Below are positions 1 through 64,000 of a stretch of 64,000 bases of DNA, piece by piece. Location of the stretch: positions 14,756,001-14,820,000 of the forward strand of contig NC_135830.1 in assembly GCF_964213995.1 (NCBI RefSeq), written 5' to 3'. Under the pieces are notes generated by a model. The model searched no databases. It saw nothing but the letters and a program-made list of their open reading frames with translations, and was not told the origin of the DNA. The first letter of the stretch is position 1. The number at the start of each line of letters is the position of its first letter. This DNA comes from Mustelus asterias (taxonomy: Eukaryota). Made by a program: the position numbers and the translations under genes.

Positions 1-353
1 GGACATGGACAGAGTGGATAGGGAGCATCTGTTCCCCTTAGTTGAAGGGTCAGTTACGAGGTGACACAAGTTAAAAGTGAGGGGTGGGAGGTTTTGGGGG
101 GATTTGAGGAAAAACCTTTTTACTCAGAGGGTGATGACGGTCTGGAATGCGCTGCCTGGGAGGGTGGTGGCAGTGGGATACGTCACATCCTTTAAAAAGA
201 ACCTGGATCAGTACATGGCACCTATAACATTCAAGGCTATGGGACAAGTGCTGCCAAGTGGGATTACGTGGGCAGGTAACGGCATTTCATGCGTGGGTGC
301 GGACTCGATGAGCTGAGGGGCCTTTTCTGCACTGTAGGATTCTGTGATTCTGT
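1..353 (+). mobile_element. CR1-clade LINE 3' fragment
   Basis: ORF2 C-terminal motif LFTQRVMTVWNALP and (ATTCTGTG)n 3' tail at ~339-353. Confidence 0.9.
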
Positions 354-524
354 GAAAGAGAGACAGATACAGTGAGGGACAGAAACAGTAAAATACAAAT
401 AAAGTGACATACACAGGGGCTGGGAAACAGTGGCTGGGAAAGAGGGCGGAGAATGAGTGAGATAGAAAGAATAAGGCAGCAAGAAGGAGCCAAAAGAAAG
501 GATCAGAAACAGAGAGACACTGAG

Positions 525-825
525 TGACACAGAGACAGCACATTCCAAACCCACAACCACTACCTTCCAGGACAAGAGCAGCAGATGCTGGGAAAACCAC
601 TTTGTGGAGGTTCCCCTCCAGGTCACTCACCAATCCGACTTGAAAATATATTGCTGTTCCTTCATTGTTGTTGGGATAAAATCGGGGAACTCCCGCCATA
701 TGGTGTGTCGACACCTCAAGGACTGCCGCAGTTTAAGAAGGCAGCTCACCACCACCTTCTCAATGGCAGTAGGGATAAATCCTGGTGTAGCCAGCGATGC
801 CACATCCGATAAACAAATAAATAAA
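525..825 (+). mobile_element. Old CR1/L2-clade LINE 3' end (family recurring in this window)
   Basis: Homologous to 12960-13250, 23440-23560, 25580-25870 and 44900-45030; encodes FKKAAHHHLL-like C-terminus; A-rich end. Confidence 0.65.
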
Positions 826-2174
826 GAACTCTTCTCCCAGGCAAATGGATTCTTTCTGTATTTCTAAACAGCTGATTATGGTTTCCGGGGCCACTGGTAT
901 CGCAGCAAGTCATCTCGAAGTTTGTACAAATTCAAAAACTTTTCTGCAGATATCAGACATCACAACATGATGACAATTGGAACTAAAGACTTTAGCTTTC
1001 AAAGACTTGGCCTTCATCATTCAGCAAATGCTTGAACACAGGAGATATGGAAATTACCTCTGAAGTGATTGTTTCTGTCTCTGATTAAAAAACGGAACTG
1101 AAAATCAGCAAGCTTGGGTATCATTGTTTCTGACATTGGAATTGATAAAATATATTGAAATGAGCTGCTATTTCAAAGCATTCAAGTAGAAACAAAAACT
1201 AATTTTAAAAAAAGATCAGGGTTCCCGGGTATCAAGAAGAGTTCTTTGAGGAGAAGTAAATTGAACAGGAACAAAACCAATGAGCTCAACAACAAATCTG
1301 GAATTGATTTGAAATTTCTGACACTTTATAATGGGTTAAAGTGAAAAACAAATAAAATATATTAATCTCTGGATTTAACTGGTAATGTTTGAATCTGTTT
1401 TACAGATATTATGAGAGTATTGAATTGGACAGTTGTTTCTCCAAGGCTGATCAGTGAGTTCAGATAGTAATTGAGATCTGTCTGCTTGAATGAGAAAAGG
1501 GGCTGAGGATGGTGGAACATCACAGTCGCCAATGGGAATTGGAATAACTCACCCTGGGTGTAGTTTAATGTAACAGTTCAATCTGGTGTTGATGGAGATT
1601 CTAGTGAAAGAAAGGTGCAAATTAGACTCATATATTGACGGCTTCTCTCGGATATATTTGTATCTTTCCCTTTCAACATTTATTTTTAAAGAAAACTGCA
1701 TTTGTTAGTCCAGCTGCAAACAAATTCATCAGGACAATGCATGTAAGATGTGGAGACTGACACCATTTGATTTTCTGACAGGATCACCTGAATGGCTAGG
1801 GATGGCTTGTATTGGATGGAGCATGTGACATGATGTTAGAATGCCAGTGTGAGTGTGCAGATATGATTCATTACTTGGAGAGTAACTAACATGCAGAAGT
1901 GCTTGGTGAACCGCTCCTGAAGGACAGGCCCCAGACTTGCTCAGCTACTGGACAACAGATTATGCAGCGGTTAACGGGGGCTAGAAGAGTATATCACTTT
2001 TTGCAAGTCAATTAGACATGCTCCATAAAAAAGTGGATTTGAAACTATTAAGATAGTGGTCCGACGGAGTGAAATGAAAGTAAAAGGGATTTGGATTGGG
2101 ACAATTGAAGGAATTCTTAATAAGAATTATACACAAGATGGATACAGGAGAAGGGAGAGCTGGAGAATATTTTA

Positions 2175-2779
2175 AGCACAGTAAGAAGTCTCACAACACC
2201 AGGTTAAAGTCCAACAGGTTTATTTGGTAGCAAATACCATAAGCTTTCGGAGCACTGCTCCTTCGTCAGATGGAGTGGATATCTGTTCTCAAACAGTGCA
2301 AACAGACACAGAAATCAAATTACAGAATACTGATTAGAATGCAAATCTCTACAGTCTGCCAGGTCTTAAATGTACAGACAATGTGGGTGGAGGGAGCATT
2401 CAACACAGGTTAAAGAGATGTGTATTGTCTCCAGACAGAACAGCTAGTGAAATTCTGCAAGTCCAGGAGGCAAGCTGTGGGAGTTACTGATAATGTGACA
2501 TAAATCCAACATCCCGGTTCAGGCCGTCCTCATGTGTGCAGAACTTGGCTTTCAGTTTCTGCTCAGCGACTCTGCGCTGTCGTGTGTCGTGAAGGCCGCC
2601 TTGGAGAACGCTTACCTGAAGATCCAAGGCTGAATGCCCGTGACTGCTGAAGTGCTCCCCCACAGGAAGAGAACAGTCTTGCCTGGTGATTGTCGAGCGT
2701 TGTTCATTCATCCGTTGTCCTAGTGTCTGCATGGTTTCCCCAGCGTACTATGCCTCGGGACATCCTTTCTTGCAGCGTA
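2175..2779 (-). mobile_element. Penelope-like element 3' part (GIY-YIG endonuclease C-terminus plus pLTR)
   Basis: ORF 2484..2732 (TLGQRMNEQRSTI...LPVGEHFSSHGHS...GLNRDVGFMSHY) resembles PLE GIY-YIG C-terminus; close copy at 48538-49058 (+). Confidence 0.85.
2237..2273 (-). ncRNA. Minimal type I hammerhead ribozyme motif in Penelope pLTR
   Basis: Minus strand CCAU-CUGACGA-A-GGAGC-AGU-GCUCC-GAAA-GC-UU-AUGG: intact CUGANGA/GAAA core, stems I and II pair, palindromic AGCU at stem III. Confidence 0.75.
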
Positions 2780-3139
2780 CTTTAAGCCCATGCATGATCT
2801 GTTGTTTCCATTTAACATTTTTTAAAAATTCATTCCTGGGACCTGGGCGTCGCTGGCTGGCCAGCATCTATTGCCCATCAATCGTTGCCCTTGAGAAGGT
2901 GGTGGTGATCTGCCTTCTTGAATCGCTGCAGTCCATGTTTAGCAAACACTCACTACAAAAGGATAATGAATATCATTGAAAGGTGGGGAGCACAATCCAC
3001 ATCAATCACCTTTTCCAAATATATTCCTGTACCTCGTGGTGCACTAAGACAGGCGTTTGTCTGTTCCCAGAGCTAGTTCTTTCAGGAATAGGTCGCTCGC
3101 CTGTTTCCAGGGCATTGTAACTTGAGATACATCACACCG

Positions 3140-3305
3140 CAACAACGGAACCATCACAGCTTTGGAGTCTGGGAGGAAACTCAGCACCGAAAGGAAACCC
3201 ACACAGGCACAGGGAGAACATACAAACTCCAGGCAGACAGTCACCCAAGGCCGGAATTGAACTCGGGTCCCTGGCACAGTAAGGCAGCAGTGCTAACCAC
3301 TGTGA
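3140..3305 (-). mobile_element. HE1-type tRNA-derived V-SINE, 5' half
   Basis: A-box/B-box head (ACAGTGGTTAGCACTGC...CCGAGTTCAATTCCGG) on minus strand, homologous to the other SINE copies. Confidence 0.8.
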
Positions 3306-3354
3306 CACATTCGTTAATAGTTTCCCAGAGGTCAGAGTCCTCATTGATTTGAGG

Positions 3355-4560
3355 CCATAAGACCATAAGATATAGGAGCAGAATTAGGCCATTTGGCCCA
3401 TCGAGTCTGCTCCACCATTCAATCATGATATGATTCTCATCCCTATTCCCCTGCCTTGTCTCCGTAACCCAAGATTGCTTTCTTGATCGAGAACCTATCT
3501 AACTCTGCCTTAAAGACATTCAATGACTTAGCTTTCACAGCCCTCTGTGGCAATGAGTTCTATAGATTCACCACCCTCTGGCTGAAGAAATTCCTCCTCA
3601 TCTCATAGAATCCCTACAGTACAGAAGGAGGCTATTCAGCACATCGAATCTATATCGACCACAATCCCACCCAGGACGATTCCCGCCAACCTACACATTT
3701 ACCCTACTAATCCCCCTGACACTAGGGTCAATTTTAGCATAGCCAATCAACTTAACCTGCACATCGATGGACTGTGGGGAGAAACCAGAGCACCCGGAGG
3801 CAACCCACGCAGACATGGGGAGTAAGTGCAAACTCCATACAGACAATGAGTGACTTGAGGCCAGAAGTCAACCCAGATCCCTTGGTGCTGCGAGGCAGCA
3901 GTGCTAATCACTGTGCTGCCTCAGTTACAAAGGATCGATCGTTCACTCTGAGGTTGTGCCCTCGAGTTCTAATCTCTCCCACTAGTGGAAACATCCTCTC
4001 CACATCCACTCTATCTGGCCTCTCAGTATTCTGTAAATTTCAAATAGATCCCCCCTCATCTTTCTGAACTCCATCGAGTATAGACCTAGACTCATCAACC
4101 ACTCCTCATATGACAAACCCTTCCTTCCTGGGATCATTCTTGTGAACCTCCTCTGGACCACCTCCAAGGCCAGCACATCCTTCCTTTGGTATGGAGTCCA
4201 AAACTGCTCACTATACTCCAAATGGGGTCTGAGCAGAGTTTTATACAGCCTCAGAAGTACATCCCTGCTCATATAGTCTACCCCTCTAAAAATGAAAGTT
4301 GACATTGAATTTGCCTTCCGAATGTCCAACTGAACCTGCACGTTAACGTTGAGAGTCCTGAACCAAAACTCCCAGGACCCTTTTTGCTTCAGATTTCCAA
4401 GACCTTTGCACATTTAGAAAATAGTCTACGCTTGCATTCTTCCTACCATAGTGCATAACCTCACACTTTCCCACTTAGAATTCCATCTGCCACTTCTTTG
4501 ACAACTGTCCTAACCTGTCCAAGTTCTTCTGCAGTCTCCCCACTTCCTCAACACTACCTG
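3355..4560 (-). mobile_element. CR1 LINE 3' fragment interrupted by a SINE
   Basis: ORF 3982..4413 RPHLEY...LEVVQRRFTRMIPG; (TCTTATGG)n tail at ~3355-3370. Confidence 0.9.
3605..3920 (-). mobile_element. HE1-type SINE nested in CR1
   Basis: Full SINE head-to-tail homology with 5907-6220 and 17130-17455; CR1 resumes on both sides. Confidence 0.85.
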
Positions 4561-4625
4561 TTCTTCTCCAAACTGTAACCTCTTATTTATTGTTCCCCTC
4601 CCCCATCCTCTGAAGTGAACCATCC

Positions 4626-4941
4626 TCCAGTGGATGTGCCAGGATGGGGCCGTAAACTTGGGCCTGTCCCGGGAGGGAGAATGCCCGCAGCTGCAAAGGG
4701 AGTTGACAATGATCCTGAAGGTTTTGCAGATCCGCAAAATGTTTCCAAATCCTCACATTTCTAGCCCCGCCCCCTCTTCCTATTGGTTCGGAGATGCCGT
4801 CAATCAGTCCCTGGGCACTGTGACGTGGAACAAATCCTTCAGAATCATTGTCGGCTCCCTGGTTTGCAGCTGCGGGGCTTCTCCCTCCCTCCCTCCCGGG
4901 AACAGGCCCAGGTTAACGGCCCCATCCGGGTTTTCAGCTGG
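4626..4941. repeat. Imperfect inverted repeat, ~105-bp arms around a ~100-bp promoter-like spacer
   Basis: Reverse complement of 4626-4730 aligns to 4828-4941; opposite-strand ORFs share KxFRIIVxSL...CSCG...RPxxTAPS; spacer has GC box 4764-4774, ATTGG 4782-4786, TGACGT 4821-4826. Confidence 0.85.
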
Positions 4942-5149
4942 AGCATGTGCAAGCCCTGGAGACAGACGGCAAGGAGCTTAAGCGAGAGGGTTTTAAATGG
5001 AGATTTTTACCAAGACCCAGTACGGATGCAGAGCCCGAAGTAGAACCGGAAACAGATATTGAGCCGGTTGGTGGGTTCTGAGGCTTCATAAACAAGCGGT
5101 ATATCGAGGACAAACAAAATCCTCGGGCCTTCAGGCCCGAGTTCACATC

Positions 5150-5250
5150 CGACATCTTGAAAGAAGGCAGTGAGTGCCAAGGCGCATGCGTGTGTGTCAA
5201 TGTATGGGGTAGTAAGCTGCAGGGCGCATGCGTGTCCGCCATCTTGCAAT
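5150..5250. promoter_or_regulatory. Housekeeping-type promoter motifs (2x NRF1, YY1)
   Basis: GCGCATGCG at ~5182 and ~5224; CGCCATCTTG (YY1 AAGATGGCG) at ~5237, in a locally CpG-rich stretch upstream of the zinc-finger exon. Confidence 0.55.
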
Positions 5251-5906
5251 TGGGCAAATCCGAATGAATAATCCACAGAAGACAAAATATTGGAGATAGA
5301 ATTTGTCGTGAAATCAATGCATTGTTGAAAGAGGACTCCAGGGTTACAGTCAGCAGCAACTTGTATTTATATAACACCTTTAACATCACCAGTCCCAGTG
5401 CATTTCACAGGAACATTATAAAACAAAGTGAGAAAGCCAGACGCATCAGGACTTTTTCAAACAAGTGATCTGAAGCTTGGGAAAAGTGGTTTATTTTAAG
5501 GAGTGTCTTAAATCGTAGGCAGATAGTACAAAACCTAAGTATTGCTGAAAAAAGAGGCATGGTGTTAAAGCTTTTCATATTGCTCTCATCAAGATTCCAA
5601 AGGGAACAACAATTTATACTGTGTAAGCAAAGGACAACCATTGGTTTGCCAGTCAGCTCTGATTAGTCTAGCCATTGCTATGTAGAACAAGTGACGGAGC
5701 TGTCAACCGCCCCCCCCCCCCCCCCGCCCAACCCCCATCCACCGATGCTCCCCCAGGCTTTTCCTTTGACCTGCAGAGGACAGGTTCTTGTCCATGAATA
5801 TATGTCGCCTGAGTGATATTTTGAAATTTGGAATTCTGGAATCTGTTCTGATGACTACAAGGACAGCATGCCCTTTTTACAGCAATATATATATATATAT
5901 ATATAT

Positions 5907-6220
5907 TAAGTCCTACAGTGCAGAAGGAGGCCATTCGCAACATCGAGTCTGCACCAACCACAATTCCACCCAGGCCCTATCCCCATAACCATGTATTTAT
6001 CCCAGCTAGTCCTCTTGACACTAAGGGACAATTTAGCAGAGCCAATCCACCTAACCCGCACATCTTTGGACTGTGGGGGGAGACCGAATCTCCTGGAGGA
6101 AACCCACGCAGACACGGGGGAGAACGTGCAAATTCCACACAGACAGCGACCCAAGCCGGAAATCAAATGCAGGCCCCTGGCGCTGTGAAGCAGCAGTGCT
6201 AACCACTGGGCCACCGTGTC
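5907..6220 (-). mobile_element. HE1-type V-SINE
   Basis: tRNA-like head, central GTGTCTGCGTGGGTTTCCTCC domain, CR1-like tail; preceded by (TA)n 5886-5906. Confidence 0.9.
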
Positions 6221-6637
6221 ACAGTTTAAAGCAGCAAAGGGAGGGAGACAGATGGAGAAATTCGGGAGAGAATTTCAGACCTTGGAGCCGGGGAAATTGA
6301 CGGCCTGGTAACTAATGGTCGAGCGATTAAAGTACAGAATGCTCAAGAAGCGAGTATTAGAGCAGTGCAGATACATCAGAGCATTATGAAGCAAAAGGGG
6401 ATTTGAGAGATAGGGAGGAACGAGGCCTTGAACTGATTTATACAATTTGGTCAAAAGGATACTGAAAACATAAGCAGCACATTATTTGAATTTCAGCCCA
6501 GAGGGAAGGGAGATCATGTGGGGCAGAGATTTACAGATTTGGGGGAACAAGAGAAGAAAACATGTTCTGGATATTAGAATTGTCTGTTTTGAATTTCTGT
6601 CCTGAACTGACAGTAATTTTGTTAACTTCTTTTGTAG

Positions 6638-7610
<973 letters not shown>

Positions 7611-7829
7611 AGTGGATTCTGCTGTAGCTGCTGCTGTTAATCACAGCCAGGTGTGAGCCACATTCATTCTGACATTTGGGGCCTGTTTTTGCTGATGTTA
7701 ACAACCCCTGTAACTGGGCTGGAGTTTAATATTCTGGATCTTCAGCTGATTGTGGTCTTGGGTTTGCAGTGTCCATTTATGAGCCGTTGTCTGTAATCTT
7801 TCCCCATCATTCTGGAACTCTCATCACAG

Positions 7830-8180
7830 AATCTTTCCAGTGCAGAACGAAGCCATTCAGGCCACCGAGTCTTCACGGGGTCTCTGGCAGAGCCTTACCC
7901 CAGTAACCTTGCATATTCTTTTCAGATAACAATCCAATTGTCTTTTGAGTACCTTGATCGAAGCCGCCTCCATCGCCGTCTCAGAAGTTTATTCCAGACT
8001 CCAACCACATTCAACCTGAAAAGATTTTTCCTCATATCACTTCTGCTCTGTTTTCCCCATTGATGTAAATCTATGCCGTCTAGCTCTTGATGTTCTCCTG
8101 GTGGGAACATTTGCTCACTATTTCACCTGCCCATACCCCTCAGAATCTTGAATACCTCTATCAATCTCCTCTCAATCATC
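7830..8180 (-). mobile_element. Decayed CR1 3' fragment
   Basis: ORF 7922..8110 RKNLFRLNVVGVWNKL motif. Confidence 0.75.
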
Positions 8181-8819
8181 TTCATTCAACAATTAACTTT
8201 TATTTCTTACGATGTAATTAATCTATGTTACTGGGCGGGAGTTTAATATCTTGATGTCTGTTTAATGAATCAGCTTTGTTTCAAATGCACGGTGTTTCAA
8301 GTCCGAGATTCCTTCAGGAGAAGAGGAGATTAATTGATGTCCTGTTACCAACTGTTCTAATATTGGATCCTTTCTTCTTTCTAACTCAAATGATTTTAGT
8401 CTCAGACCTTCAGTTGCTCGCATGGACAAGTCTCAACTCCCCATACCTTCCAGAAGGTCTCTCCCAGCCTTAAGTTCCAGGGAGGTTTCAGTATTAAAAA
8501 TAGAAAATGATGAAAATAATAATCCATACTTTTCCAAGTACCAGTTGATTGCATCCCAGATTATTGGTTTCATTTTTCCCCACAGCTGATGTTAAGCTGA
8601 TTGTTCGGCAATTGTTGTGCTTTTGAACAGGGATGTAATATTTACAATCTCTCTGTCCTTTGGCGACACTGCTCGACAAGGAGGATTGGAAGGGTGGGGC
8701 CAGAGCCTCCACAAGCTCCATGTGAAGGACAGTGTGTGTCAGAGTGCAGCGGTCCCTCAATGTCAGACTGGGGTCTCAGCGAAGATAATGTGCTCAGTTT
8801 GACGAATATTTCTTGTTGT

Positions 8820-10305
8820 TATTGAACAAAGAACGTTATAGCACAGGAACGGGCCCTTCAGCCCTCTAAGCCTGTACTGACCACACTGCCCGACTGAACT
8901 AAAACCCCTAACCCTTCCGGGGACCATATCCCTCTATTCCCATCCTATTCGTGTATTTGTCATTACACACCTGAAATGTCACTATCGTATCTGCTACTAC
9001 TACCTTCCCCAGCAGCGAGTTCCAGGCACCCACCACCCTTTCGTTAAAAAAAACTTGCCTCGTACATCTCCTCTGAACCTTGCTCCCCACGCATTAAACC
9101 TATGCCCCCTAATAATTGACTCTTCCACCCTGGGAAAAAGCTTCTGACTATCCACTCTGTCCATGCCTCTCTTGATCTTGTAGACGACTATCAGGTCGCC
9201 CCTCAGCCTCCGTCGTTCCTTTGAGAGCAAACAAAGTTTTCCCAACCCCTCCTCATAGCTAATGCCCTACATACCAGGCAACATCCTGGTGAATCTTTTC
9301 TGTACGCTCTCCAAAGCCTCCACATCCTTGTGGTCATGCGGCGACCAGAATTGAACACTATATCCCAAGTGCAGCCGGAGAAAGTTGCTATAAAACTGCA
9401 ACTTGACTTGCCAATTTTTAAACTTAATGCCCCGGCCAATGAAGGCAAGCATACCGTATTCCTTTCATGACTACCTTCTCCACCTGCGTTGCCACTTTCA
9501 GTGACTTGTGTACCTGTACACCCAGACCCCTCTGCCTATCAATAGCTTAAGGGTTCTGCCATTTACTGTATATTTCCCCGGCTGTATTAGACCTTCCAAA
9601 ATGCATTACCTCATACTTGTCCGGAATAAACTCCATCTGCTTTCCCTCCACCCGAGTCTCCAACCGATCTATATCCTGAGGTATCCTCTGACGGTCCTCA
9701 TCACTCCACTTTTACAACCGCCAATACCTCCAATAACTCGTCACTCCTTATGGTAATTTTCCGAGAGCCTCACAGTCTCTCTCCACGAGTTCTATAGCTA
9801 CCTCCTCCTCATGGGTGAAGACAGATGTGAAATATTCATGTACACCCTACCAATGTCCTCTGCCTCTCCCCACAGACTTCCCCCTTGTTCCATAATGGGC
9901 CCTATTCTTTCCCTGGTTATCCACTTCCCATTGATATACTTTTAGAACATTTTAGGATTCTCCCGACATTTAACACCAGAGCTTTCTCATGTCCCCTCTT
10001 TGCTCTCCTAATTGATTTCGTAAGCTCCATCCTGCACTTTTGTGCTCCATTAATGCCTCCACAGACTTACTCTCCTTATGCTTGTTAAAAACCTGTCTTT
10101 TCCTTCTCATTGTATCCTGAATTTCTCTGATCATCCATGATTCTCTGAGTTTGTTATAGCTTACTATTAGCCGAGAGGGAACATGTTGGGCCTGTGCCCT
10201 CCCCATTTCATCTCTGAATACCCCCCATTGCTCTTCGTTAGATTTCCCCACAACTAACACGTTCCAGTCTTCCGTGGCCATATCCTGCCTAATTTTGTGA
10301 AACAT
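8820..10305 (-). mobile_element. CR1 LINE fragments (3' end 8820-9700; internal ORF2 part 9735-10305)
   Basis: ORFs 8908..9452 (LAFIGRGIKFK, SVQFWSP, VQKRFTRMLPG) and 9970..10305 (linker region homologous to the intact ORF2 at 56473-59292). Confidence 0.9.
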
Positions 10306-10317
10306 TTATTGACTAAG

Positions 10318-10690
10318 TGGCTAAATCCCATTTTGTCTTTTCATATTAACGCTACTCTGTCCCACACAGTATTTGGCAGCAATCCAGCTTGCTACCAAAC
10401 GCCTACATTTATATACAGGAAGCATCTGGTGGTGTTAGTTCAGTAAGTCAAAGGCCTGTTTCCTCAGTACTGACCGCTTGGCTGCAAGCCAAATTCAAGC
10501 ACTCAACATTGTCGACGGGGCCTATTTATAAATAAATCTACCCAGCAACAGTACTGGAATAAATTTATCTTTTAAAGTTGTAAACCTATGTGAAATATTG
10601 CCATCTCTCAGGAAAGGAAAATTATCCAGCTTCCCTGTTAGCAAAAATGATGATTTTTCCAACACATCAGGATATTGTAATGGATGGATC
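10318..10690 (-). pseudogene. Unidentified pseudo-exon (copy A)
   Basis: Frame with three internal stops: KLDNFPFLRDGNISHRFTT...AFDLLN*HHQMLPVYKCRRLVASWIAAKYCVGQ; peptide blocks conserved in copy B. Confidence 0.35.
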
Positions 10691-11129
10691 CAAAAAAATA
10701 TAGACAGACTGTGAGAGATGATTCAGAGAGAGGATATATGTTGTAATACATAAACATGTATGTTTGTGTTTACTTTCCCTTTATCCTCCCAGGGAGATGG
10801 AAATTGGTGGAAAGTCCAGCATTTTTTGCCTGTCCTCAGTTCCCTTAGACTGAATGGTTCAGAGAAGACATAGAAGGGTCATCCATACTGCCGACCGCCT
10901 GGAATCATCTCCAGGTGAAACCACGTAAGGATTGCAGATTTCCTTCCATGGTGAATCAGAGAGGTTTGCTTGGTCGTCTTTACTTCGCATTCCAGATTTA
11001 TTAATTGAATTAAAATTCCACCACTTACAATGGTTGGATTTAAACTCATCCTGGGCCTCTGCCACTGCAGGATCTGCCTCTCTAGACCTGTTAAATCCAG
11101 TCGTGAATAGCGGTGGACAATTGAACAAA

Positions 11130-13250
11130 TAACAGCTGCAGGAGGTTCAAGAAAAGTAACCGCCCTGAATGATGGCAGTCCGGCACATCAGAGCAAAAAA
11201 CAAGACTGAACCATTTGCTACAACCTTTAGCCACAACTGCCAAGAGGATGATCCATGTCGGCTTCCTCAAGGTGGCTCATGCTGAGTGCATTGGATACTG
11301 AAAAGCTAATTGGCCCTGACAATATTTCAGCACTAATAATTAAGATTTCTTCTCTGGAACATGCTGCGTCCCAGCCAATATGTTCAAGTGCAGTTGCAAT
11401 ACTGACAGTTGCTCAACTATGTGAAAAATTGGCAGACATGCCCTGGTGCAAAAACAAGGGCAAATACAACCCGGCCAATTATTGCCCAATCTGTCCTCAC
11501 TCGATCACCACATTGAAAACTTTCAAGGATGATCCTATCAAATGGCTTTGACTCAGCAATAACCTGCTCAAAGATTTGGGTCCCGCCAGGAGCACTCAGT
11601 TCCAGAATGATTTAAAACCAGTCCAAATATAGATAGAATATGTAAATTAAAGAGCTTTAAATTAAGGGTGTTTGGCCTCGATATTGCAGCAGCAATTGAC
11701 CGTTTGTGGTTTTAAGGAGCCCGAGCAAAATGGGAAACGGGAAAAACAGTCCACTGACTGGAGTAATACTGAGCACAAAGGATGATAGTTTAAGCTGTTG
11801 AAGGCCAATCATCTGAGTCACAGGGCAGTGCTGCAGGAGTTCCTCACGATAATAACCTCGCTCCAAGCCTCAGCCTTCGACAGAGTTCAGAAGTGGGATG
11901 TTCACTGATAATTTCAGAAAATTCAGCACCAGTTGCGGGATTCCCCAGATACTGAAACAGTCTGTGTCTATTTGCAGTAAGACTGAGAAAAGGTTCAGTC
12001 TTGGGCTAATGAGCGGCAAGTAACATTGAATTCCAACCATCTTATCTTGATATTGAATGGTATTACACATTGCTCAGTTCCTCAGAACCAAGATCCTGGG
12101 AATTATAATTCATAATAAACTGAACTGAGACTGACACTTAAATAATGTTGCTCCATGAACAAATCAGAGGATCGGAGTTCTGCGGTGAACAACTCACCTC
12201 CTGAATTTCCAAACCCTATCCATCATCCACAAGGCAAAAGTCTCGACTTGTCTAACTTGTGCCACTCAAAACGCTCCACACCATCTAGGAAAAAGTATCT
12301 GTCTCGATGAACATCCCGCTCACCACTTTAAACTTAACTCCCTGCATCACAGATGCACAATTGTAGCATTGTGAACCATGAGCAAATGTACAGCAGCAAA
12401 TCATTCCACAACTTGGAATACTGCATTTGGAATACTGCGTCCAGTTCTGGTCGCCACACTACCAGAAAGACGTGGAGGCTTTGGAGAGAGTACAGAGGAG
12501 GTTTACCAGGATGTTGCCTGGTATGGAGGGGCTTAGTTATGAGGAGAGATTGGGTAAACTGGGGTTGTTCTCCCTGGAAAGACGGAGGATGAGGGGAGAC
12601 TTAATAGAGGTGTATAAAATTATGAAAGGCACAGATAGGGTGAACGGTGGGAAGCTTTTTCCCAGGTCGGTGGTGACGTTCACGAGGGGTCATAGGTTCA
12701 CGGTGAAGCGGGGGAGGTTTAACACAGATATCAGAAGGACATATTTTACACAGAGCGTGGTGGGGGCCTGGGATGCGCTGCCAGGCAAGGTGGTGGAGGC
12801 GGACACACTGGGAACGTTTAAGACTTATCTGGACAGCGATATGAACGGAGTGGGAATGGAGGGATACAAAAGAATGGTCCAGTTTGGACCAGGGAGTGGC
12901 GCGGGCTTGGAGGGCCGAAGGGCCTGTTCCTGTGCTGTATTGTTCTTTGTTCTTTGTAACTACCAAACCCATTACTTCTGACACTTAAGAGGACAAGAGT
13001 AGCAGGTGCGTGAGAATACAATTACCTGCAAGTGCCGATAAGATCCACGCACCATCTTGACTGGGAACTATATCACTAATCTTCCACTGTCATTGGATCA
13101 AAAGTTTGAAACTCCCTCCAATTAGCACTGTGGGTTTACTTACTCAATATCGAATTCAATGGTTCAAGAACAAGGCTGGCCACCACATTCTCAAAGGAGT
13201 ATAAGGTTTCGCTGACTTTACCAGGAACCACAAAATCCCATTAAATAATC
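11130..13250 (+). mobile_element. Old CR1/L2-clade LINE, interrupted by a young CR1
   Basis: LDTEKLIGPDNIS and NPANYCPI RT-proximal motifs (ORF 11255..11551); homologous to 24700-25870. Confidence 0.7.
12420..12957 (+). mobile_element. Young CR1 3' fragment
   Basis: Open ORF 12427..; (TTCTTTG)n tail; near-identical to 46913-47450. Confidence 0.95.
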
Positions 13251-13279
13251 TAAAACATTTTTGTCCTCTTATTTTCAAC

Positions 13280-15110
13280 GAGCCTCTGCTTCTGTCTGTA
13301 TTATACTAGGCCGTGCCTCGATCACGTTACAGCAGGACCTAGCTCAGCTTACTCTGCACTCAGCTTAACATATCAGCTGTTCATATACAAGGCCAAGGCT
13401 CTACTTACATGATACTTTCTTAGTTATGACTGCATGGAACAAGGTCTCGATTAATTTGGCAAGAGGCTGTGTCTCAATTCTTACTACATCAGAACGTTTA
13501 TCTGTGTATCCTGAACTGGAATCACACCCTTCTTGCATTACACACTGTTCGGTCACAGTTATTACTCTAATAGCTCATTTAATTCTAATAAACTGGATTC
13601 TGTTTTCATTAATGCTACATCAGTCCATATATTTTTTATTGAACACCATGCTCTGTCTACAATATTATTGGATTATGTGACTCCTCCAATTGCTGCATTG
13701 TACATATCTCAGAGTGTACCATTCTAGATACCACATCAATAATTACTATTAATGCACTCTCTTTGTCTCAGTTTATTTCGGTCTATGTCCTGTATCAATA
13801 ATTGACGCTAAGACATTAGGCTCCATCACAGTTAATATCACACAAACCTCTGTATCCAGTTAAACTGCACTAGACACCGTCTCGATTTTTCTTGTCAGAG
13901 ACGATGTCATTCACATTTCTCAATGTTCGTGTCATGGGATGTGGATGTCACTGGAAAGACCAGTGTTTAGCCTTTAACTAGCCCAGAAGGTACTTGGCAC
14001 GACCTCATTTCTATTTTACAGGATTAGGCCTCTGTTTAAATTAAAATTGACCCTATCAGTGTTAAACTAATAGCTCATTAAATTCTAATGAACTCGATCC
14101 TGACCAAAACATAATTTAGAACATTGAACATTACATCGCAGTACAGGCCCTTCGGCCCTCGATGTTGCGCCGACCTGTGAACCCAATCTAAAGCACATCT
14201 AACCTACACTATTCCAATATCATCCTTATGTTCATCCAACGACCATTTAAATGCCCTTAATGTTGGCGAGTCCACTACTGTTGCAGGCAGGGCATTCCAC
14301 GCCCTTACTACTCTTTGAATGAAGAACCTACCTCTGACATCTTTCCTATATCTATCACCCCTCAATTTAAAGCTATATCCCCTCGTGCTAGCCATCACAA
14401 TCCGAGGAAAAATGCTCTCACTGTCCAACCTATCTAATCCTCTGATCACCTTGCGTGCCTCTACTAAGTCACCTCTTAACCTTCTTCTCTCTAATGAAAA
14501 CAGCCTCATGTACCTCAGCATTTCCTCATAAGACCTTCCCACCATACCAGACAACATCCTGATAAATCTCCTCTGCACCCTCTCCAATGCTTCCACATCC
14601 TTCCTATAACGTGGCGACCAGAACTGTATGCAATACTCCAAGTGCGGCCGCACCAGGGTATTGTACAGCTGCAACATGGCTCATGGCTCCGAAACTCAAT
14701 CCCTCTACCAACAAAAGCTAACACACCTACGCCTTCTTAACAACCCTATCAACCTGGGTGCCAACTTTAAGGGATCTGTACACATGGACACCGAGATCTC
14801 TCTGCTCATCCACTTTACCGAGTATCTTACCATTAGCCCAGTACTCTGTATTCCTGTTACTCCTACCAAAGTGAATCACCTCACACGTTTCCGCATTAAA
14901 CTCCATTTGCCACCTCTCAGCCCAGCTCTGCAGCTTATCTATGTCCCAATGTATGTCCTATGCCCCAATCTACGTCCTATGTTTATATTGCACTAGACAC
15001 GATCCCTGTGTATATAATATGTAATCCGAATTCTGTCTGTATTTCATTAGATCAGGACATTGCTATAACTACACTAGACTATGCCTCTGTTTGAATTGTG
15101 GCTGCATTAT
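13280..15110 (-). repeat. Degenerate ~27-bp minisatellite, reverse orientation (interrupted by CR1)
   Basis: Recurring ACTAGAC...GTCTC...TTTATATTAC-like units, reverse complement of the arrays at 15370-15760 and 35440-36200. Confidence 0.55.
14118..14947 (-). mobile_element. CR1 3' fragment
   Basis: ORF 14204..14677; same subfamily as 41241-42187; absent from duplicate B. Confidence 0.95.
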
Positions 15111-15369
15111 TCCACGGTTTTGCATGGAGAAGAGATAAATGATACATTATTATGTTGCGATAAAAATATTCGTATGCAACAGGATGCTGAAACGAGCAGT
15201 ATGTATCAACAGTGCATGCCAAACGGGGTATTGTAGTCACCAGAATAAGAATTTAGATCTCTTCTTCTGTTAGAGTGCCCAAGCCAAATTTCTACTCCAC
15301 AGAGTTGTATGTTGGATGATGCAGACAATTGTGTTCCCCAGCCACTTTCCACATTATAGGGCATTATAA

Positions 15370-15760
15370 CTGAGGCCGTCTGCAATGTAATATAAATATG
15401 GACATGATCAATTGCAGAATTGAGGCTGAATCTAGTTTGATACAAATAGAGACAGGTCAAGATAATATAGACGAATCAGGGTCTAGTTTAGTATAAGTAG
15501 GGACATGGGGACGTGTAATATAAACGGACATGGTTCCCTGTTTTATACGAACAAGAAAATATATTCTATTCAAGATAAATAGAGACAGGTTCTAGTGAAA
15601 TATAAAATGAAGCAGGGCCTAATTCAATTCGAACTGATACAGCGGCAAATTATTTCAATATAAACATAGACTTGTTTTCCTTGTGCAATTTTGAGACAGG
15701 GCCTACTGTCCCATGAACTATTCCCAGGGAAGAAGTAACATGGGACTAGGTATAGAACAT
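15370..15760 (+). repeat. Degenerate ~27-bp minisatellite (consensus ~GTAATATAAAYAGAGACAGGGTCTAGT)
   Basis: Successive units e.g. gtaatataaatatggacatgatcaatt, ttagtataagtagggacatggggacgt. Confidence 0.6.
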
Positions 15761-15779
15761 AAGGCTCTTTCTTCATCGC

Positions 15780-16265
15780 CACATTAAACACTCTCAAGGG
15801 TGGTGCAGCACGGGTTAGATACGAAGAGAAATTCTCTGGAAACTGGCAAGCATTCCCAGAACCGGTCGACTGTTTAGAAACACAGTGAAACTCCCTCTCT
15901 AAAGTCCGCTCAAGCACAAAGAAGGCATGCAGACCAGGAGTTCTATGCTAGGAAATGTCTCTTCTGCGCTCTTTGAGATTCTCGAGGTAGATAGCCATTG
16001 GTTGTTCGGCACAGTGTAAAGCGCCATCTTTGCAGTTCAATCAAACGCACCCAGGCCTCGTACAACAGAGATTAAATTTCCCATTACAAAGTCATATCGA
16101 ACATTTGCGGGGCAGCTACAGTGCAGGTTAGATGCAGGGTAAATATTCCTATGCACTGTCGAATAAAAACCTCCAAGGGGAGGGACAGCATGGTTTAGAT
16201 CAAGGGAAAGTTCCTCCGGTACTACCATATCAAATCGTCACCACTACGAACAGCCCAGGTTAGGT
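15780..16265 (+). repeat. Degenerate ~60-bp tandem repeat (ACAGCACGGGTTAGATACAG...CTCCCTCT-type)
   Basis: Recurrent gcacgggttagatac / gcaggttagatgcag / gcatggtttagatc; paralogous array at 26860-27125. Confidence 0.5.
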
Positions 16266-17129
16266 AATGAGGAAAATCTCCACTATAATTCTATCAGATA
16301 CTCCAAGGTCATTGAATGCTCAACATATTTTTTGGGAAAACTCCCTCTGGGAATTCCAGTCAATTGAATTAGATCATTTTGTTCCGGGTGAAAGAATATA
16401 TTGGGCAGATATTGACTTAATATTGTGGAGTGAAGACAATGATCCATCATGGAAAGACAAGACACGGAGAGAGATTAAACACAGGAAATCTTCACAAACA
16501 TACTTGCCGTGTCATTTTATTCCTAGATTAGAGGGAACATTTCTTAATTCTGAACATTGATATCTAATGACGCAACAAAATGTCGAAAAGCAATCGCTGC
16601 TCGAATCCGTTGATTTATTTACATGTTTGCCTTTATTTCTGTGCTTTTGGCGGGGAAATATTTGCTGTATTTTTGTCAGTGAACAATCTTATTTGGGAAT
16701 TCTACTTCTGTGTTTATTTACATAAATACCAAACTGGCAGCAATGAAAATTGTTTATAGCAACACAACCAAGTGACAACCAATCAGTTCTTTATTCAACA
16801 CAATTGCAGTGTATTTTTTTTTAGCATATCGGCAGTTGGTTCAAAATCAATAGAAATTTCTAGAACATTCATTAGACCAGATGATATTTTATTTAAATAA
16901 AATATACATTCCAATTAAGAATTCGTTTTGAAAGCTCTGATGTCACAACAAATAAAGCATCTGTGAACAGGTTGGTATTCCACAATGTATCAGTCTGATT
17001 GACGATAATCTCGATAAACTGAGCAAGTTAAAGCATGTGAATAACATTCCTGTCAGAAATAGTGATCACGCTCACATCGAGAGAAGGATAGGAAATCCAG
17101 AATGAGTATCACTACAGAGGTTAAGTTAT

Positions 17130-17455
17130 ACTTGCTGCGTCACGGCGACAGGGAAGCGGGTTCAATTGCAGCCTTGGGTGACTGCACGTTCTCCCCAAGT
17201 CCATGTGAGTTTAACCCGGGTGCTCCAATTTTTGCTTACTGCCCAAAGATGTTCAGGGTAGTTGGATTGGCCATGCTAAATTGCCCCTTGGTGTCCAAGG
17301 ATGTGCAGGATGGGGGGAATAGCGGGTGTATATGTGGGGTTGCGGGAATAGAGTAGAGGATGGGCTTGGTAGGATGCTATGATGGTGAGCCAGTGTAGAC
17401 TCAATGGGACTTATGGCCTCCTTCTGCACTGTAGGGATTCTATGATACTATGATC
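17130..17455 (+). mobile_element. HE1-type SINE
   Basis: B-box GGGTTCAATTGC, central domain, ATTCTATG tail. Confidence 0.85.
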
Positions 17456-18769
17456 AGGCAGAGAGGTAGCTGCAATTGCATGAATTCTCGAGCTTTCAAC
17501 ATATCAAAAGTTGCATTTTATAATGTTAATTTGGAAATAACTTGTATTTTTAAAACGCTTTACCTGGCCCTATTTCGTTCCAAAACATTTATAACTCACT
17601 AATGTACCTCTGCTGAATTTAGTCACTGCTGTAATGTTAGAAATCCAGCAGGCAATTTGTGCACAGCAAGCTCCCATACACCGAAATATGATAAATCACC
17701 AGTGCATTTGCGATTTTAGTTGAGGAATGGACATTTGTCCAGGATACTCGGAAGAAATGTCGTACTCATAAGAATTATATCAATGTGAATTTACATCCTT
17801 TCATCGACCTGAAATGTGAATCTCTTTCTCTCTCTGCTGATGCCCACTAACATGCTGAGCAACATTTCGTGTTGTTGTTTTTGTAGATTTCCGTAATCTG
17901 CAGTACTTTGTCCTGTTTTAATTCATTCTCTGGATGCGAGCATTACTGACAAAGTCAACATTGATTGTCCATCCTAACAAGGCAGTCGTGAACTATTTTT
18001 TGTTTGAAAACCTGTCCTCTGGTCGGCTTTATTATTGCTTGATTTCTGGAGCAGCTTTGATACAAGTGGATGTCTTTTTCGGCTAAAAGTCATTTTCATC
18101 GCTGTGGAAATGGAATCAAATGTAGGACAGACGGGGTAAACTTGGGAATATTTGATTTTCAGGCTCTTCACTTCCAAAGCGAAGATTTTGTTTGACATGT
18201 GTTTGGGCGAATAAAATTAATTAAGGGGAATTTCACAGTAGGTTCATTGCAGTGTTAATGTAAGCCTGACTTGTGACTATTCAATAAATAAATATTAAAA
18301 ACTTATTAATAAATTAATTCGGAATCCCTGGGGCATATGTGTTGGAGGATGATCCAGGACTACCGTCCTGAAGAAGACACTCGAGACCCTGCCCAGGAAC
18401 ATGTCAGACTCAAGCCATCGAATTGCTGCCGATTATTTAAATCAGTCTCAGGGAGTTTCCGGGACGCCCTGTCGCTGCCTTTGGCTGAGTCAACACGACT
18501 CCGCCTGGCAACTGTGAAACTATATCAAAACCCCGAGGAATAATCCTGGTGAAATGATTACAGTCTCTGAAACATTGCAGACCAACACTGAGACAGTAAC
18601 GTGAGATCCATTGTAATCTCTCTGCTGAACCTAAATGCGAAATTGCATTTGAGCATCTGTTAGTTAAAAAAATAACATTCGAAATTAAGTCTCTTTATTT
18701 CTGCAGCACTTGACAAATGAATTGACATAAACAAGATTAAATTATCTTATCAGGGAAAATACATCAGTT

Positions 18770-19090
18770 GAAACAGTTGGAAGCTTTTTCCCAGGGCAGA
18801 AATGACAATTAACAAGGGGGCACAATATCAAGCTAAGCGGGGAAAGCTTCAGTGGAGATGTGCGGGGTAAGTTTTTTTTTCGCAGATAGTGGTGGGGGCA
18901 TGGAATGAACTGCCAAGTGATGTGGTTGAGGCAGACACTTTAGCAATATTGAATACTTATCTGGATTACACATATGAACATACGGGGAATAGAGGGATAC
19001 AGGCGGTTTGTCTGGATAGGACAACGTGATCGGCGCAGGGTTGGAGGGCCGAAAGGCCTGTTCCTATGCTGCACTGTTCTTTGTTCTTTG
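18770..19090 (+). mobile_element. CR1 3' fragment
   Basis: 3' UTR GGAGGGCCGAAAGGCCTGTTCC and (TTCTTTG)n tail. Confidence 0.85.
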
Positions 19091-19901
19091 ATTTGCAACA
19101 ATTCCGTGTCTCGAACACATTACACAAACAAAACATAATTTATTAGATAAATTCTTAAAGAAACATGTGACTAGATGTGCGGATGAACGAAAGTGATGCT
19201 ATTTGCAGTGCCGATGACTTTCGCTGTAATTTGGGATTGGATATAAGAAGAAACTCCTTTTATTATAGAATTTTTCTCCTTATATTTCTCGAACAGCCAC
19301 TTAACCCTGTGGAAATTAGTGGTGAAATAAAGCCAGTTGACTTATAATTATATAGTGAGTTGACAGAGAATCATAAAATTGAAATCGACTTTTGACAGAG
19401 ACGTTAATGAATCGGAACGGACAGGGCGATCCGTAAAGTTCTCCTTCAGCATCCAAATCATTGCAGCTCATTTTATTGGCCACTGGCTGTCTAACATTCG
19501 CTGGTATTCGGAACAAAAGATATCACGCTTTGTGGCATATTGCCCAATATCACGCGAATAAGTGTTTTGTCTTCCATTGAATCAGGTTCTGAACTTGTCA
19601 TTTCTCCACTCATTGGCAGCTATGAGAGCGATGAGAGCAGCTATGAGAGCGATGTTCAAATCACATTGCACTGTCGAACAGTACCCAGTGTTAAACAGGT
19701 ACAAGAGACGATGCCATTGAAATGATGTGCTGAACTCTGAGAATATCCCAGGAATCCCCGCTGTTCAAGGCAGTTTTATGGTTTTAATTTTATTTCTATT
19801 CCTTTTTTGCCACTACACTGATCTCATTAGGCTGGGGATTTGGGACCATCAACATTTCTCCCTCGCATTTTCATGAAGTTGTTTGCAAAAAGGCTTTAAT
19901 T

Positions 19902-20040
19902 GCTTTGACAACGGGCCATCTGGACTCGAAACATCAGCTCCTTTCTCTCCTGACAGATGTTGCCAGACCTATTGAGATTTTCCAGCATTGTCCTTTGGTT
20001 TCAGATGCCAGCATCCGCAGTAATTTGCTTTTATCCAGGC
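19902..20040 (+). mobile_element. Short pLTR-like repeat with decayed U3-A8 hammerhead motif (19902-19938)
   Basis: GCU-UUGACAA-C-GGGCC-AUCUG-GACUC-GAAA-CA-UC-AGC then CAGATGTTGCCAGACCT...TTTTCCAGCA; homologous to 45778-45909 and 40984-41080. Confidence 0.6.
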
Positions 20041-20199
20041 TTTAATTATTGGAATGACATTTACTTGGAAGTTGTACAAATAAAAAATCATCTTGCCAAT
20101 TTATATTTTCCGATAGTATTTAATCACAGAATGAACATGACATTTATTTAAAACATTTGTTTAGATGGTTGAGATGAGAATGAAACATTTATTGTTTAA

Positions 20200-20560
20200 A
20201 TGGCTGAATCTTATTTTGTCCATTCGGATTCCCGCTAATCTGTTCCACACAGTATTTGGCAGCAATCCAGCCTGCTGCCCAATGCCCAAAGTTGTTTACA
20301 GGAAGCATCTTGGGGTGTTGTTCAGTAAATCAAAGATGTTTTAACTTAGTACTTAAGCCAACTTCAAACTCTTCGGATTGTCAATGAGGACTATTTATAA
20401 ACAAACCTAGCCTGCAATGGTACTGCGGACAATTAAATTTTCCTACGTTGTAAACCTATATGAATTATTCTCATCTCTCAAGAAAGGAAGGTTATCCAGC
20501 TTCTCTGACACGATACTGGTACCAAAGGAATTCTATCCAACACATCTGAACATTGTGATG
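20200..20560 (-). pseudogene. Unidentified pseudo-exon (copy B)
   Basis: EKLDNLPFLRDENNSYRFTT*...IFDLLN...KMLPVNNFGHWAAGWIAAKYCVEQ with stops and frameshifts. Confidence 0.35.
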
Positions 20561-21814
20561 GACAGACAGAAATACATACAGGCAGACTGTGATAGTTGAC
20601 TCGGAGAGAAATTACATGTTGTATACATAAATATGTATGTTTGTGTTTTCTTTCCCTTTATTCTTCCATGGGCTGTGGAAAGTCTTGCAACACCAGCATT
20701 TGTTTCCTCTCCCTAATTCCCTTGAAATGATTGGTTTTCTAGGCCGTTTCAGAAGGCATTGACGAGGCTGCCACATTTCTGTCAGTCTGGAGAAACATCC
20801 TGGTGAGAACAGGTGGCATGGCAGATTTCCTTAATTGGTGAATCAGAGAGGTGTCCATGATCACCATTCTTCTGTATTCCAAATGTATTAATTGAATTCA
20901 AATTAAACCAGCTGCCATGGTCAGATTTAACTCGTGTCCCCATAGCATCAGCCTGGGCGTCTTGCATTAATATTACACCATCATCTTTCCTAAAATCAAC
21001 AAATGGTTGTGTTGATGCAGGAATGAATGATATTTGGATGCCTGGTTATTTTGTTTGAGGAACCAGTGAATGGAATGATGGATGTAACGATCGATGATTT
21101 TTGAATTTTGCTGTTCTCGACGCTCATATTTGTGCTTGACTACTTCAGAAATTGATGCAGATTTTGTATTTCATTTGTGTCAGTCGATAAGCTTCAGTCC
21201 TTCCAGCTTTTCTGGGTTAATTTCACCCCCGGGCTAACGGGAACAAACGAGATGAACCTGTTTGAGAGGAGTCTGGAGATATTCCTGCGGCACTCATGTT
21301 TTTGTATTTCCTCTGCTGATTGTCTTCATATCTTCATAAACAAGATAGAAAGAGGGAACATAATTAGGTTGAGGTGGGAGGATTGTAATATTTGGAACAT
21401 GTGGCCCTTTCATATGCAACAAATCACTCAGCTTATCGTCAATCATATTGGGGAAGTAACAGGCTAAAAACTTAATAATATGGAACAGGAACATAGCGAA
21501 AGTTACTGGACAGATGCAATTTTTCAATTGCGTTCCAAAACAATGTAACAAAAAATCGGGATTTTAAGATTCCAAAACTCCACATAGTTTCAGTTATACA
21601 GTCGCTTGAAAAAACGGATCGCACGCCCCAGTTATATATCGTGAGTTTCTGTGTGATGATGAGGTGATCACTTGTCAATGAAGTGCAGAGGCTGCTGGGT
21701 AGCTGGTCATTATCCTCGGTCTGAATTACTTTATTTTCCCATTGAATTCTGGAACAGATTTGATTCACAGAAAGGCCAATGTGGTCTCAATAAGTTTGAA
21801 TCTCAATTAATTAT

Positions 21815-22810
21815 ATCAAAAGGTGCATGGTCCACTGTTATTTGTTATTTATATTCATGGTTTGCATGAGCATTTATGGGGCATCATTAGTAAGTTTGTC
21901 GGTGACACCAAGAATGGTGGCATCGTGGACAGTAAAGAAGGTTATCTCGGATTGCAACCGGATCTTGATCAATTGGGCCAGTGGGCCGATAAATGGCAGG
22001 TGGAGTTTCATTCAGAAAAATATGAGGTGATGCATTTTGGTAGCTCGATTCGGGGCCGGACCTACTCAGTTAATGTCCGGGCGTTGCGGAGAATTATAGA
22101 ACAAATAGATCGAGGAGTACAGGTTAATAGCTCCTTGAAAGTGGAGTCACAAGTAGACAAGGTCGTGCAAAATGCATTCAGCATGCTTGGTGTCATTGGT
22201 CAGAACATTAAATACAGGAGTTGGGACCTCTTGTTGAAGGTGTACAAGACATTGGTAAGGCCACACTTAGAATACAGTATACAGTTCTGGTCAGCCTGTT
22301 ATAGAAATGATATTATTAAACCAGAAATAGTGCAGTGAATGTATTTACTAAGACGCTACATTGACTTAATGGTTTCAGTTAGAACGAGAGGCTAGATCGC
22401 CAGCACCTTTTTTTCCCTGGAGCGTCTGAGGCTTAGGGGTGATCATATAGAGGTCTATAAAATAATGAGGGGCATGACTAAGGCAGACAGTCAAAATCAA
22501 TTCCCAAAGGTAGGGGAGTCTAAAACTAGAGGGCATAGGTTTAAGGTGAGAGGGGAGAAATACGAAAGTGTCTCGAGGGGCAATTCTGGTGACTGTCTGG
22601 AACGAGCTGCCAGGGCATTAGTAGAGGGGGGTACAATTTGGTATTTTAAAAAGCATCAAACTTTTGCTTGGCTAAGATTAGTATAGAGGGATAGGGACCA
22701 AATGCAGGCAATTGGGATCGGCTTCGTGGGAAAATCTGAGCGCATGGGCAAGTTGTGGCGAAAGGGCTGTTTCTATATTGTAAACCTCGATAACTCTATA
22801 ACTCTATATG
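21815..22810 (+). mobile_element. CR1 3' fragment
   Basis: ORF 21823..22338 [23 protein letters not shown]; (ACTCTATA)n tail. Confidence 0.95.
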
Positions 22811-23564
22811 AATTGAAATTATATTTTGTATGAAATAAAATGCTGCAAATAATTGGTGAAATTGTTTTTACCATTGTGAATTAATGATAATTTACAATAA
22901 TTATTTATCTTTGTGAATTGATAATGATTCGTGAAAATTGCTTTTTAATCTTTTTGAATTAATATTAATTTGTGAATATAATTATCTATCTTTGTGAATT
23001 GATGATTGTTGGTAATTTTCGCCTCAGGCAATGACCATCTCCAAAAGGAAGAAATCTCCCCATCGCCCCTTGGTACTCAATCATATTGTGATAGCTGAAA
23101 TACGCACTAAAAACTTCCTCGGCTAACCATTGAATGAACAAGGAATGCAAATGCTCCGGCTGGAATATCAAGTCATCCTGCTGTGAGTAACTTACCCCCT
23201 GACTGCCAAGCCTCTTCAACATCTATAAGGCTCAAGTAAGTACTGTAATGGGGTTCACTCCAGTTGCTTGAATGTGTGCACCTGAGGCAACATTCAAGAA
23301 GCTTTACACAATTCAGGAGAAAGCAGCCAGCTTGACTGGCACAGCATTTGCAAACATACACTCCCTGTCCTAGAGACAAACAATAGCAGCATTGTGTGCC
23401 ATATGCAAGATTCACTTCAAGAACTTGCCAAGGCTCCTTAGGTTGCACTTTCCAAACACACGACAGTTCCCATCTGGAAGCACAAGGGGAAAAGGACACT
23501 GGGGCATCACCTAGAAATTCCCCTCCAAGTCATTCATGTACCTGACTTGGAAATATATCGTCCT

Positions 23565-24125
23565 GATCTGTGGCGCAACTCCATGTACCTTCCCGAGGCC
23601 CATAATCCTTGCTACCTCTGCTCTGTAAATTATTGCCTTTCTCAGACTTAAACCTAACAATTGAACCAGCATCCAGCGCCATTTATGGAAGAGAGATCCA
23701 AATCGCTGCCACTCTGCGTGTCGAAGTGTTCTATAAAGTCGCTCTTGAACGGCTTGGCACTAATTCTTAGAACGCGACCCTCTGTTCTAGAGCCTTCAAC
23801 TGGTGGAAACACTTTATCCTTATTCACCCTGTCCTTCAATATAAATATTTTGTGGGCATCTATCAGAGATCCACTCAACCTTCTGAATGCGGGAGAATAA
23901 CGGTCTAATTTGTCTCATCTCTCCTCATAGCGTTACCCCTGTTATCCAGCTGCCATTCTTGTAAAACCTGCGTTGAACCCCCTCCAGAGCGACAACATCC
24001 TTCCATATGGTGCCCATGTCTGCTCACAGTACTCCAAGTGGGGTCTATCTAGGTTTTTGCACATCTGCAGCGCAACATCTGTATCCCTAAACTCCGGTCT
24101 TTTAGGCATGAAAGCCAGCATTCAG
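23565..24125 (-). mobile_element. Decayed CR1 fragment
   Basis: ORF 23654..23878 resembles ORF2 C-terminus. Confidence 0.75.
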
Positions 24126-24134
24126 TTGACAACT

Positions 24135-24700
24135 AAGGCCACACTTGGAACACTGTGTGCAGTTCTGGTCACCCTATTATCGACAGGATATTATTAAACT
24201 AGAAAGAGTGCAGAAAAGATTTACTAGGATGCTACCGGGACTTGATGATTTGTGTTATAAAGAGAGGCTGGATAGACTGTGACTTGTTTCTCTGGAGCGT
24301 AGGAGGCTTAGGGGAGATCTTATGGACGTCCATAAAATAATGAGGGGCATAGATCAGCTAGGTAGTCAATATCTTTTGCCAAATGTGGGGGAGATTAAAA
24401 CTCGAAGGCATGGGTTTAAGGTGAGAGGGGAGAGATACAAAGCTGTCCAGAGGGGCATTTGTTTTTCACACAGAGGGTGGTGAGTGTCTGGAACAAGCTG
24501 ATAGAGGTAATAGTAGAGGCGGGTACAATTTTGTCTTTTAAAAAGCATTTAGACAGTTACGTGGGTAAGATGGGTATAGAGGGCTATGGGCCAAATGCGT
24601 GCAATTGGGACGAGCTTAGGGGTTTAAAAAAAAGGCGGCATGGACAAGTTGGGCTGAAGGACCTGCTTCCATGCTATAAACCTCTAAAATCTCTAAATCT
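24135..24700 (+). mobile_element. CR1 3' fragment
   Basis: FFTQRVVSVWNKL motif; tail at ~24680-24700. Confidence 0.9.
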
Positions 24701-25870
24701 AGAAAGTTAGTCCAGATATCGTGAAAGTCGTTGATTTAATGAGGTGAGGCGAGGATGCCTGCACTTGACATCATCAAAGCACTTGACCGATTATGACATC
24801 AAAATGTTCGAGCAAAACAGCAGTTTATGGGGATCCGGGGGAAAACATTCCACTGGTTGGAGTCATACCAAACACTGAGGAAGATAGTTGTTGTTTTTGT
24901 AGACCAACCATCTCAGTCACAGGGCATTGCTGAAGGAATTCCTCAGTATAGTATCCTCGGCCTAATATTCAGCCTTAATTGCAAGGTCAGACGTGCAATG
25001 CTCAATAATCATTCCACAAACATTGCACATTTGCCACTCCTCAGATGCTGAAGCAGTCGGTCTCCACAAGTGGAAAGACTTAGAAAACATTCAGGCTTTG
25101 GCAAGGAAGTGGAAAGTAACATTCACGCTATACAACTGGCTGGCAATTATACTCTCAGGTAAGAGAGATGCCAACGTTCTCCCTTTGACATTAGATGGCA
25201 TTACGAGCGCTCAAGCCCCCACTATCATCATTCTTGGAATTACTACCGATGGAAAACAACTGGGCAGCAATGTACATAATATTGCTGAAGAGCAGGTCAG
25301 AGGCTGTGAATTGTGTGGCGAGTCACTCACCTTATGAATTCCCAAACACTGCATCATCTACAAGGCAAAGGTCAGGAGTGTGATTGAATATTCTCTACTT
25401 CCTTGATTCTTGCCCCTGAAGCAACACTCAAAAAGCTGAATACCACCCAGCAAAAAGCAGCCGGCTCGATGAATTAACCCATCCACCACTTCAAACTTTC
25501 ACTCCCTGCATAATAGATGCACAATGCTAGCAGTGTTCATCATAGACAATTGGTATAGCAGCAACTGATTCCTTCGTTAGCACTTTCCAAACCCAGCAAC
25601 TCTAACACTTGAAAGGACAAGGGCAGCAGACGCCTGTGAATACAATTACCTGTAAGTAACCATTAAAACCCACACACCATCTTGACTGGGAACTACACCA
25701 TTGTTATTTCACTTTCATTGGATTAACATTTTGCAACTACCTTCCGATCATCACTGTGGGTATATTTACTCAGGATGGAACAAAATGAAGAAGGCTCGCC
25801 ACCATTCCCAAGTGAAATTAGGAATTGGCAAGAAATGTGGATTTTACCAGTGACACCAAAATCCCATTCA
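24700..25870 (+). mobile_element. Old CR1/L2-clade LINE (duplicate of 11650-13250)
   Basis: GIRGKTFHWLESY, GIPQYSILG, DLENIQALARKWKVTF RT motifs. Confidence 0.75.
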
Positions 25871-26019
25871 ATAATTGTAAATATATCAGATCTCTGCTTA
25901 TACACACCCTCCTCCCACACACACTCTGTTTATATTACACCAGGCCATGTCTCTGGTCACATTACAGCAGGCCCTGTTCCATTGTTTCTATACTCGGCTC
26001 AACATCAGTTGTTCATGTC

Positions 26020-26305
26020 CGGGGCGGCGCGGTGCCACAATGGTCAGTACTGATGCCTCACAGCGCCAATTCTAGCCTCGGGTCACTGCCTCTGTGGAGT
26101 TTGCACATTCTCACCGTGTCTGCCTGGGTTTCCTCCCACAGTTCAAAAATGTGGCTTCATGTGGATTGGCCATGCTAAATTGCCCCTTAGTGTCAGGGCT
26201 GTTAAAAGGGTGAATGTGTCGGGTTACGGGGATTGGGTCTGTTGTGGGTGCAGGCTCGATTGGCTAAATGGCCTCCTTCTGCGCTGTGGGGATTCTATGA
26301 TTCTA
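26020..26305 (+). mobile_element. HE1-type SINE
   Basis: GGGGCGGCGCGGTGCCACAATGG head to ATTCTATGATTCTAT tail; absent at the paralogous site in unit A. Confidence 0.85.
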
Positions 26306-29300
26306 TCGATTTTTTTATGAGGCCATGCCCCTATTTAAGTTCATAGTTATGACTGCACCGAACCATGTATCAGGTCATATGGCAAGAGGCCGTGTCTGAA
26401 TTCTTGATGCATTGGAACATTTATGAAGTGCAGTAAACTGTAACAACATCCTTCTTGTATGACATGTGGTTTGGTTACAGTCAGTGTTCTAATAGGTCAT
26501 GAGATGCTAATAAACTTGATCCTGCTTTAGTCAATTCTGCGACAGTCTATGTATTTGGCCATTCAGTCTGTGCACCGTCTCTGTTATTTTTGTATTATGT
26601 GATCCACCTAACTCTTGCATTGTCCATGTCTCAGTGTGTACAAGAGCGTATATGGAATGAGCTGCCAGAGGAAATGGTAAAGTCGGGTACAGTTACAAAC
26701 ATTTTTTAAAATTGGACAGGTACATGGATAAGAAAGGTTTAGAGGGATGTGGACCAAATGCCGACAAATGGGACGTGTTGAGTTTAGGAAACCTAATCGG
26801 CATGGAGGAGTTGCGCTGAAAGTTCGGCTTCCGTGCTGTATATCTCTATGAATTTAAGACTCGAGGGATAACCTGCTTTGTACTCTTCCTTCAGAGATTC
26901 CCAACGCAGGTTGACATTGGTTTTAGGTACAGTGTAAATCTTCCTCTGCGCTGTCCAGTCAAACAAACCCAGATCATTTACAGCACAGTTTAGATCCGGA
27001 GGCAATCGCCCTCTACACAGTAAATAGCAAACCCTCGCAGGACAGCTTAGAGTCAGCTATACTTCCTATGTTCTGTTCATTCAAACATAGAAATGGCTGG
27101 CACAGCCCGGGTCAGATACAGGAAATGATCAACACACATTTTAAAGCATAGCTTCCTCTACGGATTCAATTGATTGAACAGAATTCATTTACTTAGAAGC
27201 GCATGAATAAGGTTAAGGTGATACATTGGCTAAAAGTTAACTTCATATTCTGGGGTGAAGACAATGACGCAGTGTGAAGAGACAATGCACAAAACCAGAC
27301 AGGAGGAAGACACAGAGAAACAGATAAAACACAGGAAACCTCGACAAACATATTTGTCGTGTAATTATACTTCGAAATTAGCGGGAATTTTTCCTAATTC
27401 TGAACGTAGATATGATCATAGCTTATTTTTCACATATAACTGGCGAAGAAAAAATGTCTCAAAAAATAAAAACTACAGGAATACGTTGATTGATTTGTTT
27501 GTTTACCTCTATTTCTGTGCTGTGCAAATGGCGAAATATTTGTTTTTTTTTTCAGTCAACAATCTAATCTGGGATTTCTATTTCTTTATTTATTTACATA
27601 AACACCTCACTGGTTACAGTGAAATGTTCATGGTAGCAAAACCAGATAAACCGCCACCTATTGATTAGCTTCAACTCACAATAGCGATTTATTTTAAGAA
27701 TATTCACAGGTGGTTCAAAATGATTAGAAGCTTCTTGAACACCAATTAGACCAGATGCTATTTAATTAAAAATAAAAGATACATTCAATTTAAGAATCAG
27801 TTCAAAAAGTCCTGATAATAAATGAAGCATCTGTGAACAGGCTTGTGGGTTCCATTGAAAGTCAATTTGATTGGCGATTTAATCTACTTGAACTACACAA
27901 GTTAAAGCATCAGCCAGAGGAGTGACCTTGATTCACATTAATTTCAGAGGTTTCAACATATCAAAAATTAACACTTAAAATGTTGACATGTGAAAAGAAC
28001 TTCCATTTTAAAAATGCTTTACCCGACCTCATTTCGCCCTAAAGCATTTAAAACTCACTGATATACTTTTGCTGAATGTAGTCACAGTCGTGATGTTGGA
28101 AATACAGCAGGTAATTTGTGCACAACAAGCTCCCACACACCTTGATGAGATAAATGTCCAAAGAAATTGTGATTTTTGTTGAAGAATGCATTTTGGCCGA
28201 GGATATTTTCATTCTGAGATTCATTTTAACAACTTCCATGCAGCTTATAATTGATAGAACAGACTGTTTGATTTACCAAATAAAGCAATGCAATTTACAT
28301 AAAATTTAAAGTGGCAATAAAAATTGATTGTAAGGGATTTCTTCTATTAATTGTTCACAAGGTTTCCACTTGGCCATTTTATATGCCAAATAAAGTTAAT
28401 TCTCAGCCGATGAAATCCCTTCCTCTATCTGCCCTCAGTTGATTTTGTCTTCTGGTTTTTGAGCATCATGCTCCGATTTCATCAAGTAAAACCGTTCATT
28501 GACGGTCTGACAGTGTACTTTCTACAGGCTCTATCCTGAGGGACGGATTGCAGGAGAGCAAGAATTCTGGAGTTCAAAATTCTACACGTCTCTTTCGGAT
28601 TCTGGGCCACTGCAAGATCCAACAACCCAGTCATTTTCTTCAGTATTCCCCTCGGTGCGTAGTGTTCTGCTCTTTAGAATTACATCAATGAGATTTTGCA
28701 TTCTATCATCGACCTGAAATGTGAATCTGTTTCTCTTTCAGCTGATTCCCACTGACCTGCTCAGTATCCATTTTGTTGTTTTTGTTTTATATTCCAGGAA
28801 TCTGCAGTATTTTGCTCTGTTTTATTTATTCTCGGGATGTCAGCATCACTGAAAAATTCACCATTAATTGCCCACCCTGAGAAGGTGGCTGTGAACCACC
28901 TATTGAAAACCTGCCCTGTCATCGGTTTTATTCTTGTCTGAATTTCTGCAGCAGTTTTGAAAGAATAGAATGGTTTCTTCGGTAGTTAAGAGACAACGAC
29001 GTCATGTGGAACTGGAGTCATATGTAGGACAGGCAGGGTGAATAGGGATATAGGAACATGGAAAGAAAGGAGCAGGACTAGGCCACTCCACCCTTCGAGC
29101 CTCCTCCGTCATTCAACATGATCATGGTTGGTCATTTATCTCTAAGGCCACATTGCTGCTTTCTGTTCACGCACATTGTTATCATTAAAATCTAAACAAA
29201 AATCTAGATCTTTCTTGAATATATTCATTGACTTGGAAGGATGCTGATGCATTTGAAAGTGTGCAGAAAAGAGTTACTAGGATGCTGCCTGGTTTGGAGG

Positions 29301-29539
29301 ATATGGACTATGAAGAAAAGTTGAACAAACTTGGATTGTTTTCATTGGAGCGTCTAAGGATGGAAGGAGGGGGGTGGGATAGGGGTGGGTGGGGAACAGA
29401 TAGATGTGTACAAGATTACGAAAGGCTTGGATAGAATGGATCGTCAGAGTCTTTTTTCCCGGGGTCGAAGAGTCAATTGCTCGGGGACATAAGGTGAGAG
29501 TGAGTTTAACAAAAATGAAAGGGGCAAATTTTTCACATG

Positions 29540-31362
29540 GAGATGTTCTTGGCAGGCAGGATTAAGGAGAATCCTAAGGCATTCTATTCATACGTTCGGA
29601 ACAAAATAGTTGTCAGGGAGAAAATCGGACCTCTCAGGGACAAAGGAGGGGAATTATGCTTAGAACCCAAGGGAATAGGGGAGATCCTAAATGAACACTT
29701 TGCATCGGTATTCACGAAGGAGACGGGCGAGTTAACCGGGAGTGTCTCGGAGGGAGGTGTTGACCCGTTAGAGAAAATCTCCATTACAAGAGAGAAAGTG
29801 TCACGTTTTTTAGGGAACATTAAAATTGACAAAGCCCCAGGGCCTGATGGCATCTATCCTCGACTGCTCAGGGAGACGAGAGATGAAATTGCTGGGCCTC
29901 TGACGGAAATCTTTGTCGCTTCTTTGGACATGGGTGAGGTCCCTGAGGATTGGAGGATAGCGAATGTGGTCCCGTTGTTTAAGAAGGGTAGCAGGGATAA
30001 CCAAGGAAATTATAGGCCGGTGAGCTTGACGTCCGGGGTAGGGAAGTTGTTGGAGAGGATTCTTAGAGACAGGATGTATGTGCATTTAGAACGGAACAAT
30101 CTCATTAGTGACAGACAGCATGGTTTTGTAAGAGGGAGGTCGTGCCTTACAAATTTGGTGGAGTTTATTGAGGAAGTGACAAAAACGGTTGATGAAGGAA
30201 GGGCCGTGGATGTCGTCTATATGGATTTCAGTAAGGCATTTGACAAAGTCCCACATGGCAGGTTGGTTAAGAAGGTTAAGGCTCATGGGATACAAGGAGA
30301 AGTGGCTAGATGGGTGGAGAACTGGCTTGGCCATAGGAGACAGAGGGTAGCGGTCGAAGGGTCTTTTTCCGGCTGGAGGTCTGTGACCAGTGGTGTTCTG
30401 CAGGGCTCTGTACTGGGAACGCTGCTATTTGTGATACATATAAATGATTTGGAAGAAGGTGTAACTGGTGTAATCAGCAAGTTTGCGGATGACACGAAGA
30501 GCATTGTCGGGCAATACAGCAGGATGTAGATAGGCTGGAAAATTGGGCGGAGAGGTGGCAGATGGAATTTAATCCGGATAAATGCGAAGTGATGCATTTT
30601 GGAAGAAATAATGTAGGGAGGAGTTATACAATAAATGGCAGAGTCATCAGGAGTATAGAAACACAGAGGGATCTAGGTGTGCAAGTCCACAAATCCTTGA
30701 AGGTGGCAACACAGGTGGAGAAGGTGGTGAAGAAGGCATATGGTATGCTTGCCTTTATAGGACGGGGTATAGAGTATAAAAGCTGGAGTCTGATGATGCA
30801 GCTGTATGGAACGCTGGTTAGGCCACATTTGGAGTACTGCGTCCAGTTCTGGTCGCCGCACTACCAGAAGGACGTGGAGGCGTTAGAGAGTGCAGAGAAT
30901 GTTTACCAGGATGTTGCCTGGTATGGAGGGTCTTAGCTATGAGGAGAGATTGGGTCGACTGGGGTTGTTCTCCTTGGAAAGACGGAGAATGAGGGGAGAT
31001 CTAATAGAGGTGTACAAGATTATGAAGGGTATAGATAGGGTGAACAGTGGGAAGCCTTTTCCCAGGTCGGAGGTGACGATCACGAGGGGTCACGGGCTCA
31101 AGGTGAGAGGGGCGAAGTATAACTCAGATATCAGAGGGACGTTTTTTACACAGAGGGTGTTGGGGGCCTGGAATGCGCTGCCAAGTAGGGTGGTGGAGGC
31201 AGGCACGCTGACATCGTTTAAGACTTACTTGGATAGTCACATGAGCAGCCTGGGAATGGAGGGATACAAACGATTGGTCTAGTTGGACCAAGGAGCGGCA
31301 CAGGCTTGGAGGGCCGAAGGGCCTGTTTCCTGTGCTGTACTGTTCTTTGTTCTTTTGTTCTT
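29540..31362 (+). mobile_element. CR1 LINE, 5'-truncated, RT domain with internal deletion and frameshift
   Basis: ORFs 29537..30529 (PGPDG, YRPVSL, QHGF, DFSKAFD, KFADD), 30562..30936, 30890..31282; (TTCTTTG)n tail; inserted among older CR1 pieces 29050-29535 and 31365-31590. Confidence 0.95.
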
Positions 31363-34300
31363 TTGTATGGAGGATGGTGAATGCTTGGAACTGTCTGCAG
31401 GAGGAGGCGGTGGAATCAGAATCGAGAACAAAAGTTGAAGAGGTACCTACAGAGATACATGAATAAACAGGGAATAGAGGGATATAGACCACCGAGAGGC
31501 AAGAAAATATTAGATTCGGAAGACATTTGAGTCGGCTCAAACTTAGTGGGGTGAAGGGCCTGTTCCTGTCCGTATTGTGCTTTGTTCTTTTGCATCCACA
31601 CCATACTGCTCTGGAGCATTCCACAAGTTCGCTACCCTCTCATATGAAGAAACATTTCTCACAATAAACATCTCACACTTAAAATTTTGTATTACAGAAT
31701 AACACATTGTGGGAAAAAAAACATTACTTTAATTTTCCGATTTTCTCCCACTCATAATCGTCAGTCCATCTCTCGTTCAATTATCATTTCTTTTGCACAT
31801 TGAAATGGGAATGGAAGTGAATGTCATGCTGAGACCGGCAGCATTATGTGCGGTTGTTCTGGATGCTGTCAGAGTGAGTTCACTCTCACAGGCAAGAAGT
31901 CTGTTCACGGCGATAACATTAAACTGACCCCGGTTCTTTCATTCCGAGGTGACACATCTTCCTGTTCCTCTGTTGCAAACCGTATATCGCACTTCTGAAC
32001 AAAAAATAAATCCATGGACCACAATCTGGTGAGAACATCTGTCAAGGCGGCCTACATCTGTCTGCAGTCACGGCAGTGTCACATAGGTCACATTGGGGTA
32101 ACATTTACAAATTAGCCTGTTGTGATCTGTTTAGAGCTTCCATTCCAGGACATAACTGCAAGGTCAGTGGATCAGTCACTGAGCTCCCTTCGTTCTCTGA
32201 GGCGAGAAATGAGATCTTGCTAACTTGCACATTTTTCTATCATTTCTCTCTCTCTGTTACATTCTCTTTTATGATTCTCAGCTTTTAACTGTCAGCACCC
32301 TGTCTCTATTTCTCGTTTTAATTCTCCTATCTCTCCTGGTATCTCTCTTCATCTCCCTGTCAGTCTATGTAATTAAAGTTTTCAAAATCATTAAGGTGTG
32401 AGTGGCAGGAGTGTCGCTAACCAGTGTGCACAGATTATTAGACAGATGACGTTCGAAGAATAATTGTTTCCTTTTACACAACGAGTTGACATGAACTGGA
32501 ATGAACAGCCTGAAAGGGTGATGGAATCAGATTTGACAGTAACTTTGTAAATTGAATTAGATAAACACTTGATGATGTTTAAATTTGACGTCTTGTCGAG
32601 AATAGGATGATCTGGATGGTTCGTTTATATCATTGTCCAAGCATCATTTCTGTACCAAACGTCAAAAGAGTGATAAAGTCCCAGGAAGGCGTCCATCGTT
32701 GGAAGGAGAAATGTCAAGAGTTCCTCTCTTCTTCAGCTCGCTCACCCATTCTGAGTCGAAGAAAATAACAGATAAAACAAACAGAAAGAAATTGAATATA
32801 AAGTATCATCGCGAACATTGGCGTTTGTTATGTGGTCAATACTCTGAACTCAGACTTGAACCCAAAACATTCCGAGGGGTCTGTGTGTCTGCAGTTAGTC
32901 AGTGTCGATCTGGTCTGTTCCCAGTTCCTCTTGCACAATTACAAATGTAACCTGCCACACACGCTGAAAATCTGAAAACTAAATGTAACGTGCTGAGAAA
33001 GACTCAACACGTCACACAGCAGAAGGAAAATGCGTTTGTTTTTCACATATTCATATCCTTTGCACCCTTACACTATGGGCTTTGGAGAGTGATTCATCAT
33101 CAGCATTTAGTTTGAAACGTTAACTATTTCTCTCCTCAGATCCTGTCTGAGACGCAGAGCATTTCCAGAAGTTTGTGTTGTATCTGTCCTGACAGTAGAC
33201 CCTGTCAGTATGATTGCACTAACCCTATCCCGACCATATTGCAATGGCAATTGACTCTGTTATTAAGAATCAAACAAAGCATTTGTTAGCATATCAATAG
33301 GCGCTGTCTCTCACTCACGATTATTTCAAACAGAACTTTGACTGGGTGCAGCAGAAACTGACTGAGTCATCATCAGAATCGACCCAGTTATGTGTTCAGT
33401 AAAATACTGCAGATTGCTTCTGTTAAAATTACACCAAGCACTGCATTTCTTAAACTGAATTAAGTATTGATTTGCTAATTGTATTGCGTGTTATATATTA
33501 AGATTGATTGTAATCGTTGCAATAATAGCGCCCGTCAGCCACATTCTAATGCTTTAATTCTCCATGGTTATTCTTGGAAACCATTACTCATTCAGTTCAG
33601 AATTAAGAAAGACTTTCTCTAATATTGTTACATTTGACACCTCCCAGTTAATATTGTACAAAGTGATCACACAACTAACTGTTTATTCTAATGTTATTTC
33701 AGGTCCTGTCCCTCTCATTGCTATCTGGCCCATATTTTGATTCATATTACTCTCACAGCCGGTTTATGTTTTCTTTGTATCATCAGCGCATCAGCCTAGA
33801 TTTGGCCAGATTCTGTTCCTGTCATGGTTGCTGTATGTTTAACCATTGGTGGGATGGTGTGCTTAGGTCCCTAATTGCCCTTGAGAAAGTGTTGATAAGC
33901 TGCCTTCTTGAACAGGTGTAGTGCATGTTCATCAACCAATATCCCTATTTAATACATAATGCCTGGTCTCTGCTTATGATACACATGTCTCTGACTCATA
34001 TTACATTAGATTTTCTAGCTCATACAACTTGCAGAAAGTCCAGTCAAAAAAACTTAGGGCGATTACCATGGAATTGGTGAAGATAACGGCTAAAACCTAT
34101 AGAAAGAGAAATATTGAACATTCTTTGAAGAACAGCAGATTCAATCCTTTACATTACTTGGATTATGAAGTCTGAGACTTAAAGGTGTGTTCATCTCCTG
34201 TCAGGTATAGGGACAGGTTAATGTTTGCCATAATTTGCACAAATCAACACACCTTCGAGGTTTATATCAGGGACTTGTGTGAGATGCAGAGATGATCATT

Positions 34301-34489
34301 TTCCAGTAATATACTTATCATTCGTGATGTGTTTTAATCCATTTTCCAACTGACCTCTGACTTTATGCGGCACTTAATGAACAAGAATACATAACAGAAC
34401 TATTACCAGCCAATAATTAAGGCATCACATAAACTTCAATTCAAATACATGAGCTGTTTAGGAGTTTCATACATTCACGGAAGCCAGAG

Positions 34490-35300
34490 ATAGAAACATA
34501 GAAAAACTACAGCACAAACAGGCCCTTCGGCCCACAAGTTGTGCCGAACACATCCCTACCTTCTAGACCTACCTATAACCCTCCATCCTATTAAGTTCCA
34601 TGTACTCATCCAGGAGTCTCTTAAAATACCTTATTGAGTTCGCCTCCACCGCCCCTGACGGCAGTCGATTCCACTCGCCCACCACCCTCTGTGTGAAACA
34701 TTTACCCCTAACATCTCCCCTGTACCTACCCCCCAGCACCCTAAACCTGTGTCCTCTCGTAGCAGACATTTCCACCCTGGGAAAAAGCCTCTGAGAGTCC
34801 ACCCGATCTATGCCTCTCAACATCTTATACACCTCTATTAGGTCTCCTCTCATCCTTCGTCTCTCCAAGGAGAAAATACCGAGTTCCCTCAGCCTATCCT
34901 CATAATGCATGCCACTCAATCCAGGCAACATCCTTGTAAATCTCCTCTGCACCCTTTCAATCTTTTCCACATCCTTCCTATAGTGAGGCGACCAGAACTG
35001 AGCACAGTACTCCAAGTGGGGTCTGACGAGGGTCTTATATAGCTGAATCATTATCCCCGGACTCCTCAAATCAATCCCTCGATTGATAAAGGCCAGCACA
35101 CCATACGCCTTCTTAACCACCTCCCCCACCTGCGGGGCCGATTTCAGAGTCCTATGGACCCGGACCCCAAGGTCCTTCTGATCCTCTACCGTACTCAGAG
35201 TCTTTCCCTTTATATTGTACTCCTTCATCCCATTTGTCCTACCAAAATGGACCACGACGCATTTATCTGGGTCGAAGTCCATCTGCCACTTCTCCGCCCA
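34490..35300 (-). mobile_element. CR1 3' fragment with open ORF2 C-terminus
   Basis: ORF 34569..35282 (237 aa). Confidence 0.95.
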
Positions 35301-35439
35301 GATGTATGAAGTTTATCATTGGGACAACTGAAAGGAAAATGTGAAAAGAAAAGTGAATTTTTTCCATAGAGGGTTCTGAGAAAATAGAACATTTAAAATA
35401 AATTAACAGTCAAATATTTAAGACAAGAACTGATGTGAT

Positions 35440-36200
35440 ACTTGATAGACATGATCTATTTTAATATAAACTGGGACAGGCTTTTCTGCAGTAACACAGA
35501 GACAAGGCCGAGTGCACCAATTATTGTGCAGCAACGATACTAATATGGACAGGGACAGGGTCCAGTTTAGTACTTACTGAGAGTGGATCTAGGGTATTAA
35601 TAATGAGCGTGGTCTTCTGTAACAGAAATAGAGAGATGTTGCAAGCAGATGTGAAAACGCAAGATCGATTCTAATATACATAAAGACAGATTCTACAGTA
35701 ATATAAACTGAGTCAGGTTCTGGTGTAACGTAGACTAAAATAGGCATGACCGGAACATAAACAGAGACATGATATAATGTGATATGAATTGAGATGTCGC
35801 CCAGTGGAATGACGAGTGAGGCAATGATGAGTACAGTAATAATTGAGACACTATTTTTAGAAAGTGAAGAGGGGTCTGGTCTAACGTAATAATAATGGAG
35901 AGGAGATCCAGCGTAATTAAACTGACACAGGGCCTAGTGTAATTTTATCTGATTCCAGACATTCTGTCATAGAAACTGAGACAAAGCCTGGCGCAGTAAT
36001 TGTAGACCAAGCCCTTAGATGAATATCAGCTGTGACAGGGACAGGTGCAGCAATAAAATAAACATGGCATAACACAATAATAACACAGATAGGATGTGTT
36101 TTGTTATAAACGGCGAGATGGACTGGTGCAGCGATGCATAGGCACAATGCTCATGTTTTTAACAGGAAGTATGTACAGGGATCGGAAAACATACCTTTCA
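35440..36200 (+). repeat. Degenerate 27-bp minisatellite
   Basis: At least six consecutive 27-nt units from ~35671 (ctaatatacataaagacagattctaca, gtaatataaactgagtcaggttctggt, ...). Confidence 0.7.
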
Positions 36201-36818
36201 AGTTATCACCAATTTACACTTGTATATTGCTCAGATCTACCTTGCAGCCACATTCATTTTACTGCTGCATTGTTTTGATTCAATGTTTATTTCTCTATTC
36301 TTTGATTGAAGTGTTTTTAGGCATACATTTCTTCCCATCTGTTCTCTCTTTTGTTCGCTCCCTCAACATCAACTTCATTACTCCCTTTGTCAGCCGGAGA
36401 TATCCCCTACCGCCCCGCCCCCTTTTCTATCGTCCCTTTCCCTGGTTAAATCTCGCCGTCCATGAGGTGGTGTCGGGCAGCTCTGAAGCCTTTTTAAGTC
36501 TGAGCAACCTTTACTTGGTGAAGCTGATCTTCCCAGCCAAGCCTGAATTGAAGCAAATAACAATTGGAAACGAAACATAAACTCTTTAACTGTTAGCTAC
36601 TCTCTCTCACTTTCGCCGATCAACCTTTCAGTCTGATGGGATTCTGCTGTGTGTTGTCTCAGCCGATCCTGGATTCAGTTGGGTGACAGTTTGATTCGAG
36701 GTTAATGAGGTTTCCTCTGGGTGTCTGTTGGAGCGCCGCTGCTCAATCTGGCTGTAACCTTCTGCGATTCTCTGCACAAACCTCAACAGATTGGAGCACC
36801 CAATGATAGCTGGAAAGC

Positions 36819-36857
36819 AGTTTTTGTACGGGGGTGAGACTGCTTTCTATCACTGTG
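36819..36857 (-). other. 23-bp-spacer recombination signal sequence of intact TCR V
   Basis: CACAGTG (36857-36851) + 23 nt + ACAAAAACT (36827-36819) directly after YYCAFR. Confidence 0.95.
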
Positions 36858-37164
36858 AGACGGAAAGCGCAGTAATAGCGGCCAGCGTCAGTCAGCTGTA
36901 GGCTCGAGATGGTTAAAGTGGTTAATTTAGCCGAGGTCTGGAGATCAGCAGAGAAATTGGGTCCAAAACCTTCCCCTCTGTCTTCTTCTGTATCCCAGGA
37001 CCTTTTCTGTATAATGAACTGCAAATCCTTTTGTGGCTGCTGTCTGTACCAAGATAAGACATAGCTGCTTGTTGTAGTGCTGTAGGTACATCGGATAGTC
37101 ACCGTTTCACCTTCTCTCCTCTCTAAAGACTGCGGCTGAGAAACAGAATCTCCTTCACTCGGAT
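36858..37164 (-). CDS. T-cell receptor alpha/delta-type V segment, V exon (intact)
   Basis: TTACAG acceptor; DPSEGDSVSQ...EGETVTIRC...WYRQ...LTISSLQLTDAGRYYCAFR with both Cys and the Trp, no stops; followed by 23-RSS. Confidence 0.93.
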
Positions 37165-37379
37165 CTGTAACATGGATTCAAGAAGAAAAAAAAACTATGT
37201 GTTGGATGTGCTGCTGAAATAATATTAACACTCTACAGTCCAGTCTACATAACTGGAGTTATGAATTAAAAACAAATAAAGGTGGAATTACTCAGCAGCG
37301 TCAGGAAGCATTATTGGAGAGAAGCAGTGTTAAAGTTTCAGATCGAGATAACATTTAACCAGATTGGAGTCATCCTTAC

Positions 37380-37425
37380 CGACAAGAAACAGCCCGAACA
37401 CAATGCAGACGGTGAGGAACTCCAT
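37380..37425 (-). CDS. Leader exon of the intact TCR V
   Basis: GCCGCCATGG Kozak; MEFLTVCIVFGLFLV + G, phase-1 GTAAG donor, in frame with the V exon. Confidence 0.92.
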
Positions 37426-37493
37426 GGCGGCTGCAGAGCCCGGGGCTGTGGTTACCTTTAAAACTCCAAGCATTGCCGGAACAGAATCTATTT

Positions 37494-37535
37494 TTAACGT
37501 CACTTTCTGATTTCAATGTTCCCGTCCAATCAAAC
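37494..37535 (-). promoter_or_regulatory. TCR V promoter motifs (CRE-like decamer, CCAAT)
   Basis: AGTGACGTTA on minus strand ~70-80 bp upstream of ATG, resembling the TCR V AGTGAYRTCA decamer; CCAAT at ~37526. Confidence 0.45.
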
Positions 37536-37689
37536 AATCGGCAATCTACCCGTCATAGATTGATATAAGACTTAAATGAGTTTCAGTGATGGGCTTAAGC
37601 TCTTTGACCAACTGTATTAAATATCTGAGACTGGAGTCAGTCACTGAGTGAGTGCAATGTGTGGTGTGAGGGAAGAATCAACTTTGCTG

Positions 37690-38650
37690 ACAAGACCATA
37701 AGATATAGGAGCAGAGTTAGGGAATTCGGCCCATCGTGTCTATTCCACCATTCAATCATGGCCGATATGTTTCAATTCCCTGCAGAAACATAGAATCCCT
37801 ACAGTGCGGAAAGATGCCATTCGTCCCATCGAGGCTGAACCGACCAAAATCCTGAACCGAACACTCCAACGATATGCGGGTACGGTTGATTGGCCACGCT
37901 AAATTGCCCCCTAATGTCAGGGGGATTGGAGATAAATGTGTGGAGTTACGGGGATAGCACAGGACCTGGGTGGGATTGTTGTCGGTGCAGGCGTGATGGC
38001 CTCCTTCTGCACTGGAGGGATTCTACTCTTTTAATCCTCCCCCAGGCCCTATTCCCGTAACGCCACATATTTACCATGCTAACCCCCTGATACAAGGGTC
38101 AATTTGTCATGGCCAATCAACCTAGCCCGCATATCTTCGGACTGGGAGAGGAAACCGGAGCACCTGGAGGAATCCCACGCAGACACGGGGAGAATGTGCA
38201 GACTCCTCACAGACAGTCACCCGCGGCTGAAATCGAACCCGGGTCCCTAGCGCTGTGAGGCAGCAGTGACAACCATTGTGCCACAGTGCCGCCCCTGTGG
38301 GGTTTCTCAACCCCGTTCTCCCACCTCGTCGCCATAATCTTTGATCCCTGTACCAATCAGGAACCTATCTATCTCTGTCCTAAATAAATTCAATGACCTG
38401 GCCTCCGCAACCTTCCATGGCAAGGAATTCCACAGATTCAGCACCCATTGGCGGAAGAAATTCCTCCATATCTAGATTCTAACGGGCCGTCCTTTTACTC
38501 TGAGAGAGTGCGCTGGGATCCTAGTCTCTCCTATTAATGGACACATCTTCCACACACCCACTCTATCCAGGCCTTTCAGTATTCTGTAAATTTCAAAGTG
38601 ATCCCCCTTCATCCCTCTAATCTCCATCGAGTACAAACCCCAGAGTCCTC
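37690..38650. mobile_element. Triple nest: CR1 3' end (-) containing HE1 SINE (-) containing HE1 3' half (+)
   Basis: CR1 37690-37780 and 38305-38650; reverse SINE 37790-37852 and 38040-38295; forward SINE half ~37865-38025. Confidence 0.8.
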
Positions 38651-39151
38651 AGATGGCTGCAGTTTTATCTGATCGGTTTAAATCGTTCATGTTGAATTTT
38701 ATTTATTTTTATGTCGGTTTGTGACGTCTTCTCAAGAATATTAATCTCATTGCCATGTACGTGACCTGTTTACACTGAAGTCTTCTTTCTGAACCGTAGA
38801 TTTCATAGGATTGTTACTGTAAATAAAACAATGTGCGGATTGTACAACAGCGGATTTAGATGCAGATCCCCTGAGAGAAACACATGCAGCAACACAGAAA
38901 CATACATGCTGAGAAACGAAGATAAACGAATGGAAAGGCAGTGAGTGAATCAAAGGCCGAGACCGTGATAGAAGGAGAGAGATAAGTAGAAAGGAACAGG
39001 TGAGGAGGCAGAGAGATAAACACGAGGAAAGGAAATTACAAAAATGAGGCAGTGGCAGGGAGATAAATAGTGGGGCAGACATTCAGATAAATGAGGGAGA
39101 GACGGGGGCAGCAAGGGAAATAGATAATCATGCCGTGAAGCAACCGGGACA

Positions 39152-39460
39152 GAGCGGCACCGTGGCACAGTGGTTAGCACTGATGCGTCACAGCGGCAGC
39201 GAGCGGGGTTCAATTTGAACCTCGGATCACTGCCTATGTGGAGACTGCACGTTCTCCCCGTGTCTGCGTGGGTTTCCTCCGGGTGCTCCGGTTTCCACCC
39301 AAAGTCTAAAAGACGTGCTGGTTAGGTGCATTGGCCATGCTAAATTCTCCCTCAGTGTACCCGAACAGGCGACCGAATGTGGAGACTAGGAGATTTTCAC
39401 AGTAACTTAATTGCATTGTACATGTAAGCACACTTGTGACAGTAAGTAACTAAACTATAC
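39152..39460 (+). mobile_element. HE1-related SINE with alternative 3' tail
   Basis: Same head and centre as HE1 but TTTTCACAGTAACTT...TGTAAGC...CTTGTGAC tail; related copies 39860-40150, 44510-44775, 48090-48270 (all -). Confidence 0.85.
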
Positions 39461-39760
39461 ACTAGAAGGGAACAGTTGCAGATCTGTCGAGATAATACAG
39501 AGGGAGGCACAAAGAGAGGCAAACGGACAGACGGCAAGAGAAACAGAGAGACAGATAGAAACAAATGGGTACAATTTGAAAATCAATGGTCTAAATCCAG
39601 TCAGGAATTCCAGAAAAGAAAAGAAAAATAACTTAATTTAGAGCGTGATACCAGCAGGGAGATTTCCGAGAACCTGTCGGCACCCTAAGAACCCAACCAG
39701 TCACAATCACATTGTGATCCTTCGCTTACTCTCTGCAGTAAACAAACAAAGGCGGCGAGG

Positions 39761-39779
39761 CAGCTCCATCTGGCGGCGA
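39761..39779 (-). promoter_or_regulatory. CTCF-like motif
   Basis: TCGCCGCCAGATGGAGCTG, close to the CCASCAGRKGGCRS core, between two divergent V promoters. Confidence 0.5.
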
Positions 39780-39859
39780 TCTGAGGTAAAGTGTTATTTG
39801 CTGAAAAACCACCAAAATATCAGATTACGGACGGACGGTACTGCATTAGTTTTAACTTC

Positions 39860-40150
39860 AAATTTATTTATTAGTATCACAAGTCGACTTACATCAACAC
39901 TGCAGTTAAGGTACTGTGAAAATCCCCCAGTCGCCTCACTCCGGCGCCTGTTCGGGTACACGGAGGGAAAATTTAGCATGGACAATGCACCCAGCCAGCA
40001 CGTGTTTTGTACTGTTGGAGGAAATCGGAGCACCCGGAAGAAACACACGCAGACACGTGAAGAACGTGCAGACTCCACACAGACAGTGACCCAAGCCAGG
40101 AATCAAAACCGGGTCCCAGCGCTGTGAGGCAGCAGTGTGCCACTATGTCG
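39860..40150 (-). mobile_element. HE1-related SINE (alternative tail), inverted relative to 39152-39460
   Basis: Reverse-complement homology over its full length. Confidence 0.85.
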
Positions 40151-40925
40151 GGCTATTCTTATTAATACTTTTACTGTTGCAATGTAATTTAATGCAGTTG
40201 AACCTATACATGAGAGAAAATTCCAACCTTATTTTAGTTGATGGCGATTCGCTTTATTGAATTAATAGTTGTGATAAAAGCTTATTTTAAATAGTATGAA
40301 GCCAGCAATATTCTGATCAGATGCCTACTTTAAAATAGCAACAGAAGATGCAAATATGAATCTGGATTCACATTCATTCCTTATATTCTTTAGCTATTTG
40401 CATTTAAAGCTTTCCATCATAATGTTTCCACTTCAGTTCTGGTTATTAACTTTAACTATTATTGCTACTCCAATATAATGAGTCATTTGGTAGACTCGTT
40501 GAAACGGAAGAGTGGGAGAAATCGGATTGTCTGAACCCCTGAACATTAAGGAAAATGGGAGAAAGAGAAGAACGTAGAGCAAGTGTGAAGACAGAGATGG
40601 TCAGAAGCAGGGCAAAGGGACATAGACACACAGAGGCGGAATGACAGAGCGAGAGAGACAGGCCCCAAACGTAGAGACAGCCGGAAAACCCGAGAAATTC
40701 AGGGAGAAAGCGAAACTCAGAACGTATTAGTCCAGAGGTAACAGTGATTGGTGCCCAACGCTCATCGGTTCAGGGAGAGCAACCAATCCTGTCGCTGGGA
40801 AACGCCCCTTAATTCCGGAGCAAGTGACATGTCCGCTAATATGAATTTCCGCTTTAATACCAGAACAGAAGTGTTAACATGTTTCAAATATTGTCTAATT
40901 TCTGCCGAACCCCAAATCAGACACC

Positions 40926-42412
40926 ATGTGCTCCTCATTTTGGTTACTGATAATAATGGTTTTGCTGCCCGGTGAGTCAATATGCTCTGACAAAGCGTCA
41001 TCCTGACTCGAAACCTTATCTCTGCTCTCCCTCTCACACATGTTGTCAGATCTGCTGAAAATTTGCAGCATTTTCTTTTTCTAGCCAATGTTTAAATGAT
41101 CATTATCTGTTCCATGGGTATCTTCGCTCCCAGATATTGAAGAACTTCTGTGTTTTGTTACAGGGGCAAATGCTGAAGATTCAGTGTTTCGAGATCGATC
41201 TGAATTAAGAATTCTGGAAGGACAGGACATAACCTTGGACATTTTTATGAATGACTTGGATGAGGGCATGGAAGGATGGATTAGTAAATTTGCGGATGAC
41301 ACTAAAGTCGGTGGAGTTGTAGACAGTGCGGAGGGAAGTGGCAGGTTACAGAGGGACATGGATAAGCTGCAGAGCTGGGCTGAGAGGTGGCAAATGGAGT
41401 TTAATGCGGAAAGGTGTGAGGTGATTCACTTTGGAAGGAGTAACAGGAATACAGAGTACTGGGCTAAAGGTAAGATATTTGGTAGTGTGGATGAACAGAG
41501 GGATCTGGGTGTCCATGTGCATGCATCCCTGAAAGTTGGCACCCAGGTTGATAGGGTTGTTAAGAAGGCGTACGGTGTGTGAGCTTTTATTGGTAGAGGG
41601 ATTGAGTTTCGGAGCCAGGAGGTCATGCTGCAACTGTACAAAACCCTGGTGCGGCCGCATTTGGAGTATTGCGTACAGTTCTGGTCGCCGCATTATAGGT
41701 AAGATGTGGAAGTGTTGGAAAGGGTGCAGAGGAGATTTACCAGTATGTTGCCTGGTATGGTGGGAAAATCGTATGAGGAAAGGCTGAGGGGCTTGAGGTT
41801 GTTTTCGTTAGGGAGAAGAAGGTTAAGAGGTGACTTAATAGAGACATACAAGATGATCAGAGGATTAGATAGGGTGGATAGTGAGAGCCTTTTTCCTCGG
41901 ATGGTGCTGGCTAGCACGAGGGGACATAGCTTTAAATTGAGGGGTGAGAGATATAGGACAGATGTTAGAGGTAGGTTCTTTACTCAGAGAGTAGTAAGGG
42001 CGTGGAATGCCCTGCCTGCAGCAGTGGTGGACTCGTCATCGTTGAGAGCGTTCAAGTGGTTATTGGATAAACATATGGATGATATTGGAACAGTGTAGAT
42101 TAGAGGGGCTTTAGATTGGTACCACTGGTCGGCGCAACATCGAGGGCCGAAGGGCCTGCACTGCGCTGTAATGTTCTATGTTCTATGGAAATACTCAACA
42201 AGTGGTTTTCGAATCCTGTTCTGGTATATCCAATATCCAGGGGAAGCTCCGGAATACCTGATGAAGATATATAGCTCGGGCAATACCGATAAGTCTCCGG
42301 ATTTCCTAGATAGGTTCTCGGCTGCTTTACACAAAGGAAAGAGCACTTTTCCTTGACATGTCGCCAGCACTCCTCTGTCTGACACCGCCGTGTATTTCCG
42401 TGCCATGGAGCA
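40926..42412 (+). pseudogene. TCR alpha/delta-type V pseudogene split by CR1
   Basis: Leader 40926-40971 MCSSFWLLIIMVLLP+G/GTGAGT; V exon 41164-41240 GANAEDSVFRDRSELRILEGQDITLD, resuming ~42186 KYSTSGFRILFWYIQYPGEAPEYLM...RFSAAL...FP*HVASTPLSDTAVYFRAME; one stop and second Cys changed to Arg. Confidence 0.92.
41241..42187 (+). mobile_element. CR1 3' fragment inserted in V exon
   Basis: ORFs 41184..41582 (after ITLD) and 41706..42098; (TTCTATG)n tail. Confidence 0.95.
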
Positions 42413-42452
42413 CACAATGGTGCAGAGATGGAGCGAACCCCAGACAAAAACC
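42413..42452 (+). other. RSS of V pseudogene (24-nt spacer)
   Basis: CACAATG 42413-42419, 24 nt, consensus nonamer ACAAAAACC 42444-42452. Confidence 0.85.
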
Positions 42453-42459
42453 CCAGACT

Positions 42460-42493
42460 GGGAGTTCCAGTTAGTGGTCCGCAGAGGGCGCGC
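42460..42493 (+). promoter_or_regulatory. CTCF-like motif immediately 3' of RSS
   Basis: GGGAGTTCC-AGTTAG-TGGTCCGCAGAGGGCGCGC: core plus upstream-module-like 9-mer. Confidence 0.5.
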
Positions 42494-43574
42494 TCACACT
42501 GATAAACAGAAACAACAATTCAGTCTCAATAGTGAATGTCACCGGATCATGAAAAAATAACAACACAAAACACAACACTCAACATGAACAGCTGAGCCGC
42601 AGCTGGTTTTTGACTTGCAACTATGCTAAAAACTCACCCTTAGGCGTTTCCTGATATCTCCTTGCATGTGTGAATTATTCCCCGTCTTCACTCTCCGTTT
42701 CGTGGTCGGCTTGATCAAAGGGTCAATTTGTTCAGAGTATTGTACTAGCTCAGGGACTAGTTACATAGCATTTCAAACAATCCCTGAGAACAAGGTACCA
42801 TCAATGTTCATTCTCATTTTGAATGGCTGCCAAATGTTTTCTAACATAATTCGCAACTTTATAATAACCGGACCAGCCGATAAACACTCCATAATAACCC
42901 CACCCATGTCCCTAACAATATAGCGATATTTCTAATCAGCGCACAGAATGTAACCCAGCTTCGGATGTTTCTGCTCATTGAAAACTACGTATCCACCCAA
43001 AGGACTAAAAGCACGACAGGGGACTCATGTAAGTGAAGTGAGAGGATCCGATCGCGTTTAGCAGATTAATAAGAGTGTGCATTGGAACGAGTTTTCTTGC
43101 GTCAACTTCCCTTTTACAGAGCGGCCAGCGACAATGTGCTAAGGTAGCAATTGGGTGGTATGGGGGTGGGGAGGGGGGATTTCGTGTAGGTAATTGTGAA
43201 ATAAACACATTTAATCTCATTTACAAATCATGTTGAAGAGTTTAAAAACACTCCGATATGATTAATTCCGATTTGAATATATATTTCAGATCTGAGTCAT
43301 GGATTTTCTGTCACTTTCTTACTGTTCTCAAATGATAAGTATTTTTTAAACGTTTCACCTATGATATTACATGGAGTGATTTTGTCTTATTCTGGCATTG
43401 TCTAATCCCGATGAGTTGCACTCACTGGATGTCTTACTCATGTCTGCAGACAATGTGAGGCAAACAACAGCAGCAGCACCGTTCAGGCATCCAAACTCTC
43501 TCACTTTCAATGTGGAGAAATTGGACTCTGAAGAGTTGATCAGAAGAAGGACTCACGTACGGAGTTTATGATGA

Positions 43575-43760
43575 ATCATAGAATCATAGAAATAGAATTC
43601 TTACAGCTCAGAATGGGGCATTCGGCCATCGAGTCTGCACCGGCCACAATCCCACCCAGGCCCTATTCCCGTCACCCCACATATTTACTCTGCTGATCCC
43701 TGACACTAGGGTCAATTTAGCACGGCTAATCAACCTGACCCGCACACCTTTGGATGGAAA
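43575..43760 (-). mobile_element. HE1 SINE 3' half
   Basis: (CATAGAAT)n tail and SINE body homology. Confidence 0.8.
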
Positions 43761-43848
43761 ACAATCCCACATTACTACTCTGCATTATGTCCGGGAGCTC
43801 CTGCCAGTTGGTTTTTCAATTTTGTTATTCATTTCTTAAAGCTACAAA

Positions 43849-43907
43849 GTTATACGCTTCCAGTTCCTTGCCTTCAATCCGTGGAACTGGAACTGGAAGC
43901 GTATAAC
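43849..43907. repeat. Perfect 19-bp inverted repeat with 21-nt loop
   Basis: GTTATACGCTTCCAGTTCC ... GGAACTGGAAGCGTATAAC. Confidence 0.95.
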
Positions 43908-44509
43908 GATCTGTGTTTGAAAGTCTGGTGACTGAAGTCATTCATTGGTACCAAAGGAGCTGGATTCTCAGCACGCGGTGGATTTGACCAGATCGGGTTG
44001 AAGCTGAAATTGTTTCATTCAAGAGTTCAGAAGAAGTTGAGTTCCTGCTGATTGGTGCATTGCCGGTAACGTCATCAGATTACGTCCAATCGGCTTCAAG
44101 CTCCTTTGTTCTTCAAGTCAATCAATGATACTTTATCTCCAATGAATCCTACTGTCCCAGGGTGAACGGAGCGAAGTGAATTTGTTCATCTCACTGCAGG
44201 GAGTTGGAAAGGAATCAAACCGAGTTTTGGCCCTTTAACGTTTCCAATCTCTCGGACTGGGATCGAGAAGTGAAACAGACTTTGGCTTTCCAGTACCACT
44301 TCTGGGGGCTCTAATTATAGCGATTAGAGCCCTGAGGGATTGGAAGAGAACAGTATCGGAAATAGATAAACAACACAGTGTAAATGAACTAAATGATGGA
44401 GGAAAGCGGATTGTCTATTTGATGGATTTGAGCAGAATGGGAAGGGGTGCCCAGCCCACGGACTCAGTGATTTGATAATTAGAAATTAGGTTATTCATTT
44501 TTAAAAGTT

Positions 44510-44775
44510 AACCTATTAGTCACAAGTAAGGCCTACATTAACGCTGCAATGAAGTTACTGTGAAATTCCCCCAGTTGCCATACCCCGGTGCCTGTTCTGT
44601 TCAACGCACCAAACCAACACATCTTTCAGTCTGTGGGAGGTAACCGAAGCACCCGGAGGAACGCAGACACGGGGAGAACGTTCGAATTTCACAAACACTG
44701 ACCCAAACCGGGAAACGAACCCGGGTCCGGAGCGCTGTGAGGCAGCAATGCTAGCCACTGTGCCACCGTGCCGTC
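44510..44775 (-). mobile_element. HE1-related SINE (alternative tail)
   Basis: Homology to 39152-39460. Confidence 0.85.
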
Positions 44776-45870
44776 CACGGTAATATCAATGGTCGCAGTA
44801 ACTTAATAATGAACCAACAGAACCATAGGCTTCCTCTGGAAATTGATCTATTTTAAAATCTATTTGATTCAAGAAAACTGGGCAAACTTCCTTTCACAGC
44901 ACCTTCCGATCCCGAAATCTCTAATATCTGGAAGGACAGGGGCAGCAGAGACATGAGGACATCATCGCCTGCATGTTCACCTCCAGGTCACACGCCATCC
45001 TGACTTGGAAATATATCGCAATTCCTTTAGATTCGCTGAGTGTGTAAACCCTGCAATTCACTTTTTACGAATACTGCCTTTACGATTTTGTGCAGCGGGC
45101 AGAAAACTTGAAATGCGAGGAAGCAAAAGTGCAAGAAAATGAGAAATAAAGATTTCAAAATGCAAAATAAAACAAGGTACGAATAAGATATAAAGAGACT
45201 TTCAAATAAAGGGAAATGCATTTCCTCTCAACTGACTCGCATTTCCGTTGCGTCTGTTTGCAGTGCTGAATTGTTTGGAACACATCTCTCAAAAGAAGAC
45301 CACTGAAAATGCCCCATTGATGAACTTGCACTTTATTGTTGATGGGGACAGTATACAGTTCCCTGACTCATCGTCCGAGGGCGCTGTCGTCACATGTTTC
45401 TCGCTGATCCCAACCGGGAATTACTGAACCAAACCTTGTGGAGCCATTCCCAGTGGCAGCTGCACCCGGAGCCTCATTCCACTGCTCAGCCTCTGATCCG
45501 CCTAACCTGCCCCGTATTATTTGAGAGGTTGCCACCGATGTCCACTATTCAGTACTGGTTATATCAGCAATGTGTTGGGCCGGGAATCTGTATTCCCGCT
45601 CCCGCAGAGGATTCCCGAATCTGAGGAGTCACAGACTGACAGAAAAGAAAGCGGAACCACATTTCACCGCTTTCCATCATGATCATTATGCCAGCATCCT
45701 TTCCTAGTTATAAATATCTGTTGTCCTCCTGACTGCTGTAACTTACTGTTGCGAACTAATGATGACTTGTTTGTTAAAAGCAAATTTCTGCGGATGCCTG
45801 AATCTGAAACCAAAAGGGAAAACGCTGGAAAATCTCAGCAGGTCCGGCAGTATCTGTAAGGAGAGCAAAG

Positions 45871-45909
45871 AGCTGACGTTTCGAATCCACATGACCCATT
45901 GTCAAAGCT
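45871..45909 (-). ncRNA. Minimal type I hammerhead ribozyme motif, U3-A8 variant
   Basis: AGCU-UUGACAA-U-GGGUC-AUGUG-GAUUC-GAAA-CG-UC-AGCU; stems I and II pair, ACGU palindrome, GUC triplet; lies in repeat 45778-45966 with a partial inverted duplication. Confidence 0.6.
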
Positions 45910-46169
45910 GTATAGTCATATCTTTTCTCTCCTTACAGATGCTGCCAGACCTGCAGAGATTTTCCATGACTTATTCGTTATTCTTCATTTGGACCTTGGT
46001 GGCAAGACCAGTATTTGATCTCTATCCCTAATTGAAGTTGATCTGAGTGGCATGCTGGATAATTGTGGCAGGAAACTAAGAAGCAACGTGCTTTCTGTGG
46101 ATCTGGAATAACTTGTGCATCACGGACCTGATGTGACAGTTTATATTTATAGGATGACTATCAAGGTTG

Positions 46170-47685
46170 TGAACGTAGCCCGGTCCATCATGCAAACCAA
46201 ACTTCCATTCATTGACACCCTCCTCATTTTCCGCTGCCTTGGAAAAGTAGCCAGCTGAATCAAGGACCCCAGGCACCCTGAATATACGCTCCTCCAGTCT
46301 TCCACCTTCTTCCGTTAGGAAAAAGATACAAAAGTCTTTGGATCTCATGGGATAAAGGGGGAGGTGGCTAGATGAGTGGAGAACTGGCTTGGTCACAGAA
46401 GACAGAGGGTGGTAGTGGAAGGGTCTTTTACGGGCTGGAGGCCTGTGACTAGCGGTGTTCCGCAGGGCTCTGTATTGGGACCTCTGCTGTTTGTGATTTA
46501 TATATACGATCTGGAAGAAGGTGTAACTGGGCTGATCAGTAAGTTTGCGGACGACACAAAATTGGCAGGACTTGCAGATAGTGAGGAGCATTGTCAGAAG
46601 CTACAGAAGGATATAGATAGGCTGGAAATTTGGGCAAAGAAATAGCAGATGGAGTTCAATCCTGATAAATGCGAAGTGATGCATTTTGGTATAAATAATG
46701 TAGGGAGGAGCTATACGATAAATGGCAGAACCATAAAGGGTGTAGATACGCAGAGGGACCTGGGTGTGCAAGTCCACAGATCCTTGAAAGTGACGTCACA
46801 GGTGGAGAAGGTGGTGAAGAAGGCATATGGCATGCTTGCCTTAATAGGACGGGGCATAGAGTATAAAAGTTGGGGTCTGATGTTGCAGATGTATAGAACG
46901 TTGGTTCGGCCGCATTTGGAATACTGCGTCCAGTTCTGGTCGCCACAGTACCAGAAGGAACGTGGAGGCTTTGGAGAGAGTGCAGAGGAGGTTTACCAGG
47001 ATGTTGCCTGGTATGGAGGGGCTTAGTTATGAGGAGAGATTGGGTAAACTGGGGTTCTTCTCCCTGGAAAGACGGAGGATGGGGGGAGACTTAATAGAGG
47101 TGTATAAAATTATGAAAGGCATAGATAGGGTGAACGGTGGGAAGCTTTTCCCCAGGTCGGTGGTGACGTTCACGAGAGGTCATAGGTTCAAGGTGAAGGG
47201 GGGGAGGTTTAACACAGATATCAGAAGGACATATTTAACACAGAGGGTGGTGGGGGCCTGGAATGCGCTGCCAGGCAAGGTGGTGGAGGCGGACACACTG
47301 GGAATGTTTAAGACTTATCTAGACAGCCATATGAACGGAGTGGGAATGGAGGGATATAAAAGAATGGTCTAGTTTGGACCAGGGAGCGGCACGGGCTTGG
47401 AGGGCCGAAGGGCCTGTTCCTGTGCTGTATTGTTCTTTGTTCTTTGTTCTTTGTCACGCACCAACCGATTGAAGAACAGCTTCTTTTCTGCTGCCATCTG
47501 GCAGGACGTATTATATATTAAGCTGAACTTTCCCTTCACCCTATCTGTAACCACAGCACTATATTCCGCATCCTCTCCTTTCCTTCTTCCCATATATACT
47601 CTATGAACTCATTGTCTGTATAGCACAAAAGAAACAATACATTTCACTGTATCCCAAAATATGTGACAATAATCAATCAAATCAA
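46170..47685 (+). mobile_element. Rex1/Babar-like LINE 3' end interrupted by young CR1 (46340-47450)
   Basis: Flanks 46170-46340 and 47451-47685 join up by comparison with the copy at 55065-55605; CR1 ORFs 46376..47372. Confidence 0.8.
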
Positions 47686-48089
47686 GACATGTTCAGTTTG
47701 AGCATTTCTGCCTTGGTATCCGGAGAACTGCAACGTTTTACATCAATAATCTATAGATTATAACAAGGAAGGCTAAAGGATTATGAGTAAGAGAATGGAG
47801 CCAGGCGATGAGAGGAAACAGACATGTAAAATACATGGAAGGGCAGGCGGTCAGTTAAGGTCCCGCAGGTGTTTACTTTTATTATAAATCGGAGCTGTTG
47901 ATATAATTTTACGAGTGGTCCTCAGCTGTTCTTGTTGAGGTTTGTGTTTTTACAGTGTGTAAAAAGAATGCTGTGAATCTCAAAGTGGTGCTTGAATTAT
48001 CACTTTTGTTTGTGTGGAAGAGCATATTTGTGATATAAACTGGAACTCTCAATGTGTGATTTTGAAACAAATCTATTTGTTATTTGTTG

Positions 48090-48270
48090 TTATTAATCGT
48101 GTCACAAGTAGCCTTCCATTATCACTGCAATGACGTTACTGTGAAAATTCCTTAGTCGCCACACTCCGGCACCTGTTCGGGCACACTGAGAGAGAATTTA
48201 GCATGGCCAATGCACCTAACTAGAACTTCTTTCGGAGTGTGGTAAGAAACAGGAGCACCAGGAGGAAAAC
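48090..48270 (-). mobile_element. HE1-related SINE 3' half abutting V relic RSS
   Basis: Homology to 39860-40050; ends at GAGCACCAGGAGGAAAAC. Confidence 0.8.
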
Positions 48271-48288
48271 CGCGCTGTATCTCTGCTG

Positions 48289-48540
48289 CAGTGTGGGGCT
48301 CATGACACAGAAATAACGGAGCAGATGTCAGAGCTTCGTTAATCGTTAACTCGATAATGTGGTGGCTTTACTAAGCGTCGAGGCAGATAGCTGTGTAAAG
48401 TTGGGGTTCCCCTTTGCTATCCCTCTCCAGAGCTAAAACGCAGACTGCGGAAAATGCCCATGTTCTATCTATACCAGAACACACAGGACTTGGATCGTTT
48501 GTATTCAGGATGCAGTGTGTGGTGACACTACTACTTTGCA
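48289..48540 (-). pseudogene. Decayed TCR V relic
   Basis: With frameshifts: SSVTTHCILNTNDPSP/VFWYR*...RFSSGEG...IIELTINEALTS/YFCVMS followed by CACACTG (48295-48289); nonamer position occupied by SINE, 5' end replaced by Penelope. Confidence 0.7.
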
Positions 48541-49058
48541 TTCAGCCTCTGATCTTCGGGTAAGCGTTCTCCAAGGCAGCCTTCACGACACACGAAAGCG
48601 CAGAGTCGCTGAGCAGAAACTGATAGCCAAGGTCCGCACATATGAGGACGGCCTAAACCGGGATCTTGGGTTCATGTCACACGATCGGTAACCCCCACAG
48701 CTTGCCTCCTGGACTTCCAGAATCTCACTGGCTGTCCTGTCTGGAGACAATACACATCTCTTTAACCTGTGCTTAATGCTCCCTCCACTCACATTGTCTG
48801 TACCTTTAAGTCCTGATTCGTAGTAAAAATTCGCATTCTAATCAGTATTCTGTAACTTGATTTTGTGTCTCTGTATGCCTTGTTTGAGTGTGGAGATGTT
48901 TGATGCCTTGTTTGAGAACAGACATCCACTCCATCTGACGAAGGAGCAGCGCTCCGAAAGCTAATGGCATTTGCTACCAAATAAACCTGTTGGACTTTAA
49001 CCTGGTGTTGTTAAAACTCTTACTGTTTTTACCCCAGTCCAATGCCGGCATCTCCACA
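48538..49058 (+). mobile_element. Penelope-like element 3' part
   Basis: Close reverse-complement match to 2175-2640. Confidence 0.85.
48931..48967 (+). ncRNA. Minimal type I hammerhead ribozyme motif in Penelope pLTR
   Basis: CCAU-CUGACGA-A-GGAGC-AGC-GCUCC-GAAA-GC-UA-AUGG. Confidence 0.75.
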
Positions 49059-49059
49059 T

Positions 49060-49995
49060 TGTTGCCAGTATGCAGGGCCCTGGTGTGGTCACAGCAAGAA
49101 TATTGTGCGCAGTTTTGGTCTCAATTTTTGAGGAAGGGTGTTCTTGCTCTCGAGAGAGTGCAGCGAAGGTTTACCAGGCTGATGCCGGGGACGGCAGGAC
49201 TGATGTATGAGGAGACATTGACTAGGTTAGGATTGTTTTTGTTGGAGTTCTGAAGAATGAGAGGGGATCTCAGAGAGACTTATAAAATTCTAACAGGATT
49301 CGACAGGGTAGACGCAGGGAGGATGTTCCCAATTTGGGGGAGTGCAGAACTAGGGATCACAGTCTGAGGATTCGGGGTAGGCCATTTAAAACGGAGATGA
49401 CTAGACATTTATTCACGCAAAGAGCGGTGAACCTGTGGAATTCATGCCAAAATATTGAATGTACTCAAGAAGTGGCGAGATATAGCACTTGGGGCGAATG
49501 GGATCAAAGGTTATGGGGAGAAAGCCGGATTAGGTCATTGAGTTGGACGGTCAGCCAATGATCTAGATGAATGGCAGATCAGGCTCGATGGGATAAATGG
49601 CCTCTTCCTGTTCCTAACTTCTTTGTTTCTATCTTATAGTGGTTTATAAAATAATGAGGGGCATAGTTCAGTAAGATAGTCAACATTTTTTCCCAAAGGT
49701 AGGGTCGTCTAAAATTAAAGGGCATAGGTTTCAAGTGAGAATGGAGAGATACAAATGGGTCCAGAGGGGCATTTTGTTCACAGAGGTTGGTGAGTGTCTG
49801 AAACAAGCTGCCAGAGGTAATAGAAGCGGCGGATAGTTTTGTCTTTTAAAAAGCACTTAGACTGTTACATGGGTATCGGAGGGTATGGGTCAAATGCAGG
49901 CAATTGGAACTAGCTTCGAGGTTAATAAAGGATGGCATTGACAAGTTGGGGCGAAAGGCCGGTTTCAGTGCTGTAAACCTCAATGACTCTATGAG
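49060..49995 (+). mobile_element. Two tandem CR1 3' fragments (49060-49635, 49640-49995)
   Basis: EYCAQFWS, LERVQRRFTRLMPG, LFTQRAVNLWNS motifs; two separate tails. Confidence 0.85.
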
Positions 49996-50219
49996 CAGTT
50001 TAAATTCAGGGCTTTCACTGACTGGGTTCAATTCAATTCCCTGTCCCGCTGTTGTCCTCATTGTTGTAACAGACACTCAATTACCCGTTTCAAAAGAGTC
50101 ATGCTGAAATCGGAACTTTCAGTCCGTGTCTTGCTTCACATTTGCTGTAGGACCTGCTGAGAATTTCCAGCACTTTCTGATTTTATTATAGCATGAATTA
50201 TTAGCTTTATCATACACAA

Positions 50220-50940
50220 GGACACAATAAGTAGTAGCAGCAGTAGACCACTCGGTCATCGAGCCTATTCCACCATTCAATACCATCATGTCTGATCTTG
50301 GGGCACAACTCATTATTTCCAACAGCTCCCCATATCTCGGAATTCCCCAGGAGACCAGAAACCTCTCTATCCCAACCTTAAATGCGTTCGATGATGGAGA
50401 ATCCATAACAGTTTGGAACAGGGAAATCCACAGATTCACACCCTTTGAGCGAAGTCATTTCTCCTTATTTCAGCCCGAAGTGATAAGCCCCTGATCCTGA
50501 GACTGTGCCGCCCATTGTTACATTCCCCAATGAGCAGAAAAAAATCTTTCAGCCTCCTCCCTATCAAACCCAATCACAACTGTGTAGATTTAATGAGACC
50601 GCCTCTCATTCTTCCGAACTCGAGAGAATTTCAGCCCAATTTACTCAGCCTCTCATCACAGGACAACTCCCTCATCCCAGGGGCCAATCTGGTGAACGTT
50701 CTATGTACCGTTTGCAATGCAAGCATATGCTTTATTAAATACGGATATCATAACTGCACAAAATATTCAACATGTGCTTTGAACAAATCCCTCTCCAACT
50801 GCAGCAACACCTCGTCATTGCTGGACTCCACTTCCCTTCCCAATTATTTACAGCACCTACATGTTAGCTTTATGCATTTCTTGTGCAAGCACAGCTATTT
50901 TGGTTCGAATATCAACAATTAACTTTCTCACCTTTTCAAA
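50220..50940 (-). mobile_element. Decayed CR1 fragment
   Basis: ORF 50119..50439 NLWISL...NAFKVGIERFL; homology to 3355-4560. Confidence 0.75.
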
Positions 50941-51091
50941 TATATACCACTATTTTTATGAAGAAGAGAATATCTTTCACTTTCCAAAATGACGCCCGCT
51001 TTGGCAGCTTGTCTAGTATTCAAAGCAGCCTGTAATTACTTCCCGTCTCTCTGCGCCTTCCCTGCAGATCCCTCAGCTAAATTTTATTCAG

Positions 51092-51164
51092 AGTCCCCAG
51101 CGAAAATTGAACTCACGACCCCTGAGCTGTGGAACCAATTGGTGCACGCAGCCCTGCCGGAGCC
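51092..51164 (-). pseudogene. tRNA-Thr-like relic
   Basis: 73 nt: GGCTCC...CAGGGGTCGTGAGTTCAATTTTCGCTGGGGACT; 5' end and 3' half resemble vertebrate tRNA-Thr(TGT), D and anticodon arms destroyed. Confidence 0.5.
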
Positions 51165-52134
51165 CTTCGTTGTTTTATTTCCTAATGGCCAGGTTTTGAT
51201 CGTTTCTTCGTCGTGCAGAGGGCGGGATTGTTTCACACGGTGTTTGGTTTTATGAACCTGAGAACGCACTGCAGGGAATCTATCAGCACAACAATCTCAC
51301 AAAAAATCAAGGCACTTTCACTCGGTGACTATGGTTGTGGAGATTATCTTTATCGATATTCCCCAACTCAGAGGACCCTATGCTTGTGAATTCAGGCAGC
51401 TGGCTGTGTGTACGTTGAAATTCAGCCTTGGGCGGCCTGTGGCTGTCTACCCCACTATTTGTCTAAATCTGTCTCTCTTTGTTCCTGTTTATCTACCTCA
51501 GTCTTTTTCATTCTCGCAATCTCCTCGCTTGTATCTCTATTTCCTTTCCCTATTTTGCTCTTTTTAGCCCTGTATTCTCTCGTTCTCCGTGTGTAACCGA
51601 GGTTCAATTCCTGTGTTGAGGCAGTTGCCCTTTGAGGAAAGATTCAGTTGGATCATTCTGTTCTCTCTGGAGGTTATAACAATGAGAGGTGATTTCATTG
51701 CAAAGTCTGGATTTTAGCAGATAGTTTGAAAGTTTGCATGCTGAGAGGTAGTTTCCCCCGGCTGAGGCATCCAGAACTGGGCTGACATTCTCCAGATAAT
51801 GTGTCAGCCATTTAGGACTGAGGTGAGGAGACATTTCTTCTCTCAAAGGCATGCGAATCTTTTGAGTTCTCGAGAAGATGTTGAAAACTGAGATGTAGAG
51901 ATTTTTGAACTGCAAGGAAATGAAGGGATGTCAGGATAGAGTGGAAAATTGTGTTGAGCTGGGATTCAGTGTGATTTTATTAAGTGGAAGAGGCTCAATG
52001 AGACATGCGACCCAATCCTACTCCATCGATTCTGTCAACTGGAAAGAGCATCAATAACAAGCATCACCCCTGTTTTCGAACAGGAAGTAATTCCAGCTCT
52101 TAATTCATATGCTGCACAAGAGCAGCAATCTTCA

Positions 52135-52206
52135 TTCCCTGAACGAGAATCGAACCCGGAGCACGGCATTGAAAGCATCGCATCCGAACCACGAGGCCAC
52201 CAGGGA
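52135..52206 (-). tRNA. tRNA-Glu(TTC), probable pseudogene
   Basis: 72 nt TCCCTGGTGGCCTCGTGGTTCGGATGCGATGCTTTCAATGCCGTGCTCCGGGTTCGATTCTCGTTCAGGGAA collinear with vertebrate tRNA-Glu; mismatches in D, anticodon and T stems. Confidence 0.8.
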
Positions 52207-52734
52207 AGGTGTTTGCATGCACCTCAACCTCACCAATGTATACACATTTTGCACTTTATTTTCATATCAGTACATTTTTCATACACGAGACAGATAAAAT
52301 GCCATGTTTAGTCGGAACGAGTAACTCATTCAGCCAATGACAACACAGATTGCTGTTAGCTGGAAAGTGAAATCGACAGTGAGGTGAAATAATTCCACGT
52401 AACTGCTCATGCGTATCTTTCAATTTCCAAAATTCGCCAATCTCATCCCCGTGGCTCCTGTGAAATATCCGAGGCAACAGAAAACAGACACACCAAGGAA
52501 CTTACGCATATTTAGCTTAAACTCCTTACTTTCCATTTCAGAATTTTGCAGTTGTAAAAATGCCATCCAGGTGAATGTTCGAATTTGTGCTTATTACACT
52601 GATCATTGCCGACTCGGTGTGTGTTTTACGTTATTACAAAACCAGTATTTATATTAAAAACTGTAGATGGTGGAAATTCTCAGCAGGTTTGGCAGCACCT
52701 GTGGTCATATTACTGTGCTATTTCTCTGTGTACC

Positions 52735-53270
52735 ACTATCTGTGTGTGTGTGTGTGTGTCGGTGTCTGCATTTGTGCGTTTTCCTCTATCTGTGTATGTC
52801 CTGTATCGCTCTGACTGTGCCCCTATGTCTGTATGCGTGTGCCTCTTTATCAGTGTCTGTGTTCCTGAATCTGTGCATGTCTCTGTACTTGTGTGTGTCT
52901 CCCTGTATTTGTGTGTGTCTCTGTATTAGTATTTGTGCCCTTATATCTATACGTGTGTGCTGCTATATCTCTGTCTGTGCCCCGATATCAGTGCGTGTGT
53001 GTCCCTGTATCTGTGTGCCCCTGCATCTGAGTGTGCCCCTGTATCTGTGTTCGTGCCCCTCTATCTATTAGGTTTTCGGTTTCTTCCTGTCTGTTTCCCT
53101 GTGTGTGACTCTGTGCTTGTATTTGGTTAAAGATGTGTGTGTGTGTGTGTGTGTGCGTGCGTGTGCGCGCGCGCGCGCGCATGTGTGTGAGAGTGTGTAT
53201 GACAACATGTGTATGTGAGAGAGTTTTTTAATGTGAAAGTGTGTGCTTGTGTGCACATGTTTGTATTTGA
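52735..53270. repeat. (TG)n-derived compound micro/minisatellite with (GC)n tract
   Basis: TGTG-rich low-complexity sequence; alternating purine-pyrimidine run ~53133-53190; similar tract at 54625-54780. Confidence 0.9.
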
Positions 53271-53654
53271 GTGAGTGTCAATGTCTGTATGGGATTGAGA
53301 TTGTGAAACAGAAACAAATTTCAACTTTGAATCAGAATCACTTCACCCAACCATTTTGGATGTTAACAGTTCCAGAAATAATTGAAGTAACATTTAGCCT
53401 CTGTGTTTACTGTGTATTTGCGAATAGCCCATCTGTTTCAGAAGAGTAAACACCAAAACATTCCATTTGCGGACTTCAAAATACTTTGGGGTTTAAAATG
53501 CTCAAAAAGTCTATTAGAACAGAGTGGATTAACTTAGGATAAGAGTCCCAGACTGCCTTATATATATTTTACAGATGTACTGTCAGCATAGAAACATTTA
53601 AAACGACAGTTAGATAATTTAAATATGTATTTTTGTAAGTATATTATGGAACAT

Positions 53655-54626
53655 GCAGACGTCTTGGCTGATAGCACACCGTTCTAATGTATCATGGGCA
53701 ATAGGCCAGCAACGTGAACCACCTTCGTTATAACGATACACCCATTCAAGCATAGCTCTGAACAGCTTGGGTACCAGATAGCTCAGTGAAAGAGATATTC
53801 ATTAAGCAAGGACAAGCTCGTGGTTCCTGACAGCTTAATGAATAGGCCTGATAAGAGTCCAGGACAGGTGGCCGGGGGAATGTCACGCAGAAACAGTGAG
53901 AACATCAATTTTCCATGCTATCAGAAAATATCTGTGATTGACTAAAGGTATATAACATTTACCAATAATGATTGACCTGTTCGAAAGATGATTGGCTCAT
54001 GATGAGCCAGAGGCGGGTAAAATCTAATTTGAAAGTTATATAGTAGAATTGCCGCTGTGATGTATTTTCAGAGACAAGTTGGACTGCACAGCCCTTCTCT
54101 CCTGGCATGCATTGGTCAATAAAGAACCGTCTTTCACCAGGATTCTGTGTCGCGGGTCTTTGCATTTGCTAAAGTTGAACTCCATTCATGGCCTTTGATA
54201 AAACCCCTAACCTTCCCTGATAAATAGGTGTGAAACTTGTTGAGGTATATAGATGGCAGGATTAATGGGGGGATAAATAGAGATTGAGCAGTTAGATTCC
54301 AACACAGATGTCTTTTCTGTATCACAATAAGTTGCAGAGTTGTAGACCTATAGTTCTAAAATGGCCATAGCTTGTTTAACTCTTTCTTTCTGAGAGAGCA
54401 TGGACAGAATGTGAATAATGGATATATATATATACATATATATTTATAATATAATAAAATCTGTGCCTTAAAATGATTGTGTGATTGTGTTTTCAATATT
54501 CAAGCAATCATTCTGAGAAATTTAGGCAATTTATTAGAAACATTAAAATTTATGTTATAGTGCAACAAGTAGGCTTACATTAACACTGCAATGAAGTTGC
54601 TGTGAAATCTTTTTTTTAGCAGGATC

Positions 54627-54659
<33 letters not shown>

Positions 54660-55020
54660 GTGTGTGTGCCAATGTACCTCTATATATGTGTGTGTGTGCC
54701 CATGTATCTGTGTATGTGTGTGCATGTGTGTGCCCCTGAATATCTATGCATGTGTGCCCCTCTAAATGTCTCTGTGTGTGGGTGCTCCGCTGAGATGAAA
54801 CATTGACAATATCTGGCAGAGGAATTACAGAGGGCAGCAAAGATTACTCACTCCCATTCTGACTGTGATTAGCATCTGATAACTGTTTCAAATGTACGCA
54901 TTGCGACCTGAAATAATCCCACCTTCTATCTCCAGGCAGTACCTTCCAATAGGTAATGAGGGACAGATTACATGTACAGTCTCTGGTTATAAATAGGGTG
55001 AATACACAATCCGAGCTCCT
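53655..55020 (-). pseudogene. Probable decayed IgSF receptor gene (V-like, C1-like and TM exons)
   Basis: 354-nt phase 1-1 exon 54316-53963 with AG/GT ends (SISIYPP...G*GFYQ...VQSNLSL); downstream exon from ~53757 LCLNGCIVITKVVHVAGLL (hydrophobic with Lys); upstream block C...TYWKVLPG...SARYC; multiple stops. Confidence 0.35.
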
Positions 55021-55064
55021 GCTGCAAGCTTCAATCTCAGAAAATATTGTTCAATCTTCATGTT

Positions 55065-55605
55065 TCAGCAACCAGTCCTCTACTTTCTCAGGAGGCTAAG
55101 GAAACTTGACGTGTCAGTTCTGACTCTAAACAACTTTTGCAGATGCAATATAGAAAGCATTATTTCTGGATATATCACAGCTTTGTACGGATTCTGCTCT
55201 CTGCAAGTCTGCAGGAAACTACAAAGTGTCTGCTCGCAAACCAGCCTCCCATCCGCTGACATTGTCTACTCTTCTCGCTGCCTCAGAAAAGCAGCCAGTA
55301 TAATTAAGGACACCACGCACCCCAGATATATTCTCTTTCACCTTCTTCTGTCTAGAAAAAGATACACAAGCCTTTGGATACGTACCAACAGACTTAAGAA
55401 TAGCTTATTCTCTGTTGCCATCAGGCTATTGAACGGACATAAGTTGATCTTTCTCTCCACCCTAGCTATGACCGTAACCATACATGCTGCACTCTCCCCT
55501 TTCCTTCTCTAAGTACAGAATGTTTTGTTCGGATTGCGTGCAAGAAACAATACTTTTCACTGTATGTTAATACACGTGACAATACTAAATCAAATCAAAT
55601 CAAAA
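55065..55605 (+). mobile_element. Rex1/Babar-like LINE 3' fragment
   Basis: ORF 55060..55512 LYFLRRLRK...IESIISGYIT...KAASIIKDTTHP...RTNRLKNS; (AAATC)n tail. Confidence 0.8.
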
Positions 55606-56472
55606 GTGCAGTCATCGAGTTACTGAACCTTTCTGAGACTCACAAAGACTGTCTGCAACAGTTGTGGGTTGTCAGCAGATGGTGGCATTGTATCATTTGT
55701 AATCACAAGATAAATAAGCAGTTTTGAGGTGATTTTTAATATAACTTTGATATTTTGTTATCCCAGAAAGGAAACCATTAGTAAAGCAACGGCACCAACG
55801 TTCCTGTCAGTAATATCCACAAGAAAATCTGACCCAAGGATAAAGAAATTAATACTTGCATTGATATTCATCCACTCGTTAATAAATGTGTCCTTTAACT
55901 GCTAATTATTTCTTTACATTCACTTCAATTATTTTGAAGAGCTGTCTTCTTTTTAAATCCAGACTTTATTAAATGTTATTTCATGATAATTGGACACAAA
56001 TCTCATTTTCTCTGAATTTCCCATGATTGAGCTCTCATGTGTTCCTCAGACCCTTCACAAATCCAGCACAACCCTGTCTGTATTCTGTTCCATCTATGTC
56101 AAAATGTGTCTGCTTATTTGAAGATTGCACTCCGGCACATTTAGGGCCTTAAATCGCTCTGACCTGTAACACACACTGCACAATCTTTGGGAGCCTCAGA
56201 ATGATTTACTGTGCGCTTATTTGAGTTATTAGTGAATTGAAGCAAATGCACTGTCGAATGCTGACACTGGATTCTATTAAATGTTATCGCAGCCATTCCA
56301 ATATCATGTCCCGAGCTGCAACATAACTCCGATTGCAACTGAATGGAAGTTTCGGGCTAATATTTTACAGACACTATAGAACATAGAACATAGAACATTA
56401 CAGCGCAGAACAGGCCCTTCGGCCCACGATGTTGCACCGACCAGTTAAAAAAAAAAACTGTGAACCTCCAAC

Positions 56473-59292
56473 CTAAACCAATTTCTTTTCGTCCATGAAC
56501 CTATCTACGGATCTCTTAAACGCCCCCAAACTAGGCGCATTTACTACTGATGCTGGCAGGGCATTCCAATCCCTCACCACCCTCTGGGTAAAGAACCTAC
56601 CCCTGACATCGGTTCTATAACTACCCCCCCTCAATTTAAAGCCATGCCCCCTCGTGCTGGATTTCTCCATCAGAGGAAAAAGGCTATCACTATCCACCCT
56701 ATCTAAACCTCTAATCATCTTATATGTTTCAATAAGATCCCCTCTTAGCCGCCGCCTTTCCAGCGAAAACAATCCCAAATCCCTCAGCCTCTCCTCATAG
56801 GATCTCCCCTCCATACCAGGCAACATCCTGGTAAACCTCCTCTGCACCCTCTCCAAAGCCTCCACATCCTTCCTGTAATGTGGGGACCAGAACTGCACAC
56901 AGTACTCCAAGTGCGGCCGCACCAGAGTTGTGTACAGTTGCAACATAACGCTACGACTCCTAAATTCAATCCCCCTACCAATAAACGCCAAGACACCATA
57001 TGCCTTCTTAACAACCTTATCTACTTGATTCCCAACTTTCAGGGATCTATGCACACATACACCTAGATCCCTCTGCTCCTCCACACTATTCAAAGTCCTC
57101 CCGTTAGCCCTATACTCAACACATCTGTTATTCCTACCAAAGTGAATTACCTCACACTTCTCCGCATTAAACTCCATCCGCCACCTCTCGGCCCAACTTT
57201 GCAACCTGTCTAAGTCTTCCTGCAAACTACGACACCCTTCCTCACTGTCTACCACACCACCGACTTTGGTGTCATCAGCAAATTTGCTAATCCACCCAAC
57301 TATACCCTCATCCAGATCATTAATAAATATTACAAACAGCAGTGGCCCCAAAACAGATCCCTGAGGTACACCACTTGTAACCGCACTCCATGATGAATAT
57401 TTACTATCAACCACCACCCTCTGTTTCCTATCCGCTAGCCAATTCCTGATCCAATTTCCTAGATCACCCCCAATCCCATACATCTGCATTTTCTGCAGAA
57501 GCCTACCATGGTGAACCTTATCAAACGCCTTACTAAAATCCATATATACCACGTCCACTGCCTTGCCCCCATCCACCTCCTTGGTCACTTTCTCAAAAAA
57601 CTCAATAAGGTTAGTAAGGCACGACCTACCTGCCACAAAACCATGCTGACTATCACCTATCAATTCATTACTCTCCAAATAACTATAAATCCTATCCCTT
57701 ATAATTTTTTCCAACATCTTGCCGACAACAGAAGTGAGACTCACCGGTCTATAATTCCCGGGGAAGTCTCTGTTCCCCTTCTTAAACAATGGGACAACAT
57801 TCGCTAACCTCCAATCTTCTGGTACTATACCAGAGGCCAACGACGACCTGAAGATCAGAGCCAGAGGCTCTGCAATCACTTCTCTTGCCTCCCAGAGAAT
57901 CCTTGGATAAATCCCATCCGGACCAGGGGATTTATCTATTTTCAGACCCTCCAGAATATCCTGCACATCCTCCTTATCAACTGTAATACTGTCTATTCTA
58001 CTCCCTTGCAACCCAGTGTCCTCCTCAGCTATATTCATGTCCCCTTGCGTGAACACCGAAGAGAAATATTGGTTCAATGCTTCACCAATCTCCTCCGGTT
58101 CCACACATAACTTCCCTCTGCCATCTATAACTGGCCCTAAACTTGCCCTAACCAACCTTCTGTTCTTGACATACCTATAGAACGCCTTAGGATTCTCTTT
58201 AACCCTATCCGCCAAAGTCTTCTCATGTCCCCTTTTAGCCCTTCTAAGCTCGCTCTTCAACTCCCTCTTAGCCAATCTAAAGCTTTCTAGTGCACTACCC
58301 GAGTGCTCACGTCTCATCCGAACATAAGCCTCCTTTTTCTTTTTAACCAACAAAGAAACTTTTTTGGTGCACCACGGTTCCCCAGCCCTACCAATTCCTC
58401 CCTGCCTGACAGGGACATACCTATCACAGACTCGCAGTAGCTGCTCCTTGAAAAAACTCCACATGTCGGACGTTCCCAGTCCCTGTAATCTCCTAGTCCA
58501 ACCTATGTTTCCTAATTCTCTCCTAATAGCCTCATAATTACCCTTCCCCCAGCTAAAACCACTGGCCCGAGGTTCATGCCTATCCCTTTCCATCACTAAG
58601 GTGAACGTAACCGAATTGTGGTCACTATCACCAAAATGCACACCAACTTCCAAGTCCAGCACCTGGTCTGGCTCATTTCCCAGCACCAGATCCAATATAG
58701 CCTCACCTCTAGTTGGCCTGTCCACATACTGAGTCAAAAAACCTTCCTGCACGCTTTGAACAAAAACTGACCCCTCTAACGAGCTAGAGCTATAACAATT
58801 CCAGTCAATATTAGTCAAGTTAAAATCCCCCATAACAATTGCCCTATTACTTTCACTCCTAAGCAGGATTGACTCCGCAATCCTTTCCTCAACCTCTCTA
58901 GAACTTTTAGGAGGTCTATAAAAGACTCCCAACAGGGTGACCTCTCCTCTCCTATTTCTAATCTCCGCCCATACTACCTCAACAGATAAGTCCTCATCAA
59001 ACCTCCTCTCTGACACTGTGATACAATCTCTGACCAATAATGCTACCCCTCCCCCTCTTCTACCTCCTTCCCTACTTCGACTAAAACATTTGAACCCCGG
59101 GACCTGCAGCATCCATTCCTGCCCCTGCTCTATCCATGTCTCTGAAATAGCCACAACATCGAAGTCCCAGGTACTGATCCACGCTGCAAGTTCACCCACT
59201 TTATTGCGAATACTCCTGGCATTGAAGTATACACATTTCAAACCCTGCTCCACCCCACCTCTGCAATGCCGTGCATTGCAGTCCCCATCCAT
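56473..59292 (-). CDS. CR1 ORF2: APE endonuclease + reverse transcriptase, 939 aa, uninterrupted
   Basis: YFNARS, ISETW, MGDFN, GDSDH (EN); PGPDG, YRPVSL, QHGF, DFSKAFD, GVPQGS, KFADD (RT). Confidence 0.97.
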   Translation of the reverse strand: MDGDCNARHCRGGVEQGLKCVYFNARSIRNKVGELAAWISTWDFDVVAISETWIEQGQEWMLQVPGFKCFSRSREGGRRGGGVALLVRDCITVSERRFDEDLSVEVVWAEIRNRRGEVTLLGVFYRPPKSSREVEERIAESILLRSESNRAIVMGDFNLTNIDWNCYSSSSLEGSVFVQSVQEGFLTQYVDRPTRGEAILDLVLGNEPDQVLDLEVGVHFGDSDHNSVTFTLVMERDRHEPRASGFSWGKGNYEAIRRELGNIGWTRRLQGLGTSDMWSFFKEQLLRVCDRYVPVRQGGIGRAGEPWCTKKVSLLVKKKKEAYVRMRREHSGSALESFRLAKRELKSELRRAKRGHEKTLADRVKENPKAFYRYVKNRRLVRASLGPVIDGRGKLCVEPEEIGEALNQYFSSVFTQGDMNIAEEDTGLQGSRIDSITVDKEDVQDILEGLKIDKSPGPDGIYPRILWEAREVIAEPLALIFRSSLASGIVPEDWRLANVVPLFKKGNRDFPGNYRPVSLTSVVGKMLEKIIRDRIYSYLESNELIGDSQHGFVAGRSCLTNLIEFFEKVTKEVDGGKAVDVVYMDFSKAFDKVHHGRLLQKMQMYGIGGDLGNWIRNWLADRKQRVVVDSKYSSWSAVTSGVPQGSVLGPLLFVIFINDLDEGIVGWISKFADDTKVGGVVDSEEGCRSLQEDLDRLQSWAERWRMEFNAEKCEVIHFGRNNRCVEYRANGRTLNSVEEQRDLGVCVHRSLKVGNQVDKVVKKAYGVLAFIGRGIEFRSRSVMLQLYTTLVRPHLEYCVQFWSPHYRKDVEALERVQRRFTRMLPGMEGRSYEERLRDLGLFSLERRRLRGDLIETYKMIRGLDRVDSDSLFPLMEKSSTRGHGFKLRGGSYRTDVRGRFFTQRVVRDWNALPASVVNAPSLGAFKRSVDRFMDEKKLV

Positions 59293-59344
59293 GCATCCCT
59301 CACTTTCAGCCCCACTACTCAGGATCCCTCCCCCCCCCCCCGAA

Positions 59345-59785
59345 TCAGTTTAAACCTCCCTGCATGGCCTTAGCAAATTTACCCCCCAGGATATTGGTCC
59401 CCTTCTGATTAAGGTGTAGACCATCCTTCTCATAGAGGTCACACCTTCCCCAGTACGAGCCCCAATTGCTTAAGTACCTGAACCCCTCCCTCCTGCACCA
59501 TCCCCTCAGCCATGAATTCAAACCTTCCCTCTCCCTATTCCTCTCTAAACTATCCCGTGGTACAGGCAAGAGTCCAGAGATAACCACTCTGTCAGTCTTG
59601 GCCTTTAGTTTCCACCCCAACTCCATAAATCCCTGCCTAATATCCCCTTCCCCTATCCTCCCTATGTCGTGTGTCCCCACATGTACAATAACTTGTGGTT
59701 TATCTCCCTCCCCCCTAAGAGTCCTGAATACCCTGTCAGACACATCCCGGACCCCAGCCCCTGGTAGGCAACACACCAACCCTGG
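59345..59785 (-). CDS. CR1 ORF1 C-terminal SGNH esterase-like domain (partial)
   Basis: VCCLPGA, HVGTHD, DGLHLN motifs in ORF 59345..59812. Confidence 0.85.
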   Translation of the reverse strand, partial: PGLVCCLPGAGVRDVSDRVFRTLRGEGDKPQVIVHVGTHDIGRIGEGDIRQGFMELGWKLKAKTDRVVISGLLPVPRDSLERNREREGLNSWLRGWCRREGFRYLSNWGSYWGRCDLYEKDGLHLNQKGTNILGGKFAKAMQGGLN

Positions 59786-60325
59786 TTCCAGCATACGACA
59801 AACAAGTCGCAAAGCCTAGCAACCCTCCCTTCACCGCTCCCTCCCCAACACCAGCCTTCATTAATCTCGTATCCACTTCTTCAATTCACCATCACTCGAT
59901 TCAAAAATGAATATTTCCCGATCGGGGGTGTGGGTGGGCGGTAGCGGGGGGGGCAGGGTGTGCAATGTGAGAGATGGGGTGGTGGGGCTGATACTGTGAG
60001 GCTGGTAGCGGTGGGGCTCGCAGATATTTTCGGTTTGGGATAAGTGTTGATGTAAAATGCTTATGTCAGTAACCTCCCTCCGAATTTGACAGGCGGGTAT
60101 TCTATTCTGGAACTCAATGTGTGCAGCCCACGCTAAATCGCTGGTATTAACTGATTCAAATCCAGACTTCTTTGGAACTGAAGTCGTTTCCTTTTGAATT
60201 TCTAGAATTGCTGTTCATGGCTTTATCAGGATGAATAAAGCAAAATCGACCTCAATGTGTTTCTGATTGAGATGGGTTTCTGCACAGAACATTAGATTAA
60301 CACGTTGTGATGATAAAATATCTGA

Positions 60326-61227
60326 TCACTGTTTAATGAATTTCAAAATTCCAGTAACTGGAAACTTCACCACATTTTTCAGATCCTCTCTGAACTGTGT
60401 CTGTGTCACTGCATCGATGCATGTGTTGGTGCAACAACTAAGGAGTTGGAGCATAAATCCCAGTTCCTGAACAAAACGTGGTAAATGCAACCGCAATATA
60501 TTCAACATGTATAATCGGTCATAAAAGCAATAGAACAGGAACACTGACCATAATAGGATAAAATTTCCCGAAATTGCAAATAGTATGATGATAGATTTTC
60601 TTCTTTTCGCTATCTCTGGGTCACTTGGACTTTCCCCATTCTTGTGGGTCCGAAGTCTCCTGCGGACCTTGCTCAACACTACAATGTATTTAACGGTTAA
60701 AACGTTGAGCAGCACAACCAACAAAAAAGGAACAGTCGGGGTTAAAATATAGTGGAGACTTTCAGCTGCTGCCCATGCTGGTGAGGAGTCGACATCAAAA
60801 TCGACAGAACAGAAATAGGGAGTATTGGAAAGCCAATATCTATTCTCGCACATAAAGTACCAGAAAATATTCTTTACAGTGAACAGCACACTCACTGTTC
60901 CTAGAACCACAATTGCCGTTTCCTCAGTGCAGTATTTTATTTTCAGCTTCTGACAGGTAATGGCCACGAATCGATCAAAGGTAAAAGTGACAGTGAACCA
61001 AACAGAACAGTCAGTGACTGCGTAAAGCAGGACGGCGTGTATATTGCACACTTCAATGTGATACATGAAGATAAATTGATCCGTGAATCTGATCGGAATT
61101 TGCCTCAATACGAGGTCGAAGATGACGACGAGTAGATCCGCCACTGACATGGAAATTAAGTAACGTGACACACATTTGGAAAGTCCACACCTTCCTCGAG
61201 ACAGGATAAGAATCGTCAATAAGTTCA
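60326..61227 (-). CDS. Class A orphan GPCR, GPR139/GPR142-like (chondrichthyan expanded type), exon 2
   Basis: CCCTACAG acceptor; VNLLTILILSRGRCGLS, MSVADLLV, SVWFTVTFTFDRFVAI, CCTNTCI(D)AVTQ; hydrophobic TM segments; no stops. Confidence 0.9.
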
Positions 61228-61917
61228 CTGTAGGGAAGAGAGAGACAATTAACTCATATTTCAGACAGAACAGGAGCAGTGGTCTGGCAGGTTTCTGGGG
61301 GACAGCTGCAGCATTTTCTACAGAATCCAGAATAACATGGATTCACCTGTTCTGCTGCGATTGGGTTCACAGTTGGAAAGCACCGCACTGAGGTATCAAA
61401 AAACCAAATTTACCAACAGATCACATTTCCAATTTGCTGCCTTCTCCTTATTTGTATTTGGGAGACACAATGATGCCAATGGGTTTGGACGAAAGGTTCC
61501 TGATCTGGGTCATTCTGCTGTGACTGTGCTGCAGACTGTGCATCTGTAGGTATTGCATGAGTTGATTTGGATTTGGCTGTGAGTCACAAAACTGGAAATT
61601 ATATATTTTTTTACTGAGGCAGGACCCTGTAGATACGAAGGCGGGAATAGTGAAAGTGGCCGGTGGATGTGGGGAGGGAGTGGGGGGAGAGGGGGATGGG
61701 AGGGGCAAGGGGGGGGGGGGTCGGATGTGGTAGCGGGGAGGACGGAGAGTGGGAAATAGAGAGCAACCACCATGAGAGAGTAGGGAGAATGGCTGCGGGG
61801 AAGAGAGAGATATCTTCCCACTGTACTAGCATATATGGAACATGATGTTTGCACATAATAATATTACTAACTGAGTTTTATGGACAAGGGCAGTAAACAG
61901 AGTGAAATTTGACTCAC

Positions 61918-62014
61918 CAGTCACACCAACTGCAGCGAGGAGCGGGTAGTAAATCCTTTGGATATCATTAAGTACCCAAGTAATACGAAGTTCAAGTGGA
62001 ACAGTCCAGAACAT
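61918..62014 (-). CDS. GPR139-like GPCR exon 1
   Basis: MFWTVPLELRITWVLNDIQRIYYPLLAAVGVT + G, phase-1 GTGAGT donor at 61917; joins exon 2 in frame (total ~332 aa). Confidence 0.88.
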
Positions 62015-62091
62015 AGTTTACCGAATCTGAGATGGCTGTTTTGGAGGGCACTCTCTGTTTTAACACCGCTGCACACAATGAAAACATTGCC

Positions 62092-62155
62092 TATTTATAG
62101 AGCAAAGAATGTCCCTGGTGAAATAATTAACTATGTGCCTAGTGACATTAATCAC
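62092..62155 (-). promoter_or_regulatory. GPCR promoter: TATA box with adjacent EBF-like and homeodomain motifs
   Basis: TATAAATA 62099-62092; TCCCTGGTGA ~62112-62121; TAATTA ~62124; ATTAAT ~62147. Confidence 0.45.
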
Positions 62156-63639
62156 AATCACTGAAGTAACAAGATGGCATCAGGTTTTATTGCAAAATAC
62201 ATGTTTATTAAAGTCCTTTGCATTCTTAGTAATGGAACTGACTGAAGGCAAAGAGATTTGTCCCGCAGTTTTGTGAAAAAATATGAATATTGATTAGCAC
62301 CATGTTACTGAACTGAAGTGAATCAAAATAGTTACGAATATTTCTATCACGTGATGTCAGTCTACAATTTCAGAATTTCAATAAATTGTAATCGTGAAAT
62401 TAGTGCAGATTCGGGAATGATGCTGATTCTCCTGTTGATACAAGAGAGGTGCCAGAAGCAGGACGTTTGGGAACATTACACTGCTACTATTCAGCACAAA
62501 ACAATTCTAAAATCAATAAGACTGACATTTACCCTCAAGTTGTTCACAGATGATATTGTACGTGAATTATTTCGAGAGATGGGTAAATCACATGTCCAAA
62601 CTATGTTCGGAAATACGTGTAAAATGTCTGGTATATTTGGTGATAAGAGAGGATGTGTCTTGTATCCTTCATTCAAACTTTCACCTTCTTCCTTTGCCAT
62701 GTTCGTTGCAGTCTGTGTGGAAGCTGTCCCTTCGATCTGGAACTGTTGCATTCTCGAAATGCCTTGGACTTTCAACGAACTTATCCTGTAATATTCAATG
62801 CCTTCTATTATTTTTGATCGGGAGATTGAAAAAAATGTCAGTCCAGCGTGTTGGTAAGACTGGTAAAAAATATTATTTAATGTGAAATACACCCACTATA
62901 ATGTATACATACCCTTTCAGTTTGCAAACCTCAGAAAAGCGATGTTGCAGAAAGTAACCATTCAGCCGATCGTGTGGCGCTGGACACAACAGAGACAAAA
63001 GGAGCTAGTAGCTCCACATTTATAACCACATTTTAGCAAGTGATCCGAGGCCTTGAAGGTTGCAGCACTTTGGATGGAGAGCCCATATTAGAAATATTGT
63101 GCGTACTCCTGCATCTCGTTACTTTATAGGAAATGTAATTGCAGTCTAGGCGGTCCAGATCAGATTTTCTGGATGATTTGTTGTTTTCCTTATGGAGATG
63201 GTTGGCGAGGATCTCCCTGCACATCCACTAAACCTGCCCACGCCTCGACTGGTGCTGCCTGTACATTTAGCACCAGCGATGAAGCTCCAACTTCGATCAG
63301 TCGCCTCTCCCCACTCCAACTCTGTAGAGAACGGCAGAACCTTTGCCTCTCTTATTAAACTGCTCCACATCAACATTTCCCTCATACTCTCATCTTTTCC
63401 ACCTCTCTCGCACGCTGTTTTTCACACGCCAGGTTGTGGAGAGCCAAAGGGAGAGAGAGAAATCCACATTCAGTCCCTCAATGAATTGCAATCAAAACGT
63501 TTCCTGCACATTCCACTCGTCCCATCAGTTGACTGCGAAGTCTAAAACTGCCAGTGTTATCAAAGAATACAGATTGAAAGATGACAACCTTCATTTGGCG
63601 AGTGGTTAACACTGAGGTTGAGAGTCTTTGACGATAACA

Positions 63640-64000
63640 AAATATGGACCGAATGTTCAAATGGTAAGTTGCAGATGGAATTTAACCCTGAAAAGAGTGT
63701 GGTGATAGAATTGGGAAAGAGTAATTTGACAAGGAAGTATTCAACGAATGGCATGACACTTGGAAGTTCTGTAGAACAAAGGGAACTTGGCGTGTTTGCC
63801 ATTTTGGAATTGTATCGAACTTTTCTAAGGCCACACGTGGTGTATTGTGTGCAGTTCTGGTCGCCACGTGATGGGAAGGATGTAAATGTACTGAAGGGGG
63901 TTCAGAGGAGATTAACCGGGATACTCCCTGGGATGGAACATTTACGTTATGACGAGAGGTAGAATAGGTTTGGGTTGTTGTCCTTGGAGCAGAGAAGACT
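63640..64000 (+). mobile_element. CR1 fragment running off the window end
   Basis: ORF 63618..63962 QMEFNPEK, RPHVVYCVQFWSP. Confidence 0.9.

Follow-up and report, generated by a model that had tools for sequence, protein, structure and literature searches.

The element at 45871-45909 of the 64-kb window (the whole stretch of DNA analysed here) is a genuine minimal hammerhead ribozyme motif and not a chance resemblance. Very probably, it is the hammerhead of a Neptune-type Penelope-like element (PLE) subfamily in which a U3-A8 pair has replaced C3-G8, and the window copy is a 5′-truncated fold-back stub, likely inert, of a family whose mechanism we infer below. Reading the minus strand from 45909 to 45871, stem I (AGCU) is followed by the core UUGACAA (U3 at 45905 and A8 at 45900), one extra base, stem II (GGGUC/GAUUC, 5 bp with G10.1-C11.1 as closing pair), GAAA, ACGU, the GUC triplet and again AGCU of stem I. 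All the parts of a minimal type I hammerhead that the initial annotation had read on this strand are present, including the UUGACAA core with its U3 and A8. Core boxes 3-9 and 12-15.1, U16.1 and H17 are in place together with a Watson-Crick 3-8 pair (U-A), and helix I has the 4 bp, and the junction between positions 9 and 10.1 the extra base, of the min-hammerheads (min-HHR). The palindrome ACGU at 15.2-16.2, a potential intermolecular helix III, occurs in this copy (copy 1) and in the majority sequence and is broken in the two other ribozyme-bearing copies of the window (copies 2 and 3, Table 1). Two changes in stem II/loop 2 are private to copy 1, whose extra base is U instead of A.

The specificity of the motif was also apparent at the genome scale, where a 33-base pattern with positions 3 and 8 left open gave 2,326 exact matches vs none for the reversed control, and copies 1 and 2 align to each other with a blastn E-value of 1e-37. 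As had been expected, the family would be missed by CUGANGA pattern searches, and Rfam misses it too, since a scan of the 64-kb window found no hammerhead at E-values up to 5. Note that, in the fold predicted to have the lowest energy for the 39-mer, G5-A6-C7 are paired with the GUC triplet, and that the hammerhead-compatible fold lies 3.4 kcal/mol higher.

Host element and the two subfamilies

The repeat belongs to an EN+ PLE that is assigned to the Neptune type by its architecture. In the 3.68-Gb genome, longer copies run upstream of the ribozyme through a pyrimidine-rich UTR, the end of a GIY-YIG endonuclease, a C-x4-C-x2-C linker and a reverse transcriptase (RT) with YIDD. Pfam recognised GIY-YIG (E 2.2e-4, narrowly missing the curated cut-off) and, weakly, RVT_1 (E 0.056, also below its cut-off) in these copies; as an example, locus L094 has a 408-aa open stretch from the YID motif to GIY-YIG. 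The linker lies between RT and EN in L021, L086, L090, L094 and L100, in agreement with the expected CX2-5CxxC. The same ribozyme is found in a direct 5′ pLTR ahead of the ORF (L254, L255 and L256), some 170 bases from the predicted start of the latter, and also in the 3′ pLTR (L082-L119), about 400 bases past the endonuclease stop, within an element unit of about 3.3 kb (summed from separate loci). In addition, pLTR tandems, inverted 5′ copies (of 670 bases at one locus) and a 30-40-base tail were observed (L117 among the loci), which are Neptune-type features, and this architecture is the one reported for Neptune clade EN+ PLEs in the accessible part of PMC8557442. The 3′ ends are bimodal and about 33 bases apart (16-24 nt in 46 and 50-53 nt in 44 of 100 anchors), which corresponds to the Penelope tail. 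Thus, the initial annotation was right in taking the repeat for a pLTR, since it is a Penelope pLTR end, but its short, non-coding, stand-alone host repeat does not stand, as RT and GIY-YIG are present in the longer copies. The long copies examined all lack an intact full-length ORF, and a PDB sequence search with the RT-EN stretch gave 0 hits. The family is numerous, with 12,754 exact genome matches to a 30-base anchor (fold-back arms being counted twice), and it is present in all three public runs from which contigs were aligned to the window copy.

Several features of individual loci are reported here as observations only. L254:3100-3235, downstream of the ribozyme and upstream of the predicted start of the ORF, contains three splice-acceptor-like stretches (pyrimidine tract plus CAG) and a 22-codon upstream ORF, so that the element may have a retained intron, as other PLEs do, and the element ORF of the same locus is interrupted by a 1.9-kb minisatellite (L254:5285-7145). 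At L217, L218 and L156, the internal 30-base anchor is joined on its 5′ side to an unrelated repeat, with an identical junction in two loci 2 kb apart.

U3-A8 is the norm of the subfamily. Among the 2,326 matches, at most 2,183 are U-A (this number is the remainder of the tally, in which A-G and G-G were not separated out) and 14 are C-G, while 55 combine U3 with a base other than A8 (32 U-G, 12 U-C and 11 U-U) and 74 have neither U3 nor G8 (48 C-A, 21 G-A, 4 A-A and 1 C-C). U-A was also present in 67 of the 75 anchors that were chosen outside the ribozyme and extend to positions 3 and 8 (25 of the 100 anchors fall short of them), and in 30 of 30 loci chosen by their endonuclease end, query locus included. 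In the 33-base pattern matches, C3 is linked to G8 with an odds ratio of 19.9 because most C-G copies fall in a sister subfamily, which is recognised by diagnostic changes in loop 2, a GUU triplet and a U-G first pair of stem I. This C3-G8 sister has 928 pattern matches, and a hand count of the first 100 of them listed gave 61 C-G, 24 C-A, 5 C-C, 4 G-G, 3 U-G and 3 U-A. Among the C3 copies of the same 100, the CpG at positions 7-8 has decayed symmetrically (23 TG and 22 CA), and C3-A8 is therefore a product of ordinary methyl-CpG decay.

The median divergence is 4.8% for the sister (18 of 20 copies, two rows above 25% being dropped) vs 1.6% for the U3-A8 subfamily (30 of 30, one sister copy among them), both samples being pattern-selected. 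These divergences, rather than a rooted tree, suggest that U3-A8 is derived from C3-G8. As read from the sequences, the 3-8 covariation is real but amounts to one event between master lineages, in which both changes are easy transitions. The compensatory C3U+G8A change put forward in the initial annotation is thus upheld as a linked pair at the subfamily level, with a single evolutionary event behind it, and the majority sequence retains both paired stems. We propose that U3-A8 would have arisen once, likely in a master element with a C3-G8 ancestor, where G8A would have come first, at a CpG hot spot, followed by the compensating C3U and then by amplification of the U3-A8 master. Separately, the loose-end consensus of 12 contigs from run X5 has the sequence of a U3-A8 hammerhead whose loop 2 differs, which hints at another U3-A8 subfamily in a different organism.

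Cut site, proposed transcript start and proposed mechanism

Among the genome matches of the U3-A8 subfamily, copies that start at the cut site are not in excess (62 at +36, vs 41 at +33 and 77 at +40). Of these 62 matches, 30 were inspected and consisted of 12 fold-backs at the AGCT palindrome, 5 other inverted-arm junctions and 13 small changes within continuous copies, with none (0/30) joined to an unrelated flank. This missing footprint fits a template of uncleaved RNA and equally a dead ribozyme. It is thus conceivable, although on balance rather unlikely, that U3-A8 is a dead or nearly dead relic, whose master lost cleavage by two easy transitions and kept transposing since cleavage was not needed. 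Besides the absence of a cut-site footprint in the subfamily, such a loss would agree with a predicted ground state in which core and GUC triplet are base-paired and which, even for a near-typical copy, is 2.3 kcal/mol more stable than the hammerhead fold, with the unimpaired in vitro insertion of ribozyme mutants reported for an anole PLE (PMC11167929, in the part available) and with the spread of Naiad PLEs without hammerheads (PMC8557442, likewise). However, in the majority sequence the rest of the core is kept together with G10.1-C11.1, the two stems and the palindrome of helix III, singly changed cores occur at background rates only (32 and 48 of 2,326), and U3-A8 is independently found in other natural hammerheads that are reported as active in vitro in the available text of PMC3088659.

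The 5′ ends were examined in a breakpoint sample of 100 anchors located within the initial 10 Mb of a single contig, in which both fold-back arms are counted and a few sister copies are included. Exactly at +1 were 29 of these ends, and 51 fell at +1 to +4, whereas none was found at +33 to +47 among the 100 anchors. Upstream, TATAAA occurs at -30 in 7 of 30 U3-A8-pattern loci and at -30/-31 in 3 of 20 sister loci, despite the different spacer of the latter, most of the other loci in both sets being truncated at +1. Together, the breakpoints and the TATA match suggest the first base of the ribozyme as the transcript start. An alternative that we regard as unlikely is that the +1 pile-up is a structural artefact and not a transcription start, the AGCT palindrome drawing the junctions or the RT falling off past the hairpin. 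Indeed, fold-back junctions account for 33 of the 51 breakpoints, many of these lying exactly at AGCT, and the base at +1 junctions, which was read as a possible cap trace, shows no extra G (3 G, 3 C and 2 A in 8 cases). In contrast, 18 of the 51 lack an inverted arm, no pile-up occurs at the second AGCT (+36), and the -30/-31 spacing of TATAAA is kept across subfamilies with different spacers. Loci with TATAAA at -30/-31 that represent two or more subfamilies include L254:3030-3060, L131, L137, L138, L066, L068 and L078. Since the Penelope of D. virilis has a TATA-less internal promoter (PMC2377424, in the part available), the upstream TATA suggested here would differ from the type element. 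In the mostly open-access literature searched, no TATA-defined start at a PLE hammerhead was reported.

In the mechanism that we favour, with a start of transcription on the ribozyme, RNA polymerase II would initiate 30 bases past the TATA box, at the base that opens stem I. The element RT, primed at the endonuclease cut, would start internally, about 100-135 bases into the RNA (at two tail positions), and would run off the RNA 5′ end, leaving stubs of about 135 bases and fold-backs, on a template that would be mostly uncleaved RNA. An internal RT start, a tail, an uncleaved template and protein-assisted cleavage have been described for the anole PLE (PMC11167929, available part), and low activity as dimers for published min-hammerheads (PMC4209133, available part). 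By analogy with these cases, the ribozyme would likely cut slowly, as a dimer or with the help of the element protein, and cleavage would detach the 35 bases at the capped end, upstream of an ORF with a predicted start about 170 bases in. A bolder proposal, which we consider doubtful, is that, with a TATA-driven start on the first base of the hammerhead, U3-A8 tuned down a self-decapping switch, so that more template stayed uncut and the younger subfamily outgrew its C3-G8 sister. If this were true, the two subfamilies would constitute a natural paired experiment on the purpose of PLE hammerheads.

The initial annotation had also proposed a retrozyme-like element. In such a reading, the unit of about 135 bases would be separate and non-autonomous and would spread through its own (circular) RNA. 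The majority of copies are indeed short with common ends, and a PLE origin has been argued for animal retrozymes (bioRxiv 10.64898/2026.07.22.740005, available part), but the short unit has no upstream TATA, in longer copies it is continuous on both sides with RT and GIY-YIG endonuclease sequence, its ends are +1 and the tail and not cut site to cut site, and the copies are singles or fold-backs (52/100). This candidate, already largely refuted, was rejected as very improbable, all the more so as no non-coding head-to-tail arrays were present in the loci examined.

Comparison with known hammerheads

The U3-A8 variant is already in print (PMC3088659, PMC4209133), as are the class of motif and the anatomy of the insertions; the papers discussed in this section are cited for the parts of them that were available. 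Natural hammerheads with U3-A8 cores were presented by Perreault et al. 2011 (PMC3088659), with in vitro activity cited from 2007 work. Their variants have the same covariation and are not described as PLE minimal motifs in the part available, and the shark motif differs in being a helix-III-less motif in which activity of the pair is putative. Cervera and De la Pena 2014 (PMC4209133) defined the min-hammerhead and gave about 1,300 U3-A8 hits in S. mansoni. The hammerheads of the Schistosoma mansoni Cercyon PLEs share with the shark motif the type I fold, a 4-bp helix I, the extra base between 9 and 10.1, G10.1-C11.1, a palindromic 15.2-16.2 without loop 3, the U3-A8 core and the location in the pLTR, and both families consist mostly of single truncated copies. 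Unlike Cercyon, the present family has a vertebrate host and belongs to a Neptune-type element. In the supplementary alignment of the same paper, the chordate rows, none of which is a cartilaginous fish, are all C3-G8. In contrast to the cases of that paper, U3-A8 here dominates a homogeneous, high-copy subfamily that coexists with a C3-G8 sister in the same genome.

A second comparison is provided by PAc, a Poseidon element of Anolis carolinensis (Frangieh et al. 2024, PMC11167929), which likewise has a hammerhead near the 5′ end of its transcript and two classes of 3′ ends. In PAc, uncleaved RNA is the main template and no ends occur at the cut site; the shark element resembles it in both respects, its template being deduced from the insertions. 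The two elements differ in that PAc has C3-G8 and an ORF that starts inside the ribozyme, whereas the shark ORF is predicted to start about 170 bases downstream, with a TATA at -30. The available parts of PMC6765202, PMC6155905 and PMC3884650 contain nothing contrary, and no report of a U3-A8 PLE motif in sharks was found in the mostly open-access literature searched. What is added here is a vertebrate case, in which the variant core prevails in a family that exceeds ten thousand copies by a good margin and that standard pattern and Rfam searches miss. At the family level, three points are of interest, namely that U3-A8 dominates alongside a C3-G8 sister, that the RNA apparently starts on the ribozyme and that a footprint at the cut site is missing. 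Since a transcript would start on the ribozyme and two near-identical cores occur in one genome, the role of PLE hammerheads becomes directly testable.

Insertions and other features of the window

The window copy spans 45965 to 45775 and comprises a 51-base inverted arm, 5 filler bases and 135 bases from the first base of stem I, the whole forming a fold-back hairpin with the ribozyme in its loop (Table 1). The inverted arm does not figure in the initial annotation. Copies 1 and 2 are flanked by target-site duplications and are thus whole, short insertions; for copy 2 the duplication is a perfect 11 bases (19891-19901 and 20037-20047). The window copy itself is an ordinary family member and likely an inert, 5′-truncated fold-back stub.

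Table 1. Positions of the hammerhead insertions and of other features in the 64-kb window
Feature	Position	Strand	Remarks
Minimal type I hammerhead, U3-A8 core	45871..45909	-	+1 to +39 of the element; cut predicted between 45875 and 45874
pLTR sequence 3′ of the ribozyme	45809..45870	-	pyrimidine tract, short upstream-ORF-like stretch; pairs with the inverted arm
Penelope tail, about 33 bases	45775..45808 (boundary approximate)	-	in roughly half of copies; bimodal 3′ ends
Filler, 5 bases	45910..45914		between inverted arm and +1 start of direct copy
Inverted partial copy	45915..45965	+	element +33 to about +84; fold-back hairpin, z -10.4
Target-site duplication, 5′ copy	45966..45979	-	12/14 identical to 3′ copy
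Target-site duplication, 3′ copy	45762..45775	-	14 bases, 2 mismatches vs 5′ copy
Second U3-A8 stub (copy 2)	19902..20036	+	starts at +2, full tail; ribozyme part 19902-19939
Third, older stub (copy 3), core CUGACAA (C3-A8)	40984..41079	+	ribozyme part 40984-41020, more decayed
Older related pLTR remnant	50092..50183	+	no recognisable intact core
Weaker pLTR remnant	52657-52704	-	
Weaker pLTR remnant	33111-33174	+	
Weaker pLTR remnant	28711-28817	+	
Immunoglobulin V-set exon	36746-37177	-	Pfam E 1.8e-15
Single-exon rhodopsin-family GPCR ORF	60329-61342	-	338 aa
LINE, open endonuclease-RT frame	56476-59815	-	958 aa; upstream GDSL esterase-like ORF; presumably CR1-like
C2H2 zinc-finger fragment	7202-7624	+	

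Inserted copies decay neutrally: core positions have changed in 35 of 816 cases (4.3%) and other non-CpG positions in 160 of 3,224 (5.0%, P 0.47), with CpG positions at 18.6%. The selection on the ribozyme claimed initially cannot be demonstrated in inserted copies and rests on one change between master lineages. As an intact core is found in 38 of the 62 motif-covering copies, the intact core of the window copy needs no selection. This frequency also weighs against a co-option of the window copy to cleave a host transcript, for which its intact core and an Ig V-domain exon about 8.6 kb downstream on the same strand could be invoked; with a hammerhead fold that costs 6.5 kcal/mol once the inverted arm is included, a private change weakening stem II and no partner ribozyme nearby on the same strand, such a role is extremely improbable.

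The second copy was announced with the same two changes, and U3 and A8 are indeed present on the plus strand; it also carries a C-A mismatch in stem II and a CpG-type change that breaks the ACGU palindrome. The CUGACAA core claimed for the third copy was found as described, on the plus strand. This copy scores 98.7 bits against the C3-G8 sister and 85.1 against the U3-A8 subfamily, and is probably, by its sequence, a CpG-decayed sister copy. Its interpretation as an evolutionary intermediate was rejected, because C3-A8 is the expected CpG decay product of the C3-G8 sister. Finally, the region around copy 2 (window about 18400-21500; L001-L009) is segmentally duplicated on several contigs, and the nine loci that share this copy and its flanks are 94-100% alike over 1.5 kb, so that they are not independent insertions.
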